Source: an uncultured delta proteobacterium | GTDB taxonomy: Bacteria > Desulfobacterota > Binatia > DP-6 | Direction: 5' to 3' | NCBI GenBank assembly: GCA_963815115.1 | Contig: CAWFFN010000005.1 | Coordinates: 1,280,001-1,344,000, forward strand | DNA length: 64,000 bases | In this document: positions 1 to 64,000 of the stretch, one piece after another | Layout: the number at the start of each line of letters is the position of its first letter | How positions within the stretch are numbered: the first letter of the stretch is position 1 | Notes under the pieces: generated by a model | What the model was told of the DNA's origin: nothing | Databases searched by the model: none | What the model saw: only the letters and a program-made list of their open reading frames with translations | Position numbers and translations under genes: made by a program

Positions 1-1414
1 GGCGCAGGCGAAGGGCGACTGCCTCGCCCCCGACACGGACGCGGGCGCGGTCGAGAGCGCGGTCGACAACATGCTGGCGAGCGTCATCCAGACGGTGACG
101 GGCGGCGCACCAGGACCGGACGCCTGCTTCGCCAAGAAGCTCACCTCCATCGGCAAGAAGGCGCAGTCCTTCACGAAGTGCTTCTCGAAGGCAGCGAAGT
201 CGGGCGTGCAGGTCGACGAGGCCTGCGGCCAGAAGGCCGCGGCCTCCTTCAACGGCTCGCTCAAGGCGTGCGGCACGCCGACCCAGCTCGCGCCGGTGGA
301 GTCGGCGCTCGACACCTTCGGCGTGGCACTGTCGCGGTCGCTGACCGTGGCGACGACGAGCACCACCACCACGACCACGAGCACGACGACGACCACCCTG
401 CCTCCGCCGCTCGGCCAGCACCTGTCGTTCACCACGACGGCGGGCACGGCCAACTGTGGCACCACCGGTCAGTTCGGCTCGCCGCCCGATCCGCCGTTCT
501 CGGGTGAGCTCGACTCCGACGCGGTCGGAACCAAGATCAGGGACCTCGGGCTCGGCTGCCTCTACATCGGCGGCGGCGCTGCGACGGTGAACCCGTCGCT
601 CATTCCGGAGAACGCCACCACGGTCCTCGACAGCCCCGACGGCACGACGCTCGCGGGCAGCCTGGGAACGGGCCGCGCAGATTGCTCCGTCGGGCCGCAG
701 GGGACGACCAAGCACTGCGTCAACAACCCCGGGGCCGAGTGCACCACCGACGGCGACTGCTTCGCGCCGGGCGGCTGCCAGGCCGACCCGACCTGCTACT
801 TCGGCCCGCCGGTCCTCGTGAACGGCTTCCCCTCGAGCTGCGTGGTGAATGCCTTCGCGCAGAGTGCGAGCGGGACCCTCAACCTGGCCACGGGCGAATC
901 GACGGTCGACATCGAGCTCGCCTCGTTCGTCTACCTGACCCTGGCCAAGCCCACCGTGTGCCCGATCTGCGACGGCGGCTTCTGTAACTACGGCGCCAAC
1001 GCCGGGCAGGCTTGCACGACCAACAACAGCACGCAGACGTCGCTCGATTGCATGCCGGATACCGGCACCTTCGTGGCCACGCTGCCGATCAGCCTCAATC
1101 CGCTGACCTCGTCGACGATCACGGCCTCGACGCCGGACGGACTGTTCTGCCCGGCGCAGGGGCACGCAGGAGCATTCGGCACGACGGTGGCCCCAGACCC
1201 GGACAACGGGATCCCCGGGGTTACTGCCGTGGTGATCACGCAGAACGGCTCGCCGGCCGGTGATCTGACCGACGGCCTGCCGCACCCCGGGGTGCTCGTG
1301 AGCAACTTCTGTATCCCGCCGACCGGCAGCCTGGCACTCGACGGGCTGGCGGACCTGCCGGGACCGGGCTCGCTCAGCTTGCCCGGGAACGCGCAGTTCG
1401 TCACCGTTCCGTAA
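1..1414 (+). CDS. Cys-rich, probably secreted protein with Thr-rich linker (5' end outside window)
   Basis: Frame is open from base 2; many paired Cys; TTSTTTTTTSTTTTTLP linker; CxxxxxxxCTTDGDC module. Confidence 0.75.
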   Translation, partial: AQAKGDCLAPDTDAGAVESAVDNMLASVIQTVTGGAPGPDACFAKKLTSIGKKAQSFTKCFSKAAKSGVQVDEACGQKAAASFNGSLKACGTPTQLAPVESALDTFGVALSRSLTVATTSTTTTTTSTTTTTLPPPLGQHLSFTTTAGTANCGTTGQFGSPPDPPFSGELDSDAVGTKIRDLGLGCLYIGGGAATVNPSLIPENATTVLDSPDGTTLAGSLGTGRADCSVGPQGTTKHCVNNPGAECTTDGDCFAPGGCQADPTCYFGPPVLVNGFPSSCVVNAFAQSASGTLNLATGESTVDIELASFVYLTLAKPTVCPICDGGFCNYGANAGQACTTNNSTQTSLDCMPDTGTFVATLPISLNPLTSSTITASTPDGLFCPAQGHAGAFGTTVAPDPDNGIPGVTAVVITQNGSPAGDLTDGLPHPGVLVSNFCIPPTGSLALDGLADLPGPGSLSLPGNAQFVTVP

Positions 1415-1453
1415 TGTAGCTTCGTTCGAGACGTAGCATCAGCAGCACGGAGC

Positions 1454-1486
1454 TCCCGGCGCCGGCCGACACGGCCGGCGCCGGGA
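1454..1486. terminator. GC-rich hairpin between convergent genes
   Basis: Perfect 15-bp stem TCCCGGCGCCGGCCG/CGGCCGGCGCCGGGA with ACA loop. Confidence 0.65.
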
Positions 1487-1496
1487 AGCCTCCGCC

Positions 1497-2708
1497 TCAG
1501 GATTCGGCGGCCTCACCCGCGCGAGCCCCTCCGAAGGTGACGCCGCGCCGCTCCGGTCCCAGCGCCACCACGAGGGCGGCGACCGACAGCACGACCACCG
1601 CCACCGACGCCATCGCATTGGCGTAGCTGGTGCGCTCCGCGAGCAGCGCCTCGATGTATGCCACGGAGCTCGCGGCCAGGACGCCGCACTGGTAGGCGAA
1701 GCCGGGCAGGAAGCCGCGCACCGGGTCCGGTGACAGCTCGGAGATGTGTGCCGGGACCACGCCCCACGCGCCCTGCACCATCAGCTGGAGAAGGAAGGCG
1801 CCGGCGACGAGCACGGCCGGATACGGCGCGAACGCCCACAGCGGCAGGACCGTGAGCGCGCCGAAGAGCGCGGTCACCATGGCGCGCCGGCGCCCGATCC
1901 GGCCCGACAGCGCGCCGAAGAGCACGCCGCCGCCGATCGCGCCGACCATCGAGAAGGCCGTGATCCCGGCGCGCGCGCGCGCGCCGAAGCCCCAGTGGCG
2001 CTCGAGAAACGTGGGGTACATGTCCTGCGTGCCGTGCGACACGAAGTTCATCATCGCCATCAGCAGCGTCAGATAGAGGAACAGCCTCCAGCTGGACACG
2101 ATGCCGCGCCCGAGTGCCCCCCAGCTCCCGAGCCTCGTGCGCTCCCAGACCTCGGACTCGGTGACGCGACTCCGGACGTAGACGGCGAGCAGCGCGGGAA
2201 GGCCGCCGAGGAAGAACAGCGGGCGCCAGCCCCAGCGCGGGAAGACGACGAGGTAGGCGAGGGCAGCCAGGAGATAGCCCACCGCATAGCCTTCCTGCAG
2301 GAGGCCGGACACGGGTCCCCGCAGGCGGGCGGGTACCTTCTCCATGGCCAGGGATGCCCCGAGCCCCCATTCCCCGCCCATGCCGATGCCGAACAGGGCC
2401 CGCAGCAGGATGAACGTCCGGTAGTCGGGCGCCAGCCCGGAGGCGACCTCGCACACCGAGTAGAAGACCAGGTTGAGCATCAGGGGAATGCGCCGGCCGT
2501 AGCGGTCGGCGAACAGGCCGAAGATCAACGCTCCGAGCGGCCGGAACGCGAGCGTCACGGTGATCGAGAGCGCCAGCTCGCTGTCGATGCGGCCGAAGTC
2601 GTGCGCGATGGCGGTCAGGCAGAAGACGACGAGGAAGAAGTCGAACGCGTCCAGCGTCCAGCCGAGGAAGCTGGCGATGACGGCGGCACGCCAGTCGCTA
2701 CTCGGCAT
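1497..2708 (-). CDS. MFS transporter, SHS (JEN1/NanT-like carboxylate) family
   Basis: ASFLGWTLDAFDFF, ADRYGRR, GIGMGGEWG, SHGTQDMYPTF; ~12 hydrophobic segments; ATG at 2708 overlaps the upstream stop. Confidence 0.9.
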   Translation of the reverse strand: MPSSDWRAAVIASFLGWTLDAFDFFLVVFCLTAIAHDFGRIDSELALSITVTLAFRPLGALIFGLFADRYGRRIPLMLNLVFYSVCEVASGLAPDYRTFILLRALFGIGMGGEWGLGASLAMEKVPARLRGPVSGLLQEGYAVGYLLAALAYLVVFPRWGWRPLFFLGGLPALLAVYVRSRVTESEVWERTRLGSWGALGRGIVSSWRLFLYLTLLMAMMNFVSHGTQDMYPTFLERHWGFGARARAGITAFSMVGAIGGGVLFGALSGRIGRRRAMVTALFGALTVLPLWAFAPYPAVLVAGAFLLQLMVQGAWGVVPAHISELSPDPVRGFLPGFAYQCGVLAASSVAYIEALLAERTSYANAMASVAVVVLSVAALVVALGPERRGVTFGGARAGEAAES

Positions 2709-4143
2709 AGCGGCCGATGCGCGTCTCCTGCACGAGGGCGGCCTTGCCGGCGGCTGCGTCACCGCCGCAGCCGCGTCCGTGGAACGAGAACGACCTCGGA
2801 TTCCGCAGCAGGTCGACGGCCTGGTCCCGGATCTGGTCGGGGAGGTCGAACGGCACCTGCAGGATGGTCTGGACGCCGCTCAGGCGGTCGACGATCGCCG
2901 CCCGGATCTGGCGCACGATGCAGCCCTGGTCGACGCGCTGGCCGTCGTCGAACTTGTTCTGGGTCCAGAGAAGCCGCCGGCCGCCGGGATCGAACGCGAA
3001 CTCCGGAATGACCCAGCCCTCCTCACCCGAGGTGGTCAAGCGGACGATCCGCCCGGGCTTGAACCTGGTGCGGGCGCGGTTCCAGCGCAGCGCGATCTGG
3101 TAGAGGTCGGTCGCCTGCTGGAAGACCGGCTGCAGGTAGCTGTCGTTGAAGACCGGCAGGATCAGCTGGTAGTCGTACTCGGCGGGGAGGCCGAGCAGCG
3201 TCGCGACGGTGGCCCAGTCGTTGTGGGCGCCGGGCAGGTTGCGGGACGACATGAAGATCACGCGGTTCATGTCGCGACTGAAGATCGCCTGCTCGTCCCA
3301 CGCGGGATCACTCGTCAGGCGCACCGGACGGCACGTGTCCCGGGCGGGGTCCGGCAATCGGCAGAAGAAGAGCTCGGGATTGATCGCGGTGTCGACGGTC
3401 TCGGTGTAGAGGAATCCCGACCCGTCGGGTGCCCACCATTGCGTCTCGTACCAGTGGCCATTGCCCGGTCGCACGACGTGCGCGTCGACCAGCCGCGGGC
3501 CGTTGGGACCGCGCGGGTCGAAGCGTGCGACCCGGATGTCGGACTTCCCGTTGCCGCCCTCGTCGGCGTTCCAGCTGAGCGCCGTCCACACGATGTAGCG
3601 ACCGTCGGGTGACCAGTAGGCGTGGAAGTTGTCGTGCAGCTCGCCGTCGAGGGTGAGCCTCGTGGGCCGGTCGCCGTCCCGGGTGATGACCCAGATGTCG
3701 GAGCCAAGACCTCCGAACCCGGGCGATCCGATCTTCACCGCGTGGCCGCTCCAGGAGTGGAAGAGGATCCACCGGCCGTGCGGTTGCACGACCGGGACCT
3801 GGTTCGGCCCCGCGAGCCCGCACGTGAGGCAGACCTTCTCGGTGCCGTCGAGCGTCGAGCGATGGATCTGGATCTCGCCGTCGCCGTCCTCGTCGCGCGT
3901 GGTGGGGTCCTGCCAGACGACGTGCTCGTCGTCGAGCCAGTCGACGGCCTGACCGAGCAGCACGGGGGCGGCGTCGACGACGAACCGGCGAGCGCCTCGC
4001 GCCGCCTGGGCGTCGGCGTCGCCGGCAAGCGCCCGCGCCGCCACGCCGGCGAGCGCGACGGCGAGCGCGAAGGCCACGCGGCGAGTCCAACGAACCGCGT
4101 GGGCACCGGGCCTGTTCGAGGCCTGGCGTCGTGTCGTGAGCAT
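2698..4143 (-). CDS. Secreted TolB/PD40-like beta-propeller protein
   Basis: Signal-like hydrophobic stretch; repeated WSPDG/WAPDG/FDPGG motifs; VCLTC. Confidence 0.7.
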   Translation of the reverse strand: MLTTRRQASNRPGAHAVRWTRRVAFALAVALAGVAARALAGDADAQAARGARRFVVDAAPVLLGQAVDWLDDEHVVWQDPTTRDEDGDGEIQIHRSTLDGTEKVCLTCGLAGPNQVPVVQPHGRWILFHSWSGHAVKIGSPGFGGLGSDIWVITRDGDRPTRLTLDGELHDNFHAYWSPDGRYIVWTALSWNADEGGNGKSDIRVARFDPRGPNGPRLVDAHVVRPGNGHWYETQWWAPDGSGFLYTETVDTAINPELFFCRLPDPARDTCRPVRLTSDPAWDEQAIFSRDMNRVIFMSSRNLPGAHNDWATVATLLGLPAEYDYQLILPVFNDSYLQPVFQQATDLYQIALRWNRARTRFKPGRIVRLTTSGEEGWVIPEFAFDPGGRRLLWTQNKFDDGQRVDQGCIVRQIRAAIVDRLSGVQTILQVPFDLPDQIRDQAVDLLRNPRSFSFHGRGCGGDAAAGKAALVQETRIGRYAE

Positions 4144-4284
4144 GATCTGCAAGACCCTCCGATGTGCCGGAATCCGTGTGGCAGTGTGATCGAATGTTCG
4201 CGCCGGATTTGCAACGATCGCGCCGGTTGACCATTCTCGAAAGGAGAGACCAGACAGCGTCCGGCGAGACCGGAGGCCCAGCCG

Positions 4285-4926
4285 ATGATCCGCCTGCACT
4301 GGCATCCGTTCTCGATTGTCCCGCGACGCGTCCGGATCGTCCTGCGGGAGAAGCGCATCCCGTACGAGGAGGTCGAGGTCGATCTCCTGCGCGGCGCCCA
4401 TCGCGGCCCGGAGTTCCGTCGCCTGAATCCGTTCGGTCAGGTCCCGGTTCTGGAAGACGATGCGCTCGTCATCTGCGAGTCGGTCGCCATCCTCGAGTAC
4501 CTGGAAGAGCGCTTCCCCGATCCGCGCCTGCTCCCCGTCGACGCCGCCGCGCGCGCCGTCACGCGCCAGTTCATGCTGTGGAGCGGCGACTACCTGAGCG
4601 GTCCCTGGGAGACCTGGATGCGACCGGCGCTCGCCCCCGATGCCCCCGTCGACGTCCCCGGGCGCGCGCAGGCGCGGGCCAAGATCGCGGCGCATCTGGA
4701 CGTCATCGAACGCCGCCTCGTCGGGCGCGACTGGCTGGTCAATCGCTACACGTTCGCCGACATCTGCTACGCGCCGTTCCTGACCGTCCTCGACCGCGTC
4801 GGGCTCGGCGATCTGGTCGACGCTCGCCCGCTGGTTGCGTCCTGGGTAGGCCGACTTCTCGACCGCCCGGCGGTGCGCGACACGGCTCCGCCACCCGTCC
4901 CGGTGTCCCTGCCCCCGAGCGGCTGA
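4285..4926 (+). CDS. Glutathione S-transferase family protein
   Basis: LNPFGQVPVL, ESVAILEYL, TFADI; GGAGG RBS. Confidence 0.92.
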   Translation: MIRLHWHPFSIVPRRVRIVLREKRIPYEEVEVDLLRGAHRGPEFRRLNPFGQVPVLEDDALVICESVAILEYLEERFPDPRLLPVDAAARAVTRQFMLWSGDYLSGPWETWMRPALAPDAPVDVPGRAQARAKIAAHLDVIERRLVGRDWLVNRYTFADICYAPFLTVLDRVGLGDLVDARPLVASWVGRLLDRPAVRDTAPPPVPVSLPPSG

Positions 4927-4942
4927 CGCCCGTCCTCGGGCC

Positions 4943-6034
4943 TCAGGCCGTCCGATCCGGGGCCGTGACGGCGTCGCCACGCGATCGCAGCGTGGCAGCC
5001 GCCTCGAGCAGACAGCGCTCGGTGGTGGGCCAGTCGATGCAGCCGTCCGTGATCGAGATGCCGTAGGCCAGGCCGTCGCGGCCCCCCGTGAGCCGCTGTG
5101 TTCCGGCGCCGAGATTGCTCTCGAGCATGAAACCCATCACGGGCGACCCCCCGTCGCGCGCCTGGTCACGAACTTGGCGGACCACCTCGGCCAGGACGTC
5201 GGGCTGCCTGGCGTAATCCTTCCCGGTCTGGGCGTGGCTGCAGTCCACCATGACTCGCGCCGGGAGGCCGGCTTTGCGGAGCATCGCCTCGCACGTGCGC
5301 AGGCTCTCAGCGTCGTAGTTGGGCGTCCGGCCTCCGCGGAGGACGACGTGGCCGTCGGGGTTGCCGGTCGTGTGGATCACCGAGGCGGTGCCAGCCGGGT
5401 CGATGCCGAGAAACGTGTGTGGATACCGAGCCGACTCGATGGCGTTGACGGCCACCGCGAGGTTGCCGTCGGTCGCGTTCTTGAAGCCGACGGGCATGGA
5501 GAGTCCGCTCGCCATCTCGCGGTGCGTCTGGCTCTCGGTGGTGCGCGCGCCGACGGCGGTCCAGCTGAGCAGGTCGGTGACGTACTGCGGGACGATGGGA
5601 TCGAGCAGCTCGGTGGCGGCCGGGAGCCCGAGCCTGGTGACGTCCAGCAGCAGCCGCCGAGCGAGCCGGAGACCCAGCTGCATGTCGTTCGTGCCGTTGA
5701 GATGCGGGTCGTTGATCAGCCCCTTCCAGCCGATCGTCGTCCGGGGCTTCTCGAAGTAGACCCGCATGACGACGAAGAGCGTGTCCTCGACCAGCCGAGC
5801 GAGTCCGGCGAGCCGTCGCGCGTACTCGACGGCCGCCTCGGGATCGTGGATCGAGCACGGGCCGACCACGGCGAGCAGCCGGCCGTCGCGACCGCCCAGG
5901 ATGCTCCGGATGGTCTCTCGCGCGCGCAGCACGACGGCGTAGTCGGCGTCGCCGGCGGGCAACTCCGCCCGCAGCGTCTGCGGCGGCGTGAGTGGCTCGA
6001 CGCGGGCGACCCGGATGTTCTGGGTCTTCAGCAT
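4943..6034 (-). CDS. aroG: DAHP synthase, class I (AroF/G/H type)
   Basis: GPCSIHD, RVYFEKPRTTIGWKGLINDP, GARTTESQTHREMASG, VDCSH, SITDGCI. Confidence 0.95.
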   Translation of the reverse strand: MLKTQNIRVARVEPLTPPQTLRAELPAGDADYAVVLRARETIRSILGGRDGRLLAVVGPCSIHDPEAAVEYARRLAGLARLVEDTLFVVMRVYFEKPRTTIGWKGLINDPHLNGTNDMQLGLRLARRLLLDVTRLGLPAATELLDPIVPQYVTDLLSWTAVGARTTESQTHREMASGLSMPVGFKNATDGNLAVAVNAIESARYPHTFLGIDPAGTASVIHTTGNPDGHVVLRGGRTPNYDAESLRTCEAMLRKAGLPARVMVDCSHAQTGKDYARQPDVLAEVVRQVRDQARDGGSPVMGFMLESNLGAGTQRLTGGRDGLAYGISITDGCIDWPTTERCLLEAAATLRSRGDAVTAPDRTA

Positions 6035-6156
6035 CCGGCGCACTCTACGATCCACGGGGGGCGGGTGCCACCGGGCATCAGTCGTGTCCCGGGGAGGCGC
6101 GCGGACGGGCAGCGCCCGATCGTGCTATCTGACCCCCGGCGAGGAGGAACCCGGCC

Positions 6157-7383
6157 GTGTCGAGAACGTTCCTGGGCGCCCTGATCGGCCTGGTCGCTGC
6201 CTCCTCGGTAGCGGCCGACGAGCCACTACTCGAGCGCCAGTACCTCACCGGGACCTGGAACGGCATCCGTCCCGTGCTCTCCGCCCACGGCTTCCAGCCC
6301 TACCTCACCTACACGGCGACGATGTGGTCGAACCTCGCCGGCGGACGCGCCACCGGGGTGCGGTTCAACGGCTACCTCGACTTCGGTCTGGAGGTCGACC
6401 TGACGAAGCTCGGCGCGTGGGAGGGGCTCGGCTTCCACGCCGACCTTCACTGGTGGCAGGGACGGCGTCCGACCGACGAGCTCGTGGGCGGTGTGCTCGC
6501 ACTGGCGCTGAGCGACTGGGAGGCCGCCGCCACCCTGCGCGTCTTCAACCTCTATTTGCGCCAGGCCTTCGATGGCGATCGTCTCGTCCTCAAGATCGGA
6601 CAGATAGCCGCCGACACCGACTTCATGGTCTCGCGCTACGGCGGGGTCTTCCTCAATGCCGGGTTCGGCGACCTGCCGTCGCAGAACCTCAACCTGGATG
6701 CGCCGGTCTATCCGCTCGCCGCCCCCGGCTTCTTCGCCTCGGGCCGTCCGCTGCCATGGCTCACCGCGCGCTTCGGGGCCTATTCCGGTGACGCGGGCGA
6801 CGACGTCGCCGGCAATCACGGCTTCGGCTGGGCGATCGGCAACAACGCGGGCTATACCTTCTTCTCCGAGATCGCCGCGGCAGCCTCCGCCGGCCGCCTG
6901 CCGGCCACCTACACGCTGGGCGGGATCTTCGACACGGGGGGCTCGGCCCAGTTCGGTACCGGCGAGGAGCGCCGCGCGCACTACGAGCTCTACCTGATGG
7001 TCGACCAGGCGCTCATCGCGAACGACCGCGGCGAGCCGGTGCTCGGCGCCTTCGCGAGCCTCTCCGGCAGCCCGCAGGACGCCCGAAACGTCGTCGGCAT
7101 CTACGCCGCCGCGGGGCTGGCGCTGTTCGGCCCCGTGCCGGCGCGGCCGCGTGACGTGCTCGGCGCCGCGGTCTCCGTGCTGCGCTTCACCGACGATTTC
7201 CAGCAGCACGAGGCAGTCGCCGGAACTCCGGTCGGCCACGGACAGACCGTCCTCGAGGTCACCTACCAGCTGGCGATCGCTCCCTGGCTGGTGGTGCAGC
7301 CCGATGCCCAGTTCTTCTTCGACCCGGCGTTCTCACGCCGCGACGCGTACGCCCTCGGCGTCCAGATGACCACGATCTTCTGA
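6157..7383 (+). CDS. Carbohydrate-selective porin, OprB family
   Basis: Signal peptide; LTGTWNGIRPVL; EVTYQ..PWLVVQPDAQ; terminal Phe. Confidence 0.85.
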   Translation: MSRTFLGALIGLVAASSVAADEPLLERQYLTGTWNGIRPVLSAHGFQPYLTYTATMWSNLAGGRATGVRFNGYLDFGLEVDLTKLGAWEGLGFHADLHWWQGRRPTDELVGGVLALALSDWEAAATLRVFNLYLRQAFDGDRLVLKIGQIAADTDFMVSRYGGVFLNAGFGDLPSQNLNLDAPVYPLAAPGFFASGRPLPWLTARFGAYSGDAGDDVAGNHGFGWAIGNNAGYTFFSEIAAAASAGRLPATYTLGGIFDTGGSAQFGTGEERRAHYELYLMVDQALIANDRGEPVLGAFASLSGSPQDARNVVGIYAAAGLALFGPVPARPRDVLGAAVSVLRFTDDFQQHEAVAGTPVGHGQTVLEVTYQLAIAPWLVVQPDAQFFFDPAFSRRDAYALGVQMTTIF

Positions 7384-7474
7384 AGGAGCCTGCGGTCGCG
7401 GACGCGTCGAGCGCGCCGCGTTGACTCCATCGCGAACCACTGTCAGGACCAGAGCCCGAAAAGGAGGAGCATCC

Positions 7475-8296
7475 ATGAGCGCGACGCACTCTCTCGACGG
7501 CAAGACGGCCATCGTCACCGGCGCCTCCAGCGGCATCGGGCGTGCCATCGCCGAGAAGCTCGGCGACGCCGGGGCGCACGTGTACCTGGCGGGCCGCACC
7601 GTCTCCGCGATGGAGGAATCGCGGGCGCGAATCGAGCGGGGAGGGGGCCGCGCCGTGGCGGTCGGGCTCGACGTGCGCGACGTCGGGGAGGTCCAGGAGC
7701 TGGTCGCACGTGCCGCGCGCGACACCGGGCGCCTGGACATCATGGTGAACAACGCCGGCCTCTCGTATCCCACGCCGATCATCGAGGGCGATCCGGAGGA
7801 GTGGCGGTCCATGCTGGAGACGAACGTGCTGGCGCTGCTCGTCGGCTGCCAGGCCGCCATCCGGGCGATGCGCGCCTGCAAGGCGCAGGGGCACATCGTG
7901 AACCTCTCCTCGATCGCCGCGCAGCGCGCCGACTCGGGCGTCTACGGCGCGACCAAGCATGCCGTCACGTGCATCAGCCATACCCTGCGCCGCGAGCTGG
8001 AAGAGGACACCATCCGCATCGTGGACGTGCGGCCCGGCGCCATCGCGACGAACTTCGCCCGGAACTTCGACCCGGCGTTCGTCGGCAACTTCATCCGCGC
8101 GACCGGCATGGACATCGAGGTGAAGCGCGGCGAGCGGCTGCCGGACGAGGTGATGGAGAAGCTGCAGCCGATCATGAAGCAGGTCCTCGCCAGCGCCGAG
8201 CACGTCGCCAACGCGGTGCTCTATGCGGTGACGCAGCCGATCGACGTGAACGTCGCGGAGATCGTCGTCCGCCCGCCGAAGCAGCTCGCGCTCTAG
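7475..8296 (+). CDS. Short-chain dehydrogenase/reductase
   Basis: TGASSGIG, NNAG, YGATK; AAGGAGG RBS. Confidence 0.93.
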   Translation: MSATHSLDGKTAIVTGASSGIGRAIAEKLGDAGAHVYLAGRTVSAMEESRARIERGGGRAVAVGLDVRDVGEVQELVARAARDTGRLDIMVNNAGLSYPTPIIEGDPEEWRSMLETNVLALLVGCQAAIRAMRACKAQGHIVNLSSIAAQRADSGVYGATKHAVTCISHTLRRELEEDTIRIVDVRPGAIATNFARNFDPAFVGNFIRATGMDIEVKRGERLPDEVMEKLQPIMKQVLASAEHVANAVLYAVTQPIDVNVAEIVVRPPKQLAL

Positions 8297-8386
8297 GTTC
8301 GGCCGTTCGGGGACGGAGAGCGCGTCGCCGAGCCATACTGGAAGCAGGACTTCCGTTCTGCTACTTCGCGCGCCGCGGACCCGGAG

Positions 8387-8824
8387 ATGGCGATGCGTTC
8401 CCCGAGATTGGCTGCCGTCGCGCTGGCGATCGGAACCGCCGGCGGAATCGGGTGCGGCCCGTCCCGCGTACCGCTCATCCAGCCCAAGCCGGCGCCCGAG
8501 CCCGAGGTGAGCGCGGAGCAGGCTCAGCGCGCCGCGGCCTCGAAGTTCCAGAAAGAGATCGTGATGGCGGAGGTGGCGCGGACGCACCCCGTGCTCGCCG
8601 CCACGCTCGCGCGCAACCTGGCCGACCTGCAGAAAGCCATCAAGCAGCGCGGCAACCTGAACGAGGTCCGCAAGGACATGCACCTCGGGCCCCCCCTGCG
8701 CGAGGCCTGCCGCATCGGGTGGAGGGAAGGGATCGACGAGCTGCGCAAGGCGGGGGCGAAGTGTCTCGGCGACGCCCGCTGCGAGGCATGCGTCCAGCGC
8801 AGCATGCCGCCGCCGACCGGCTAG
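8387..8824 (+). CDS. Hypothetical lipoprotein-like protein
   Basis: Hydrophobic leader ending GIGC; GC3-rich coding pattern; four further Cys. Confidence 0.55.
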   Translation: MAMRSPRLAAVALAIGTAGGIGCGPSRVPLIQPKPAPEPEVSAEQAQRAAASKFQKEIVMAEVARTHPVLAATLARNLADLQKAIKQRGNLNEVRKDMHLGPPLREACRIGWREGIDELRKAGAKCLGDARCEACVQRSMPPPTG

Positions 8825-8840
8825 CGTCGTCCGGCGGCCG

Positions 8841-10334
8841 TCACTCCCCGATGCTCGAGCGCGCCGCGGCCTCCTTGATCGCCTTCCCGTCGATCTTGAG
8901 CATGAAGCCCGCCCGGACCGCCCGGCGTGTCGCCCTGCTCACCTTCGCGACGTAGGCGCGGTGATCGGGATAGAGGGAGGCGAGCGTCACGGCGTCGAAC
9001 GGCTCCGTGGTGCCGAAGAGAAGGCAGAACCCCGATCCGCTCTGTCCCTCTCCCGACAGGGAGGCGATCGGCACGTCGAGCTGCGGCGTCCGGATGCCGC
9101 CAAGGGCGTTGCCGTGCGGGTCGCGCGCGAGGGCCGGCGGCGAACCCGAAGCGATCTCCAGATGGGGGGCGTGGCGTGCCGGGGTGCCGCGCCGTACCCA
9201 GCGATGGAGCGCGGCGAACGCGGCATTCAGCACGTAGTGCGCCGGTCCGGCGTTGATGGGCGAGCTGCAGACGATGCCCGGGATGGGCGACGAGGTCACC
9301 ACGAGAGCGGCGGCGGCGGCCGACCCGAGCGGGTCCGAGTTCGCCACCGCCAACCCATAAGCGTCGTCGTGGGCGGTCCCGGCGATCTCCCAGAGCCGGA
9401 TGCGCTTGCTGTCCGATTGACGCTCCTTGAAGAAGTTGAGCCCGAAGATGTCGGTCTCCGTCTGCAAGATCAGCACCGGGACGTCGAGGTCGCTCCGGAT
9501 GCGGCCCGGGGAGGGCGTCGCGACCACGGCCTGCGGCGGCTCCGACAACGCTGCGGCGCGGTAGCGGCTGTGGACGAGGTAGCCGTCGTACACGCCGGCG
9601 AGCGGATGGATCGCGTTGACGTAGGTGACGAGCCGAGAGGCCGACTGCGAGTTTCCAGATCCGATCACCCTCTTTACCTTCAGGCCGCCGAGCGGGTCGG
9701 CGCCTACCGGGTGACGCATTGCCTGGCCGACCTGCGAATAGATGTCGTACGAGAAACTGTCGCCGGGATGGCTGAGCGACCCGTAGCGTACCGGATCAAC
9801 GAACTTGAGCGAGATGGTTAGCTGTCCCACGATCGTCGTTCCGCCTTCGATGCCGACGCGCTGGGCCGAGACGCCGACCCATGCGAAGCCGTCGCGGAGC
9901 ATCTCGCTGTGCGCCGACGTCCAGTCCGGGGCGGAGTCCAGACCGCCACTGACGTTGAGCCACTCGACGACGACCGTGCCATTGAACTTCGCGGCGTCCG
10001 TCGGCCGGTGCACCACGATGCGCGTCTTGTAGGGCGCCCTGTCCGCCGGGGTCGCCATCCACCGGCCGTCCGAGCCGAAGGTCCCGGCATTGGCGTAGGA
10101 GCTGGCGGTGCCGGAGATGAAGTACTCCTGCTCGAGGTAGCCGAATGGGCTCAGATCGAAGGTGGTGGCCGCGATGAACGTCCCGCGTCCGCTGGTGATC
10201 GGGCCCTCCACGGTGGGGCTGGCGACGTCCGCGGATGCGACGGTCACGGCCGGCGCGGCGAGCAGCGGGGCGACGAGCGCGAGCCCGACGACGTGGGCGG
10301 CGAGATTCGGACGCTGGCGAAGTGACCTACGCAT
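8841..10334 (-). CDS. Secreted alpha/beta hydrolase domain protein
   Basis: EQEYFISGTA, NGTVVVEWLNVSGG, GNSQSA nucleophile elbow, RDPHGNALGGIRTP. Confidence 0.85.
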   Translation of the reverse strand: MRRSLRQRPNLAAHVVGLALVAPLLAAPAVTVASADVASPTVEGPITSGRGTFIAATTFDLSPFGYLEQEYFISGTASSYANAGTFGSDGRWMATPADRAPYKTRIVVHRPTDAAKFNGTVVVEWLNVSGGLDSAPDWTSAHSEMLRDGFAWVGVSAQRVGIEGGTTIVGQLTISLKFVDPVRYGSLSHPGDSFSYDIYSQVGQAMRHPVGADPLGGLKVKRVIGSGNSQSASRLVTYVNAIHPLAGVYDGYLVHSRYRAAALSEPPQAVVATPSPGRIRSDLDVPVLILQTETDIFGLNFFKERQSDSKRIRLWEIAGTAHDDAYGLAVANSDPLGSAAAAALVVTSSPIPGIVCSSPINAGPAHYVLNAAFAALHRWVRRGTPARHAPHLEIASGSPPALARDPHGNALGGIRTPQLDVPIASLSGEGQSGSGFCLLFGTTEPFDAVTLASLYPDHRAYVAKVSRATRRAVRAGFMLKIDGKAIKEAAARSSIGE

Positions 10335-10421
10335 GGTCGGACGAGTTTCCTCCTCCGGTTGACCTACCCGAGGGCCGAGAGGGCGACAAGGCTTGGCGAC
10401 CAGGGCGGCTGGAGCGCGCGC

Positions 10422-10697
10422 ATGACAGGGCGCAAGATGCGGGCCGTGCATGCCACCGAAAGCCCGGTCACGGTGAAGTGGTACTACCGCCCGCTCTGGG
10501 TGCTGGTGCTGCTCTTCCTCGTTCTCGGCCCGCTGGGACTACCGTATCTCTGGAGGAGCCCTCGCTTCTCACGCGGCGCCAAGATCGCCCTCACCGCCTG
10601 CGTGCTCGCCTACACGGGGCTGCTAGTCGTGGAGACGGTTCGCATCGTGCATGAGGTGCGCCACGAGATGAAGGAGCTCCAGATCGACCTGGATTGA
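10422..10697 (+). CDS. Small membrane protein
   Basis: KWYYRPLWVLVLLFLVLGPLGLPYLWRSP; two hydrophobic segments. Confidence 0.7.
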   Translation: MTGRKMRAVHATESPVTVKWYYRPLWVLVLLFLVLGPLGLPYLWRSPRFSRGAKIALTACVLAYTGLLVVETVRIVHEVRHEMKELQIDLD

Positions 10698-12884
<2,187 letters not shown>

Positions 12885-12915
12885 TAGACCTCGCGGTCGG
12901 CGGCGGTCAAATCAG

Positions 12916-13041
12916 GTCGCGGCGATCGAGCAGCAGGGCAACACCGTCGTGGCCCACATCGGCGACCAACAGAGCGACCTCGAAGGCGGCCACGCGCTCC
13001 ACGTCTGCAAGGTGCCGAACCCGATGTACCTCATCCCTTGA
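12916..13041 (+). pseudogene. C-terminal remnant of a HAD class IIIB acid phosphatase
   Basis: AAIEQQGNTVVAHIGDQQSDLEGG..KVPNPMYLIP*; the N-terminal DxDxT part is absent. Confidence 0.7.
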
Positions 13042-13086
13042 CGCGGCGGGACGCGGGGATAGGCTCCGCACCCGGGAGGACGATCG

Positions 13087-13992
13087 ATGGACGCGCGCGA
13101 CGAGGCCTTGCTCCGGATCGGGATTGCCGCGGCACTCGCCGACGGCGTGTGCGACGAGCGAGAGCGCAGCCACCTGGACGCGCTGGCGCGCGCGGCCGGC
13201 GCCGAGAGCAGCGCGGAACTCGGGAGGGACCCGAGCCTGCCGCCCGATCTGGCGACCCGCCTCGACACGCCCGAGGCCAGGCAGTCCGCCTACGACCTCG
13301 CCGTCGCCGTGTGCAACGCCGACGGCAGCGCCAACGCGGCCGAGATGCGCTTCCTCGCCACCCTGCGCGGCACGCTCGGGCTGAGCGAGGCGAGCGTCGC
13401 GGCGGCGGCGAGCACGGGCGCAGCCCTCGCCGGCTCCGCGGTAGCGGGCGCGCCCGCGGCGGGAGCCGCGGCGTCGACCGACGACCTGATCCTCCAGCAG
13501 GCGGTCCTGGCGGGTGCGCTCGAGCTGCTCCCACAGACACTGGCGTCGCTGGCGGTGATCCCGGTGCAGCTCCGGCTCGTCTACCAGATCGGCAAGCGGC
13601 ACGGGCAGCAGCTCGACGCCGCGCAGGCGAAGGACCTGCTGGCGACGCTCGGGATCGGCGCCGCGACGCAGGTGCTCGATGGTGCGGCGCGCCGGGTGCT
13701 CAGCGGAGTCGCCAGCGGCGTGCTCGGCCGGCTTCTCGGCGGGCTCGTCGGCGGCGTCGCCGGCTCGGCTGCGGGCGCGGGCACCGTGTTCGCCGCGACC
13801 TACGCCCTCGGCCACGCCGCCGAGCAGTACTACCGGCAAGGACGCGATCTCGGCACGGCGGATCTGCAGGCGCTGTTCGCGAAGCTGCGCGACCAGGCGC
13901 AGACGCTCTATCCCAAGGTGCAGGCGGAGATCCAGGAGCGCGCGCGGTCGCTCGACTTGAAGCAGCTCACGGCGTCGCTGACGCGCGGGTGA
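13087..13992 (+). CDS. TerB-like plus DUF697/YcjF-like membrane-associated protein
   Basis: Two ADG...E motifs; ALELLPQTLASLAVIPVQLRLVYQIG; glycine zipper; GGAGG RBS. Confidence 0.75.
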   Translation: MDARDEALLRIGIAAALADGVCDERERSHLDALARAAGAESSAELGRDPSLPPDLATRLDTPEARQSAYDLAVAVCNADGSANAAEMRFLATLRGTLGLSEASVAAAASTGAALAGSAVAGAPAAGAAASTDDLILQQAVLAGALELLPQTLASLAVIPVQLRLVYQIGKRHGQQLDAAQAKDLLATLGIGAATQVLDGAARRVLSGVASGVLGRLLGGLVGGVAGSAAGAGTVFAATYALGHAAEQYYRQGRDLGTADLQALFAKLRDQAQTLYPKVQAEIQERARSLDLKQLTASLTRG

Positions 13993-14774
13993 GCCGGTCT
14001 CTCGCCATCGTGGCCGCGTGCCTCGCGGCCTGGGGCTGCGCCGAGCGCGTCCGGCTGCCCGCCGGGCCGCCGTTCCGTTTCGCCAACGACACCTTTGCGT
14101 TCTCCAACGAGACCGTCTGGGAGTACAACATCGACGAGGCGACGGGACACGCGACCTGGCACCGCCGGGATCCGCGACCACCGTTCTCGCTGCGCTGCGG
14201 GAACATGGCGCGCGCGGCCCGCCAGTTTCATCTCGAGGCTCGCTTTGCACCCGACCGGAGCCCGCCCGACGAAGCCACGCTGGGCGCGCTCGTGAGCGAG
14301 GTGCTCGCGCGCGATCCGCGCGAGACCCGACCCTCGGCAGATCCGGTCCTGATCCCGGGCTATGCCGATCTTCGTCAGCTCACGGCGGCGCACCGGCCGC
14401 TGTTCGAGCGGGAGCTCGGCGGCGCGCTGCTGAGCCACCTGCAGCGCGGCAACTGGCGCATGATCTTTCCCTTCCTGCCCGGCGAGCAACGGCGCGAGGC
14501 CGACCATCTCGCCGATGCGCTGCGCCGGGGAGAGACGCCGATCCTGCACGTGGTCCGCTTTCCCGCGCTCACCCTGAATCACATGGTGCTGCTCTTCGAG
14601 GTCGAGGAGACCCCGGAGGAGCTGCGCTTCCAGGCCTATGATCCGAATGACGCCAGCGCTCCCATCGTCGTGCGCTGGGACAGGGGAGGGCGCACGTTCG
14701 TCTTCCCACGCACGCCCTACTTCGGGGGCGGTCCGGTGAAGGCGTACGGCATCTATGATGGCCTGCTCCTGTAG
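13989..14774 (+). CDS. Hypothetical lipoprotein, possible papain-like fold
   Basis: GTGA overlap with upstream stop; AWGC lipobox-like; RCGNMA, NHMVLL, YDPN. Confidence 0.65.
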   Translation: MSRSLAIVAACLAAWGCAERVRLPAGPPFRFANDTFAFSNETVWEYNIDEATGHATWHRRDPRPPFSLRCGNMARAARQFHLEARFAPDRSPPDEATLGALVSEVLARDPRETRPSADPVLIPGYADLRQLTAAHRPLFERELGGALLSHLQRGNWRMIFPFLPGEQRREADHLADALRRGETPILHVVRFPALTLNHMVLLFEVEETPEELRFQAYDPNDASAPIVVRWDRGGRTFVFPRTPYFGGGPVKAYGIYDGLLL

Positions 14775-15348
14775 GCGGCGCCTCGCGGCGCTGGTGCTCC
14801 TCGCCGCCGTCCTGCCCGGCTGCGTCACCGGCCACCTGATGGATGCCGCCCGGCGGCGCGAGCGGCCGATCAGGGTCACCGCGGCGGCCATCGACGGAGA
14901 GCGCCTGGTGGTCCGCTACACCGCCGAGGTGCGTGACGCCGACGGCGATCCGCTCGGCACCACCGACGGCGCGGCGGCGATCCCGCTCGCGACCATGCGG
15001 AGCGCGGAGTCCCCGCTGGCCGATCGCGTCTCGCCGTCGTGGCCGTCACCGCGGCGAGCTGCCGGCGGCGTCCCGATCGTGGTCGAGCGCGCACCGGGGG
15101 CGGGAGGCGGATCGACCTGCGCCGGTCCGCTGCTCGAGGTGGTCGAGAAGGATGGTCGCGACACGGCCCTGGTCTGGCGCGATGCGCCCGGCGCGCCGCC
15201 GAATGCGCCCGTCCCGCTCGCGGCGCTCACCCGCACCCGGACGGCACCGTGGGCGTGGCCGCTGGTGCCGCCGCTGCTGGCGGTGGACGCAGTGCTCACT
15301 CCTGTCCTGGTGTTCTTCGCCCCGGCAGTCATGGTGATCGGCGAGTGA
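14755..15348 (+). CDS. Hypothetical lipoprotein with C-terminal hydrophobic segment
   Basis: LPGC lipobox; PLLAVDAVLTPVLVF tail. Confidence 0.6.
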   Translation: MMACSCRRRLAALVLLAAVLPGCVTGHLMDAARRRERPIRVTAAAIDGERLVVRYTAEVRDADGDPLGTTDGAAAIPLATMRSAESPLADRVSPSWPSPRRAAGGVPIVVERAPGAGGGSTCAGPLLEVVEKDGRDTALVWRDAPGAPPNAPVPLAALTRTRTAPWAWPLVPPLLAVDAVLTPVLVFFAPAVMVIGE

Positions 15349-15353
15349 GCGGC

Positions 15354-16754
15354 TCAGTGCCGCGCGTCCATCACCACCGGCATGCCGCGGGAGGGCCCGT
15401 ACGTGATGGCGCGCTGCACGGGGCGCATGCGGTAGCCGGGCGCGATGCGCAGGTCGGCCAGCCGCAGCACTTCGGCCAGCACGACCTTCATCTCGTAGGT
15501 GGCGAACGCCGCACCGAGGCAGCGCCGCACGCCGCCGCCGAAGGGGAAGAAGTGAGACGGGCTCGGGCGCACGCCGAGGAAGCGATCGGGATGGAAGCGC
15601 GCGGGCTCCGGCCACAGGTCGGGTCGGCGATGGACGAGGTAGATCGCGGGCGAGACGACGACGCCCGCGGGCAGGTCGCGTCCGCCGATGCACGCCGGAG
15701 CGTGCAGCATACGCCCCGTGAAGGCAACGACCGGCGTCAGGCGCTGGGTCTCCTTCAGGACCGCGTCCAGGTACTCGAGCCGGCTCACGTGTTCGGGCTC
15801 GAGCGGCCCGTCGCCCAGCACGGCGTGCAGCTCGTCGCGCAGGCGCCGGTGCACGTCGGGATGGCGTAGCACCTGGTAGAAGGCCCAGGCGAGCGACGTC
15901 GCCGTGGTCTCGTGCCCGGCCATCAGCAGCGTGAACATCTCGTCACGCAACTCGGGGTCGGTCATGCGCTCGCCGTGCTGGTCGCGGGCGTCGAGCAGGA
16001 GCGACAGGATGTCGGTCCGGCCCGCCGTGCCCTCGGTGCGGCGTCTGGCCATCTCCGCGTACAGGATGTCGTCGATGGCGCGCGCCCGGCGCACGTACTG
16101 GCCCCACGGCGAGAGACCGCGCAGCTCGACCTGGAGGAACGGAGGCACGACGAAGGCGGCGGCCGGTCCGTCTGCCAGGGCGAGGAAGCGATCGATCCGG
16201 CGCCGCAGCTCGACCAGCCTGGGGCCGTCGTCGATGCCGAAGACGGCTCGCAGGATGACATCGAGGGTGATGGTCTGCATCTCGTGGTGGATCGGAAACG
16301 GGTGCCCCAGCGGCCAGCCGTCGAGCACGCGCTGCGCGCTCTCGCGCACGAGCCGCCCGTAGAGGTACACGCGCTCGCCGTGGAACGGCGGCGACATGAG
16401 CCGGCGTTCGCGCAGGTGGCGCTCGCCGTCGAGCACGAGCAGGGCATGCTTGCCGAGCAACGGCACCAGGATGTCGCCGGCCGCTTCGCCGGCGCGGAAG
16501 GTCTCGGGATTCCCGGCGTGGATGTCACGAATGGCGTCGGGGTGGCTGCAGAAGACATTGGTGCGCCCGCCGATCAGGCGAAGGGTGAACCAGTCGCCCC
16601 AGCGCCGCGCGCACGCCTCGATGGTCTGCAACGGCCGGAACGCGAAGCGGAGGGTCTGGAACAATCGCGGCGCGGTGGGACCGGGCGGCAGCGACGGCCC
16701 CGTCGGCTCGGTCCGGGAAGAAGCGTCCTGGAGCTGGAAGCGGAGAGCGCTCAT
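15354..16754 (-). CDS. Cytochrome P450
   Basis: AGHETT, ETQR, FGGGVRRCLG. Confidence 0.96.
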   Translation of the reverse strand: MSALRFQLQDASSRTEPTGPSLPPGPTAPRLFQTLRFAFRPLQTIEACARRWGDWFTLRLIGGRTNVFCSHPDAIRDIHAGNPETFRAGEAAGDILVPLLGKHALLVLDGERHLRERRLMSPPFHGERVYLYGRLVRESAQRVLDGWPLGHPFPIHHEMQTITLDVILRAVFGIDDGPRLVELRRRIDRFLALADGPAAAFVVPPFLQVELRGLSPWGQYVRRARAIDDILYAEMARRRTEGTAGRTDILSLLLDARDQHGERMTDPELRDEMFTLLMAGHETTATSLAWAFYQVLRHPDVHRRLRDELHAVLGDGPLEPEHVSRLEYLDAVLKETQRLTPVVAFTGRMLHAPACIGGRDLPAGVVVSPAIYLVHRRPDLWPEPARFHPDRFLGVRPSPSHFFPFGGGVRRCLGAAFATYEMKVVLAEVLRLADLRIAPGYRMRPVQRAITYGPSRGMPVVMDARH

Positions 16755-16785
16755 CGGAACCTCCGTGGGGCCGCGGCCCGGCAGC

Positions 16786-17367
16786 TCAGCGCGGGAGCAG
16801 GCCCTGGTAGACGATCTGCTCGAAGACCGGCATCAGCTCGGCGTACGGAATGTGCTGCTGGAGCGACAGCATACCGCCGCTCAGGAAGAGCACGTAGGCG
16901 GCGCGCTCGGGATCGATGTCGCCGAACGTGCCCTCGCGGATTCCGTCGCGGATCACGTCGGCGATCATGGCCACGTTACGGCGCTGCATGTCTTCGTACA
17001 GCTGCTCGATCAGCGGCGCGAAAACGATGTCGGTGTCGCGCGTGACGATGGCGGTCATGAGCGCGTTCTCCGCCGCGAAGCTGACGCTGGCGGTGCCCAG
17101 CCCGCGCAGGCGCTCCACGGCCGTGCCCGGGCCCTCGAGCGCGCGGCGCGACTCCGCCAGCCAGGCGTCGTTCATGGCCTGCACCACGGCGAGGAAGACC
17201 GCTTCCTTGCCGGCGAAGTACCGGTACACCGTCCCGACCGCGACGCCCGCCGCGCGCGCGATCTCGGCGATGCTCGTCCGGCGGTACCCGAAGGCCTCGA
17301 AGCGCTGTCGCGCGGCATCGACGATCCGGGCCCTGGAGATCGCCTCCGGAGCGGGCCCGTTGGTCAT
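16786..17367 (-). CDS. TetR/AcrR family regulator
   Basis: GYRRTSIAEIARAAGVAVGTVYRYFAGKE. Confidence 0.93.
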   Translation of the reverse strand: MTNGPAPEAISRARIVDAARQRFEAFGYRRTSIAEIARAAGVAVGTVYRYFAGKEAVFLAVVQAMNDAWLAESRRALEGPGTAVERLRGLGTASVSFAAENALMTAIVTRDTDIVFAPLIEQLYEDMQRRNVAMIADVIRDGIREGTFGDIDPERAAYVLFLSGGMLSLQQHIPYAELMPVFEQIVYQGLLPR

Positions 17368-17403
17368 AATGAACGTTTGCCTCTAAACGTTCATTCCTGT
17401 CAA
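17368..17403 (-). promoter_or_regulatory. Putative TetR operator and -35 box
   Basis: Perfect inverted repeat AATGAACGTTT-6nt-AAACGTTCATT (17368-17395) abutting the ATG; TTGACA on minus strand at 17403-17398. Confidence 0.75.
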
Positions 17404-17407
17404 GACC

Positions 17408-17788
17408 TCACGCGGGCTCGGGGTCCGGATGCCCTTCTCGACCGGCGGGGAAGACCGAGTGCAGCTGATGGCGGGGATGCCGCAGCCGGAGCGCGCGCCG
17501 CCGTCCGACGCCGAGCTTCTGGCGCACCGCCTCGGCGTCGATGCCGACCATCGCGCACACGTTCTCGAAGCTGAACAGCCATTTCGTGTCGTCGGACGCG
17601 AACCAGCCCTCGACCCCGTCGATCAGGGAGCGGCTTCGCGCCAGTGACTCGGGGAGCGCGAGCGGTCGCGGCAGGGCGCGGCGTCGCTCGAGGTCCGCCA
17701 CGGCCTGTTCGAGTACGGCCAGTGCCAGCTGCTGCGCGGGGCTGGTGGGGCGGCTCCCGGGACCGTCGAAGGCTCCCACGCGACCCAT
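17408..17788 (-). CDS. Conserved small hypothetical protein
   Basis: LALAVLEQAVADL...WFASDD..WLFSFENVCAMVGID pattern. Confidence 0.7.
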   Translation of the reverse strand: MGRVGAFDGPGSRPTSPAQQLALAVLEQAVADLERRRALPRPLALPESLARSRSLIDGVEGWFASDDTKWLFSFENVCAMVGIDAEAVRQKLGVGRRRALRLRHPRHQLHSVFPAGREGHPDPEPA

Positions 17789-17833
17789 GGTAGCCCGATT
17801 CGGCTTTTCCCGAAGGTGAACTTTCTGCGACAG

Positions 17834-17854
17834 GCGCCGCGACGATCGCGGCGC
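17834..17854 (-). terminator. Hairpin downstream of leuD
   Basis: GCGCCGCGA-CGA-TCGCGGCGC. Confidence 0.45.
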
Positions 17855-17856
17855 GG

Positions 17857-18480
17857 CTAGGGGGTGACGCGCCAGTCCGCGAAGTAGGGCAGCGCAGCGG
17901 CCGTGCGGGCGATGGCGTCCCGGGCGGCGAGCAGCTCGCCCGTCGTGTCCCAGGTGCCGTCGACGAGCTGCTGCCGTGCGGACTCCGGCATCGAGATCGG
18001 AAAGCTCGCGTCGCCCGCGGTGACGCGCATGGCCTCCAGGTCGACGTACATCTCGCGCGCGGGATTCGCCTCGCAGCGAGCCATCAGGTCGGCCACGGCG
18101 GCCGCATCGGCCGTCACGCAGGGGATGCCCAGCGCCAGACAGTTGCCGGCGAAGATCTCGGCGAACGACTCGCCCACGATGGCCTGGATGCCGCGGCCCC
18201 AGCGCATGATGGCCTGCGGGGCGTGCTCGCGCGACGAGCCGCAGCCGAAGTTGCGATTCACCAGCAGGACGCGGGCAGCCCGGAAGCGGGGATCGTCGAA
18301 CGGGTGCAGCTCACCCGCGGCCTTTGCCTGGGCGCGGTCGTCCTCGAACGCGGCGGCGCCCAGTCCCTCGAAGACGACGCTGCGGAGAAACCTGGCGGGG
18401 ATGATGCGATCGGTGTCGATGTCGTGGCCGCGGACCGGGATCGCCGGGCCGCCGCTCCGTACGCGCTTGGCCTCCTCCAT
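17857..18480 (-). CDS. leuD: 3-isopropylmalate dehydratase small subunit
   Basis: DIDTDRIIPARFL, NFGCGSSREHAPQA, ESFAEIF. Confidence 0.95.
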   Translation of the reverse strand: MEEAKRVRSGGPAIPVRGHDIDTDRIIPARFLRSVVFEGLGAAAFEDDRAQAKAAGELHPFDDPRFRAARVLLVNRNFGCGSSREHAPQAIMRWGRGIQAIVGESFAEIFAGNCLALGIPCVTADAAAVADLMARCEANPAREMYVDLEAMRVTAGDASFPISMPESARQQLVDGTWDTTGELLAARDAIARTAAALPYFADWRVTP

Positions 18481-18482
18481 GA

Positions 18483-19910
18483 TCAGGCTCCTTCCGTGTC
18501 GATGCCGAAGAGCTCGCGAGCGTCGGTCACCTCGCCGGCGATGGCGGCGGCGGCGACCATGACGGGCGACATGAGGAGCGTGCGGCCCGTCGGCGAGCCC
18601 TGGCGGCCCTTGAAGTTGCGGTTGGACGACGAGGCGCACAGCTGGGTGCCTTCGAGCTTGTCGGGATTCATGGCGAGGCACATCGAGCAGCCCGCCTCGC
18701 GGAAGTCGAAGCCCGCGTCGCGGAAGACCCGATCCCATCCGCGGCGCACCGCCTCCTCGCGCACGCGCTGCGAGCCGGGCACCACCAGCGCCTGCACGTG
18801 CGGCGCGACCCGGAAGCTGCGGCCGCGGATGCGCCGCACCACCTCCTCGAGATCGGAGAGCCGGCCGTTGGTGCACGAGCCGATGAACGCGACGTCGATC
18901 TTCGTGCCGCGGATGGGCTTGCCGGGCTCGAGACGCATGTAGCGATAGGCCTCGCCGACCAGCGGGCGCTCGGCCTCGGGAAAGTCGCCGGCCGCGGGCA
19001 GTGCCGCGCCCACCGGCGTCGACTGACCCGGCGTGATCCCCCAGGTGACGACGGGCTCGATGTCCTCGCCGCGCAGGCGCACCACGTCGTCGTAGTGCGC
19101 GTCCGGGTCGCTTCGCATCGATTCCCAGTAGGCCACCGCCCGATCCCACGCCGGCTCGCCGGGCACGAAATCGCGGCCCCGGAGATAGTCGTAGGTGGTG
19201 CGGTCGGGATTGACGTAGCCGCAGCGCGCGCCGCCCTCGATGGACATGTTGCACACCGTCATCCGCTCCTCCATCGAGAAGCGATCGATGACCTCGCCCG
19301 CGTACTCGTAGGCGTAGCCCACGCCGCCGTGCACCCCGAGGCGGTTGATGATCCAGAGGATCACGTCCTTGGCGTAGACGCCGGGACGCAGCCGGCCGTT
19401 CACCTCGATGCGGCGGACGCGGAGCTTGTCCATGGCGAGGCACTGGCTGGCGAGGACGTCGCGGACCTGCGACGTGCCGATACCGAAGGCGATGGCACCG
19501 AACGCGCCGTGCGTGGAGGTGTGGGAGTCGCCGCAGCAGATCGTCATGCCGGGCTGGGTCAGCCCGCGCTCGGGCCCGATCACGTGGACGATGCCCTGCT
19601 CGCCCGCGCTTGGCGCGAAATAGCGCAGGCCGTGTTCGGCGACGTTGCGCTCGAGGTGCTGGAGCATCTCCTCGGCCATCGGGTCGGCGAGCGGACGCGC
19701 CTGGCTGTGCGTCGGGATGATGTGGTCGACGGTCGCGAAGGTGCGCTCGGGGTAGAGAACCCGCAGTCCGCGGTCCCGCAGCATCGAGAACGCCTGCGGG
19801 GAGGTGACCTCGTGGATGAGATGGAGCCCCATCAGGAGCTGGTACTGGCCCGAGGGCAGCTGGCGCACGGTGTGCGCGTCGAAGACCTTCTCGTAGAGCG
19901 TGCGGCTCAT
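18483..19910 (-). CDS. leuC: 3-isopropylmalate dehydratase large subunit
   Basis: [50 protein letters not shown]. Confidence 0.96.
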
Positions 19911-20377
19911 GGAGCCTCCTTGGCGTGGCGGGTCGCGTAGGACTCCAGCCGGGTGATCAGCTCGCCGCTCAAGTCGGTGAAGGCGGCGAGCGCGCGGGGA
20001 TCGAGGTCCATCCAGACGACGTCGACCGCCCGGCGGCGGAGTCCGCGCAGCGCGTCCAGCGTCTTGCGGCCGCGCGCGGTGAGCTGGTAGCGGCGCTGGC
20101 GGCCGTCGGTGTCGGAGACCGACACCGTGATGAGCCGCTTGCGCAGGAGCTGGCGGATGATGCGGGACACGGCCGGCGGGCTCGAGTCGCGGTGGCGGGC
20201 GAAGAGCGACGGCATGAAGCGCTCGCTGGCGATGCGCTCGAGCACGTCCCACTGTGCCTCGGTGAGGCCCGCGCCCTGGGCGAGCTGGGCACGGCGCTGG
20301 CGAAACAGGTCCACCAGGCGCTGCAACCGGCCGATGGCCTCGTAAACGTCGGCCGTCTGCGCCGTCCGTGCCTTCAT
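19907..20377 (-). CDS. MarR family regulator
   Basis: [32 protein letters not shown]; stop overlaps leuC ATG. Confidence 0.88.
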
Positions 20378-20385
20378 GCAGGCCA

Positions 20386-20407
20386 ATAGTTAACACATGT
20401 CAATTAT
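20386..20407. promoter_or_regulatory. Putative MarR operator
   Basis: AT-rich imperfect palindrome ATAGTTAACA-CA-TGTCAATTAT (8 of 10 pairs) in a divergent gap. Confidence 0.6.
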
Positions 20408-20479
20408 CGTGCGCAAGAGGCTTCCGGAGGGATGCGCAGGTCGCCCGGCGCGCAGCGGTCTGGTAGCACCGGCCCCGTC

Positions 20480-21235
20480 ATGCCCGCTTTCGAGCTTCCC
20501 GCGGTCGCCGTGCACGACCTCCGCAAACGCTTCGCGCGCACGACGGCGCTGGCCGGGGTGTCCTTCGAGGTGCGCGCGGGAGAGGTCGTCGGGCTGCTCG
20601 GCGCCAACGGCGCGGGCAAGACCACGACCCTGCACATCCTGCTCGGGTTGATCCTGCCCAGCGCGGGTCGCGTCGAGCTGTTCGGCCACGGGCCGCGCGC
20701 GAACGGGAAGGCGGCGCTCCGTCGGGTGGGCTTCGCGTCGCCCGAGGCGCTGATGGACTGGCGCCTGACGGTCGCCGAGAACCTGCGCATCTATGCGGGC
20801 CTGTACGGGGTGGGCCGGCACGCGGTCGAACGCATGGTCGAGCGCTTCGAGCTCGAGCCGCTGGCGCGCCAGCCTTTCGGCGAGCTGTCGCTCGGGCAAC
20901 AGACCCGTGCCGGCCTGGCCCGCGCTCTGCTGCACGATCCGGATCTGCTCGTGCTCGACGAGCCCACCGCGAGCCTCGACCCCGACATCGCCGACAAGAC
21001 CCGCGGCCTTCTGCTCCAGGTGCGCCGCGAACGCGGCCTCGCGATCCTCTACTCGTCGCACAACATGACCGAGGTGGAGGACGTCTGCGATCGCGTGGTC
21101 TTCGTTCACCACGGCCGCGTGGTGGCCGAGGGCACGCCGCTCGCGGTCTCGCGCCAGGTGCTCGGCAGCGACGCGCTCGACGCCGCCTCGATGCAGGAGG
21201 TGTTCTTGAAGATCTCCCGGGGGGGCGCGGCATGA
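20480..21235 (+). CDS. ABC transporter ATP-binding protein
   Basis: GANGAGKT, LSLGQ, LVLDEPT. Confidence 0.93.
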   Translation: MPAFELPAVAVHDLRKRFARTTALAGVSFEVRAGEVVGLLGANGAGKTTTLHILLGLILPSAGRVELFGHGPRANGKAALRRVGFASPEALMDWRLTVAENLRIYAGLYGVGRHAVERMVERFELEPLARQPFGELSLGQQTRAGLARALLHDPDLLVLDEPTASLDPDIADKTRGLLLQVRRERGLAILYSSHNMTEVEDVCDRVVFVHHGRVVAEGTPLAVSRQVLGSDALDAASMQEVFLKISRGGAA

Positions 21236-22017
21236 GCCGGCGCATCGGGGCACTCCTGCTGCGCTACCTGCTCCTCATCCGGCGCGACTACTCGCGGGTC
21301 GTCGACCTCGTCTACTGGCCCCTGCTCGACATCACCGTGTGGGGCCTCTTCACCTTCTTCATCTGGCGCGCGCAGATGCAGCTGCCGAACGCGATGGCGA
21401 TACTGCTGGGCGGGGCCATCCTGTGGAACGTCTTCCTGCGCGCGGCCCAGGACGTCAGCGTCTCCTTCCTCGACGACGTGTGGGCGCGCTCGGTGGTGAC
21501 CGTCTTCGCCTCGCCGCTCACCTTCGCCGAGTTCGCGGTCTCCGTCATGCTGGTCGGCCTGGTGAAGGTGGTCATGTCGCTCGCGCTCATGGGGCTGGCC
21601 GCGTGGGCGCTCTATGCCTTCCGCCTGACCACGCTCGGCTGGGCGCTCCTGCCGTTCGCCGGCAACCTCGTTCTCTTCGGCTGGACGCTCGGCCTGGTGG
21701 CCTTCGCCATCATCCTGCGCTTCGGCGGCCGCTGGCAGATCCTCGCCTGGAGCCTGCCCTTCACGGTCCTGCCCGTGTCGTGCGTCTTCTATCCGGTCTC
21801 GGTGCTACCGCCGGGCCTGCAGGTCGTGGCCCGCGCCTTGCCGGCGACGCACGTCTTCGAGGGCATGCGGACGGTGCTCCTCGAGCACCGCATCGCGTGG
21901 GACCAGCTCGCCTGGGCGAGCGCGCTCAACCTCGGCTATCTCGCCCTCGCGGCATCGCTCGTGGCCCTGGCGCTCCGCATCGCGCTGGAGCGCGGCTTGC
22001 TGCCGAAGATCCGCTGA
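21232..22017 (+). CDS. ABC-2 type exporter permease
   Basis: Six hydrophobic segments; FYPVSVLP..LPATHVFEGMR; ATGA coupling. Confidence 0.88.
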   Translation: MSRRIGALLLRYLLLIRRDYSRVVDLVYWPLLDITVWGLFTFFIWRAQMQLPNAMAILLGGAILWNVFLRAAQDVSVSFLDDVWARSVVTVFASPLTFAEFAVSVMLVGLVKVVMSLALMGLAAWALYAFRLTTLGWALLPFAGNLVLFGWTLGLVAFAIILRFGGRWQILAWSLPFTVLPVSCVFYPVSVLPPGLQVVARALPATHVFEGMRTVLLEHRIAWDQLAWASALNLGYLALAASLVALALRIALERGLLPKIR

Positions 22018-22030
22018 GGTCGGCGCCGGG

Positions 22031-23200
22031 TCACCGAGCAGCCGCGATGCCGGGAACGTGGCGCGCGTTTCGCACGATCAGCGCATTGATCAGGATCGTC
22101 ACCAGCGACGTCCCGAGGATGGCGTCGTAGAGCGGGCGTGTCAGGAGGCCGTGGTCGAGGCCGACCTTGCCGAGGATGTAGGAGAACTCGCCGATCTGGG
22201 TCATGGTCAGGGCGGCGAATGTCGCCGTGGCGGTCGGGTAGCCGGCCGCACGGATGATGCCGGTCCACACGCCGAGCTTACCGAGCGAGACCAGCAGCAC
22301 CATGGCGATGACCGCTGGCAGCTCGGCGATCAGCACCGCTGGCCGGATCAGCATCCCGACCGAGACGAAGAAGATCGCGACGAAGATGTCGCGGATCGGC
22401 AGCACGCGGTCGAGCGCCCGATGCGCCAGTTGTGATTCGCTGATCACCATGCCGGCCAGGAACGCGCCCAGCGCGTGCGACAGGCCGAGCACCACCGTGA
22501 GTGCGGCCGTCGCCATGGCGATGGTCACGGCCGTGAGGAGTAGCAGCTCGTCGTTGGCCGTCCGGGCGACGGCGACGAGAATGCGCGGGATGACGTAGCG
22601 CGCCAGCCACACCGTCGGGACGAGGATCAGCGTGGCGAGCAGAAGACCGCGAGCGAGCGAGAGCAGATGACTGCCGCTGGACGGACCGAGGGCCGGAATG
22701 AGCAGCGTCATCACCACCACCGCGAGATCCTCGACCAGGGTGATCCCGACGACGACCTGCCCGTGCGGCGCGGTGAGCTCGCCGCGTTCCATGAGGAGCT
22801 TCAGCAGGACCATGGTGCTGGCCACGCTCAGCGCGGCCCCCACCACGACCGATGCGGTCGTCCCCCACCCGAGGAACCAGCCGACCCCGACGGCGAGGAG
22901 CGTGATCAGGACGATGCCGAGCGGTCCGCCGATCAGCGCCAGGCGGCCGACGCGCACCAGCTCGCGCAGGGAGAACTCGACCCCGATCGAGAACATCAGC
23001 AGGATGACGCCGATCTCGGCGATCTGCTCGAACGGGTGCGGGTCGGCGATGGTCGGCCCCGGCGTGAAGGGACCGACCAGGATGCCCGCCAGGACGTAGC
23101 CGACGATCAGCGGCTGGCGCAGGAGCTGCGCGAGCATCGCCCCGCCGCAGGCGGCGAGGAAGAGCAGGCCGAAATCGAGGAAGAACCGGGTCTCGTGCAC
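22031..23200 (-). CDS. Cation:proton antiporter, CPA2 (YbaL/RosB-like), membrane domain only
   Basis: QPLIVGYVLAG, AEIGVILLMFSIG, LVEDL, QIGEFSY. Confidence 0.9.
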   Translation of the reverse strand: MHETRFFLDFGLLFLAACGGAMLAQLLRQPLIVGYVLAGILVGPFTPGPTIADPHPFEQIAEIGVILLMFSIGVEFSLRELVRVGRLALIGGPLGIVLITLLAVGVGWFLGWGTTASVVVGAALSVASTMVLLKLLMERGELTAPHGQVVVGITLVEDLAVVVMTLLIPALGPSSGSHLLSLARGLLLATLILVPTVWLARYVIPRILVAVARTANDELLLLTAVTIAMATAALTVVLGLSHALGAFLAGMVISESQLAHRALDRVLPIRDIFVAIFFVSVGMLIRPAVLIAELPAVIAMVLLVSLGKLGVWTGIIRAAGYPTATATFAALTMTQIGEFSYILGKVGLDHGLLTRPLYDAILGTSLVTILINALIVRNARHVPGIAAAR

Positions 23201-23203
23201 ACG

Positions 23204-24112
<909 letters not shown>

Positions 24113-24215
24113 CCGTGCCGTCCCCCGTTGCCGACCTCCTAGCCCGCGCCCGAAGCCCGGGCAAACCCGACGCGGGGCTCGCCTTCTTGGCGGGTTTGGA
24201 CTATCCTCCGCCACC

Positions 24216-24515
24216 ATGCGCCGGATGCTGCTCGTCGGCTGCCTCGCTGTTGCCCTCGCCTCGCACGCCGGGGCGGGCACGGAGCAGACCGTCGAGGGGA
24301 TCGCGCCGCCCGCAGAGCAGGAGGTCAACGGCTTCGGCCCCGGCCAGGAGCAGGTGGTCGAGGGCTTCGGCAGCGGGACCGAGCAGGTCGTCGAGGGCAC
24401 GGCCCCGGCGAGCGACGCGGCAAAGCTGGCGTCCAACGTGGGAAAGGTGGCCATCGGTGTGACCGCTGCCGGTGTCTCCCTCGCGGCCATGGCCGCGATG
24501 CTGATGTTCCTCTGA
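24216..24515 (+). CDS. Small exported protein with four 11-aa repeats and C-terminal membrane anchor
   Basis: Signal peptide; EQxVxG repeats; hydrophobic tail. Confidence 0.65.
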   Translation: MRRMLLVGCLAVALASHAGAGTEQTVEGIAPPAEQEVNGFGPGQEQVVEGFGSGTEQVVEGTAPASDAAKLASNVGKVAIGVTAAGVSLAAMAAMLMFL

Positions 24516-24737
24516 AATCGTTGACCGTCGGGGGGAGGGTGGCTTTTCCTCCGCCGATGGGGTAGATGCGACACTGAACCCGGGCCGAGCGCATAGGCGA
24601 CGCGCTCAGAAGCCCACCCGCGCGCGAGCGACGCGCAAGCCGAGGGCGCACGCGGTCACGAGGCGCGAGGCCCGAGGGCCTTGCGAAGCCGGTCCGCCAG
24701 GTCCTCATCGGCCTGGCCTCCAGCGAATGGAAGCACG

Positions 24738-26765
24738 GTGGAGACCCTGGAAAGCACAGCCCTGGAGATTCCTGCCACGGTCGGTCTCGACGACATCCGT
24801 CGTACGGCGCGCGAGCGCTTCGGGATATCGCGGCTCTATCGCGAGCAGGAGCGAGCCATCACGTCGGTCCTCGAGGGCCGCGACACGTTGCTCGTCATGC
24901 CCACGGGCGGTGGCAAGTCGCTGTGCTACCAGCTGCCGTCGCTGCTCTTGCCGCAGCCCACGGTCGTGGTCTCGCCGCTCCTCGCGCTGCTCGAAGACCA
25001 GTATCTGAAGATGCAGCAGTTCGGCGTCCCGACCGTTCGCCTCGACAGCACGGTGGGCGTCGCGGATCGTCGCGAGGGTCTGGCGCGCATCGCGAAGGGC
25101 GGTCCGTTGCTGATCCTGACCACCCCGGAGACGCTCGCCGGCAACGAGCTCGGCCGCTTGCTCGAGATCGTGCCGCCCGCCCTGGTGGCGGTGGACGAGG
25201 CGCACTGCATCTCGGAGTGGGGCCACGATTTCCGTCCCGCCTACCTCGCGCTCGGGCAGCGCCTGCAGCAGCTCCAGGCCGGTCGCATCCTCGGCCTGAC
25301 GGCCACGGCGACTCCGCCCGTGCGCGACGACATCGTGCGCTACCTGGCGCTGCGCGAGCCGGACATCATCGTCTCGTCCCCGCACCGCCAGAACCTGCTC
25401 TTCGAGGTGCGGCGCGCCGGCGGCGACGAGAAGCTGCGCCAGCTCGCCAAGCTCGCCCGGCGCTTGCCGCGTCCGGGCATCGTGTACTGCTCCACCACGA
25501 AGTCGGTCGAGGACGTGTGGCTCGGGCTCCGCCTCATCAAGGTCCCGTGCGCGCGCTACCACGGGAAGATGACCGACAAGGATCGCACGCAGCACATGGC
25601 TCGCTTCATGCGCAAGGGCAAGCGCATCGTCATGGTGGCGACGAGCGCGTTCGGCCTCGGCATCGACAAGCCGGACATCCGCTACATCGTGCACTACCAG
25701 GCGCCGGCGTCCCTCGAGCGCTACGTGCAGGAGGCCGGACGCGCGGGTCGCGACGGGCAGATCGCCCGCTGCATCCTGCTCTTCGACGAGAGCGATCTCG
25801 CGATCCAGGAGCATCTCCTGGCGCTCTCCCGCCTGTCGCCGACTCTGCTCGGGCGCTTCGGGCGCGCACTCGCCGCCTGGGCGGGTGAGGAGCGCGACGC
25901 CAACATCGAAGAGCTGGCGCTCTCGGCGGGCATCTCGCAGCGCGCGGCCAGCTCGCTGGTGACCGTGCTCGTCGAGGCGGGGATCTGCGAGCGCGTGCCG
26001 GGAGGGCGCGTCCATCCGACGGTGGCGCTCGATACGCTCGTCGAGCGTGTCGAGGGACTGCGCAGCCGCTTCGAGATCCTCCGGCGCGAGGACGCGCGCC
26101 GCCTGCGCGCCGTCGTCGAGTACGCGACCGAGGCGGGCTGCCGGAGCGACGCCTTGCGGCGTTACTTCGGTGACGTCGACTCCCGTCCGTGCGGGCGGTG
26201 CGACCTCTGTCGCGCCCAGGGCGTGGCGGAGCCTGCGCGTCCGGGCCGGCGGCGGCGCCATCGCGATCGCCGCCGCGGCGGCGTCGCGCCCGGAGTGACG
26301 GCACCGCCGGCAGGCGAGGGAATCGCCGCCGCACCGGCCGAGGACGGCGAGCGGCGTCGCCGTCGGCGTCGGCGGGGACGGCGGCGCGGGGGCGCCGGCC
26401 CGGTGCCGCAGCAGCCGGTTCAAGCTGCTGCCCCGCCACCACCATCCTTCGCGCTGCCTCCGCTCGATCCGGAGGCAGACGATCTCGCCGCCGAGCTGGG
26501 CGCGCCCGGGCTGCCTCCGTCTCCGACCGACGGCACTGCTGCCGGCGCGCCTCCTCCCCCGGGGCGAGCAGGCACCGCCGGCGGCGGCGCCGGCGCCGCA
26601 GTCACGGAGCGCGGACCGAGACCACGTCGACCTCGAGCCCGTCTCAGGCGTAGCGAAGCGCCTCGACCGGCGCCCGGCGTGTCGCTTGCAGGACCGGCGG
26701 CAGGGCGGCGAGCGCCGCCAGAGCCGGGGGCAGCAGCGCGGCGGCGGCGACGAGCCGGGGAGTGA
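24738..26765 (+). CDS. recQ: RecQ family DNA helicase (true end possibly 26653)
   Basis: MPTGGGKSLCYQ, VDEAHCISEWGHDFRP, QEAGRAGRDG, CR..CGRCDLC. Confidence 0.92.
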   Translation: METLESTALEIPATVGLDDIRRTARERFGISRLYREQERAITSVLEGRDTLLVMPTGGGKSLCYQLPSLLLPQPTVVVSPLLALLEDQYLKMQQFGVPTVRLDSTVGVADRREGLARIAKGGPLLILTTPETLAGNELGRLLEIVPPALVAVDEAHCISEWGHDFRPAYLALGQRLQQLQAGRILGLTATATPPVRDDIVRYLALREPDIIVSSPHRQNLLFEVRRAGGDEKLRQLAKLARRLPRPGIVYCSTTKSVEDVWLGLRLIKVPCARYHGKMTDKDRTQHMARFMRKGKRIVMVATSAFGLGIDKPDIRYIVHYQAPASLERYVQEAGRAGRDGQIARCILLFDESDLAIQEHLLALSRLSPTLLGRFGRALAAWAGEERDANIEELALSAGISQRAASSLVTVLVEAGICERVPGGRVHPTVALDTLVERVEGLRSRFEILRREDARRLRAVVEYATEAGCRSDALRRYFGDVDSRPCGRCDLCRAQGVAEPARPGRRRRHRDRRRGGVAPGVTAPPAGEGIAAAPAEDGERRRRRRRRGRRRGGAGPVPQQPVQAAAPPPPSFALPPLDPEADDLAAELGAPGLPPSPTDGTAAGAPPPPGRAGTAGGGAGAAVTERGPRPRRPRARLRRSEAPRPAPGVSLAGPAAGRRAPPEPGAAARRRRRAGE

Positions 26766-27840
26766 CCAGGAAGACGGGCGCGCCCACCCGCTCGGTGATG
26801 ACGTTGAGCCCGTGCGTGAGGATGCCGCCCGCGACCAGCCCGAGCAGGCTGCCCGCAAGGCCGAGGAGCACGGCCTCCAGCACCAGCCGGCCGACGATCT
26901 GGGCGCGGGTCGCTCCCACCACCCGCCACAGCCCGATCTCACGGCGCCGCTCCACCATGGCCGTGATGGTGGTGTTGGCGACCGCCAGTGTTGCCACCAG
27001 CAGCGCCACCAGGCCGCCTCCCTCGATCACGCCCCTCAGAAAGGCGAGGGTGCGGTCGAGCTGCGCTTCGGCCTGTGCGGGTGACACGACCGACAGGCCA
27101 GGCACGTGGTCGCGGATGCGCTGGGCGAGCGCCTCCGGATCCTCGCCCTCGTTCCAGAAGACTGCGGCCGCGGTGGCGATCGGCAGCACCGTCGCCCCCG
27201 GTATGAGCGTGAGACGGCGGAGCACCGGCTCGCTGTCGAGCAGCAGGCGCTCGGCGGTGGCGAAGGGCATCATCACGAAGCTGTCCGGGCCGGTCAGGGT
27301 GGGCTCGAGCACCCCCACGACCCGGAAATCGTGTCCGCGCACCCGGATCGTCGAGCCGAGGTCCGCTCCGAAGCGCTTGGCCACCTGGCTCCCGATGACC
27401 ACCTCGTTGCCATCCGGGGCGGGGATGAACTGGCCCACACGGACGCGCGGCGGTGGCGAACGGCTGTTGCGGGTGAGGAGCGCCGCGTCCACCCCGAAGA
27501 CGAGGGGGGCCAGGGTGAAGGGCATGGAGGTGGGGCTCTCCGCGACCGGGAACATGACGATCGGTGCGACCTCGGCGACGCCCGGGACCTGGCGGACTCC
27601 CTCCAGCTGCTCGCCGGCGACCAGGGCCCCGCGGGACATGCCGGTGCCGATGTCCCCGCCGGCACCGCTGACCGTGATCTGACCGGCACCGAAGTCGCGT
27701 CCGCCCTCGACCAGGCGGCTCGTCCGCTCCGAGAGCGCTCCCAGGAGGACCAGCGCGGCCGCCCCGATGGCGATCCCGCCGGCGGTGAGCATGCTTCGTA
27801 GCGCGTGCCGGCGCAGCTCCCGGATCGCGTGGCGGAGCAT
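26644..27840 (-). CDS. MacB/FtsX-like ABC permease
   Basis: RSMLTAGGIAIG, ERRREIGLWRVVGA, PVEALRY. Confidence 0.88.
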   Translation of the reverse strand: MLRHAIRELRRHALRSMLTAGGIAIGAAALVLLGALSERTSRLVEGGRDFGAGQITVSGAGGDIGTGMSRGALVAGEQLEGVRQVPGVAEVAPIVMFPVAESPTSMPFTLAPLVFGVDAALLTRNSRSPPPRVRVGQFIPAPDGNEVVIGSQVAKRFGADLGSTIRVRGHDFRVVGVLEPTLTGPDSFVMMPFATAERLLLDSEPVLRRLTLIPGATVLPIATAAAVFWNEGEDPEALAQRIRDHVPGLSVVSPAQAEAQLDRTLAFLRGVIEGGGLVALLVATLAVANTTITAMVERRREIGLWRVVGATRAQIVGRLVLEAVLLGLAGSLLGLVAGGILTHGLNVITERVGAPVFLVTPRLVAAAALLPPALAALAALPPVLQATRRAPVEALRYA

Positions 27841-27985
27841 GGATGCCTGCTCGTAGATGAGGGGTCGATGGGGTGCAACCCGACCGGCGTGCGCCTCCGC
27901 GGCGGGGAGAAAACTGGGCGCCTCCCGTCGACCAACGCCGGCTCCTGCGCTACACTCCGCGCAATCGGTGCCAGGAGGTGACGCG

Positions 27986-29983
27986 GTGGGCGATGAGGCA
28001 CAGGAACGCGTTCCGGCGAGCGAGCTGACGACCGGGTCGAACGTGCCTGCCCGCGTGCGCTCGGCCTTCCTCGCGCGAGGCCGGACCCGCGCCCCCGAGC
28101 CAAGGGTGCGCTTCGGATGGTCGCTGTTGCCGGGGCTCGCCTGTCTCGGGCCCTCGCAGCGATCCGCGGCGGGACCGATCCTCGTCGCCGCGGATGCCCT
28201 GCGCGCGGAACGTCTCACTCTGCTCGGCCGTACCGCACCGTGTGATCGGGGCGTCGACTGGGCGGCGCGCGACGCCACGCCATCGTGGCGCGTCGCACTG
28301 CACGGCCTGGAGCACTTGATGCCTGCGGGCTTCGCCGCCGCCCTCGCGGAATCTCCGCAGGAGCGGGCGACGTGGTGGGAGCTGGTCAGGGCACACCTGC
28401 TCGACTGGCTGCACGAAGGACGCCGCGGCCACGGCGCCGCTGCACGGCTCGAGGCTCAGACGCGGCGGACGACCAATCTCATCCGCCTGGCCACCATCTT
28501 CTCCGAGGAGCTGCTCGCCGACCCGGATGCGCGCCGCGCGCTGCTGGACGCCGTCTACACCGACGCCACCTCGCTGGCGGTGACGGTGCCGCGCCAGCCC
28601 GCGGACGTGTGGCTCGTAGTGGGCGCGAACGCCCTCTTCACGGCCGGCCGCTTCTTCGACGGCGAGGAGGCGCGCGGGTGGGTCGAGAGCGCCACCGCGA
28701 TCCTGTGGCGCCAGCTGCGGGAGCTGGTGCACGACGACGGCGGCCTGCGCGATCGCAACCCTGCTCGCCACGCCCTGGCGCTCGCGGAATACCTCGAGGT
28801 CCTCGCCTCGCTGTGGACGGCGATGGAGGAGATCCCGGCGTGGGAGCGCAAGCGGGTCAAGGCGATGGCGTACTGCCTCGCGCGCCTGCTGCACCCGAGT
28901 GGCGAGCTCGCGCTGGGCGACGGGGGCACCCTCGCGCCGCCGCACCCCGGTCGCGAGCTTCTCTCGGTGGCCGCAGTCGTGCTGGAGGAGCCCGCCCTCT
29001 CGGCACCGGGCGACCTGCCCGGCATCTGGCCGCTCGCCATCCTCGGCGAGCGGGGCCGGCGCGTGTATCAGGGCCTCGCGCGTCTGCCGCAGGCGCCGGC
29101 GCCGCGCGCGCTCAGGCGTACGGGTTTCTACGTGCTGCCCGGCGCCGACGGGGACGTCATGGTGCTCGACGCCTCCGCGTCGGGCGCGGGCGGCCGCATC
29201 GGAGGGTTCGCCTTCGAGCTGTCGGTCGGCGGCCAGCTCCTGATCGTCGGCGCGGGAGCCGGCGCCGACGACGGCCATCCCATGGCGCCGTACGCGCGCA
29301 GCGCTCGGGCGCGCAACGTCGTCCTCGACCGCCAGACCCTCGCGCCCCTGCCGGGACGAGGCGCCCACGAAGCCCATATCTACTGGACCATGCGGGACGG
29401 CCTCCTGTGCTTCTCCGGCCTCGACCAGCGCAGCGCGGACCTTCGCCACCGGCGCTGCGTCTTCTGTCTGCCGGGCCGCTTCTGGATCGTCTGCGACGAG
29501 CTGATAGGCAACGGGCACTGGGAGGGCGAATCGCTGGTGCACCTGCATCCGCAGGCGCGGCTGCTGGCGACGTGCGCCGGGCGGCCGTCGTTCGTTGCCG
29601 AGCGCTCCGAGACGTCGCGGGTGGCCATCGTCCTCGCTAGCGGCGGCGAGGTACGGGTGCACACCGGTCTCGCCGGAGCCAGGCCACAGGGATGGTATGC
29701 GACGGGTCCTGGCGAGTTCGTGCCCGCCCCCGCTCTGTCGGTCACGGTCGAGGGTGCGCTGCCGCTGGTCACCGGCTATGCGCTGCTCCCGCGCAGCGCG
29801 AAACCGGCCACCCTCGCCGTCGAGCGCGATGCCTTCCAGCTGAGCGCCGTGCTGCGGCAGGGCGACGAGGAGTTCGCGATCACCGTGATGGAGCACGACG
29901 TCGAGCTCGCCCGGCGCCGGCCGTCACTCGAGGGCCCCGCTCCGGACCAGCTCGGTGATGAGCGCCTCGTCGTAGCCGAGTAG
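27986..29983 (+). CDS. Heparinase II/III family protein
   Basis: DGGLRDRNPARH, FELSVGG, ARARNVV, RHRRCVF..FWIVCDEL, HLHP; AGGAGG before GTG. Confidence 0.72.
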   Translation: MGDEAQERVPASELTTGSNVPARVRSAFLARGRTRAPEPRVRFGWSLLPGLACLGPSQRSAAGPILVAADALRAERLTLLGRTAPCDRGVDWAARDATPSWRVALHGLEHLMPAGFAAALAESPQERATWWELVRAHLLDWLHEGRRGHGAAARLEAQTRRTTNLIRLATIFSEELLADPDARRALLDAVYTDATSLAVTVPRQPADVWLVVGANALFTAGRFFDGEEARGWVESATAILWRQLRELVHDDGGLRDRNPARHALALAEYLEVLASLWTAMEEIPAWERKRVKAMAYCLARLLHPSGELALGDGGTLAPPHPGRELLSVAAVVLEEPALSAPGDLPGIWPLAILGERGRRVYQGLARLPQAPAPRALRRTGFYVLPGADGDVMVLDASASGAGGRIGGFAFELSVGGQLLIVGAGAGADDGHPMAPYARSARARNVVLDRQTLAPLPGRGAHEAHIYWTMRDGLLCFSGLDQRSADLRHRRCVFCLPGRFWIVCDELIGNGHWEGESLVHLHPQARLLATCAGRPSFVAERSETSRVAIVLASGGEVRVHTGLAGARPQGWYATGPGEFVPAPALSVTVEGALPLVTGYALLPRSAKPATLAVERDAFQLSAVLRQGDEEFAITVMEHDVELARRRPSLEGPAPDQLGDERLVVAE

Positions 29984-31138
29984 ATCCGCCAGCACGGTCG
30001 AGGTGTCGCGGCCATACGTTGGTGCGTCGTCGGGGACGATCGCCGGCGTGCGCGAGAGATGAAAGCGCGTCGCCTCGATCGTGGTCGCTCCGAGGCTCTC
30101 GTGCGGAACGCGGAGGAAGTGGCCGCGGTGGGCGAGCTGGGGGTCGGCGCACAGCGCCGCGCTGTCCTGGACCGCGCTCGCCGCGACGCCGTGTGCCTGG
30201 AGCAGGGCCTCGATCGCCGCCGCGTCACGCGGCCTGGTCCAGGCGGCCAGCTCGTCGTCGAGCGCCGCCTCGTGCGCGCGGCGCGCGTCGGCGCTGGCGA
30301 AACGCGGGTCGCAGGCGAGCTCGGCACGTCCCATGGCGGTGCACAGCGCCCGGAACGGCGGGTCGCCGTCGACGGCGATGGCCACCCAGCGGTCGTCGCC
30401 CGCCGCGGGATAGACGCCGTGCGGGACCAGGTCCCGGTCGCGATTGCCGACCCGGCCGGGCAGCCGGCCGTTGGCGACGTGATCGAGCAGCGCGGCGCCG
30501 AGGAGGTGCAGCGACGCCTCGGCCTGGGAGAGGTCGATGTACTGCCCGGCTCCCGTGCGGCGCCGGTACTCCAGGGCCGCCAGGATCGCCGCCGCGATGA
30601 AGCGCGGCGACACGTAGTCGGTGTATGCGCTGAACGGGCCCGCCGGCGGGCGATCGGGCCAGCCGCCGAGGTTCGAGAACCCCGAGACCGCGGCGGCGAG
30701 GTTGCCGTAGCCGGCGAACGACGCCCACGGGCCCGTCTGTCCCATGAGACAGGTGCTGAGCATCACGACGTCGGCCTTGACGGTTCGGAGCGCGTCGTAG
30801 TCGAGCCCCCACCGGCGCATCACCCCGGGCGCGAACGACTCCGTCACCACGTCGGCCCAGCGCACCAGGTCGAGCACCACCGCGCGGCCCTCCGGGCGGC
30901 TCGGATCCAGGGTGAGCATGCGCTTGTTCGCGTTGGCGTTGTGGAACAGCGCGGAGCGCTCGGCTCCGGGCCGGCCGCCGTGGAACGGCGCGAGCGTTCG
31001 CGCCGTGTCGATCCGGCGCGTCGACTCGACCCGCACCACCGTGGCGCCGTAGTCGGCCAGGACGCGGGTGGCGGACGGGCCTGCGATGACCCACATGAAG
31101 TCGAGTATCTTGACGTCGGAGAGCGGCGCGGCGGCCAT
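29924..31138 (-). CDS. Family III CoA transferase (CaiB/BaiF)
   Basis: LDFMWVIAGP, LADYGATVVRVES, WADVVTESFAPG, YTD. Confidence 0.92.
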   Translation of the reverse strand: MAAAPLSDVKILDFMWVIAGPSATRVLADYGATVVRVESTRRIDTARTLAPFHGGRPGAERSALFHNANANKRMLTLDPSRPEGRAVVLDLVRWADVVTESFAPGVMRRWGLDYDALRTVKADVVMLSTCLMGQTGPWASFAGYGNLAAAVSGFSNLGGWPDRPPAGPFSAYTDYVSPRFIAAAILAALEYRRRTGAGQYIDLSQAEASLHLLGAALLDHVANGRLPGRVGNRDRDLVPHGVYPAAGDDRWVAIAVDGDPPFRALCTAMGRAELACDPRFASADARRAHEAALDDELAAWTRPRDAAAIEALLQAHGVAASAVQDSAALCADPQLAHRGHFLRVPHESLGATTIEATRFHLSRTPAIVPDDAPTYGRDTSTVLADLLGYDEALITELVRSGALE

Positions 31139-31140
31139 GG

Positions 31141-32373
31141 TCAGACGATCCCGCGGCGGACGAGGCCGTCCACGTCGAGGCCGAGCTCGTTCCCGTAGAT
31201 CTCGGCGTTGTGCTCGCCGACGGTCGGGGGCCTGCGCCGGTAGCGGATCGGGGATGCGGCGAACCGCGCGAAGGGGCCTGGATGGGGGAAGGCGCGGCCG
31301 AGCTCCGGATGCTCGAGGCGCTGCCAGTAGTCGCGCGCGGCGAGCTGCGGGCTCGCGACCACCTCGTCGAGCGTCGAGACCGGCGCGATGAGCAGCCCGC
31401 GGGCCAGAGCCAGGGCGAGCAGCTCGGCCTTCGTCCGCCTGCGCGTGCAGGCGTCGATGCAGGCTTTCACGCGCTCGAACTCGTCGAGCGGCTCCGCACC
31501 CGAGAGCAGGAGATCGCCGTAGCGGATCCAGTCCTTGTCCCGCGTCGTGGTGTCGCAGAACCCCTCCTCGTGCACCCACTCCATCAGTCGTCGCGCAAAC
31601 GGCCCGATGGCGGAGCCGAAGAGAAAGGCGATCGCCACGTGGCCGTCGCGAGCCGGGAAGACGAAGCGGAGCGTGAAGCCGCCGTGCTTGATGCCGCCCG
31701 CCACGCGGTGGACCTGCGGCGCGCCCACGGCGGCGCACAGGATGTAGGACTGCGTCGCGAGCGCCAGTGCCTGCTGGGCGGAGACGTCGACGTGCTGGCC
31801 GCGGCCGGAGCGCTGGCGCTCGTGGTGCGCGATCAGTGCTCCCACGGCGGCCTCCGCGCCGGCATGAAGGTACGCCTGTGGCACCGGCAGCCGCACCGGC
31901 GGCCGGTCGTCGTCGCCCGTCAGCAGCAGCGGGCCGCCGGCGGCGAGGAGGATCAGGTCGCTGTCGGCAAGGGCGGCCCTGGGACCGGTCTGCCCGAACG
32001 GAGTGATCGACACGTAGACCAGCCCGGGGTGCTCGGCGAGCAGCTCGTCCGGTCCGAGACCGCGGGCGGCCATCGCACCCGGGTCGCCGGACTCGATCAG
32101 GAAATGTGCGCCACCGACCAGCCGGCGGAACACCTCGCGACCCTCGACGCGCTCGAGCGCGAGCGTGATGCTGCGCTTGTTGCGCGTCTGGGCCCACCAG
32201 GTGAGCGAGCGGTCGGGATGCGCGACGTCGTCGAGAAAGGGTCCGATGCGGCGCGCGGCCGAGCCGCCGCAGGGCTCGACCTGGATGACGTCCGCCCCGA
32301 GGTCCGCCAGCATCTGGCCGCAGAGGAGCCCGCGGTGGTTCGTCAGGTCGAGCACCCGGTAGGGCGACAGCAT
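31141..32373 (-). CDS. Family III CoA transferase (partner subunit)
   Basis: RVLDL, LADLGADVIQVEP, NKRSITL, ITPFGQTGP, GEHN. Confidence 0.9.
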   Translation of the reverse strand: MLSPYRVLDLTNHRGLLCGQMLADLGADVIQVEPCGGSAARRIGPFLDDVAHPDRSLTWWAQTRNKRSITLALERVEGREVFRRLVGGAHFLIESGDPGAMAARGLGPDELLAEHPGLVYVSITPFGQTGPRAALADSDLILLAAGGPLLLTGDDDRPPVRLPVPQAYLHAGAEAAVGALIAHHERQRSGRGQHVDVSAQQALALATQSYILCAAVGAPQVHRVAGGIKHGGFTLRFVFPARDGHVAIAFLFGSAIGPFARRLMEWVHEEGFCDTTTRDKDWIRYGDLLLSGAEPLDEFERVKACIDACTRRRTKAELLALALARGLLIAPVSTLDEVVASPQLAARDYWQRLEHPELGRAFPHPGPFARFAASPIRYRRRPPTVGEHNAEIYGNELGLDVDGLVRRGIV

Positions 32374-32419
32374 GGCGGCGCGGGCTCGATGCTCCGGCGG
32401 TCGTACGTGGACCCGGGGA

Positions 32420-32866
32420 TCAGGCGCCGCGCCGCCGCGCCTCGACCGCCTGCCGGAACTCCTCGACCGAGTCGTGCAGGGCCTTCTTCTCGAGGCCGCT
32501 ACGCACGAACCCGGGCAACCAGAAGCCGAGATCGATCGCCTGCGAGCACGTCGCCGTGGTGCGCCCGCCGGCCTCCTCGAAGCGGTACTCGCCGCTGATG
32601 GCCCGCACGTCGCCCTCGACGAACTCCCACGTCGCGCCGTGCGGCCGGTCGTAGGTGTAGTCGAGGACGTAGCGAATGGTCTTGACGGTCATGTCGAGCA
32701 GGAACTCGACGCGCTTCGGCAGCCCGTCGGCGTGATGCTCCAGCACGCGGCAGCTCGTGATCGGCGACGACCAGCGCGGATAGTCCTCGAACGCGACGAG
32801 GACGGCGAAGCAATCGGTCACGGGTGCGGCGATGGTGGTCGAGTACGACTGGCGATACTCGCTCAC
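32420..32866 (-). CDS. SRPBCC/polyketide cyclase-like protein
   Basis: TIAAP..CFAVL..FEDYPRW N-terminal pattern; 148 aa. Confidence 0.8.
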   Translation of the reverse strand: MSEYRQSYSTTIAAPVTDCFAVLVAFEDYPRWSSPITSCRVLEHHADGLPKRVEFLLDMTVKTIRYVLDYTYDRPHGATWEFVEGDVRAISGEYRFEEAGGRTTATCSQAIDLGFWLPGFVRSGLEKKALHDSVEEFRQAVEARRRGA

Positions 32867-32973
32867 GCGTGCCCCTCTAGCCGGCGTGCGGGAGGCGCGT
32901 CAAGGGCGGGTGTGCGGATCTGCGGCTGTTCCCTATGGGGCGAAATCCGCTATGCTCCGCCCCGGAGATTCCC

Positions 32974-34080
32974 ATGGCGGTACGGACGATCGAATGGAGA
33001 AACGGCAGCGTGGTCATGATCGACCAGCGACTGCTGCCCTCGCGCGAGGTCTACCGGGTGTATCGCGATCACCGCGAGGTGGCGCGTGCGATCAAGGACA
33101 TGGTCATCCGCGGCGCACCCGCCATCGGCGTAGCCGCGGCGATGGGCATCGCGCTCGGGGCGCGCTCGCTGCGGCCCGGCGATCTGGCCCGCGACTTCGA
33201 ACGGCTCTGCCGCGGCTTCGCGGCGACACGGCCGACGGCGGTCAACCTGTTCTGGGCCATCGAGCGCATGCGGCGGGTGTTCGTGCGCAACCAGCACCGG
33301 CCGATCGACACCCTGCGCACGCTGCTCGAGCGCGAGGCGCTCGCGATGCACGACGAGGACGTGGCCGCGAACCGGCGCATGGGAGAGTACGGCGCGGCGC
33401 TCATCGAGGACGGAGCCACCATCCTCACGCACTGCAACGCCGGCGCGCTCGCCACCGCTGGCTACGGCACGGCGCTGGGTGTCGTGCGGGCCGCGCGCGA
33501 GGCCGGCAAGCGCGTCCAGGTGATCGCCTGCGAGACCCGCCCCTTCCTCCAGGGCGCGCGGCTGACGGCCTGGGAGCTCAAGCGCGACCGCATCCCGGTG
33601 ACGCTCATCACGGACAACATGGCGGCGCACTTCATGCAACGTGGCAAGGTGAGCTGCGTCGTCGTCGGCGCCGACCGCGTCGCGGCCAACGGCGACGTCG
33701 CGAACAAGATCGGCACGTACGGCCATGCCGTCCTGGCGCACCGGCACGCCATTCCGTTCTACGTGGCCGCGCCGCTCTCGACGCTCGATCTGGCCTGTGC
33801 GCGCGGCGAGCAGATCCCGATCGAGGAGCGCCCCGCTCGCGAGGTCTCCCACGTCTTCGACCGTCAGGTGGCGCCGAGCGGCGTCAAGATCGCCAACCCC
33901 GCGTTCGACGTCACGCCGAGCGAGCTGGTCACGGCGATCATCACCGAGCGCGGCGTCGCCCGCCAGCCGCTCGGCCGGACGCTGGCGCGCCTGGCGAGCG
34001 GCTCCGCCGCGACGCGGCCCGCGCGGGCGGAGCGCCGGCCGGAGCGACGCCGCGAAGCGCGCAAGGAACGCCGCCGCTAG
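32974..34080 (+). CDS. mtnA: S-methyl-5-thioribose-1-phosphate isomerase
   Basis: [52 protein letters not shown]. Confidence 0.96.
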
Positions 34081-34084
34081 GAGG

Positions 34085-34111
34085 GCGGCCCGAGACTCCG
34101 TCTCGGGCCGC
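34085..34111. terminator. Hairpin between convergent mtnA and nagZ
   Basis: 12-bp stem GCGGCCCGAGAC-TCC-GTCTCGGGCCGC. Confidence 0.65.
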
Positions 34112-34117
34112 GCTGCT

Positions 34118-35188
34118 CTATCCCCCGAGCCGGCGCGCGAGCCGCGCGTGCGCTGGCCAGGCGAGCCGGCTGTCGCGGCGGCGTCGCCGGCGGAGCGTGG
34201 CGGCGCGGCGGCGGAGCCCGTGGATGCGGAGCAGCGAGCCGGCCACCTGCCTCGCATCGAGCCTGCCGCGCTCGACGGCGCGCTCGACCCCCTCCATCGC
34301 CCGCACCGCGGCCTCGAGCGACTGGCAGGCGACCAGCATGTCACAGCCGGCCTCGAGCGCCGCCACCGCGATCCGCTCGGGCGAGCGCTTCCCGGCGACC
34401 GCGCCCATGTCGAGGTCGTCGCTGAAGAGCACGCCGCGAAACCCGAGCCGCCGCCGCAGCAGGTCGCGGCAGATGCGCGGCGACAGCGTCGCCGGGCGGC
34501 GCGGATCGAGGGCCGTGTAGACGACGTGGGCCGTCATCAGGGCGGGAAGGCCGGCGCCGACGGCGCGCGCGAAGGGCACGAGGTCGCGCTCCGCCAGCAT
34601 GCGTCGCGAGAGCCGCACCCGCGGGAGAACGAAATGCGAGTCGCCGGCCGTGCTGCCGTGTCCGGGGAAGTGCTTGCCGCAGGCCACGACCCCGCCGCGC
34701 GCGAGGCCACGAGCGAGAGCGAGGCCGAAGCGTGCCACGCGTTGCGGCGTCGCGCCGAAGGCGCGATCGCCGATCACCTGGTTGCGCGGGTTCGACAGCA
34801 CGTCGAGCACGGGCGCGAAGTCGAGGTCGATTCCCACCGCGGCGAGCTCGCGCGCCATGGCCAGCCCGACCGCTTCGATCGCGCGGGCATCGCCGTTGGC
34901 AGCGACGGTGGCGGCGGGCGGGAAGTGGGTGAAGGGTCTCGGCAGGCGGTCGACGCGACCACCCTCGTGGTCGATGGCGATCAGCGGGGCGACCCCGGCC
35001 CCCAGCTCGTGCAGCGAGGCGACGAGGTCGCGGAGCTGGCCGGCGGAGCGGATGTTGCGGCGGAAGAGCACGACGCCGCCAGGCGGGTGCTCGGTGAGGA
35101 CGCGGCGGGTGGCGGGGTCGAGCGCGGGGCCCGGGATCCCGGTCATGAACAGGCCCGAGACGGTCCGGCGGAGCAGGCTGGTGGCCAT
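34118..35188 (-). CDS. nagZ: Beta-N-acetylhexosaminidase (GH3)
   Basis: IDHEGGRV, FAPVLD, KHFPGHG...DSH, SDDLDM. Confidence 0.93.
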   Translation of the reverse strand: MATSLLRRTVSGLFMTGIPGPALDPATRRVLTEHPPGGVVLFRRNIRSAGQLRDLVASLHELGAGVAPLIAIDHEGGRVDRLPRPFTHFPPAATVAANGDARAIEAVGLAMARELAAVGIDLDFAPVLDVLSNPRNQVIGDRAFGATPQRVARFGLALARGLARGGVVACGKHFPGHGSTAGDSHFVLPRVRLSRRMLAERDLVPFARAVGAGLPALMTAHVVYTALDPRRPATLSPRICRDLLRRRLGFRGVLFSDDLDMGAVAGKRSPERIAVAALEAGCDMLVACQSLEAAVRAMEGVERAVERGRLDARQVAGSLLRIHGLRRRAATLRRRRRRDSRLAWPAHARLARRLGG

Positions 35189-35280
35189 TGCACGGCCTAT
35201 AGCAACGGGTCAGGCACGAACGAAGTTCTGCTGGAACGACCGACCCACCTGTGCTAGCGGTGGCGTCTGAGTAGGCGGGG

Positions 35281-35934
35281 ATGGCGGCGAACCGAAGGGT
35301 GGGGCGCTACATCGCGGTCGAGGGGCCAATCGGAGTCGGGAAGACGGCCCTCGCGAGACGGCTCGCCACCGAGTTCGGGTCGCAGCTGGTCCTCGAGCGA
35401 GTCGAAGACAACCCGTTCCTGAGCAAGTTCTACGAGGACCCCGAGCGACATGCCTTCCAGGCCCAGCTGTTCTTCACCCTCGAGCGCTACCGCCAGCAGC
35501 GCGAGCTCGAGCAGCACGGCATCGATGCCGCCGGCGGCGTGTGCGACTACCTCTTCGCCAAGGACGGCATCTTCGCCGGCGTCACCCTCAATCCGCACGA
35601 GCTGGCGCTCTACCGGCAGATCTTCCAGCTCCTCGATGCGCAGATTCCCCGGCCCGACCTGGTCATCTACCTCGAGGCCCGGCCCGACGTCCTCCTGCGA
35701 CGAATTCGCAAGCGCGACCGTGACTTCGAGCGCGGCATCACCCCGGAGTATCTGGAGCGCTTGACGGAAGCATTCCGGACCTTTTTTCATCATTATTCGG
35801 ACGCCCCACTTCTCGTGATCAACTGCTCGGACATCGACTTCGTGGAACACGGCGGCGATCTCGCCGACCTGATCAAGGAAGTCAGGGGCATGAAACAGGG
35901 GGTACAGCACTACATTCCGCTTGGATCCCGCTGA
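35281..35934 (+). CDS. Deoxynucleoside kinase
   Basis: YIAVEGPIGVGKT, NPFL..FY, PDLVIYL, RIRKRDR. Confidence 0.92.
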   Translation: MAANRRVGRYIAVEGPIGVGKTALARRLATEFGSQLVLERVEDNPFLSKFYEDPERHAFQAQLFFTLERYRQQRELEQHGIDAAGGVCDYLFAKDGIFAGVTLNPHELALYRQIFQLLDAQIPRPDLVIYLEARPDVLLRRIRKRDRDFERGITPEYLERLTEAFRTFFHHYSDAPLLVINCSDIDFVEHGGDLADLIKEVRGMKQGVQHYIPLGSR

Positions 35935-36146
35935 ACGACCCCGACCCCATTCCGGGGCGGGGATTGAACGGACCGAGACGGGCAGGCACGACGGCGCGAG
36001 CTCACGGCGAGCACTGACACTCTCCCGGCACGACCCGGGACCCCGAGCAACGCGGCAGGGGATCCGGAAGGGACGCGGCGGGACGCTCTCCCACGGCAAC
36101 GCTCCATACGGCCTCCCGGACGACCGGTCCGAGGAGGCTTTTTCAC
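35935..36146 (+). promoter_or_regulatory. Structured leader upstream of panB (pan-motif-like candidate)
   Basis: Hairpin 36111-36138 sequesters GAGGAGG and is followed by TTTTT; alternative pairing with 35970-35987. Confidence 0.5.
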
Positions 36147-36989
36147 ATGGAGACGACGCGCATCACGGTACCGGACCTGGGGCGGATGAAGGCGGCGGGG
36201 GAGCGGATCACGATGGTGACCGCCTACGACTGGACCTTCGCCCGGCTGCTGGATGCTGCCGGCGTCGAGCTGCTCCTGGTCGGCGACTCGCTCGGCAACG
36301 TGATCCAGGGCCACGACACGACGCTGCCGGTCACGCTCGACGAGATGGTCTACCACACGCGGCTGGTGACCCGCGGGGCCAGTCGCGCGCTGGTGGTCGG
36401 CGACCTGCCGTTCGGCTCCTACCAGTCGAGCCCCGAGCGCGCCGTCGAGAGCGCCGTTCGCCTGGTGAAGGAAGGCGGCGCGGCAGCGGTGAAGCTCGAG
36501 GGCGGCCTCAACATGGCGGCGACCATCGAGGCGATCGCACGCGTCGACATCCCGGTGATGGGGCACGTCGGACTCACGCCCCAGTCGGTCCACCGCATGG
36601 GTGGCCCCAAGGTCCAGGGCCGGCGTCACGGCAACGCGCCGGGCGGCCGCGGCCGCGTCCTCGACGACGCGCGAGCGGTCGAGGCGGCAGGAGCCTTCGC
36701 GGTCGTGCTCGAGGGCATCCCCCTCGATCTCGCCGCGGAGATCACGGCCGAGCTCGGCATCCCGACCATCGGCATCGGTGCGGGCGCCTTCTGCGACGGC
36801 CAGGTCCTTGTCCTGCACGACCTCCTCGGGCTCTCGCAGCGCGCGCCGAAGTTCGCCAAGGCCTACGCGGCGCTGGCGGACGAGGTCGTGCGCGCCGCCG
36901 AGGACTACGTCCGCGAGGTGAAGGCGGGCGACTTCCCGACCGATGCCCACTCGTACCACGCTCTCAAGCCGGTGGCGGCCAACGGCTGA
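36147..36989 (+). CDS. panB: Ketopantoate hydroxymethyltransferase
   Basis: [38 protein letters not shown]. Confidence 0.97.
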
Positions 36990-36999
36990 GGTGACGGCC

Positions 37000-37860
37000 A
37001 TGGAGATCATCACCGATCCCCGGGCGATGCAGGCCTGGTCCGACGGCGAGCGCCGGGCGGGCCGCCGCGTCGCCCTCGTGCCCACGATGGGCGCGCTGCA
37101 CGACGGACATCTCGAGCTGGTGCGGGTGGCGCGCGCGCGGGCCGACCGCGTCGTGGTCTCGATCTTCGTCAACCCGATCCAGTTCAACCGGCGCGACGAC
37201 TTCGAGCGCTATCCGCGCACGCTCGACGAGGACGCCGGCCTGTGCGCCACCGCCGGCGTCGACGTCGTCTACGCCCCGTCGCCGGGCGCCATGTATCCCG
37301 AGGGGTTCGCCTCCGGCGTGGAGGTGGCGGGGCTCTCCGAGCCGCTCTGCGGCCGGACGCGGCCCGGACACTTCCGCGGCGTCACCACCGTGGTGACCAA
37401 GCTGTTCAACGCGGTGCGCCCGCACTGCGCGGCGTTCGGCGAGAAGGACTGGCAGCAGCTGGCGGTGATCCGGCGGATGGCCGCCGACCTCGACACCGGG
37501 ATCGAGGTGATCGGCGTGGCGACGGTCCGCGAGGCGGACGGCCTCGCGCTCTCGAGCCGCAACCGCCTGCTCGCGACCGAGGCACGGCGGGCCGCGGTCT
37601 GCGTGCCGCGCGCCCTCGAGGCGGCCGCAGCGGCGGTGGCGGGCGGCGAGACGACGGCGCGCTCGGTCGTCGACCGGGCCGCCGCCGTGATCGCGCGCGA
37701 GCCGCAGGCGCGGCTCGAGTACGCCGAGGTCCGGGATCCCGATTCCCTGACCGAGCTGGAGGCGGTGAAGGGACCGGCGTTGCTCGCCCTGGCGGTATGG
37801 GTGGGCGGCGTGCGGCTGATCGACAATCGCATCCTGAGTCCAGGGAGAACCGAACGATGA
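37000..37860 (+). CDS. panC: Pantoate--beta-alanine ligase
   Basis: [46 protein letters not shown]. Confidence 0.97.
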
Positions 37861-38279
37861 CCACGCGCAAGATGATGCGGGCCAAGATCCACCGCGCCAC
37901 CGTCACCCAGGCCGACGTCGACTACGAGGGCTCGATCACCATCGACCGCCGCCTGCTCGACGCCACCGATCTGCTGCCCAACGAGGCGGTCTGCGTGTGG
38001 AACGTCACCAACGGCCACCGCTTCGAGACCTACGCCGTCGAGGGACCGCCCGATAGCGGCGTCATCTGCGTGAACGGCGCGGCTGCGCACCTGGTCTCGC
38101 CGGGCGATCTGCTCATCATTGCCGCCTTCACCTGGATGGAGGAGGATGCGGCCCGTCGCCACCAGCCCAAGGTGGTGTTCGTCGACGAGCACAACCGCAT
38201 CCGGGAGAAGCGCGCGGAGGTTCCCGGCCCCCGCCTTCCCGAGCGCGTCGACATCGGCTTCCGGACCGCGACGGAATGA
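37857..38279 (+). CDS. panD: Aspartate 1-decarboxylase
   Basis: [26 protein letters not shown]. Confidence 0.97.
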
Positions 38280-38749
38280 GCGACAAGGCCCGAGACCGCG
38301 ACATCACCGTCAACCGTCGGGCCTTCCACGAGTACCACATCGACGAGCGCCTGGAGGCCGGTCTCGCGCTCGTCGGCAGCGAGGTGAAGTCGCTACGCGA
38401 CGGGCGGGTCAACCTGAAGGACGCCTACGCGCGCTTCGTCGGCGAGGAGCTCTTTCTGATCGGCGTGCACATCAGCCCCTACGGCCCGGCGAGCCAGTTC
38501 GGGCACGAGCCCGAGCGGCACCGCAAGCTCCTGCTGCACCGGCGTGAGCTCGACAAGCTGGGAGGCAAGCTCAAGGAGCGCGGGCTCACCATGGTGCCCC
38601 TGCGTCTCTACTGGGTGAAGGGCCGTGCCAAGGTCGAGCTCGGGCTCGGGCGGGGGAAGAAGCTGTACGACAAGCGCGAGGCGATTCGCGAGCGCATGGA
38701 GAAGCGCGACGTGGACCGCGCCATGGCCGCGGGGCGACGTCGCCGCTGA
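38276..38749 (+). CDS. smpB: SsrA-binding protein
   Basis: [37 protein letters not shown]. Confidence 0.97.
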
Positions 38750-38876
38750 GCCGGCGCCCGGTTGCTTGCCGGGACGGGCGATTTCGTCTTGCCCCGATTG
38801 AAGCCTGCTGCATAAAGGTCTCGACGGGGAACGTCGCTGCTGGTCGAGGGCGCGGTGCCCGGAGGAGGACCTCGCG

Positions 38877-40400
38877 ATGCGATTGCTCGTGGCCGCCGCC
38901 GTGCTGCTGCTCGGTCTGTCCGCTCGCCCCGCCGCGAGCGCCGACTCGTTCGACGTCGTGGACGCGTTCCAGAAGGACGGTGCGTTCTCGCTGATCATCG
39001 TGCCCCACAGCTGGAACGGCGCGTTCATCGTCTACGCCCACGGCTACGACGCGGACTATCGCGACATCACGCCGTACCCGTCCGACATCACGCCTGCCAA
39101 CATCGGCTCGAAGCTGTCGGGCGCCGATCTGATCCTGCAGATTCCCCTCACCCTCGGCTACGCCGTGGGGACGACGACATACCGCTCCGTCGGGTGGGCC
39201 GTCGCCGACGCCTGGCGTGACGTCGACAACGTCCGCCGGCGATTCCGCAAGCGCGTCGGCAAGCCCACGTTCACCTACGTCTGGGGGCACTCCGAGGGCG
39301 GCATGGTCACGCAGACGGTCATCGAGAAGCGGCCGCACGACTACGACGGTGCGCTGCCGATGTGCGCGCTCGGTGCGGGAGGCCGGCGCAACCTGAACGG
39401 GGCCTGGGACCTGCGCGCCGCCTACGAATACGTCTGCGCCGGCGTGCCCGACGCCGAGTTCCGGTGCAACGTGTGCACGGACGGAACCAGCCGCTGCCTG
39501 GTCGACGCGGACTGCCCATCGGGTCAGACGTGTGGCGATCTCGAGCCGGCCTATCCGCCGGAATGGGGACTCACACCGGAGTGCAGCGAGTTCGTGCTCA
39601 AGAGGCCCGGCGACCCGAAGCCCGAGCCGCGCTTCAACGACTTCGTCGCGCGTCACGTCGGCGCGTGCTTCGGCCTCGCGGCGCCGACGCCCGACCAGCA
39701 GGCCCGCCGGGACCTCTTCCTGCGCGGCACCCAGATCCCCCCGAGTTTCCTCTTCACCGATCTCTTCTTCGCGTCCGTCGCGCTCGGGGAGATCCGCAAC
39801 CGTCGGACCGGGGGCGGCGTGCCGTGGAGCAACGACGGCGTCACCTACCGGTCGCCGGCTCTCAGCCCGGCGGAGCAGGATGCCTACAATGCCGGCGTGC
39901 CGCGAGCGACCAACGACCCTGCCGCCATGGAGTACCTCCGGCGGAACTACGAAGAGCGCGGGTACACGCAGAGCAAGATCGTCACGCTGCACGCGCTCGA
40001 CGACGGGCTGGTCATTCCGGAGAACGAGGAGAAGTACCTCGAGGTGTTCGGCACGGTGAAGCGCGAGGACCAGCTGGTGCAGCTCTACACCCCGACCGGC
40101 GGACACTGCGGCTTCACACCTGCCGAGCACGTCGCTGCCCTGACGTCGCTCTTCGCATGGGTGGAGCACGGGACGAAGCCGACCGTCGCGAGCGCGCTGG
40201 CGACGTGCAACCTGGTGGCGCCGTTCGTCGGTGGCCCGTGCCGCATCCAGGATGCCGACCCGGGCGAGTTCGGCGAGCGGGTCGTCGAGCGGCGCCAGAA
40301 GGGGCTCTCGCTCCGCGACCTCGTGTGCAAGGGCGATCCCGGCGATTGCCCGGACGGCGTGTCGTGCTCGCCGCGAACCGATCGCTGCACGGTGCGGTGA
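38877..40400 (+). CDS. Secreted alpha/beta hydrolase with Cys-rich inserts
   Basis: Signal peptide; WNG...YAHGY; GHSEG; YDGALPMC; GGHCGF. Confidence 0.8.
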   Translation: MRLLVAAAVLLLGLSARPAASADSFDVVDAFQKDGAFSLIIVPHSWNGAFIVYAHGYDADYRDITPYPSDITPANIGSKLSGADLILQIPLTLGYAVGTTTYRSVGWAVADAWRDVDNVRRRFRKRVGKPTFTYVWGHSEGGMVTQTVIEKRPHDYDGALPMCALGAGGRRNLNGAWDLRAAYEYVCAGVPDAEFRCNVCTDGTSRCLVDADCPSGQTCGDLEPAYPPEWGLTPECSEFVLKRPGDPKPEPRFNDFVARHVGACFGLAAPTPDQQARRDLFLRGTQIPPSFLFTDLFFASVALGEIRNRRTGGGVPWSNDGVTYRSPALSPAEQDAYNAGVPRATNDPAAMEYLRRNYEERGYTQSKIVTLHALDDGLVIPENEEKYLEVFGTVKREDQLVQLYTPTGGHCGFTPAEHVAALTSLFAWVEHGTKPTVASALATCNLVAPFVGGPCRIQDADPGEFGERVVERRQKGLSLRDLVCKGDPGDCPDGVSCSPRTDRCTVR

Positions 40401-40412
40401 GCGAGGGCCAGA

Positions 40413-40440
40413 CCTGACGCCGCCTCCGGGCGGCGTCAGG
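40413..40440. terminator. Hairpin between convergent genes
   Basis: 12-bp stem CCTGACGCCGCC-TCCG-GGCGGCGTCAGG. Confidence 0.65.
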
Positions 40441-41290
40441 GTCGGGCAGGGTAGAGCGCCAGGGGTTCCTCGTCGATCGGGAGCGAGATCAGCTCGCCGG
40501 GACCGGAGAGCGTGACGTAGAGCACGCCGTCGCCCAGGCAGCAGTTGGTCGGCTCGCTGCCCGGGCCGGTCTCGATCACCTCGCGCACCTGGCCGTCGCG
40601 CTCGAAGACGACCAGGACGTCACCGAGGCTGCCGGCGCAGTAGAGCCGTCCGGCGCGGTCGAAGCAGAAGCCGTCGGGGAATCCCTTCGGCAGCTTCGCC
40701 CACTCGACGGGCTTGGCGCCGGGCTTCGCATCCATCACCAGCACGGTCTGCGCCATGCTCTGCGCGACGTAGAGGCGGTCGTCGGGGCCGAACGCGATGC
40801 CGTTCGGGAAGAACGGCACCTCGGAGAGCAGCTCGACGCGACCGTCGAGCGACGTGCGCGCGACCCGCCCGACCCCGAGGTTCTGGAGGTCCTCCCAGTT
40901 GTGCGGATCGGTGTAGTAGAGCAGCCCGTCGGGACCGAAGCAGAGGTCGTTCGGACGATTCGGCGGTGCGCCCGGCAGCGTCGTGGCGACGTCGCGGACC
41001 TCTCCCACGAGGCTCACGCGCTGGATGCGCCCCGGGATCGCGTCGTGGGCTTCCCACTTGCCCTCGTGCCCGAGCGAGAGCCCGCCGTTGTTGGCGACGT
41101 AGAGCGCGCCGTCCGGTCCCAGCGTGGCGCCGTTCGGTCCACCGCCGGTCCGTGCGATCGTCGACACCGACGAGCCGTCCCAGAGCGAGACGCACTGGCC
41201 GCGGATCTGTACGAAGGCGATCCGCTGCGGCCCGACCCAGACCGGTCCTTCGGGAAATCCCAGCCCCGTTGCCAGCACACGCGGCTCCAT
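40436..41290 (-). CDS. SMP-30/gluconolactonase family protein
   Basis: FPEGPVW, PNG, PNDL, FPNGIAF, PDGFCFD, PTNCC. Confidence 0.92.
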   Translation of the reverse strand: MEPRVLATGLGFPEGPVWVGPQRIAFVQIRGQCVSLWDGSSVSTIARTGGGPNGATLGPDGALYVANNGGLSLGHEGKWEAHDAIPGRIQRVSLVGEVRDVATTLPGAPPNRPNDLCFGPDGLLYYTDPHNWEDLQNLGVGRVARTSLDGRVELLSEVPFFPNGIAFGPDDRLYVAQSMAQTVLVMDAKPGAKPVEWAKLPKGFPDGFCFDRAGRLYCAGSLGDVLVVFERDGQVREVIETGPGSEPTNCCLGDGVLYVTLSGPGELISLPIDEEPLALYPARP

Positions 41291-41369
41291 GCCGCGGGTT
41301 TCTATCGCCGCGAGGAGGGGGGCACAATGGTCTTTTCACGACACGCAGCCCCTCGTGAACGCCCCTCGC

Positions 41370-41405
41370 CCGACGAGGGTGGGGCCGGAGACCCACCCTC
41401 GTCGG
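41370..41405 (-). terminator. Hairpin downstream of secreted-protein gene
   Basis: 14-bp stem CCGACGAGGGTGGG/CCCACCCTCGTCGG, 8-nt loop. Confidence 0.6.
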
Positions 41406-41428
41406 CGAGATGCCGCGTGGGGCGCGCG

Positions 41429-42073
41429 CTACCCGAGGTTGACTTCTGTCGGACCGAAGTTGACCGCCTTCAGCCCCTTGGGATCGGCGCAGGCGCCGCC
41501 GAGGGCGGTGATGCCTTCCACCGTGAGGGCCTTGGTGCTCGATGCCGCGCCGGTGCCCGTCGGGCCGCCGAAGGGGCCGGTCTGGGTCGTGCTCGCGATA
41601 TTGAACTGACCGTACGTCGCGGTGTCCGCGAACGGAGTCGCGGTGCCACCGGAGACGTCGCCGGACCCGATCGTGATGGTCGTCGTGGCGCTGCTCAGCT
41701 TCTCGACCGTCTTCCACTTGATCGTGAGGGTGCCAGCGGCCGTCGACGGGCCGAGCAGGCTGAGGCAGTCGTTGTTCGTGGCGTTGAGGAGGCCCGAGAC
41801 CGAGCCACTCACGACGGTGACGGCGGGGTTCGCGCCGTTGGGCGTCGCAACGCAGCCGCTGAGCGTGCCCTTGATCTTGATGGCGTCGGGCAATGTGCCA
41901 CCGAGAACGAGCGAGGGCTTGAAGCCGGCGGTCGCCTTGGTGAACGTGTCGCACTTGATCGTGTAGTTCGTGGCGTCGATCGGGGGAGGCCCGGCGGCGC
42001 CGGCGCTGCCGACCAACAGGCTGCCACCGATCAGAGTCGCGATCCCGCCGAGCACAGTGATCTTTCGAAACAT
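41429..42073 (-). CDS. Secreted Thr/Gly-rich beta-strand protein with 4 Cys
   Basis: AGGAGGT RBS; signal peptide ending AGA; strong GC3 bias. Confidence 0.75.
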   Translation of the reverse strand: MFRKITVLGGIATLIGGSLLVGSAGAAGPPPIDATNYTIKCDTFTKATAGFKPSLVLGGTLPDAIKIKGTLSGCVATPNGANPAVTVVSGSVSGLLNATNNDCLSLLGPSTAAGTLTIKWKTVEKLSSATTTITIGSGDVSGGTATPFADTATYGQFNIASTTQTGPFGGPTGTGAASSTKALTVEGITALGGACADPKGLKAVNFGPTEVNLG

Positions 42074-42281
42074 GTTACCCACCTCCTGTGGTTTGCGTGT
42101 AAGGGACACAGATGGTTCCGAGCGAGCCGCTGGCCCGCTCGCCTCCTAACCCGGCAAGGCGCTGCACGACGATGGCGCGAATCGTCCACCGACAGTGCGA
42201 GCAACGCCTCCGGCAAGTCCCTTCTCAGGGATAGTCTATGGCTTGGCCCCCTCGTGGGGCCGTCTCCGGCTTTCAGTGGCG

Positions 42282-42311
42282 AAGCTACACGCGGCGGCCG
42301 CCGCTGCACAA
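42282..42311 (-). promoter_or_regulatory. Possible sigma70 promoter
   Basis: TTGTGC-18nt-TAGCTT on minus strand, ~205 nt upstream of the 42073 ATG. Confidence 0.35.
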
Positions 42312-42318
42312 GCCCTTT

Positions 42319-42663
42319 TCAACGGTCGCGCTGCTCGAGGCACTGGCTGCCCGTGACGGCCAGGGTGTGATGCTCCGCGACGCCGGCGACGAAATGCTCG
42401 ACGAGCGCCGTCTTGCCGGCGCCGGCTTCGCCGGTGACGAACACCACCTGCCGCTCACCACGCAGCGCCCGCGCGAGGCGCTCCTCGAGAAGCTCGATCT
42501 CGCCGCCGCGGCCGAGAAGCTGGTCCTTCAAGACGAGCTGGCCGGGCCGCTCGATCAGCACCCCCAGGACATCGAATGCCTTGGGGGTGAGCCGGATCGC
42601 CCCGGCCGGGTCCTCGAGCCGCTGGTTGGCGCGGTCGAATCGGAAGCGGTCGAAGTGAACCAT
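42319..42663 (-). pseudogene. Internally deleted and truncated wHTH-AAA ATPase regulator
   Basis: First half of an OmpR-type wHTH (LTPKAFDVL..RPGQLVLKDQL) joined directly to LGR..E..VFVTGEAGAGKT, then an early stop. Confidence 0.75.
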
Positions 42664-42677
42664 CGTCGGTCCGGCCG

Positions 42678-42707
42678 TCTACCTGCGTTTTAACCGCGCT
42701 CTAACCG
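42678..42707. promoter_or_regulatory. 11-bp-period direct repeats (putative wHTH site)
   Basis: TCTACCTG (42678), TTTAACCG (42689), TCTAACCG (42700). Confidence 0.45.
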
Positions 42708-42752
42708 AACTCGAAGGACTGCCCGAGCCCTGGGCGCTATCCCACGCAACCA

Positions 42753-42986
42753 ATGAGCGTGCAATCCAGCCGGGACGACCAGCGGGCGCAAGAAGGCGGA
42801 CGGAACAGACCGACCGAGCGGGCCTTCGTGATCCAGTTCGACCCCGTCGAGGGCGAGCGAAGCCGCCTCCGCGGACGGGTCGAGCTGGTGGCCTCGGGCG
42901 AGGCCATCCGCTTCCGATCCCTCAAGGAGCTGGTCGGCTTCCTGGTGGGCCAGCTGCGCAGACGCGCGAAAGGAGAACGACGATGA
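42753..42986 (+). CDS. Small conserved hypothetical protein
   Basis: AFVIQF..RGRVELVASGE..RFRSLKELVGFL; ATGA coupling to the next gene. Confidence 0.65.
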   Translation: MSVQSSRDDQRAQEGGRNRPTERAFVIQFDPVEGERSRLRGRVELVASGEAIRFRSLKELVGFLVGQLRRRAKGERR

Positions 42987-43804
42987 GACGGGTATTGCTT
43001 GGGATCACGGTAGCGGCAGCGGTGGCACTCCTGGCGGACGCGGCCGGGGCCGCCGGCCCTCCGGCGGGACCACTCGGGAAGTGCGCCGTGGACGCCGTGG
43101 TGTCCGGTGCGGGGTGCATGGACAAGTACGAGGCGAGCGTGTGGCGGGTGCCGAACCCGCTGGCCGCGAACAGGAGCCTGGTGAAGAAGATCCAGCAGGG
43201 CACGGCAACGGCCGCGCTGCTGACGGCGGGGGGCGCGACGCAGCTCGGCATCGGCGGCAGCGACAACTACGCGCCGTGCGCGGACAGCGGGCAGAACTGC
43301 GCCGACGACGTCTACGCGGTGAGCCTGCCGGGGGTACGGCCGTCGGCGAACATCACCTGGTTCCAGGCGCAGCAGGCCTGCACGAACGCGGGCAAGCGGC
43401 TGCCGTCGAACGCGGAGTGGCAGGCGGAGGTGGCGGGAACGCCCGACCCGGGGGACGACGACGGCACGACCGAGTGCAACACGGCGAGCGCGTTCCACGC
43501 GGTCGCCACCGGATCCCGCACGGCCTGCGTGTCGGCACGGGGAGCGTTCGACATGGTGGGGAACCTCTACGAGTGGGTGGCAGATTGGGTACCGCACTCG
43601 ACGGGGTGCGGGAGCTGGAGTCCGGGCGTGAGCCCGACCGGTGACGACCAGTGCCTCGCCGGCGCGGCCGCGACGGGTGAACCCGCGGCGCTGCTGCGCG
43701 GCGGCAGCTACATCGGCGGTTCGCTTGCCGGTCCGCTCGCGGTCCTCGGCACCAACCCGCTGTCCGGCCCGAACGTGATCGTCGGCTTCCGCTGCGCTCG
43801 CTAG
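42983..43804 (+). CDS. Secreted FGE-sulfatase/C-type-lectin-fold protein, candidate DGR target
   Basis: MDKYEAS, ITWFQAQQAC..GKRLPSNAEW, GAFDMVGNLYEW, LRGG...VGFRCAR. Confidence 0.85.
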   Translation: MRRVLLGITVAAAVALLADAAGAAGPPAGPLGKCAVDAVVSGAGCMDKYEASVWRVPNPLAANRSLVKKIQQGTATAALLTAGGATQLGIGGSDNYAPCADSGQNCADDVYAVSLPGVRPSANITWFQAQQACTNAGKRLPSNAEWQAEVAGTPDPGDDDGTTECNTASAFHAVATGSRTACVSARGAFDMVGNLYEWVADWVPHSTGCGSWSPGVSPTGDDQCLAGAAATGEPAALLRGGSYIGGSLAGPLAVLGTNPLSGPNVIVGFRCAR

Positions 43805-43836
43805 TCCCGTTGCTCTCATCGCCGACGGGGCCGATG

Positions 43837-43862
43837 CCCGCGCCAGCCCGGACTGGCGCGGG
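43837..43862. repeat. Perfect inverted repeat 32 nt after the FGE gene
   Basis: CCCGCGCCAG-CCCGGA-CTGGCGCGGG. Confidence 0.65.
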
Positions 43863-44029
43863 ACGTCGCCCTGGACGGCGAGCCATCCGCCGATGCCCGC
43901 CAGCACTCGCGTCCGCCCATCACAGCGGGGCACGCGAGTGGAGCCCTCCTGCAGCCGGCGGCGATTCACGAGCGCCTCCCGACCAACCACGGATTGTCGG
44001 ACGGGTTCCGATCTCCGGGGCGGCCGCTC

Positions 44030-44296
44030 CTACTTCTTGCCGCCGCCCTTCATCGAGTTACGCCAGAGGTCGGTGCAGCTGCGGACCGTCTCGACGTCGG
44101 TGTTGCTCTTCTTGGCGACCTCGTCCGCGCTGAGCCCGCCGCCCCCCTCGTCCAGCACCGCGACCACCTTGGCGCAGCCGGGCGGCATGGGCTGCGCCGC
44201 GCCCGTGCCTCCCTGCACCCCCTCGCCGCCGCGGGCGCCGCTCGCCGAAATCACCACCGCGCCGAGTAGCATCGTCACCATCCGCAGTCCGTTCAT
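44030..44296 (-). CDS. Small secreted protein with Cys pair
   Basis: GGAGG RBS; signal peptide; GCAKV...SADEVAKK..VETVRSC. Confidence 0.6.
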   Translation of the reverse strand: MNGLRMVTMLLGAVVISASGARGGEGVQGGTGAAQPMPPGCAKVVAVLDEGGGGLSADEVAKKSNTDVETVRSCTDLWRNSMKGGGKK

Positions 44297-44402
44297 CGTG
44301 GTCCCTCCGATGGGTCGATTGGGCGTCCTCTAGCCGGATCGCGTGCTCGGTGAAAGGGGTGGTCCTTTGCGGTAGCATTGCGGCGCGCGGGCGGAGCCGC
44401 GG

Positions 44403-45701
44403 ATGCCGACGACCTACTACCTCATCAGCGACCTGCACATCGGCGGCGACGGCGGGCTCGCGCACTGCGATTTCGAGCGCGAGCTGATCGAGTTCCTCGC
44501 CGGGATCGCGGAGGGACCACAGCCCGCGGAGCTCATCATCGTCGGCGACGCGTTCGGCTTCTGGGAGCTGACGGATCGGGAGGGGGCGTCGAAGCTCGAG
44601 ACGATCGCCACGGCGCTGCCGGCGCTCTTCCGGCAGCTGCGCGAGACCGGAGAGCGCGTGCGGATCACCCTGCTCCCCGGAAACCACGACTATGACCTGG
44701 CCTGCGTCCCGGCGTACCAGGCGGAGCTCGCGCGCTACAACATCCGTCTCGAGCCCGTGGTGTACATCACCCGCACGATCGCGGGCCGCACCGTCTGGAT
44801 CGAGCACGGCAACCAGTACGACGACTTCAACCGCTTTCCGGACTTCGGCAACCGCTGGGGACTGCCCCTGGGCTACTTCATCACCCGCGGCGTCGTCGCC
44901 TCCGCGGCCCGGAGCGCGGAGCGGAGCAAGAGCGAGTGGCTCGACGACGTCCAGTCCGTGTATCCGAACGAGGACATCCCGTTCTGGGTGCTCTCGAACC
45001 ACTTCTACAAGGAGATGACGCCGCTGCTGCGCTGGGGGCTCTTCCCCTTCCTCCTCCTGTTCACCGTGAGCGTGGTCGTCTTCGGGCTCCGCGCGGCCGG
45101 TCGGCTGTTCGGCTGGGACACGAGCGTGTTCGACATGAACCTGCAGCCGATCCTCGGGTTTCCCGGCCGGGTGATCGACCTGGTGCAGTTCGTGAACAGC
45201 ACGGTGATCGCGACGCTCCTGGTGCTCGCCGTCCCGCTGTACTTCCTGCTCCGGGACATCCGCGCGGCGGTCGCGCGCTACGGCATGGCGCGCGGCGAGC
45301 TCCTCAATGTCGAGAAGGACGCGCAGTACGTCGCCGCGGCGAAGCGCATCTTCGCCGCGGACCCGACGGTGGCGGTGTTCGTGTACGGGCACACCCACAT
45401 CCCCTCGCTGCGCGAGGTCGAGGGGCGCTACGTGATCAACACCGGGACGTGGCTCAAGCGGCTCGACTACGTTCCGGTCCGGGTGGGGCACCTGCCCGGC
45501 GTCTACGTCCCATCCTACCAGCTCAACTACTTCGAGCTCGCCGAGGACGACGGCGCGCTCCGCGTGCGCTACCGGGTGATCGCCAAGGAGCCGCCGCGTG
45601 ACCTGACGCTCCTGGAGCGGTTGCTCATCCTGGGCCGGCGCACGAAGGCGACCCCGACGATCCCCACCGAGACACGGGTCGCCCGCGGCGCGACGGTCTA
45701 G
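44403..45701 (+). CDS. Calcineurin-like metallophosphoesterase with two membrane helices
   Basis: SDLH, GD, GNHD, EHG, GHTH, NTGTW. Confidence 0.88.
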   Translation: MPTTYYLISDLHIGGDGGLAHCDFERELIEFLAGIAEGPQPAELIIVGDAFGFWELTDREGASKLETIATALPALFRQLRETGERVRITLLPGNHDYDLACVPAYQAELARYNIRLEPVVYITRTIAGRTVWIEHGNQYDDFNRFPDFGNRWGLPLGYFITRGVVASAARSAERSKSEWLDDVQSVYPNEDIPFWVLSNHFYKEMTPLLRWGLFPFLLLFTVSVVVFGLRAAGRLFGWDTSVFDMNLQPILGFPGRVIDLVQFVNSTVIATLLVLAVPLYFLLRDIRAAVARYGMARGELLNVEKDAQYVAAAKRIFAADPTVAVFVYGHTHIPSLREVEGRYVINTGTWLKRLDYVPVRVGHLPGVYVPSYQLNYFELAEDDGALRVRYRVIAKEPPRDLTLLERLLILGRRTKATPTIPTETRVARGATV

Positions 45702-47188
45702 CTGCCGGCGTCCTCGGGTTTCTCGATCGCCTCGGTCCACAGGGCGGTTGCGGTGCGCCCCTCCGCATCGGCCTGCTGCTCGATGTTGTCGCGGATGTGC
45801 AGGATGAGGCCGCCGATGTGGTCGCGGGCCGCGTTGATGGGCGAGAGCAGGTCCGAGAGCGCCGCCTGGTCGCCGAGGTCGCCGGCGGCGAAGCGGTCCA
45901 GCGCCTCGCTCTTCAGCTCCAGCAGCTCGCGCTGCAGCTCTGCCAGAGGCTCCAGCTCGAGCGTCGCGGAGAGCTCGAGAGTGGCGATGCGGCGCTCGAC
46001 GTCCGCGACGCGGAGCATGTAGCTCCCGAACGTCTCGTCCCGCCGGGCCCGCGTCCGCTGGCGCCACCACTGCCAGAAGAAGAGCGCGCCGCCCGCGAGC
46101 GCGCCGAGGATGCTGAGCGAGTTGCTGAGCGCGTTGACGGTGTCGTCGGTGACGTAGGGCAGGTCGCGCCGCTGGTAGTCGACTGCGCCGGCGTGCGGCT
46201 CGAGGCGCGACGGCAGCGCGAGCAAGCCGCGATCGAGGGGAGGCGACGTGACCTGGGCGACCTCGGCACCGAACACCGTGTCGAGGAAGCGCTCGACCGC
46301 CTCGGCCGGCACCCGGTCGTTCGCGACGACCATCAGCCGGGCTCCGATCGTGTGCAGGGGCGCGTCGGGGATCGGGGGATCGATCTCGTACGTGAAGGCC
46401 GGGATGACCGTGTCGGAGACGTGCCGGCGTTCGATTGCCGACCCGGCGCCCTGCGACGGCTCATCCGTGATCAGGATGCCCAGCCGGAACGCCTCCGCGA
46501 AGGGCAGCGGCACGATCCGGTAGCCCGCGGACCGGATGAGCTGCAACGCGATGATCGACGGCACCGTGGCCAGGTGGAGGACCGCGTCCGGCATGGCCGA
46601 GCGATCGCCGCGCTCGACGAGGGCCTGGAGCTCGGGGAGGGACGACGCCCGAGCGAGGTATCCGTCGTCGGTCGTGGCACCGCGGGGCCCGACACCGGCG
46701 AAGTCCAGGACAGCGGTCGCGAGGCCGGCGGTCGTCGAGCCGTTCGGTCCGAGATCGACCGTGCGGCCGCGCAGCGCGTCCAGACCGTGGGCAACGCTGT
46801 CGGCGAACTCTTCCTTCACCAGCAGGTGGAGGGCCTCGGTGTAGAGCGGCGTGACGGCGCGGACGTTCGGGTAGCGCTCCATCCGGTAGGCTCCCGAGAC
46901 CAGCGCGAAGTCGATGGCGCCCTGGCTCACCTGGGCGAGTCCCTCCTCGGTGGTCGCGGTCTCCACGAGGCGGGCGTCGAGACCGTGGCCCGCCAGCGCC
47001 CCGACGAGTGTGTGCGCGACCTTCGCCCGCGTCGTATCCATGACTCCGGGCGTCAGCGTGATGCGGCGAACCGGAGCCGGCGATCTGGTCAGCGCGATCG
47101 CCAGCGCGACGCCGAGCGCTGCCAGCCCGAGGAACAGCCCCAGCCAGCTGCCCCGCCTCGGCCGGAGAAACTTCGCTTCCTGGCTCAT
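45698..47188 (-). CDS. TAXI-family solute-binding protein, membrane-anchored
   Basis: PLYTEALHLLV, LRGRTVDLGPNGS, PHAGA..Y; C-terminal hydrophobic helix and helical tail. Confidence 0.78.
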   Translation of the reverse strand: MSQEAKFLRPRRGSWLGLFLGLAALGVALAIALTRSPAPVRRITLTPGVMDTTRAKVAHTLVGALAGHGLDARLVETATTEEGLAQVSQGAIDFALVSGAYRMERYPNVRAVTPLYTEALHLLVKEEFADSVAHGLDALRGRTVDLGPNGSTTAGLATAVLDFAGVGPRGATTDDGYLARASSLPELQALVERGDRSAMPDAVLHLATVPSIIALQLIRSAGYRIVPLPFAEAFRLGILITDEPSQGAGSAIERRHVSDTVIPAFTYEIDPPIPDAPLHTIGARLMVVANDRVPAEAVERFLDTVFGAEVAQVTSPPLDRGLLALPSRLEPHAGAVDYQRRDLPYVTDDTVNALSNSLSILGALAGGALFFWQWWRQRTRARRDETFGSYMLRVADVERRIATLELSATLELEPLAELQRELLELKSEALDRFAAGDLGDQAALSDLLSPINAARDHIGGLILHIRDNIEQQADAEGRTATALWTEAIEKPEDAGS

Positions 47189-47665
47189 GACCGGAACGGC
47201 ACTGCCTCGGGGATCGAGAGACCGATCGCCGGGATCCACCTGCCCGAGACCACCACCACGCGCGCCCCGAGTGACCTTGCTGCACCGACCCGACGCCTGC
47301 CGACGCCGGTGCCCGGTGCGCTTCTCGTCGCCGTGAGCGGCACGGCGACCGAGGCTATGCGAGGGCAATTGAATTGGCCAGCACCGTCCCCTGGTTCGCC
47401 TCTTCACGTTTCACGCTCTCGGTTGCCTCTACGGTGCGGGCTCGATGTACGCGCGGCATCCATCTGGGGACATTCCCAGCGCCGCACCTCGGGGTCGCAG
47501 ATCCGGGAAGGAAGCCAGCTGCCAGACGGGTCCTAGCTCACCAGGACGGCGGTATCCGTGCCGGAACGCCCCCGCCGGTCCCGAGCTGCGTGGCATGTCG
47601 GTTGCTGTTGTTTCGTGGTGACTCGATCCCGCAGGCGATGCCGATTCGGGTCCGAAGGATAGCGT

Positions 47666-49453
47666 ATGAAACGACTCCGGATGGGACGCGGCCTGATGGT
47701 CGTCACGCTGGCGATCGTGGGAACCTGCGCCGTGGCGGGACGGAGCGGAGCCCGGCCGTTCGACGAGTTGATCCTCGCATTCGCCGTGGGCACGCTGGCG
47801 ATCGCGTGTTTCGCCATGCGCCGGCAGCGCGAGGCCGAGGCAGAGGTCCGAACGTGTCGGCGGGCCGAGCAAGAGCCCGCCAATCTGACGAACCTCGCCA
47901 TCCTCGCCCGCATGGGCCACGCGATCCGCACGCCGCTCAATGGGATCGTCGGTACGACCGAGCTTCTGGTTCACACGCCGCTGACGACCGCGCCGCGTGA
48001 ACTCGTCGAGATCGCCCGGGCGTCGTCCGACGCGTTGTCGACCGTGATCAACGACCTCCTCGACTTCTCCCAGATCCAGGCCGGCAAGGTCGACCTCCAG
48101 CACGTCGCCTTCGACCTGCGCGACTGCGTCGGCGAGACGCTCGAGGCACTCGCCGTCTCGGCCCACCAGAAGTTCCTCGAGCTCACCTACACGAGCTCGG
48201 ACGATGTCCCGGGCGAGCTGTACGGCGACCCGGCTCGTCTGCGCCAGGTCCTCGTCAACCTGGTGGGGAACGCGATCGAGTTCACGCGCGCCGGCGGCGA
48301 GGTGGTGGTAACCATCGACGCGATGGCGTCGAGCGATCGTGAGACACGGATTCGCTGTTCGGTTCGAGACACCGGGATCGGCATCTCCCCGGAACAGCGC
48401 GCTCGCGTCTTCGACGTCCTCGAACCGGGTGACGGCGGGACCACGCCGTCCTTCGCAAGTACGGGCCTCGGGCTGCCGATCTCGGCGCAGATCGTCCATC
48501 TCATGGGCGGTGAGATCGGCGTCGAGAGCGTCGTCGGTCAGGGCAGCACGTTCCACTTCACCGCGGCGTTCGAACGCCAGGTCCGGCCATCCCCGGCCGT
48601 TTCGCCGTCGCGACCGACGGCGCTTCGCGGGATGCGGGTCCTGGTCGTCGACGACAACCTCGCGAATCGCCGCATCCTCGAGATGATGCTGCGCGGCTGG
48701 GGGATGGAGCCGACGGCCATGGAGTGTGGCGCCGACGCCCTGTGCGCCCTGCAGGAGGCCGCGGGCAGCGCGCGACCGTTCCGCCTGGTGATCCTCGACG
48801 TCCAGATGCCGGGGCTCGACGGCTTTGAAGTCGCCGAGCGAATTCAGGATGACCCGAACCTGTCCCGAGCGCCGATCCTGATGCTCACCTCGGATCGACG
48901 CAAGGAGGATCGTGACCGTTGTCGCGAGCTCGGCGTGGCCGGCTATCTCGTGAAGCCCGTCAGGCAGTCGGAGCTGTTGCAGGCAATCTGGGAGATCCTG
49001 AGCGCGTCGCCCGCCACGGGGAGAGCGGCGGACGAATCCGATGCGCAGCAGCTGACATCGCCGCGGCCGCTCCGTGTGTTGCTGGCGGAGGACAACCCCC
49101 TGAACCAGGCGCTGATGGTGCGGGTGCTGGAGAGGACTGGCCACCACGTCACCGTGGCGGCCAACGGGAAGGAAGCGCTCGCCAAGCTGAGCGACGCGAG
49201 GTTCGACGTCGTCCTCATGGACATTGAAATGCCGGAGATGGACGGTCTGGAGGCCGCGGCGGCGATCCGCCGATGCGAACGGGCCGACGACAGTCCAGAC
49301 ACGAAGCACATCCCGATCGTCGCGCTGACGGCCCACGCGATGGTCGACGACCCGAAGCGATGTCTGGACGCCGACATGGATGCCTACCTGTCCAAGCCGG
49401 TCAACGTCAGCGACCTCCTCCAGGCGATCCACACGCTGGCGGCGGCCGCGTAG
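47666..49453 (+). CDS. Hybrid histidine kinase with two receiver domains (divergent motifs)
   Basis: GHAIRTPLNG, GDPARLRQVLVNLVGNA, DTGIGI, TGLGL; VLVVDDN..LDVQMP..KP; LLAEDN..MDIEMP..KP. Confidence 0.9.
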   Translation: MKRLRMGRGLMVVTLAIVGTCAVAGRSGARPFDELILAFAVGTLAIACFAMRRQREAEAEVRTCRRAEQEPANLTNLAILARMGHAIRTPLNGIVGTTELLVHTPLTTAPRELVEIARASSDALSTVINDLLDFSQIQAGKVDLQHVAFDLRDCVGETLEALAVSAHQKFLELTYTSSDDVPGELYGDPARLRQVLVNLVGNAIEFTRAGGEVVVTIDAMASSDRETRIRCSVRDTGIGISPEQRARVFDVLEPGDGGTTPSFASTGLGLPISAQIVHLMGGEIGVESVVGQGSTFHFTAAFERQVRPSPAVSPSRPTALRGMRVLVVDDNLANRRILEMMLRGWGMEPTAMECGADALCALQEAAGSARPFRLVILDVQMPGLDGFEVAERIQDDPNLSRAPILMLTSDRRKEDRDRCRELGVAGYLVKPVRQSELLQAIWEILSASPATGRAADESDAQQLTSPRPLRVLLAEDNPLNQALMVRVLERTGHHVTVAANGKEALAKLSDARFDVVLMDIEMPEMDGLEAAAAIRRCERADDSPDTKHIPIVALTAHAMVDDPKRCLDADMDAYLSKPVNVSDLLQAIHTLAAAA

Positions 49454-49579
49454 CTTGACGCCGCGCTCCGTTCCTGAGACGCCTGCCGTGAGGGGTCGTC
49501 GGGGGACATGCAGCGGCTGGCGGCAGAGGCATTGGCCCATTGCCCGGTCTCTCGGTAGAGTGCGCGAGGGGAGGGCCGG

Positions 49580-49795
49580 ATGTCTCAAGCGACCGACCGC
49601 GCGTGGGTGATCGAGAGGCGCAGCGGCGTCGGCGGCGAGAGGTGGGAACCTCTGTCGGGCATCGAGCCTCGCTCACTGGCGAGCTGCAGAGTCGACCTCG
49701 AGGAGCGCGCGAGCGTGCCGCGGCATCAGGGCCGGACGTGGCGTCTTCGCAACATCGCCACGCGAGACATCATCGACTGGCCGATGCCCGCGTAG
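49580..49795 (+). CDS. Possible small hypothetical protein
   Basis: GGAGG before ATG; fills the intergenic gap. Confidence 0.35.
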   Translation: MSQATDRAWVIERRSGVGGERWEPLSGIEPRSLASCRVDLEERASVPRHQGRTWRLRNIATRDIIDWPMPA

Positions 49796-49857
49796 TACAG
49801 CGCGTCGGTGAGATTCGCCCAGTTCAGGGTCGCGTCCTCGAGTGACTGACACTCGGG

Positions 49858-50187
49858 CTATATGCTGCCCACGCGGTCCGCCGCCCTGGCTGCGGTCCCT
49901 TCCAGGGCGACGAGCCGCTGCTCCAGAGCTCCCAGGCGCTCGCCGTCGAGGACCGGGCGCGGGTGCGCACTGAAGGCGGGATTGTTCACCCACCAGTCCA
50001 TGCCCATTTCCTTCGCCTTGTCCACCGAGCAGATCACCAGGCGAATCTGGATCGTGAGCAGCTCCACCTCGACGAGGTTCACGCGAATGTCCCCTGCGAT
50101 GACGATACCCTTGTCGAGCACTCGCTCGAGCACGTCGGCGAGCGTGGCGCTGGATGTCGATTTCGTGACTCCGGATGCGAAGGGTAT
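49858..50187 (-). CDS. gvpJ: Gas vesicle protein GvpJ/GvpA-family (apparent start codon ATA)
   Basis: TLADVLERVLDKGIVIAGDI..VELLTIQIRL..SVDKAKEMGMDWW. Confidence 0.85.
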   Translation of the reverse strand: MPFASGVTKSTSSATLADVLERVLDKGIVIAGDIRVNLVEVELLTIQIRLVICSVDKAKEMGMDWWVNNPAFSAHPRPVLDGERLGALEQRLVALEGTAARAADRVGSI

Positions 50188-50204
50188 CTACCGTCTCCTG
50201 GCCT

Positions 50205-50468
50205 CTAGAACAGCCTGCCAAGCGGACCCAGGTCGAGGTTCAGGTCGTCCTCTTCGAGATTGAACGCTTCCCGCAGCTGCCCCTCCTGCGCGTCGAACTG
50301 CGCCTCGGTGATCTGACCACGCTCGAGCAGCAGATAGAGCTGCCGCAGCTCCTCGGTGATCGCGTCGGCCTCGCCGGCCCGTTCCGCTTGCACTGCGTCG
50401 TGCACCTGCTCCGCGACCCACAGCAGACCCCGGAACGGAGCGAAAAGCAGATCGTCGATCAGGAGCAC
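50205..50468 (-). pseudogene. gvpG: GvpG N-terminus fused to GvpK C-terminus
   Basis: MLLIDDLLFAPFRGLLWVAEQV..GQITEAQFD then LREAFNLEEDDLNLDLGPLG. Confidence 0.75.
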
Positions 50469-50495
50469 GGCGCGGATCCGTTCGCCAGCGTCAGG

Positions 50496-51284
50496 CTACC
50501 CACGCGCATGTGCCGAGGCGTGCCCCGGGCGCAGGTCCAGCGCCAGATCGACGAAGTGGTGCGGCGCCCACGGCCCGCTGTAGTCGAACGCGTAGCTGTT
50601 GTCGAAGAGCTTGGCGGCATCGAACACGGCGGCCTCGAATGCCGGCTGCCGGTCGCGTCGCAGGAGGCAGGCGAGATGAAAGACCTCGGTTTCGCCGCGG
50701 GTCGTATTGTGCGTGAGCTCGTCACAGCACGGGCCGAGGATCTCCTCCACCCGCGCCCCGTGAGTCTCACGGTCCTCCCTGAGCAAGCGATCGAAGAGGC
50801 GCCCGACTTCGATCCTGTCGTCCTGCGTGGGTTCCCGATGTCCGGCGAAGAAGCGATCGCGGACGGCCCGGAGCTCCTCGTGCGTCGCGACGAAATATTC
50901 GAAGATGTTGGGCACATCCCAGGTGACCCGCAAGCCCATCTCGATGCGACCGTGCACGCGCTCCATCTGTTCCCGCAGCGACTGCTGGTTCCGTGAAAGG
51001 ATCCGCTGCATCACCTTGCCGTCGTCGGCGACCATGCCGAAGGCCACCGGCAGCACCGCCGGCGCCACCTCCATCAGCTGGCGCAGGACTTCCTGGTGCG
51101 CCGCCAGGTGGCGCCGTTCGGGCCGGAACCGGCCCGCGATCTCGCTGACGAACGCAGAGAGCGCGCCGCTGGTGATCGAGTGGACGATGCCGCTGTCCAG
51201 GCCGATCGGACCGAGGATCCGGTGGTCGAGGTGCGGCGCAACCGCGTAGACGTACAGCTTCGGCTTGAGCGACGCGGGCCTCAT
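50496..51284 (-). CDS. gvpF: Gas vesicle protein GvpF/GvpL family
   Basis: LYVYAV, AHQEVL, VLPVAFG, SGPWAPHHFV; GAGGAGG RBS. Confidence 0.9.
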   Translation of the reverse strand: MRPASLKPKLYVYAVAPHLDHRILGPIGLDSGIVHSITSGALSAFVSEIAGRFRPERRHLAAHQEVLRQLMEVAPAVLPVAFGMVADDGKVMQRILSRNQQSLREQMERVHGRIEMGLRVTWDVPNIFEYFVATHEELRAVRDRFFAGHREPTQDDRIEVGRLFDRLLREDRETHGARVEEILGPCCDELTHNTTRGETEVFHLACLLRRDRQPAFEAAVFDAAKLFDNSYAFDYSGPWAPHHFVDLALDLRPGHASAHARG

Positions 51285-51310
51285 CGATGGGCCTCCTCTT
51301 TGCGGGGTCA

Positions 51311-51508
51311 TCAGCCGTAGGTCTCCGATCGGCGGCCCGCTGACGGTACCGCCGTCGCAGGCACCGGCGAGACAGAACGGAGATTGCCGCCTTCGGTCTT
51401 GATCTCGAGCAACGCGCTGCAGGTCGAGTCGCGTACCAGTCCTGCATAGTCGTCGTAGGCATCGCCGAGATCGATCTTGTGGCCGCACGCGAGACAGATG
51501 ATCTGCAT
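51311..51508 (-). CDS. Small zinc-ribbon-like protein in gvp cluster
   Basis: ICLACGHKIDL..YDDY; second pair reads DSTC (one Cys missing). Confidence 0.55.
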   Translation of the reverse strand: MQIICLACGHKIDLGDAYDDYAGLVRDSTCSALLEIKTEGGNLRSVSPVPATAVPSAGRRSETYG

Positions 51509-51572
51509 GATCGTCACTCCTCGACGAGGCCGACGCGTAGCGCGCGGGCGGTCCGTTGCTCCGGCGGGCGCA

Positions 51573-51791
51573 TCACCGGTCCCTCGGCGAGTCCAGGCGC
51601 GCCTCGTGGGCATGCCACGCCTCGGCAAGCCACTGGCGACGTGTGTCGCCGATGCCGCGGGCGAGCGCGCCGCGCAGCAGCCGCCGGGTGTCGTGCGTGC
51701 GGATGGGCGCACCGGTCGACGCGGGGCACGAGCGGAATCCCTTGATCGTGCGAGCGCTGCGGATGTGCCTCCCGGTCCGAATGGTGAGCAT
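51573..51791 (-). CDS. Possible small basic protein in gvp cluster
   Basis: GGAGG then ATG just after the upstream stop; no family recognised. Confidence 0.35.
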   Translation of the reverse strand: MLTIRTGRHIRSARTIKGFRSCPASTGAPIRTHDTRRLLRGALARGIGDTRRQWLAEAWHAHEARLDSPRDR

Positions 51792-51805
51792 CTGGTCCCT
51801 CCACC

Positions 51806-51970
51806 TCAGTACCGGAGTCTCACGCCGCCGCTGCGTGTGGCAGGGGCCGGCCGGGTCGCAGGCGGAGTCGTGCCCGCAGCCGGCGTGGCGCCGCGAGTGG
51901 CCAGCGCACCGAGAAGAGCAGATTTCTCGGCCTCGATCTCTCTCAGACGAGCATCGAGGTTCTCGACCAT
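51806..51970 (-). pseudogene. C-terminal fragment resembling GvpV-like coiled-coil protein
   Basis: NLDARLREIEAEKSALL...GGVRLRY*; position upstream of gvpF. Confidence 0.45.
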
Positions 51971-52270
51971 CGAGCCGTCGCGCGTCATTTCCACACGCCA
52001 GCGCGCGAATCCCTCGAAACCCGGGGCCCGCGGGCTCGGGCGTCTCATCTTTCGCATGGCCGACGGGCCGGGGAGCATCCGCCTCGGGTTCCAGTGTCCG
52101 TCGGGTGACCGCCGCCCTGGCGCAGGGGGCGCGATCTGTAGTAGCGCCGAGCCGTGCGTGAGTTCCGTCGCCTCCGCCGACCTGGTCCGACTCAACCTGA
52201 CCGGCTCGTTCGCCGGCCGGTGCCTCGGGACCAACCACCGCACCAGGTCGCAGCTACGTTGACCGCATGC

Positions 52271-52894
52271 ATGCTCGGCCCCGACGAGCTGCGCCACATT
52301 GCGCGGGTGACGATCGGGAGCTACGACCGCCACGCCGACGGCTTCCGCGAGGGGACGAAGGACCACGACGTCAGCCAGAACGTGGACGCTCTGCTGTCGC
52401 GCCTCGACGGGCCGGGCCCGTTCGCGATCCTCGATCTCGGCTGTGGCCCCGGTCGCGATCTCGCGCGGTTTCGCGCCCTCGGCCACGAGGCCATCGGGCT
52501 CGACGGCGCGGCGCGCTTCGTCGCCATGGCGCGCGCCGACACCGGGTGCGAGGTGTGGCATCAGGACTTCCTGGCGCTCGACCTGCCGCCCGCGCGCTTC
52601 GACGGCATCTTCGCCAACGCCTCGCTCTTCCACGTCCCCGCGCAGGAGGTGCCGCGCGTCCTTCGCGAGCTCCAGGCGGCGCTCAGGCCGCGCGGCGTCC
52701 TCTTCGCGTCGAACCCGCACGGGCCCGACAGCGAGGGCTGGCAGGGCGAGCGCTACGGCGCCTGGCACGATCTCGCGACGTGGCGATGCCACGTGGCGGC
52801 GGCGGGCTTCGTCGAGCTCGACCATTACTACCGTCCGCCTGGACTGCCGCGCGGCCAGCAGCCCTGGCTCGCGACCGTGTGGCGGAAGGCCTGA
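52271..52894 (+). CDS. Class I SAM-dependent methyltransferase
   Basis: ILDLGCGPGRD, FDGIFANASLFHVP. Confidence 0.9.
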   Translation: MLGPDELRHIARVTIGSYDRHADGFREGTKDHDVSQNVDALLSRLDGPGPFAILDLGCGPGRDLARFRALGHEAIGLDGAARFVAMARADTGCEVWHQDFLALDLPPARFDGIFANASLFHVPAQEVPRVLRELQAALRPRGVLFASNPHGPDSEGWQGERYGAWHDLATWRCHVAAAGFVELDHYYRPPGLPRGQQPWLATVWRKA

Positions 52895-52920
52895 GCCGCG
52901 GCGAACGGCGAGCGTCCGAC

Positions 52921-53808
52921 GTGGCCCGGCTCCTCGACATCCTCGTGACACGGCATCCGGGCGCCTCGAAGCGCACGCTGCGGCAGATGCTGGCGCACGA
53001 GCGCGTCACCGTGGACGGCCGCACGGTCGTCCGCGCCGATGCGGAGATTCCGGAAGGCGCCCGGGTGGCCCTCGGGCGCAAGATGGTGGCCTCACCGGCG
53101 CCCGTCGCGGTCGACGTCGTCCATGAAGACCGCCATCTCCTCGTGATCGACAAGCCCGCCGGACTGCTCTCGGTGGCGTCGAGAGACGCCGGGCGAACGT
53201 CGGCATGGGCCGCCGTTCGCAGGTACCTTGCGGGCTCCGGCGAGGAGCCGTTCCTGGTTCACCGGCTGGACGAAGGTACCTCCGGGCTCCTCGTGTTCGC
53301 GAAGACGTCGGCCGTTCAGGAGTCGCTCCACGAGACGTTTGCGCGTCACGACGTCGAACGGGTCTATCTTGCGGTGGTCGACGGGCAGCCGGGCGCCGAC
53401 ACGGGTACCGTCGCGACCCGGCTGGTCGAATCCGATCGGCGTCCTTACAAGGTACGGAGCCTGCGCGGGGGTGATCCGCCGGAGGTCGCGAGCCGGGCCG
53501 AACGTGCCTGCACGCACTGGCAGGTGATCGGTCGCGATGGGGGCCGTGCGGCTCTCCTCGTCCGAGTCGAGACCGGCAAGAAGCATCAGATTCGCGTTCA
53601 CCTGTCGGACCTCGGCTGCCCGATCGTGGGCGACCGTGCCTACGGCGGCCCCGCCTTTCAGAGGCTCCTCCTGCATGCCGCGCTCCTGCGTTTCAGGCAC
53701 CCCGTGACCGGTGACCAGCTTCTGACCATCAGCCGGCCTGATCCCGCGTTCCGGCGCGCCTTTCCGGCGCTTCCGGACCCGCTGCCGCCGGGTTTCGGCG
53801 TCGAGTGA
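52921..53808 (+). CDS. RluA-family pseudouridine synthase
   Basis: IDKPAGL, VHRLDEGTSGL, TGKKHQIRVH, PIVGD..YG, LHA. Confidence 0.92.
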   Translation: MARLLDILVTRHPGASKRTLRQMLAHERVTVDGRTVVRADAEIPEGARVALGRKMVASPAPVAVDVVHEDRHLLVIDKPAGLLSVASRDAGRTSAWAAVRRYLAGSGEEPFLVHRLDEGTSGLLVFAKTSAVQESLHETFARHDVERVYLAVVDGQPGADTGTVATRLVESDRRPYKVRSLRGGDPPEVASRAERACTHWQVIGRDGGRAALLVRVETGKKHQIRVHLSDLGCPIVGDRAYGGPAFQRLLLHAALLRFRHPVTGDQLLTISRPDPAFRRAFPALPDPLPPGFGVE

Positions 53809-53850
53809 TCGGCCGAAGGAGCAGCCGGGGATCTTGCGTCCGACCGTCGC

Positions 53851-55264
53851 TCACGGGTGCGGGCGGATCGCGCCCGCCTGGGGCCAGTGCCCGAGCGCGT
53901 CGTAGGCGGCATATTTGTAGAGCTCGGAGAGGGTCGGATAGTTGAACACCATGCCGATCAAGGTCTCGACGGTGCCCTGGAGCGTCATGACGGCCTGGCC
54001 GATGTGCACGAGCTCCGTCGCGCGCTCGCCGATGCAATGGCAGCCGATGAGCATGCGGCTGGCCGGGTCGAAGACGAGCTTGATCATCCCGTCGCGGTCG
54101 CCCACGATCTGCCCGCGGGCGTTCTGCTGGTAGAAGGCTTTCCCCACCACGGGCACGTAGCCGGCGTCCCGCGCCGCCGATTCGCCGTAGCCGACGCAGG
54201 ACACCTCGGGAATGGTATAGATGCCGTACGGCAGCAGCTCGCCCAGCTGCCGCTTGTAGGGGAAGGCGAAGGCGCGGCAGACGGCGACACGGCCCTGGTC
54301 CATCGAGGTGGAGGCGAGGGCGGGGAAGCCGATGCAGTCTCCCGCGGCGAAGATGTTCGGGACGCTCGTCCGGTAGCTGGCGTCCACTTCCACGTAGTCG
54401 CGCTTGCCGACCTTCACACCGATCGCATCGAGGCCGAGCCCGCGGATGTTGCCGGAACGTCCGGCGGCGAACAGGAGCTGGTCGGACACCACCTCGCCAC
54501 CGCCCTTGAGCGTGGTGACGATGCCGCGACCGGGGACGCGGCGCACCCCCGACCAGGCATCGCCGAGGTGGGCGGTGACGCCGAGCCCGCTCATCGCCTT
54601 GAGGAGTCCCACACCGATGTCGTCGTCGAGGAACGGCAGGATGTGATCGCGCGGCTCGACCAGCTGGACGGGCACGCCGAGGGCCGCGAACATCGTGGCG
54701 TACTCGCAGCCGATGACACCGGCACCGAGGACCGTCAGCGAGCGCGGCATGCGATCGAAGTGCAGCACCGTGTCCGAGTCCTCGATGTCGGGGTCGCTGA
54801 AGTCGATGTCCGCGGGACGGTGGGGCACGGAGCCCGTGGCGATGAGGACCACGTCACCGGTGATGCGCTCCGCGTCCGTCCGGACGGACGACTTCGATCA
54901 CATGGGGATCGAGGAAGCGCGCGCGGCCGGCGACCATGGTGACGCCGTGGCGATCGAGGTTCGCGCGGATGCGCGCCACCTCGGCCCGTCGTACGGCGTC
55001 CTTCCGGCTGAGCAGCCGCGGGGCGGCGAGCTCGGGCGTGATCGCCACGCTGATGCCGTAGAGCTCGCGCTGATGGTAGCCGGAGAGATACACGCTGGTC
55101 TCGCGCAGCGTCTTCGACGGCAGGGTGCCCGTGTGCACCGCTGCGCCTCCGGGCTCGGCCTCGCACTCGACGACGGCCACCTTCTTCCCGAAGTAGGCTG
55201 CCTGCGCGGCGCCCTTCTCGCCGGCGGGGCCGCTGCCGATGACGATCAAGTCGAAGGCGGCGAT
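53851..55264 (-). pseudogene. sthA: Soluble pyridine nucleotide transhydrogenase, frameshifted near 54875, apparent start ATC
   Basis: GSGPAGEKGA, HTGTLPSKTLRE; second frame IATGS, GAGVIGCEYA, GFPALASTSMDQGR, FNYPTL. Confidence 0.88.
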
Positions 55265-55275
55265 GGTCCCGTCTC

Positions 55276-56199
55276 CTAGAAGGAGTAGCGCAGCGCGACG
55301 ACGACGTGCGCGGCGAGCAGCACGAGCAGGGCCGCCGTGAGCGGAACGTGCAGGAACAGCCAGCCGTGGAGCCAGTGGTGCAGCCGGCGCTGCACGGCGA
55401 GATCGCGGCGCTCGGCCGCGATGTCGGCGAGATCGCGCGCCGCCTCGTGCAGCGATTTGGGAAGCTCGCGGCAGAGCCCTTCGATGGTGCGAGCCGCCAC
55501 CGCGGCGTCCGCGAACGGTCCGCGCCGGCCGTCGCCACGCAGGAACGGGCGCACCATCTCCACGTAGAACCGCCGCAGGGGCTCGGAGCCCTCGGCCGGT
55601 GCGTCGGCGGGTCGGTAGGCCGCGACACGGCGGGCCATCTTGGGATCGGAATGGATGCGCTCGCTCTCCTTCCTCTCCTCTGCCGCCTCGGGAATCGGGC
55701 CGCACACGGCCGCCGCCGTCTCGTAGGCTTCGAGACCGAGCAGGCCGACCACGTGGGGAATCTGCTCGTAGACCGTCTCGCCGGGAGCCCACGCGGACAT
55801 CAAGCGCGGCACGAACTGCTGCAGCGCGAGGCCGTACACGCCCGAGACGATGACGGCGAAGGCGAGGAGGGAGAGGGCGAGGGCGAGCGTGCCCTGGAAG
55901 CGGAAGGCGCTATGGAAGCACACCAGGGGAACGATGAGGAGCCCGAGCCACACGTGTCCCTTGAGCCAGGTCTCGGCGCGCCCGATTCGCCACGTGGGCA
56001 GGCGCTTGCGGACGTTGAGCCCGACCTCGAACAGCATGAGCGTGGCGGCGGCGATGCCGAACCACAGGCCCGGCCCGCGCGACCAGGTCAGCTCGCGTCC
56101 GGCGCCGGGGCGCGAGCGTACGTAGCCGACCGTCGCCGCCGTGCCCAGGACCGCTGCGGCGACGATCCAGCGCCGCTGGCGAGCGTCAATCAGTGCCAT
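55276..56199 (-). CDS. Membrane protein with four His, ferric-reductase/cytochrome b-like
   Basis: WLKGHVWLG, CFHSAF, SGVYG, WLFLHVPL, AAHVV in hydrophobic helices. Confidence 0.75.
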   Translation of the reverse strand: MALIDARQRRWIVAAAVLGTAATVGYVRSRPGAGRELTWSRGPGLWFGIAAATLMLFEVGLNVRKRLPTWRIGRAETWLKGHVWLGLLIVPLVCFHSAFRFQGTLALALSLLAFAVIVSGVYGLALQQFVPRLMSAWAPGETVYEQIPHVVGLLGLEAYETAAAVCGPIPEAAEERKESERIHSDPKMARRVAAYRPADAPAEGSEPLRRFYVEMVRPFLRGDGRRGPFADAAVAARTIEGLCRELPKSLHEAARDLADIAAERRDLAVQRRLHHWLHGWLFLHVPLTAALLVLLAAHVVVALRYSF

Positions 56200-58445
56200 G
56201 CTTACCTGCGACTCCGATGGTGGTGGCGAAGAACTCGCGAGGGTTCTCCACCCGCACCGCCGCGCCGTGGGGGCATGCCACCACGCAGCTCGGGTCCTGG
56301 TCCGGAGCGAGGTTCTTGCAGAGATCGCAGGCGGTTGCCTTCTTCTCGCGTGCCACGGCCTTGCGAGGTCCCGGGCGCTGGCGATCGTCGCCCTTCACAT
56401 CGAACTCGTGCATGCTGATGTTGCCATACGGGCAGTTGTCCGCGCACACGCCGCAGCCGACGCACCAGTTCTCGATGTATATCTCGAGCGTGTCTCGACG
56501 CCGGATCGATCCCACGGGGCATCCCACCATGCACAGCGGGTCGCGGCACTGTCGGCAGGACGTGGCGACGAGGTAGTTGTCGTAGCGCAGTCCCTCGCGG
56601 ATGAGCCGCGTCACGCCGTCGTGGGCCGTGGCACACGCTTGCACGCAGAGGTCGCAGCGCGTGCAGCGGTCGAGGTCGAGCACGAGGAGGCTCTGGGCCT
56701 CCATGAGCCCTTGCTGGAGAAAATCTTCGAGCTCGACGTTGCTGGTCGTGGCGGCGATCAGGCGGTTCTCCCCGGCGCGCCGCTCGGCCTCGGCGACGAG
56801 CCGGTCCTTCACCGCGGGGAGAGTGCTCGAGCATCGTCCAGAAGTCGTCGGCAGCGATGCGTACGACATCGACATGGTCGACGGCGATGCAGCTCGCGTT
56901 CCGCGGCTTGTCGAGCAGCAGGCCCATCTCCCCGAAGAAACCGCCGCGCCCGTGGTAGGCGCGTACCAGCTCGCCCCCGGGGAGTCCCACGACGACCTTC
57001 ACGAAGCCGAGGCGCACCAGGTAGAAGGCATCGGCCGGGTCGCCCTGCTTGAAGATGGCCTGGCCCGGCTCGAAGCTCTTCAGCGTGACGCGCTTGCCCA
57101 GGTCGTGGATGAAATCGGCGTCGAGGTCCGCCAGGCACCAGACTCCGCGCAGATGCGTCGCGATGGTGCGGTTGCGGTAGCGGGCGTCGACCTGCGCAGC
57201 GAAGGCCTTCGAGCGACGAAGCAGCTGGAGCACGGGACGCAGCATCTCCAGCACGACGGTGTCTTTCGTGGCCGTCACCGTGGCCGAGCGGGGGTAGAAG
57301 TTGAGGCACGTCATCTCTCCGAAGAGCTCACCGGGGGGGAGTCGGGCCACCGGCTCCGCACGCAACAAGTCTACGGGGGCGTCGATCGGAATCGTGGCGC
57401 CTGGGGCCTCGTCGTCATCCTCTCGGCCGAGCATGCTCCTCATCCCGAGCGCGAACCGCCGGAGCATCCCGGGGCCGGTGCGGTTGTGCACGCGGGACTG
57501 GGTCGTGGAGATGCTCACCTCGACCTCGCCCTCGAGGATGAAGAACGCGGTTGAGCCGAAGTCGCCCTCCTTGCAGATGGGCTCGTCGTCCCTGGGGCTC
57601 AGCCGTCGACGGACCACTGCGCCCTCGTTCTTGCCGATGGGACCGAGCGCCTTCTCGAGGAAGCGGGGGGCTATGCCCTCGAATAGCCGGGTGCCGTCGG
57701 GCCAGCGCAGGCCGAGCAGTACCTCCGCGCCGACCGGCTCGCCGGGGATCCTTGCGTCACCGAACCCCTTGTTCGTGAGCGCGCCGGTCGGGCAGGACAC
57801 CATGCACTCCCCGCACGACACGCAGGTCGACTCGCCCATGACCTGGCCCGCGTCGAACGTGATCACGGTGGCGTTGCCCTTGCCGGCGCGTCCGATGACG
57901 TTGTTGTGCGCGACGTCCGTGCACGCGCGCACGCAGCGGTCGCACACGATGCACGCCGCGTGGTCGACGGCGATGTTCGGGTGCGAGTCGTCGTGCGGCG
58001 TCCAGCCTGCGATCGGCGGCCGCTTGGGCGGTCCGGGGCGGTAGCGGTCGGGCAGGGCACCCAGCTCGCGCGCCTTCGCCTCGAGCTCGCAGTCGTTCGT
58101 CTCCCGCTCCCGGGCGCACGGGGAAGGATGATCGGCCATCAGCAGCTCGACGAGCGTGCGCCGGACCCTTTGCACCTCCTCGCTGCCGGTGGAGATCACC
58201 ATACCCGCCGACAGCTCGCGCGCGCAGGCTGCCGCCATGACGTTCTCGCGCGCGAGCTTGCCGTCGCGCGGAACGCGCACCTCGACGCAGCACACCCGGC
58301 AGACGCCGGCCGGCTGCTGCGGTGGCAGGTGGCATACCGTCGGGATCGTGATCCCGAGCGTCTGGGCGGCATCGAAGATCGTCGTGCCGGGGGGGACCTT
58401 CACCACCCGGCCGTCGATCGTCGCCTCGATGGGCTGGTCGCTCAC
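56186..58445 (-). pseudogene. Fusion: NuoG/FdhF-like Fe-S module + two cNMP-binding domains + 4x[4Fe-4S] ferredoxin; frameshift near 56818
   Basis: IPTVCH..GVCRVC..AAC; CIVCDRCVRAC; CVSCGECMVSCP; FGEM..PRSA, FGEM..PRNA; CTRCDLCVQAC, CRQCRDPLCMVGCP, CVGCGVCADNCP, CDLC..CVVACP. Confidence 0.85.
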
Positions 58446-60179
58446 GCCGCTCCTCCGGCGGCCGCCAGCGCCGGCCGCATCGGACACGTGCCCGCCGGGC
58501 AGCGGCTTTCCTGGAGGTGGGCGTTCACCTCGTCCTCGAAGTGCTGCATCATGGACGTGACCGGTGCCGGCACCACCTGACCGAGTCCGCAGATCGAGGT
58601 CTGACGGAGCGTCAGGGCGAGGTCGCCGACCACCGCGAGCCCCGCGGCTCCTGCGCGACCCTCGGTCACCGCTTCCAGCAGGTGGACGATCTTCTCCGAG
58701 CCCACGCGGCAGGGCCAGCACTTGCCGCACGACTCGCGCGCGAAGAAGCGCGCGATGTTGAGTGCGAGGTCGACCATGCAGCGGCCCTCCGCCACGGCGA
58801 CGATGGCGCACGATCCCACCATCGAGCCCTGCTTGGCGAGCGCGCCCCACTCCATGGGCGTATCGGCGAGGTGTGCCGGCAAGAAGCCCGACGAGGCCCC
58901 GGACGGCACCACGGCCTTGAGCTTGCGGCCGCCGCGCACCCCGCCGCCCCAGCGCTCGATGATCTCGCGCAGCGTGGTGCCGAAGGGCACCTCGTAGACC
59001 CCGGGCCGCTCGACGTCGCCGCTCAGCCCGACGAACTTGTAGCCTGCGGCGTCCGCCGTGCCGAGGGCGCGATACCAGCTGGCGCCGCGCAGCACGATCG
59101 ACGGCACGTGCGCCAGCGTCTCCACGTTGTTGACGACGGTCGGCATGTCGAAGAGGCCGTGGAAGACCGGGATGGAGGGCTTCAGCCGGGGCTGGCCTCG
59201 CTTCCCCTCGAGCGCCTCGAGCAGCGCCGTCTCCTCGCCGCAGATGTAGCCGCCGGGGCTGACGAAGATCTCGAGATCGAAGGCGAAGTCGGAGCCGAGC
59301 ATCCGCTGGCCGAGCGCACCCTCGGCCTGGGCGAGCTTGATGGCGCGGTGCAGCGCCTCGGCTTCCCGGGCATACTCGTGGCGGATGTAGATGATGCCCT
59401 GGCGCGCGCCGCTCACGACGCCGGCGATGGCCATGCCCTCGATCAGCAGATGCGGCGCCCAGGTGATGATGCCGCGGTCCTTGATGGTGGCGGGCTCGCT
59501 CTCGTCGGCATTGCAGACGATGTATTTCCGCGTCACCTGCTGGTCGCGGACCGTTCGCCACTTCCTCACGGCCAGAAAGCCGGCGCCTCCCATGCCCTTC
59601 AGCTGCGCCGTCTCGAGCTCGGCGAGCACCGCGTCGGCGCCGCTGTCGAGGACGCGGCGCAACGCGGCCCAGCGCTGGTGCTGCCCGTCGGCGTACGGGT
59701 CGGCGTGCTGGATCGCGACTGCGGGCGACGATGCGGCCTCCGGGAGCGCCTCGTTGTCGCGCAGGGCACGGATGAGCACGTCCATCCCACCGGCATCCAG
59801 GCGCCAGTAGGGTGCGTCGTTCACGGTGAGCGCGGGTGCGCCGTCGCACCGTCCGAGACAGGAGACGCGCTCGACGGTCACCTCGCCGGCTGGCCGCGCT
59901 CGCGCCGGCGGCCTCGACGTCGTGGAGGAGCGACTCCGCCCCGCGAAGACGGCACGAGAGATCGGTGCACACCCGGACGTCTCGTGTCGGCGGCGGCGCG
60001 AGGCGGAAGTGCGGGTAGAAGGTCGCGACGCCGTGCAGGCGGTAGATGGGGACGTCCAGCTCCGCGGCCAGGGCACGCAGCGTGGCGGGCGTCAGGTAAT
60101 CGCCGTTCCGGCGTTGCGCCTCCTCGAGCGCCTCCATCAGGTGCGCGTCGGTCAGGCGAGCGTCCGGAGCCTCTACCAT
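58442..60179 (-). pseudogene. NuoE+NuoF-like fused NAD(P)H diaphorase; frameshift near 59900
   Basis: VATFY, VCTDLSC, SCLGRC; GMGGAGF, NADESEP..KDR, YICGEETALL, ESCGKCWPCR..ICGLG. Confidence 0.88.
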
Positions 60180-60242
60180 CTGATCAGATATCCCTACCCC
60201 GTTTCCTAGAACACCAGCCCGTTCCCTGACAAGTCGATGCTC

Positions 60243-61679
60243 CTAGTTGCCACGAGTGAGTCCCTGGATATCGAAACGTCCATTCATCTCGTCGGGCCCG
60301 ATCGCCGCGTGGTAGGTGTGGCACTCGGAGCAGGCCGTCCCCGCGCTGCCCGGGCGGTGGCATCGTGCGCAGATATCGCGGCCCGGCAGCAGGAGGTCCG
60401 CCGTGTCCCTGCTCTCCTTCGCGTTGGCGTGGCAGGCGAGGCACCCGAGCTGACGATGGACACCATGATCGAAACGGCTCTGGGGGAACCAGCGGATTGG
60501 GACTCGAGTCGGCGCCACGCTCGGGAGGCCCGAGTCGGGGGCGGCGATCATGGTATGGCATTGCTTGCAGTAGCAGGACTCGCTGAAGAGCACGCGCTCG
60601 GCGGTCGCGACTCGCTCGGCGATCCAGGCGTCTCGGTCCGGCGCACTGCGCGCGGTCGCTCCGCCTGGGAACGGCCGCGGCCTGGGCGTGCCGCGAAGTT
60701 CGCCGGGATGTCGGGCGATGTAGTCGGCGTAGAGGCCCTTCAGGAAGGTGTGGACCACGGCAGGCGTATCGTGGGGGACGACGATGCTGGGGGGAAAGCG
60801 ATCGTCGGCGAACGTATTCGGGTGACACGCGGCACAGTGCTGGGCGTAGCGCACGGGCGCCATGTAGGGAGTGGTCTCGGCCGGAGCGAGCTCGGGTTTG
60901 ACCGGCGGTGCCCACCCCGCGGGCAGCTTGCCGAAGAGCGGAGTCGCCATGGACGTCGTCCCCCAGTGGCAGTTTCCGCAAACGAGCTGCACCCGGAAGT
61001 TGTTCTCGGGCCCGACGAAGTTGGCGGTGAGGTGGGTGGCGTGGTTCAGCTTGAGCTGCGCCATGTCGCGGGGCGCTGGCACGTCATCGAGTGCTTCGCG
61101 GTGCGGGTGCTCGGGGTCTCCCGTCCACACGGCGAACTCGGGGTGCAACGCGTTGTCCCGGGTCGCGAAAGCATGGATCTTCTGCGCGTCCCCTCGCAGC
61201 ACGAAGGCCGGCGGGCCCTTGGTGTGCTGCGGCAGGTCGGCGTGGCAATCGGTGCACGCAGCCGTCGAGACGGCGGAGAGGTTCGGGGCGGCGCGATGCT
61301 CGGTGTGGCAGGTCGCACACGGCGGCGTGGAGTCCTGGTTCGGGTGGTGAACCGGCACGTCGTGGCACGTCTGGCACGCCGCGTCGGTGGCACGCCGGAA
61401 ATGCGGCGGCTCGGCGTCGGTGGCGGTCCCGTGTGCGAGGTCGCGAGCCGCGATGTGGCACGCGGCGCAGTCCTCCTCGTACATCGCGTGCGCTCTCGCG
61501 AGACGGCCCGGAGACGCAGGGTGGGCACGTCCGCCGAGCATCGGTGCGATCCAGAGCGCGGCGGCGGCGAGTGCAGCGAGCGTCAGCCACACCCGCAGGC
61601 TGCGAAACCAGTGCCGGCGCAGGTAGTAGTCTCGCTCGATGCGCTGGGCGCGAAGCTTCGCTTTGCGCTGGCGGGCCAT
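60243..61679 (-). CDS. Membrane-anchored decaheme cytochrome c
   Basis: Ten CxxCH motifs counted; N-terminal basic stretch plus hydrophobic helix; SPGRLARAH, FDHGVH. Confidence 0.9.
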   Translation of the reverse strand: MARQRKAKLRAQRIERDYYLRRHWFRSLRVWLTLAALAAAALWIAPMLGGRAHPASPGRLARAHAMYEEDCAACHIAARDLAHGTATDAEPPHFRRATDAACQTCHDVPVHHPNQDSTPPCATCHTEHRAAPNLSAVSTAACTDCHADLPQHTKGPPAFVLRGDAQKIHAFATRDNALHPEFAVWTGDPEHPHREALDDVPAPRDMAQLKLNHATHLTANFVGPENNFRVQLVCGNCHWGTTSMATPLFGKLPAGWAPPVKPELAPAETTPYMAPVRYAQHCAACHPNTFADDRFPPSIVVPHDTPAVVHTFLKGLYADYIARHPGELRGTPRPRPFPGGATARSAPDRDAWIAERVATAERVLFSESCYCKQCHTMIAAPDSGLPSVAPTRVPIRWFPQSRFDHGVHRQLGCLACHANAKESRDTADLLLPGRDICARCHRPGSAGTACSECHTYHAAIGPDEMNGRFDIQGLTRGN

Positions 61680-61688
61680 GCCGGCTTC

Positions 61689-63442
61689 TCAGCGGGTCGT
61701 CGGGCGGCGGGGAAACTTGACGAAGGGAAGGCGCACGTTCCGGACCTTCACGCGATCGGAGCGCATGTCCGCGGGCGGCCGGAATCCGCGGCCGGCGGCG
61801 AAGGAGATGATGTCGTCCTGATCGACGCCGTCGCCGCTCACCCCGGCACCCCCGATGAGCCTCCGACCTCGGTAGAGGGGTACGCTGCCGGGGAAGATCT
61901 GGATGCCATTGCCGATGCCGGGGATGGTGCTGCACGGCGATACGATCAGTCCCACCGTCAGGAGCATGACAAGGGCGCCCGAACACGAGGTCGATCTGCA
62001 GCCCGTCATTGAAAATGCTGAAGTCGCCGATGGGCACCGAGAAGGGACCGTGGAAGGTCCCGTCGATTCCGTCCGGGAAGAACGGACGGCTGAGGAATCC
62101 GCCTGCCCGGTCGCTGAAGGCGACGCTGCCGTCGAGGTCGATGCCCTCGCGACGCGCCGCTTCAACGAATTGGTCGAGATTGATTGAGGAGTCGGACGCT
62201 GCTGCGCAGTCGAGCACCCGCCTGCGAGCTGCTGAAGAACGCCGCCGTACGGCCCTTCTGCGCTGAGACGTCGAACCCGAACGTCGGGGCGTCCTGCGTG
62301 CGGAAGATGCCGAGTATGTTTCCGGCTCGGTCGACGATCGTGATGTTGACGCGCGCCCGGTCGCCCAGGGGCCGGCGGATGCCGGCTCGCGTGCGGTTCG
62401 CCTGGTGGGCGCCTTGCTTCAGCAAGCGCTGCACCTGCGCGGCCGTGAGCCCCGGCCCGGGCGGCGGATCGATGCTGTCGCGGGGTGGGTAGTAGCGCGG
62501 GTCGACGGTCCCCTTCACGCCACCCAGGGTAGCCGGAACGAATCGGCTTGGCGGCGTATCGATCGGAGCGACGTCCCCCGGACCGAAGGTGACCGTGGCC
62601 GCGGGAACGATCGGTGTCTCATCGAGATTCGAGAACGGGAAGCGGAGGCCGTTCACCAGGATCTGGTCGCCGCGGATGAAGGCCGGTGCCTCGTACCCGC
62701 GCGTCGCCGCCACCGCGATGCGTTCCTCGTCGGTCACCTCGAGATCGGTCGGGTTGCGATCCACCGTGTAGCGCCCGTTCCCCTCCACCCCGACACCACC
62801 GGCGGCTCGCCCATTCTTGTACAGCGGGAGGCCGCCCGGGTCGGCCGAGAGGCCGAGCGGCAGCGTTCCAGCCGGCAGTGGCAGCAGCGGCGGAGGTAGC
62901 GTGACCCCGGGCCGCGGGATGACATCGCCGCACGGCAGCTGGGAGAACTGCACGCCGAAGAGCGGGCCGCTCGACGTGTTCCGGATCAGGGGCGGAAAAT
63001 GTTGCTGGATGATGAAGCCGGCCGTCCGAGTCGTGAACGCGTTGCCCTGGGTGCTGAAGAAAGCTGCCGTGCCCCCCTTCGAGAGCGCCGCCAGCATGGC
63101 GAAGTTGACCTGGCACACCGGTGGCCCGGGCGGCGGTATGTCCGGAAAGCATGGGGGTTGAGGGGGCAGGGTCGTTCCGTCGAGCCCCTGTGGGTTCTTG
63201 GCGCCACCGTCGATCCTGATGGACTGATCCGCCCCGTCCATCACGTGCGTCCCCAGCACGTTCCCCTCGCGGTCGAGCACCGCGATGTTGACGGGTAGTC
63301 CGACGCGCTGCGCCTCGCTCACCGCCTGGCCGATGACGCGCGTGACGTCCGCGGCCGTCAGCGTCTGAGACGCCGCGGGCGCGGTCAGCGCCACGGCACC
63401 GGCCAAGCACGCGCCGGTCAGCGTCGGCAGCCGAGCCCGCAC
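61689..63442 (-). pseudogene. Secreted tandem GlcG/HbpS-like heme-binding protein, frameshifts near 62185 and 61978
   Basis: IAVLDREGNVLG, ADPGGLPLYKNG..GGVGV; ITIVDRAGNILG, VSAQKGRTA; FPGSVPLY..GGAGVSGDGVDQDD spread over three frames. Confidence 0.82.
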
Positions 63443-63526
63443 GCGGGCTTGCTTAGCGAATGTGGACCGAACACGCAAGATTTGGTATGCGCGCCCGACA
63501 TTCACGACGAATCTGGAGACCCAGGT

Positions 63527-64000
63527 ACGAAGCTCGTCCACGCACTGGCGCTGGCCTTCGTCGCACTCGCGCTCGCCGCTCCGGTGTGGGCGGAGCCGCA
63601 GGACGCAGGCAATGCCACGCCGCGGCGCCGCCCCCTGCCTTCGCCGCCCGAGCCTCCCCCCGCCGTCGAGCCGGGGCCGCCCGTGGAGAACACCGAGGAG
63701 CCGACCGGCTACACCGGTCCGCCGGCGCCGCCGGAGACGTTCCCGGCGGAGGAAGAGGTGGACTCCCGGAACCGCTGGCGCGTGGGCTTGCCCTTCTACA
63801 ATCGCCAGCCCGACAACATCCACGAGGCGCCGCTGGTCCGCGGGCAGTGGTGGGATCCGTACGACCAGAACGTGCTGAAGGGCGACTACCCGGTCTTCGG
63901 CACCCAGAACACCTTCTTCGCCTTCACCCTGCGCAGCGACACGCTGCTCGAAGGCCGGCGCCTGCCGACGCCGAGCGACGTCAGCTCGGCCCGGCCCGGG
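63527..64000 (+). CDS. Exported, probably outer-membrane protein (3' end outside window; apparent start ACG, alternative TTG 63482)
   Basis: Open frame KLVHALALAFVALALAAPVWA (signal peptide), Pro-rich linker, NRWR..WWDPYDQNVLKGDYP..EGRRLPTP. Confidence 0.7.

Follow-up and report, generated by a model that had tools for sequence, protein, structure and literature searches.

A conserved gene cluster proposed to encode a cyclic-nucleotide-gated electron conduit from NAD(P)H to a periplasmic decahaem cytochrome

In complex I (NuoEFG) and in HoxEFU, NADH is oxidized by a module built from a NuoE-like [2Fe-2S] domain, a NuoF domain with FMN, NADH and [4Fe-4S] sites, and a NuoG-N/HoxU-like domain, and such NuoEF/HoxFU modules are reversible. 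In FdnHI and NarHI, a four-cluster ferredoxin subunit and a di-haem b anchor carry electrons across the membrane; four-cluster subunits of the DmsB/FdnH type normally dock on quinone-reactive anchors. NOX, STEAP, MsrQ with Fre, and CybB share the concept of passing NAD(P)H electrons across the membrane through two b haems, the ligands of which are two His pairs located on two helices, and a His spacing of 14 residues is typical of carriers of the ferric-reductase-domain and cytochrome b561 types. Further outward, the MtrCAB/Pcc systems combine a periplasmic decahaem cytochrome with an outer-membrane barrel and a large multi-haem protein, while flavin-based extracellular electron transfer (EET) in Listeria has its own NADH dehydrogenase as a dedicated entry. 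Finally, the mycobacterial cAMP-dependent acetyltransferase Pat carries cNMP domains fused to its effector in one polypeptide. The gene cluster described here has parts in common with each of these. Conserved among uncultured soil bacteria, it has so far gone unstudied: a literature search found no published description of it, nor any earlier report of an electron transfer protein controlled by cNMP domains.

Gene content and conservation of the locus

The genes lie at the end of the window, i.e. the whole 64,000-nt stretch of DNA that was analysed (Table 1). The original prediction had described six minus-strand genes and a divergent exported gene, and ORF and Pfam analysis finds every one of them in its place. 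Their tight packing is likewise borne out: the Fe-S fusion gene ends 14 nt inside the membrane gene, the NuoEF gene stops at 58442, just past the Fe-S fusion start at 58445, and only 9 nt separate the GlcG stop from the cytochrome start. It should be noted that a listed 1325-aa ORF at 56202-60179 is an artefact, a wrong frame that is open in DNA of 70% G+C.

Table 1. Genes of the cluster and positions of the frame changes within them
Feature	Position	Strand	Evidence and remarks
SthA-like gene (soluble NAD(P) transhydrogenase)	53851..~55290	-	Two frames (C-terminal 333 aa at 53851-54852; N-terminal part 54854 to ~55290); Pfam Pyr_redox_2, Pyr_redox_dim, Pyr_redox across both pieces
Membrane protein, 307 aa	55276..56199	-	Intact; alignments, AF2 model
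Fe-S/cNMP/cNMP/Fe-S fusion	56186..58445	-	Pfam, split tblastn, DNA alignment
NuoE-NuoF (HoxF-like) fusion flavoprotein	58442..60179	-	Pfam, split tblastn, DNA alignment
Decahaem cytochrome c, 478 aa	60243..61679	-	Intact; translation, Pfam
Double GlcG/HbpS-like exported protein	61689..63442	-	Pfam HbpS-like, tblastn, start scan
Divergent exported protein p627, 5' part	start ~63482, past 64000 (window end)	+	ORFs, Pfam
Frameshift in SthA	54873-54890	-	One extra base (DNA alignment); split tblastn against the intact 466-aa G023 orthologue; frame plot
Frameshift in Fe-S fusion	C-run 56815-56818	-	One extra base (DNA alignment); split tblastn against the G020 orthologue at residue 533
Frameshift in NuoEF	~59893-59899	-	One extra base, between the halves of the NuoE-like [2Fe-2S] domain; split tblastn, DNA alignment
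Two frameshifts in GlcG	62175-62207 and 61913-62041	-	tblastn with the intact L033 orthologue gives three frames

The membrane protein, which has 4518 representative relatives, was found in 268 species genomes, and the neighbourhood counts given here refer to the best 80 of those loci. The expected neighbours recur beside it. The cNMP part and the C-terminal 4x[4Fe-4S] part of the Fe-S fusion each adjoin the membrane gene in 78 of the 80 loci, and the decahaem cytochrome is present in 72 by tblastn and in 75 by unbiased clustering, usually starting 10-130 nt after the membrane gene. NuoF and the HoxU-like part are each found in 57/80 loci, NuoF in 53/69 if only loci with at least 4.5 kb of upstream DNA are counted. 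Of these 69 loci, 16 have neither NuoEF nor the HoxU-like domain; thus, NADH is not a universal donor, and the core may use another carrier. A divergent 4-haem c554/MtrC-like cytochrome accompanies 55 of the 80 loci, while the GlcG protein (25), SthA (22) and p1295 (17-19; see below) are minority neighbours. No Mo or hydrogenase family occurs among the recurrent ORF clusters with scanned representatives, and no such subunit is among the proteins seen to be encoded beyond position 64000 (p627, p1295, a cNMP-binding protein, a CHASE2 cyclase and a FecR-like protein; see below). Since this set of genes recurs as a group in dozens of genomes belonging to other phyla, its arrangement is far beyond chance.

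Reading frames in this assembly

Frame repair had been foreseen as necessary, and indeed four genes of the cluster, encoding SthA, the Fe-S fusion, NuoEF and GlcG (two sites), are broken by five single-base frameshifts. Their orthologues are intact. The extra base is seen directly in DNA alignments at three of the sites, and the direction of the shift is the same at all five. The shifts are probably assembly errors in an operon that is intact in the organism, since similar candidates are found throughout the genome: there are at least 127 stop-less phase switches, of which 94 are in the +1 direction, and they are clustered, 45 of 122 gaps being shorter than 5 kb (8.8% expected). For example, four of about 14 RND transporter genes carry such shifts (1, 3, 3 and at least 5 of them), and the rest are intact.

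An unlikely alternative, albeit one with several observations behind it, is that the operon is a decaying pseudogene cluster in this strain, in which case the shifts and the missing sthA start would be real and the system would not work in this genome. The five shifts fall within ~7.2 kb of four genes, as against none in ~8.2 kb of the neighbouring genes compared, and among the read contigs listed none bridges the sites. A start-codon scan found no ATG, GTG or TTG upstream of the SthA Rossmann motif, and the stretch in question (55236-55626) is matched exactly by a short-read soil-metagenome contig. Furthermore, none of the four same-genus genomes has the system, which makes its loss in the lineage plausible. 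However, every cofactor motif checked survives in each frame piece, GC3 stays at coding level across all of the pieces in the frame plot, and the finding that unrelated genes are hit by the same clustered, mostly +1 shifts fits consensus errors better.

Candidate components and the proposed electron path

With the NCBIfam SthA equivalog, the G023 orthologue of SthA scores 539.8 bits, above the cut-off of 465. The NuoE-NuoF fusion, 578 aa in intact orthologues, matches Complex1_51K (E 2.3e-41), NADH_4Fe-4S (E 1.8e-25) and SLBB, with 2Fe-2S_thioredx split over two frames; the NuoF motifs that serve FMN, NADH and the N3 cluster (GMGGAGF, NADESEPAT, YICGEETAL and ESCGKCWPCR) are readable in the translation. 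The Fe-S/cNMP fusion (710-746 aa in intact orthologues) begins with a HoxU/NuoG-N-like [2Fe-2S]+[4Fe-4S] domain (Pfam Fer2_4, NADH-G_4Fe-4S_3 and Fer4; NCBIfam HoxU-like and NuoG-like matches below cut-offs). Two cNMP domains follow in the middle of the protein (cNMP_binding, 118 bits; cut-off 27.5), and the C-terminal domain has 16 Cys in four groups, a DmsB-type 4x[4Fe-4S] pattern of which all 16 are present in the window's piece.

The link to cyclic nucleotides suggested by the original prediction is strengthened. A regular expression based on G-E...R-[ST]-A, the canonical phosphate-binding cassette of cNMP domains, finds this cassette in domain 1 of 75/78 fusion proteins and in domain 2 of 67/78. 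In 23 of the 80 loci, a class III cyclase domain is encoded no more than 10 kb away, in 19 of them together with CHASE2; in this genome, a CHASE2 nucleotide cyclase and a FecR-like protein are encoded ~5 kb beyond the window, and in G023 a kinase/cyclase-like gene adjoins the cytochrome gene. In two variants, L061 and L093, an FHA and a PilZ domain, respectively, occupy the same position, and the adjacent cNMP match is truncated. We infer from these observations that the fusion protein is gated by cNMP.

The 307-aa protein of the inner membrane has five predicted membrane helices and a ~145-aa cytoplasmic helical domain (residues 129-272). It contains two His pairs, H82/H96 and H284/H298, each spaced by 14 residues, and in addition H274 and H278. 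Conservation of the membrane His residues was a point on which the prediction could have failed, and none of the six varies among 52 sequences that span many phyla. In the AF2 model (pLDDT 92), the positive-inside rule would place H82 and H284 near the cytoplasm and H96 and H298 near the periplasm. We propose that this protein is a di-haem b transmembrane wire, with haem b binding read from the His pattern alone, because no family threshold is passed and there is no clear structural match. Indeed, the window copy stays below every Pfam gathering score (best 16.5 vs. 28 bits), Foldseek gives no clear structural match at E <= 0.001, and the VIA neighbours CybB (Z 8.0) and STEAP4 (Z 7.5) are within helical-bundle noise. 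Among the 52 sequences, sub-threshold Pfam matches recur to DUF4405 (16), Ferric_reduct (13) and Ni_hydr_CYTB (13).

The decahaem cytochrome starts with a conserved basic stretch in the cytoplasm, crosses the membrane with a single helix and exposes its haem domain to the periplasm. Across 47 sequences, its ten CxxCH motifs never vary, nor do nine other His residues, and it matches Cytochrome_C7, Paired_CXXCH_1 and Cytochrom_c3_2. A complex prediction with the membrane protein, the cytochrome and two haems scores 0.62, compared with 0.00 for the best control; the score mark is reached by 116 of 157 solved complexes and by 2 of 215 mismatched pairs, a calibration that holds only roughly here given the custom alignments and the riding ligand. 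At least 60% of the contacts are shared between runs, and partner pLDDT is at least 73. The predicted interface joins the His-bearing last helix (281-307) and the periplasmic loops 35-40 and 102-106 of the membrane protein to the membrane helix (28-47) and first haem motif (C71, H75) of the cytochrome, such that the first haem of the cytochrome is predicted to sit at the periplasmic end of the His-bearing helix.

On balance, we lean towards a reading in which the cluster encodes a signal-gated export route, taking the electrons of cytoplasmic NAD(P)H over the inner membrane with no obvious quinone step. Its path is derived from domain content and gene order, and the direction of flow and final acceptor are inferred. 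SthA would pass electrons from NADPH to NADH, which would be oxidized at the FMN of the NuoE-NuoF fusion. Electrons would then enter the HoxU-like Fe-S domain and proceed past the two cNMP domains to the C-terminal four-cluster ferredoxin domain, which may dock on the cytoplasmic face of the five-helix protein, with two b haems held between its two His pairs. The outer b haem would reduce the first haem of the membrane-anchored cytochrome. Binding of cNMP from the neighbouring CHASE2 cyclase to the two sensor domains would switch the Fe-S wire on or off; the chain would need such switching, since outward electron flow would dissipate the membrane potential. The succession NAD(P)H - FMN - Fe-S - heme b - heme c was already put forward in the original prediction, and it is supported after tests of co-conservation, of the membrane His residues and for a catalytic Mo or hydrogenase subunit, none of which refuted it.

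The same proteins might instead form a non-pumping, cNMP-regulated NADH:quinone oxidoreductase, in which the di-haem b protein would reduce quinone and the cytochrome would be a separate quinol-oxidizing or periplasmic carrier that merely shares the operon. We regard this as rather improbable. It would account for the DmsB/FdnH-type pattern of the four Cys groups and is in line with the weak matches to Ni_hydr_CYTB and DUF4405, families that include quinone-reactive cytochromes b, and with CybB, a quinone-reactive cytochrome b561, as best weak structural neighbour. On the other hand, the cytochrome gene directly follows the membrane gene in most loci, the predicted complex would bring the first haem to the His-bearing helix, neither Pfam nor NCBIfam gives a NapC/NirT-type match to the cytochrome, and no quinone-site motif has been noticed.

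Beyond the inner membrane, the export chain probably continues into an outer-membrane module, through p627 and the 9-10-haem propeller protein p1295 to an external or periplasmic oxidant. p627 is an exported protein of ~616 aa that extends to window-equivalent position 65332. No Pfam family is assigned to it, and none of its at least 4394 relatives has a functional name, some of them carrying an N-terminal CarboxypepD_reg domain. Weak sequence signs suggest that it is probably an outer-membrane beta-barrel: the nearest named Atlas cluster is Alginate_exp, PF13372 is weakly matched by 4 of 49 relatives, and, of 13 homologous ORFs listed, the 12 that are full-length all have Y or F as their last residue; a count of strand patterns did not discriminate. 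p1295, a 1295-aa 9-haem/LVIVD-propeller protein, follows p627 beyond the window, where a cNMP-binding protein is also encoded, besides the cyclase and the FecR-like protein. In L033, the genes for cNMP-FeS, membrane protein, decahaem cytochrome, double GlcG protein, p627 and p1295 form one co-directional row. Within 10 kb, p627 is found in 9/80 loci and p1295 in 17/80, and relatives of p627 far outnumber those of the core; the outer module may thus be an independent system. The double GlcG protein itself (~556 aa in the intact orthologue) has HbpS-like matches on two ORF pieces, likely starts at GTG 63442 ahead of a signal-peptide-like sequence, and has the GlcG-family protein EfgA as its nearest solved relative by sequence (E 1.2e-08).

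Given the reversibility of NuoEF/HoxFU modules, electrons could in principle run the other way, from a donor in the periplasm or outside the cell (Fe(II), reduced humics or H2-derived carriers) through the cytochromes and b haems to NAD+, and via SthA to NADP+. A report on Tenderiales discusses multi-haem proteins with propellers and outer-membrane components for electron uptake (10.1101/2022.05.06.490989). Nevertheless, reverse flow appears very unlikely: on bioenergetic grounds, inward-moving electrons would oppose the membrane potential and NAD+ reduction would need a donor near -320 mV, and neither the recurrent clusters scanned nor the genes seen beyond the window include a hydrogenase, a formate dehydrogenase or another low-potential oxidase.

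Comparison with known systems

The entry module resembles NuoEFG and HoxEFU in its domains and in their order, but scores below the equivalog cut-offs (NuoF, 442 vs. 559; HoxU, 157 vs. 333). It also lacks quinone-module, pumping and hydrogenase subunits, has NuoE and NuoF fused, and has the HoxU-like domain fused to two cNMP sensors and a four-cluster ferredoxin. With FdnHI/NarHI, the cluster shares a 16-Cys four-cluster subunit adjoining a membrane protein with two stacked b haems, here proposed; however, the cluster has no catalytic subunit with molybdopterin, its Fe-S protein lacks a Tat signal and is cytoplasmic, electrons would end up on a cytochrome c rather than at a quinone site, and the DmsB equivalog score is 38 (cut-off 214). 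The membrane protein, with its five helices and 145-aa cytoplasmic domain, passes no family threshold; compared with NOX, STEAP, MsrQ and CybB, the donor here would be an Fe-S protein instead of a flavin domain and the acceptor a multi-haem cytochrome instead of O2, a metal chelate or MsrP.

The periplasmic decahaem cytochrome and the putative barrel paired with a large multi-haem protein recall MtrCAB/Pcc, and the dedicated NADH-oxidizing entry recalls Listeria EET. In contrast to these, the proposed entry would bypass the CymA/quinol or demethylmenaquinone step, no MtrA, MtrB or MtrC family match exceeds threshold in the cluster (Pfam, NCBIfam), the outer cytochrome carries an LVIVD propeller, and the outer module is adjacent in a minority of loci. 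Lastly, Pat and CRP models in NCBIfam match the sensor region of the Fe-S fusion, which, like Pat, combines cNMP domains bearing the canonical cassette with an effector in one polypeptide; unlike in Pat, this effector is an Fe-S electron wire.

Gene content and reading frames

The window corresponds to C5:1280001-1344000 of the source genome, G000, whose assembly comprises 12 contigs and 6.89 Mb at about 70% G+C. Because wrong frames stay open at this composition, the genes were read by combining a GC3 frame plot, three-frame translation and per-piece Pfam searches. All six minus-strand genes and the divergent exported protein of the original prediction were found in place, packed as tightly as it had described: on the minus strand, neighbouring genes overlap or are separated by a few bases. 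The 1325-aa ORF at 56202-60179 was considered as a real fusion and rejected, since residues 95-580 and the tail of this ORF come from the wrong frame. Beside sthA lies an RluA-type pseudouridine synthase ORF (52267-53808, plus strand) in which an S4 domain follows about 220 residues that match no family; this long N-terminus may be an over-called start.

Features of the cluster and its surroundings (positions are those of the window unless a locus is named; L001 is the region past the window end)
Feature	Position	Strand	Basis
Double GlcG/HbpS-like protein, exported	63442-61689	-	Pfam
Cytochrome, 478 aa, ten CxxCH behind one membrane helix	61679-60243	-	translation, alignment
NuoE-NuoF fusion	60179-58442	-	Complex1_51K (PF01512) E 2.3e-41; NADH_4Fe-4S (PF10589) E 1.8e-25
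Fusion of HoxU/NuoG-N-like Fe-S region, two cNMP-binding domains and 16-Cys C-terminal domain	58445-56186	-	Pfam, Cys count
Membrane protein, 307 aa	56199-55276	-	
sthA	~55290-53851	-	Pfam, orthologue comparison
p627, divergent exported protein, without Pfam family (L001 gene 1)	start near 63482	+	start scan
p1295, exported, 1295 aa, nine CxxCH, conserved CX4CH, LVIVD propeller repeats (L001 gene 2)	L001:12332-16219		
cNMP-binding protein, 251 aa (L001 gene 3)			
CHASE2 class III nucleotide cyclase, then FecR-like protein (L001 genes 4 and 5)	L001:16757-19777 (window-equivalent 69757-72777)		
Frameshift, SthA	54873-54890		
Frameshift, Fe-S fusion	56815-56818		
Frameshift, NuoEF	near 59893-59899		
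Frameshift, GlcG, first	between 62207 and 62175		
Frameshift, GlcG, second	between 62041 and 61913		

The original prediction had named a catalytic Mo or hydrogenase subunit beyond position 64000 as a finding that would speak against it. The genes past the window in L001 include no such subunit, nor does any Mo- or hydrogenase-like family appear among the ORF clusters with scanned representatives from 80 related loci (see below). Both gene contents thus rule out that a Mo enzyme or hydrogenase lies directly outside the window. A c554/MtrC-like 4-haem cytochrome adjoins an MscS-type channel with a C-terminal cNMP-binding domain about 13 kb beyond the end of the window (L097:4311-7237, i.e. G000:C5:1357311-1360237); this cytochrome belongs to the family that sits divergently beside the operon in 55 of the 80 other loci.

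When intact orthologues (NuoEF, 578 aa; Fe-S fusion, 710-746 aa; membrane protein, about 307 aa; SthA, 466 aa) are compared by tblastn, four of the window genes are split into frame pieces. All five frameshifts have the same direction, and G000 carries one extra base at all three sites put to DNA alignment, while translations show the cofactor motifs intact in every piece. Such breakage is not special to the operon. Among the roughly 14 RND transporter genes of G000, four are interrupted, with 1, 3, 3 and at least 5 frameshifts, and the rest read through, and a genome-wide scan for same-strand frame changes without a stop in the old frame gave 127 candidates, 94 of them in the +1 direction, with 45 of 122 gaps shorter than 5 kb against 8.8% expected. 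This clustering and the prevailing +1 direction suggest regional consensus errors of the assembly, which would touch any gene call there. Hot spots include C9:640-643 kb, C9:1450-1456 kb, C8:837-843 kb and C12:678-692 kb, and in two of them RND transporter genes are broken into 4-6 pieces.

The five frameshifts of the cluster are thus probably consensus errors as well. Real decay of the operon in the G000 strain is improbable, and is slightly favoured by one observation: the start scan found no ATG, GTG or TTG upstream of the Rossmann motif of SthA, whose frame is also shifted at 54873-54890, and the stretch lacking the start codon is matched exactly by a short read contig. In all, two genes of the cluster lack a canonical start where orthologues have ATG, namely: sthA (window 55249-55300) and the membrane gene of the same-family genome G008, which reads ATC (L016:3310-3330). 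A search of sequencing runs gave four soil-metagenome DNA runs with small shares (0.17, 0.06, 0.05 and 0.00), with no RNA run among them. The exact-match read pieces listed over 53800-63900 bridge none of the five frameshift sites, and the sole nearby indel in read contigs, at 56784, is in one low-depth contig away from these sites.

Recurrence of the gene set across phyla

Among 40 relatives, three same-family genomes (G008, G020 and G023) have full-length orthologues at 67-69% identity. The four same-genus genomes have no full-length orthologues, and among 301 genomes sampled evenly across the phylum a full-length match to the membrane protein was found in G000 only. A wider scan, using one genome per species, identified 268 species-level loci that encode the membrane protein. 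The best 80 of these all come from metagenome-assembled genomes, labelled in the majority Acidobacteriota and otherwise Planctomycetota, Binatia, Rokubacteria, Wallbacteria and a few others.

Over these 80 loci, tblastn at 50% query cover or more detected the cNMP part and the C-terminal Fe-S part in 78 each, the misses being one 2.6-kb contig and locus L078. The decahaem cytochrome was detected in 72; where 1.5 kb or more of downstream sequence was available (73 loci), it was present in 67. The HoxU-like part and NuoF each occurred in 57 and NuoE in 54; of the 69 loci that extend 4.5 kb or more upstream, 53 have NuoF. GlcG (25), SthA (22), the CHASE2 cyclase (19), p1295 (17) and p627 (9) were less frequent. 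Unbiased clustering of all 6883 ORFs gave the same ranking, namely: membrane protein 80, Fe-S fusion 78, cytochrome 75 and NuoEF 57; it also brought out a 4-haem cytochrome, encoded divergently in 55 loci, and FecR, in 18. The genes therefore recur together, contrary to the doubt attached to the original prediction that they might not be co-conserved elsewhere, and recurrence by both methods rules out a chance gene neighbourhood. From the highest co-occurrence counts, the core consists of the sensor/Fe-S protein, the membrane protein and the decahaem cytochrome, with the NADH module present in about three quarters of the loci. At locus L033, a single run of genes in the same direction comprises the cNMP-FeS protein, membrane protein, cytochrome, GlcG2, p627 and p1295. 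L078, a 6.6-kb contig labelled Actinobacteria, has NuoE and NuoF matches directly upstream of the membrane gene, and a cNMP/Fe-S protein was not detected there at the thresholds used; it may represent a shortened form of the system.

Predicted cofactor-bearing proteins and a possible outer module

The NuoE-NuoF fusion contains all three domains expected of the NuoE/NuoF NADH dehydrogenase flavoprotein family, i.e. the thioredoxin-like [2Fe-2S] domain (PF01257, 60 and 31 bits on two frame pieces), the FMN/NADH-binding 51K domain and the C-terminal [4Fe-4S] domain, with readable motifs. With 442.3 bits, the intact G020 orthologue stays below the 558.65 cut-off of the complex I NuoF equivalog TIGR01959; the fusion is thus a NuoF-family paralogue, not a complex I subunit. 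The HoxU/NuoG-N-like region that follows holds a Fer2_4 [2Fe-2S] domain (PF13510, 52.9 bits), a NuoG-type [4Fe-4S] domain and a 2x[4Fe-4S] ferredoxin domain; PF12838, PF22117 and PF00037 score above their cut-offs and PF10588 is weak. At 156.9 bits it falls below the HoxU equivalog cut-off of 333, and is thus a member at the domain level only. In DmsB/NrfC/FdnH-type subunits, sixteen cysteines in four groups hold four [4Fe-4S] clusters. All four groups, i.e. 16 Cys, are present in the C-terminal domain of the window piece and of three orthologues, and the corresponding profiles score under their thresholds (PF13247, 23.9 against a gathering cut-off of 26.2; TIGR02951, 38.3 against 214.1 for the DmsB equivalog). 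This domain would therefore resemble four-cluster ferredoxin subunits in its working, without family membership. As for SthA, the G023 orthologue passes the equivalog NF003585 (539.8 bits against 465), and the window protein is 71.5-71.7% identical to it over two frame pieces.

The membrane protein belongs to no Pfam or NCBIfam family, and none of its 120 best relatives has a functional name, all being hypothetical or unnamed. A profile search reached 4518 cluster representatives at E <= 0.001, of which 757 pass the stricter limit of E <= 1e-30; for ten long relatives (396-883 aa), Pfam showed no informative domain. Conservation of the membrane histidines, on which the original prediction depended, is borne out: H82, H96, H274, H278, H284 and H298 are invariant in 52 sequences. 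In the AF2 model (pLDDT 92), five long helices are placed in the membrane and a further helical domain of 145 aa in the cytoplasm; the pairs H82/H96 and H284/H298, each with 14-residue spacing, map to the predicted helices at 75-96 and 248-306. The same spacing holds two stacked haems in cytochromes b and in ferric-reductase domains. Alignment and model thus both point to a His pair on each of two transmembrane helices, suitably positioned for ligating a stack of two haems, and haem binding is predicted. The window protein scores below the gathering cut-offs of PF01794 (16.5 against 28 bits) and PF01292 (10.6 against 30.1), and sub-threshold matches recur among the 52 sequences to three families of such di-haem cytochromes b, DUF4405 (PF14358; 16), Ferric_reduct (PF01794; 13) and Ni_hydr_CYTB (PF01292; 13). 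Foldseek gave no match of the model in the PDB at E <= 0.001. Structural comparison by VIA with CybB (5oc0; Z 8.0, rmsd 3.1, 131 aligned) and STEAP4 (6hcy; Z 7.5, rmsd 4.5, 152 aligned) gave values in a range common for helical bundles. If this reading is true, the protein would represent a new haem b membrane family with clear mutational targets.

In the cytochrome, all ten CxxCH motifs are invariant in 47 sequences, as are nine further histidines (H64, H128, H179, H213, H216, H303, H405, H408 and H457), with H111 nearly so, which fits bis-His electron-transfer haems. Its N-terminus carries a conserved basic cytoplasmic motif. A complex of the membrane protein, the cytochrome and two haems, predicted with custom alignments, scored 0.62 (0.61-0.62 over three runs), whereas none of three controls exceeded 0.00; contact agreement was at least 60% and partner pLDDT at least 73. 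In a calibration that holds only roughly for this setting, 116 of 157 solved complexes attain the 0.62 mark, as do 2 of 215 mismatched pairs. The membrane helix of the cytochrome (28-47) is predicted to pack on the last helix of the membrane protein (281-307), and the first of its haem motifs (C71, H75) to rest against the periplasmic loops 35-40 and 102-106, beside the outer His pair. The predicted contact supports the proposed direct step from haem b to haem c. A quinone-coupled NADH dehydrogenase, the main alternative to such a path, is considered unlikely. The GlcG/HbpS-like protein matches PF03928 in two stretches of its N-terminal ORF piece (52.5 bits; gathering cut-off 25), and the intact L033 orthologue also shows two stretches (72.7 bits).

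Evidence that p627 is an outer-membrane beta-barrel is only suggestive at the sequence level. Weak matches to the alginate-export family PF13372 (AlgE) occur in 4 of 49 relatives (best E 6.5e-05), with none in the window copy, and the Atlas feature score for Alginate_exp is 0.96. The C-terminal residue of homologous ORFs is aromatic, and some relatives have CarboxypepD_reg N-domains. Its 15 amphipathic-strand segments, against 11.1 +/- 2.5 in shuffles, are not discriminating. Sequence searches of solved structures found nothing for p627 or p1295, and none of the MtrA, MtrB or MtrC families was passed by either protein or by the decahaem cytochrome; an MtrC/MtrF domain match on the divergent 4-haem cytochrome of locus L060 is sub-threshold (23.4 against 30 bits). 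Besides its CxxCH motifs, p1295 has a conserved CX4CH (C152...C157-H158), and it is 48-57% identical across phyla over about 1250 residues, which is unusually high for a surface-type protein.

Sensor domains, proposed electron path and related systems

The cNMP-binding family PF00027 is matched with 118.4 bits against a gathering cut-off of 27.5. The phosphate-binding cassette of this family reads Gly-Glu ... Arg-Ser/Thr-Ala; the two window cassettes read FGEM..PRSA and FGEM..PRNA, and the cassette is kept in 75 of 78 orthologues for the first domain and in 67 of 78 for the second. Nucleotide binding is thus predicted for both. A cyclase domain lies within 10 kb in 23 of the 80 loci, under at least four phylum labels, a CHASE2 cyclase being present in 19-20 and FecR in 18. 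In Acidobacteriota loci the pair of CHASE2 cyclase and FecR-like protein recurs beside the decahaem cytochrome gene, and in G023 a kinase/cyclase-like gene adjoins it. Two variants carry another domain within the sensor part, namely: FHA at L061:3728-5656 and PilZ at L093:8085-9998, which sit inside or beside the second cNMP domain, the neighbouring cNMP match being truncated there. That signal-receiver domains are exchangeable at one position argues that this position regulates the Fe-S domain.

Taken together, the best reading, held with modest confidence, is an outward electron flow switched by cNMP, from NAD(P)H to haems c. Electrons would pass from NAD(P)H (via SthA) to FMN, the Fe-S clusters, the two haems b and the ten haems c, and the path would end perhaps at an outer module of p627 and p1295. 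Outward flow, driven by redox and membrane potential, would drain the latter, which may be the reason for tight gating. Inward flow to NAD+ is highly unlikely, being energetically hard with no low-potential oxidase present. For the outward path we tentatively suggest a second-messenger electron valve, in which cAMP or cGMP bound to the Fe-S sensor cassette would join or cut the NADH module from a quinone-free haem b/c path to the cell surface; in the PilZ- or FHA-bearing variants, c-di-GMP or a phospho-threonine partner might take over as the signal.

If true, the general reading would mean that 268 species-level genomes encode a widespread device for respiration or redox balance, unnamed in any annotation, linking NADH directly to periplasmic, possibly extracellular, multi-haem cytochromes. 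It would bear on how abundant uncultured soil bacteria deal with iron, manganese and humic matter. It would also be the first case in which the wire of an electron-transfer chain contains its own second-messenger sensor, a point that purified proteins could test, and switchable bio-electronic circuits are a possible use. The valve, if true, would enable uncultured soil bacteria across many phyla to discharge surplus reducing power onto external acceptors on command, and would be the first allosterically gated biological electron wire as well as a new route of extracellular electron transfer.

The original prediction knew of no characterised system with this make-up, and full-text searches of the main texts of openly available papers likewise gave no description of the gene set. 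Its modules resemble NuoEFG/HoxEFU, the FdnHI/NarHI-type pairs of four-cluster and di-haem b subunits, and the NOX/MsrQ/CybB-type carriers, and also porin-cytochrome conduits and cNMP-regulated enzymes. Since the thresholds of the NuoF, HoxU, DmsB and haem b families were missed, these are likenesses of working, not memberships. Against this background, the integrated sensor cassette is the most original feature of the system.

Follow-up and report, generated by a model that had tools for sequence, protein, structure and literature searches.

The closest described gene set is the putative ptdABCDEFG cluster (bioRxiv 10.1101/2023.11.21.568154); in the accessible text of that preprint, PtdE is a cNMP-binding domain protein with 4Fe-4S clusters, PtdF a ferric-reductase-like inner-membrane protein, and PtdG a ten-haem cytochrome. 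Two WX3HX13H motifs and an SGXXG motif are given as those of the PCC4 inner-membrane protein, and for PCC4 in iron oxidisers inward electron flow towards the quinone pool was proposed [according to the accessible part of He et al. 2017, PMC5566968]. In the same portions of both sources, the function of PtdE and of PCC4 is given as unknown.

The window analysed here is a stretch of 64,000 nucleotides from an uncultured delta proteobacterium (GCA_963815115.1 CAWFFN010000005.1:1280001-1344000). Genes of the cluster on this window are as follows.

53851..55290, minus strand, gene for the soluble NAD(P) transhydrogenase SthA, next after the membrane protein gene; 5' end approximate
55276..56199, minus strand, inner-membrane protein of 307 aa with five predicted helices; its start overlaps the end of the Fe-S/cNMP gene by 14 nt
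56186..56815, minus strand, Fe-S/cNMP gene, frame B; linker helix and four-cluster ferredoxin with four groups of Cys (16 in all); 209 codons plus stop
56816..56819, minus strand, CCCC run holding one surplus base; a +1 frame switch here separates codon 543 from the ferredoxin
56817..58445, minus strand, Fe-S/cNMP gene, frame A, codons 1-543; [2Fe-2S], degenerate His site, 2x[4Fe-4S], two cNMP-binding domains
58442..60179, minus strand, NuoE-NuoF fusion gene (FMN/NADH module); Pfam Complex1_51K (2.3e-41), NADH_4Fe-4S and 2Fe-2S_thioredx, in two frames
60243..61679, minus strand, membrane-anchored cytochrome c with ten CXXCH; Pfam Cytochrome_C7, Paired_CXXCH_1

Judging from the published descriptions, PtdE appears to correspond to the Fe-S gene of PCC4 clusters, and the core of the gene set on the window appears in print as PtdE/PCC4. 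As described for PtdE/PCC4, cNMP domain(s) and 4Fe-4S clusters belong to one polypeptide, here spread over two frames; the adjoining membrane protein has both WX3HX13H motifs and SGXXG, as in PtdF and the PCC4 inner-membrane protein, and a ten-haem cytochrome c (10 CXXCH) is present, as is PtdG in the ptd cluster. In contrast to PtdE as the preprint text describes it, the window protein carries an extra HoxU/NuoG-like N-terminal module ([2Fe-2S] and 2x[4Fe-4S]), and four ferredoxin-type clusters where two are mentioned in the preprint. The cluster likewise differs from the described ptd cluster in its gene order, in the attached SthA gene, and in a NuoE-NuoF fusion where PtdC (FAD/NAD(P) oxidoreductase) would stand; no PtdA-D-type genes (porin, penta- and tetra-haem cytochromes, FAD/NAD(P) oxidoreductase) were found in the operon on the window.

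The Fe-S/cNMP gene lies on the minus strand and starts with a GTG at 58445 that shares bases with the TGA stop of NuoF, the gene upstream (GTGA). Its span 58445..56186 comprises 2260 nt, is not divisible by 3, and holds no single open frame; the domain list of the initial annotation was recovered with Pfam over two frames, whereas one ORF over 56186..58445 was not confirmed. The extra C in the run 56819-56816 puts the last 209 codons (four-cluster ferredoxin) into the +1 frame; the frame detector flags position 56821, and the change of coding frame is also visible in the GC3 frame plot. Past the junction, frame A stays open to 56202 as an Arg/Pro/Gly-rich read-through without homology. The junction is uninterrupted in homologues (...SSPAVRERL... 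in P0003; on the window, frame A reads ...EHSP and frame B AVKDRL...). Removal of one C gives a 752-aa product, the length of the best homologue (P0002), to which the first 543 aa are about 76-78% and the ferredoxin half 84% identical; P0007 is 67% identical to the first 543 aa. A GC3 bias of 0.83-0.98 is kept in both gene halves (plot segments wholly inside either half). A programmed +1 frameshift at CCC-C was rejected because the orthologues all read through the junction in one frame. The reading as two natural genes was likewise dismissed, as frame A stays open for another 205 codons; no purine-rich ribosome site was seen by eye before the in-frame GTG at 56812.

The single-base insertion in this copy is quite probably an assembly error and not a real inactivation, because it is accompanied by four frame shifts in its neighbourhood and by a frame-switch rate about 3.5 times that of short-read relatives. 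Candidate frame switches number 194 in the 3.95 Mb of the genome from which the window comes (4.9 per 100 kb), and 5 in 360 kb (1.4 per 100 kb) of five many-contig relatives; those of the window's genome are clumped (68 close pairs vs 42.2 +/- 5.1 at random). It is rather doubtful that the window copy is instead a real pseudogene, in an island (SthA, Fe-S/cNMP gene, NuoEF, HbpS-like gene) decaying by single-base insertions, a reading that concerns this copy alone and not the function of the family. Such decay would fit the five frame switches that fall within 7.4 kb (at 56816-56819 and near 54870, 59890, 61980 and 62215), far above the genome mean of 4.9 detected per 100 kb, and the gene is dispensable, as it is absent from all four same-genus genomes (full-length gene in 0/4) and full-length in only 3 of 24 same-family genomes, where it stands in one frame. 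Against decay, each piece is free of in-frame stops and deletions and keeps its codon bias, the pieces are still 78-84% identical to P0002, and the raised and clumped switches extend over the whole assembly; a same-genus assembly with few contigs has 4 candidates in 40 kb, and long contigs in the database repeatedly carry similar broken calls of the Fe-S/cNMP family. Among the metagenome pieces listed for four soil/sediment runs (exact, 151-336 nt), none bridges 56816-56819 or ~59890. One metagenome contig of depth 2 lacks a base at 56784.

Domains encoded in frame A are listed below; residue numbers are those of the protein.

58182..58436, minus strand, [2Fe-2S] domain (Fer2_4, Pfam E 1.2e-14), residues 4-88, Cys 38, 49, 52 and 74
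58086..58130, minus strand, degenerate His-ligated cluster site, H106, C110, E113 (for Cys) and C119, from alignment with FdsA (9wxb_B)
57774..57980, minus strand, 2x[4Fe-4S] ferredoxin-like domain (Pfam Fer4_Nqo3, Fer4_7), Cys 165/168/171/175 and 208/211/214/218
57240..57728, minus strand, cNMP-binding domain 1, residues ~240-402, cassette G376-E377...R386-S387-A388
56823..57119, minus strand, cNMP-binding domain 2, residues ~443-541 (best Pfam stretch 456-541), cassette G505-E506...R515-N516-A517

The N-terminal module has the order [2Fe-2S] and 2x[4Fe-4S] of HoxU (HoxEFU), NuoG, FdsA and HydA, and its gene adjoins NuoE and NuoF. Conservation of Cys and cassette columns was counted over 116 full-length homologues: the [2Fe-2S] Cys are kept in 114-116 of these, and the two C-x2-C-x2-C-x3-C groups (Fer4_Nqo3, 29.7 bits, residues 156-224, Pfam) in 116/116. 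Between these domains, Pfam NADH-G_4Fe-4S_3 is sub-threshold at residues 95-129 (19.2 bits, cut-off 27); E113 aligns to the second Cys of H-x3-C-x2-C-x5-C in the formate dehydrogenase FdsA (9wxb_B), and that position is replaced in all 116 homologues (Q, 108; H, 5; E, 3). The degenerate His/Cys site reported at first is thus borne out, with three of the four ligands kept (H106, C110, C119) and E113 in place of Cys, unlike the corresponding site of HoxU, NuoG, FdsA and HydA. The N-terminal 230 aa superpose on FdsA and HydA structures with an rmsd of 2.8-4.5 A (E 2e-35 by sequence); NCBIfam scores all stay below cut-off (HoxU, 130.7 vs 333; NuoG, 106.6 vs 470; FeFe hydrogenase A6, 168.5 vs 765), and the HoxU match is partial (profile positions 5-215 of 238).

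No catalytic or molybdopterin-like C-terminal domain of the kind found in NuoG, FdsA and HydA was detected by Pfam in the Fe-S/cNMP protein; in place of a molybdopterin or H-cluster domain there are two cNMP-binding domains and a four-cluster ferredoxin. The description of the cNMP-binding domains as standing where a catalytic domain is expected is half apt, as relatives without the N-terminal Fe-S module exist; because of these relatives, the conserved core is taken to be the cNMP domains plus ferredoxin, and the HoxU/NuoG-like module looks like an added NADH-side input.

Pfam cNMP_binding (PF00027) scores 123.3 bits (cut-off 27.5) over three stretches, and both FGE...R-x-A cassettes of the initial annotation are intact on the window. 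In CAP and PKA, the residues Gly-Glu...Arg-[Ser/Thr]-Ala form the cassette in contact with ribose and phosphate. All 116 homologues have G-E...R-S-A in domain 1; in domain 2, G, E and R of G-E...R-x-A are kept in 116/116, and A in 114/116. Domain 1 carries an insertion of ~55 residues with low model confidence. For the tandem domains of the P0002 model, Foldseek gave matches to regulatory subunits of PKA and PKG (E 6e-17 and weaker), with just 17-22% identity to the matched structures. As in CNB-A/CNB-B of PKA-R and PKG and in CRP, cNMP-binding beta-barrels with intact phosphate-binding cassettes follow one another and output would pass through a C-terminal helix; in the predicted model a long helix (residues 544-568) joins domain 2 directly to the ferredoxin, so that the output module is an Fe-S ferredoxin and not a kinase-inhibitor segment or DNA-binding domain. 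Among the relatives, the short form in G085 (without NADH module) retains the cassettes; the relative in G038 has lost the cassette Glu in both domains and has an FHA domain inserted in domain 2. The tandem domains most likely bind cAMP or cGMP.

Class III cyclase domains number 33 in the genome of the window. A CHASE2-cyclase gene lies ~11 kb from the Fe-S/cNMP gene, and in G085 its orthologue and the short form are 1-3 kb apart. A profile search, with a profile built from 20 of the 33 cyclase domains, placed a cyclase within ~6 kb in only 2/83 loci, and none was found within 15-20 kb of the gene in G020; because of the count of 2/83, a conserved cyclase neighbour was rejected as a general rule, and it is kept as a lead within the class of the window.

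The last 209 residues belong to 4Fe-4S dicluster families (Pfam). All 16 Cys, in four groups, are present on the window (in 23/116 homologues Ser replaces the second one of group IV), as are all 28 Cys of the seven complete clusters of the protein. The four-cluster ferredoxin first described as DmsB/NrfC-like keeps its 16 Cys and falls short of both family cut-offs (Pfam Fer4_11, 24.3 vs 26.2; NCBIfam DmsB, scored on P0002, 44.7 vs 214.1); model confidence is low here (pLDDT 43-74). As in DmsB, NrfC and HybA, four Cys groups for four [4Fe-4S], including C-x2-C-x4-C-x3-CP, are placed to feed a membrane subunit; in contrast to these proteins, the module is predicted to be cytoplasmic, is fused to sensor domains, and has no molybdoenzyme partner.

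The membrane protein has the motifs W78-x3-H82-x13-H96, S119-G-x-x-G123 and W280-x3-H284-x13-H298; none of the 44 aligned sequences departs from its four His, two Trp and SGxxG. Its AF2 model (pLDDT 85.7) has no Foldseek match at E<=0.001 and only generic helical hairpins in VIA-align (Z<=9.8), and Pfam Ferric_reduct scores 16.5 bits (cut-off 28). The logic predicted here is that of NOX/FRE ferric-reductase-domain proteins and MsrQ, in which electrons pass from cytoplasmic NAD(P)H through two stacked bis-His b-haems to an outside acceptor; the present system differs by a multi-subunit Fe-S chain instead of a fused FAD domain, and by a five-helix membrane protein with a sub-threshold Ferric_reduct score and no clear solved-fold match.

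In 80 named loci, the genes follow one another as NuoE-NuoF, Fe-S/cNMP, membrane protein, ten-haem cytochrome; the Fe-S/cNMP gene is accompanied by NuoF (77/80), the membrane protein (80/80) and the cytochrome (77/80), and all misses fall at locus ends. On the window and in G023 the ten-haem cytochrome gene stands upstream, in 77/80 named loci downstream; SthA is directly downstream of the set on the window and in G023. The NuoE-NuoF fusion gene, frame-shifted near 59885-59895 on the window, is a single frame in G020 and G023 and scores 442.8 bits on NCBIfam nuoF_fam (cut-off 558.65). The SthA gene is frame-shifted near 54870; its orthologue in G023 is intact and reaches 539 bits on NF003585 (cut-off 465). 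The cluster showed no module for proton pumping or bifurcation.

The fusion holds across the family: the parts lie in one protein, of 684-758 aa, in 117 of the 120 best homologues, so that the initial proposal of a single fused polypeptide withstood a search for separate genes. The family comprises more than 4600 protein clusters, with at least 560 loci among species-representative genomes; it is common in Acidobacteriota, abundant in soil bacteria, and rare in the class of the window. A search for shorter forms gave 1061 matches, mostly on contigs of 1-2 kb; all six short 'homologues' inspected on long contigs, among the matches listed, were judged to be broken calls because they start inside a domain or have out-of-frame stretches.

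From domain content, the conserved fusion, gene order and ligand residues, the gene product is proposed, with a probability of about 55%, to serve on the cytoplasmic side as Fe-S connector within a membrane-bound NADH:multihaem-cytochrome oxidoreductase, with cyclic nucleotides possibly tuning it; for the path, direction and gating of electron transfer the following is suggested. The NuoE-NuoF fusion (FMN) would oxidise NADH and pass electrons to the HoxU/NuoG-like N-terminal clusters of the Fe-S/cNMP protein, and these to its C-terminal four-cluster ferredoxin, which would dock from the cytoplasm on the membrane protein encoded downstream. Two bis-His b-haems of that protein would take the electrons across the membrane to the membrane-anchored ten-haem cytochrome c and from there to outer redox proteins; SthA, presumably co-transcribed, may feed in NADPH-derived reducing power as NADH. 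The cNMP-binding domains, tied to the ferredoxin by the C-terminal helix, may tune electron transfer or complex assembly; such regulation would make sense because this outlet would spend NADH, move negative charge outwards and conserve no energy. More tentatively, cAMP or cGMP might act on a second-messenger-gated valve, coupling or uncoupling the NADH-side and membrane-side Fe-S chains within one polypeptide. A non-energy-conserving outlet to multihaem cytochromes would then be switched within seconds without transcription, and the relatives in G038 (FHA input) and G085 (without NADH module) would be the same valve with other signals or donors.

It is unlikely that the cNMP-like domains serve as a structural spacer, a dimerisation scaffold or a binder of other ligands, with no second-messenger gating. 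Other ligands are well known within the CRP/FNR fold (CooA, NtcA, CprK), and the insertion in domain 1, the G038 relative with its lost Glu and inserted FHA domain, and the sparse cyclase linkage would suit such a role. The invariant cassette of domain 1, the near-invariant one of domain 2 and their retention in the G085 short form speak against it, as do the best structural matches, which are true cNMP binders, and the cyclase-rich genome. Less probable still is an operation of the complex in reverse, in which periplasmic or extracellular donors, e.g. Fe(II), would reduce NAD+ via the cytochromes and the membrane protein. In principle, modules such as NuoEF and HoxEFU can run both ways, and SthA could hand NADH on to NADPH for biosynthesis; the inward flow proposed for PCC4 clusters (He et al. 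2017, PMC5566968, accessible part) points the same way. NAD+ reduction from donors at the level of cytochrome c would, however, be strongly uphill, inward electron movement would oppose the membrane potential, and the cluster shows no pumping or bifurcating module that we could see.

Known cNMP control of respiration acts via transcription factors such as CRP, and we know of no description of a cyclic nucleotide acting directly on an Fe-S electron path; if it does so here, this would be a new mode of respiratory control. Because the family is abundant and stands at the entry of what seems a path from NADH to multihaem cytochromes of the periplasm and outer side, it could bear on the disposal of reducing power and on the reduction of metals and humics in uncultured Acidobacteriota and relatives. 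The window copy itself is of lower value, since the class seldom has the gene and the assembly breaks its frame. A search of openly available full texts returned no functional study of the gene set, and a 2026 review of iron oxidation has 0 mentions of PCC3, PCC4 or cyclic nucleotide. Near the operon, the window also holds a 627-aa ORF without Pfam match (Atlas lead to alginate-export barrels, score 0.96) and an LVIVD protein with 9 CXXCH.

The gene studied (58445..56186, minus strand) encodes a protein of Fe-S and cyclic nucleotide-binding (cNMP) domains and is split over two reading frames. A GTG at 58445 on the minus strand, overlapping the stop codon (TGA) of NuoF, the gene upstream, opens frame A; past codon 543 a further 205 codons, to 56202, are free of stops and form a non-homologous read-through rich in Arg, Pro and Gly. 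The frame switch lies at a CCCC run (56819–56816), where the coding phase shifts in a GC3 frame plot; homologues read through the junction in a single frame, and removal of one C would give a product as long as the best match (P0002), 752 aa. The 2260-nt span had been taken as one ORF in the initial annotation, which does not hold because the ferredoxin lies in the +1 frame and the switch falls at the CCCC run; the four-cluster ferredoxin itself is present (Pfam), outside the single frame that had been assumed for it. Domains are as follows.

Within codons 1–543 (frame A, 58445..56817), minus strand: [2Fe-2S] domain (Pfam Fer2_4, E 1.2e-14)
Within codons 1–543, minus strand: NuoG-type His-cluster motif (Pfam 19.2 bits, below the cut-off of 27)
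Within codons 1–543, minus strand: 2x[4Fe-4S] domain (Pfam)
Within codons 1–543, minus strand: two cNMP-binding domains (Pfam 123.3 bits, cut-off 27.5)
56815..56186, minus strand, +1 frame relative to frame A: four-cluster ferredoxin (Pfam)

Residue conservation was counted over 116 full-length homologues. The Cys ligands of the [2Fe-2S] cluster, the two N-terminal [4Fe-4S] clusters and the four ferredoxin clusters are all kept with one exception, the second Cys of the last ferredoxin group, replaced by Ser in 23 sequences. At the His-cluster site His, Cys and Cys are kept; the position of the missing Cys, identified by alignment to FdsA, is occupied by Gln (108), His (5) or Glu (3, the residue in the window). 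The phosphate-binding cassette of cNMP domain 1 (G-E...R-S-A) is found in 116/116; in domain 2, G-E...R is likewise invariant and Ala is present in 114, the residue after Arg being Thr (89), Val (9), Asn (6; so in the window) or Ser (4). In an AlphaFold2 model of P0002 (118 alignment rows; pLDDT 75.6, pTM 0.73), the tandem sensor domains match PKA and PKG regulatory subunits (Foldseek, E 6e-17 and weaker), the first ~230 residues match FdsA and the bifurcating-hydrogenase protein HydA (Foldseek, rmsd 2.8–4.5 Å), and a long helix (residues 544–568), at whose exact start the frame switch of the window is placed, joins the second sensor domain to the ferredoxin.

The order NuoE-NuoF, Fe-S/cNMP gene, 300-aa membrane protein, ten-haem cytochrome is found in 80 named loci (NuoF in 77, membrane protein in 80, cytochrome in 77; every miss at a locus end). 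In the window and in G023, a genome of the same family, the order is ten-haem cytochrome, NuoE-NuoF, Fe-S/cNMP gene, membrane protein, SthA; the last is not in the acidobacterial version of the cluster, and the intact G023 copy scores 539 bits on NF003585 (NCBIfam, cut-off 465). Neighbouring genes, partly on L112 (the stretch continuing beyond the window), are as follows.

53851–55290, minus strand: soluble NAD(P) transhydrogenase (SthA), directly after the membrane-protein gene in the window and G023; frame switch near 54870
Near 59890: frame switch in the NuoE-NuoF fusion, within its NuoE part
61689–63823, minus strand: secreted-looking HbpS-like (haem-degrading/GlcG) repeat protein, flanked by the cytochrome gene and the 627-aa ORF; frame switches near 62215 and 61980
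63449–64000 and on to about 65332 (L112), plus strand: 627-aa ORF without Pfam match; Atlas lead to alginate-export-type outer-membrane barrels (score 0.96)
65332–69219 (L112), after the 627-aa ORF: 1295-aa LVIVD-repeat protein with nine CXXCH motifs
About 69216–71973 (L112 7216–9973), outside the window: CHASE2-domain class III cyclase (738 aa) and 251-aa cNMP-binding protein

G020, G023 and G085 all keep the 627-aa ORF and the LVIVD protein next to the cluster; of 83 other loci, 18 have the LVIVD protein. An HbpS-like gene is also close to the cluster of G020 and of G023; in G085 and G141 one stands immediately upstream of the short form of the cNMP-ferredoxin gene.

With the switch in the Fe-S/cNMP gene, these make five single-base frame switches within 7.4 kb of the region 53851–62220. 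We consider the break in the Fe-S/cNMP gene to be an assembly error, with a probability of about 0.7; recent real inactivation is a less likely alternative, favoured by the high local density of breaks and by the fact that none of the four same-genus genomes has the gene. In G023 and G020, both of the same family, neither the NuoE-NuoF gene nor the Fe-S gene changes frame, and SthA is intact in G023 (no SthA match in G020). A simple codon-position frame detector, written for this analysis and run on three large contigs of the 12-contig assembly, gave 194 in-gene candidates in 3.95 Mb (4.9 per 100 kb), as against 5 in 360 kb (1.4 per 100 kb) for five related many-contig (short-read) assemblies and 4 in 40 kb for a few-contig assembly of the same genus; the distribution of candidates is clumped (68 pairs of neighbours <5 kb apart vs 42.2 ± 5.1 at random; 0/2000 simulations reach 68). 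Both halves of the gene show strong third-position GC, with identities to P0002 of 78% and 84%, and short database ‘homologues’ on long contigs were similarly broken calls in 6/6 examined. Among the public metagenome pieces listed none spans the CCCC site; a depth-2 contig from the soil metagenome run X2 is without one base at 56784, 32 nt downstream of the extra C, a difference that could reflect the sequence of a relative, an error or a change that compensates.

Of 8000 candidates scored, at least 4622 protein clusters match the family at E≤0.001; among the best 120 homologues, 117 are 684–758 aa long with the same domain set. Relatives are encoded at 560 or more loci in species-representative genomes, with acidobacterial labels on 71 of the best 80. 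Within the window's class the full-length form was found in 4 of 301 sampled genomes (the window's own included); two more gave a shorter form lacking the N-terminal Fe-S module. Since the full-length gene was found in none of the same-genus genomes (G001–G004, 89–100% complete) and in only 3/24 of the same family, it is read as an accessory island in this lineage, possibly transferred. No NCBIfam model reaches its cut-off for the protein, the best partial matches being to FeFe hydrogenase A6, HoxU and NuoG, in their N-terminal Fe-S part; database names are just ‘cyclic nucleotide-binding domain-containing protein’ or ‘CRP-like cAMP-binding protein/Fe-S-cluster-containing dehydrogenase component’. 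A variant in G038, of the same class (L086 1486–3612, minus strand), is without the HoxU-like module, has an FHA domain inserted in the cassette of its second cNMP-like domain, lacks the cassette Glu in both such domains, and is still followed by the membrane protein and a multihaem cytochrome.

In a preprint (bioRxiv 10.1101/2023.11.21.568154), the core of a cNMP/4Fe-4S protein, a ferric-reductase-like membrane protein and a ten-haem cytochrome appears as PtdE-F-G; the function of this ‘ptd’ cluster, it states, ‘remains completely unknown’. The same core is part of PCC4 in He et al. 2017 (PMC5566968). The core is common to these systems, whereas the form in the window is fed by NuoEF and has a HoxU-like N-terminus; a full-text literature search found neither a functional study nor a description of the NuoEF-fed form. 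The window's gene is a variant of a kind already in print but uncharacterised.

In the membrane protein, two W-x3-H-x13-H motifs and an SGxxG motif are unchanged across all 44 aligned sequences; by these motifs He et al. 2017 (PMC5566968) defined the PCC3/PCC4 inner-membrane protein, and they interpreted them as sites for two b haems. The membrane protein is modelled with confidence (pLDDT 85.7), with no clear fold match among solved structures. By the positive-inside rule its 130-residue helical insert would face the cytoplasm, where the ferredoxin could dock.

The most economical reading of the cluster is an NADH-fed electron outlet. NuoEF would oxidise NADH, supplied from NADPH by SthA, and the Fe-S/cNMP protein, with its seven or perhaps eight clusters, would conduct the electrons to the di-haem membrane protein, which would pass them to the ten-haem cytochrome outside. 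Again on the most economical reading, this outward path would run in the favourable direction without energy conservation, which would be a reason for tight control; operation in reverse, as proposed for PCC4 in iron oxidisers, appears improbable. cAMP or cGMP may control the outlet allosterically, a reading with which four observations agree: the cassettes are conserved, the sensor domains stand in tandem as in PKA, a helix links them to the ferredoxin, and the G038 relative has an interrupted cassette and both Glu gone.

The window's genome encodes 33 cyclase domains. A cyclase neighbour is present in 2/83 loci and is not a general feature of the cluster; none lies within 15–20 kb in G020. 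An orthologue of the CHASE2-cyclase (42% identity over 731 aa) is 1–3 kb from the short form in G085, another cyclase stands beside the ten-haem cytochrome gene in G023, and in the window's class a cyclase is found within about 12 kb in three of the four loci with context.
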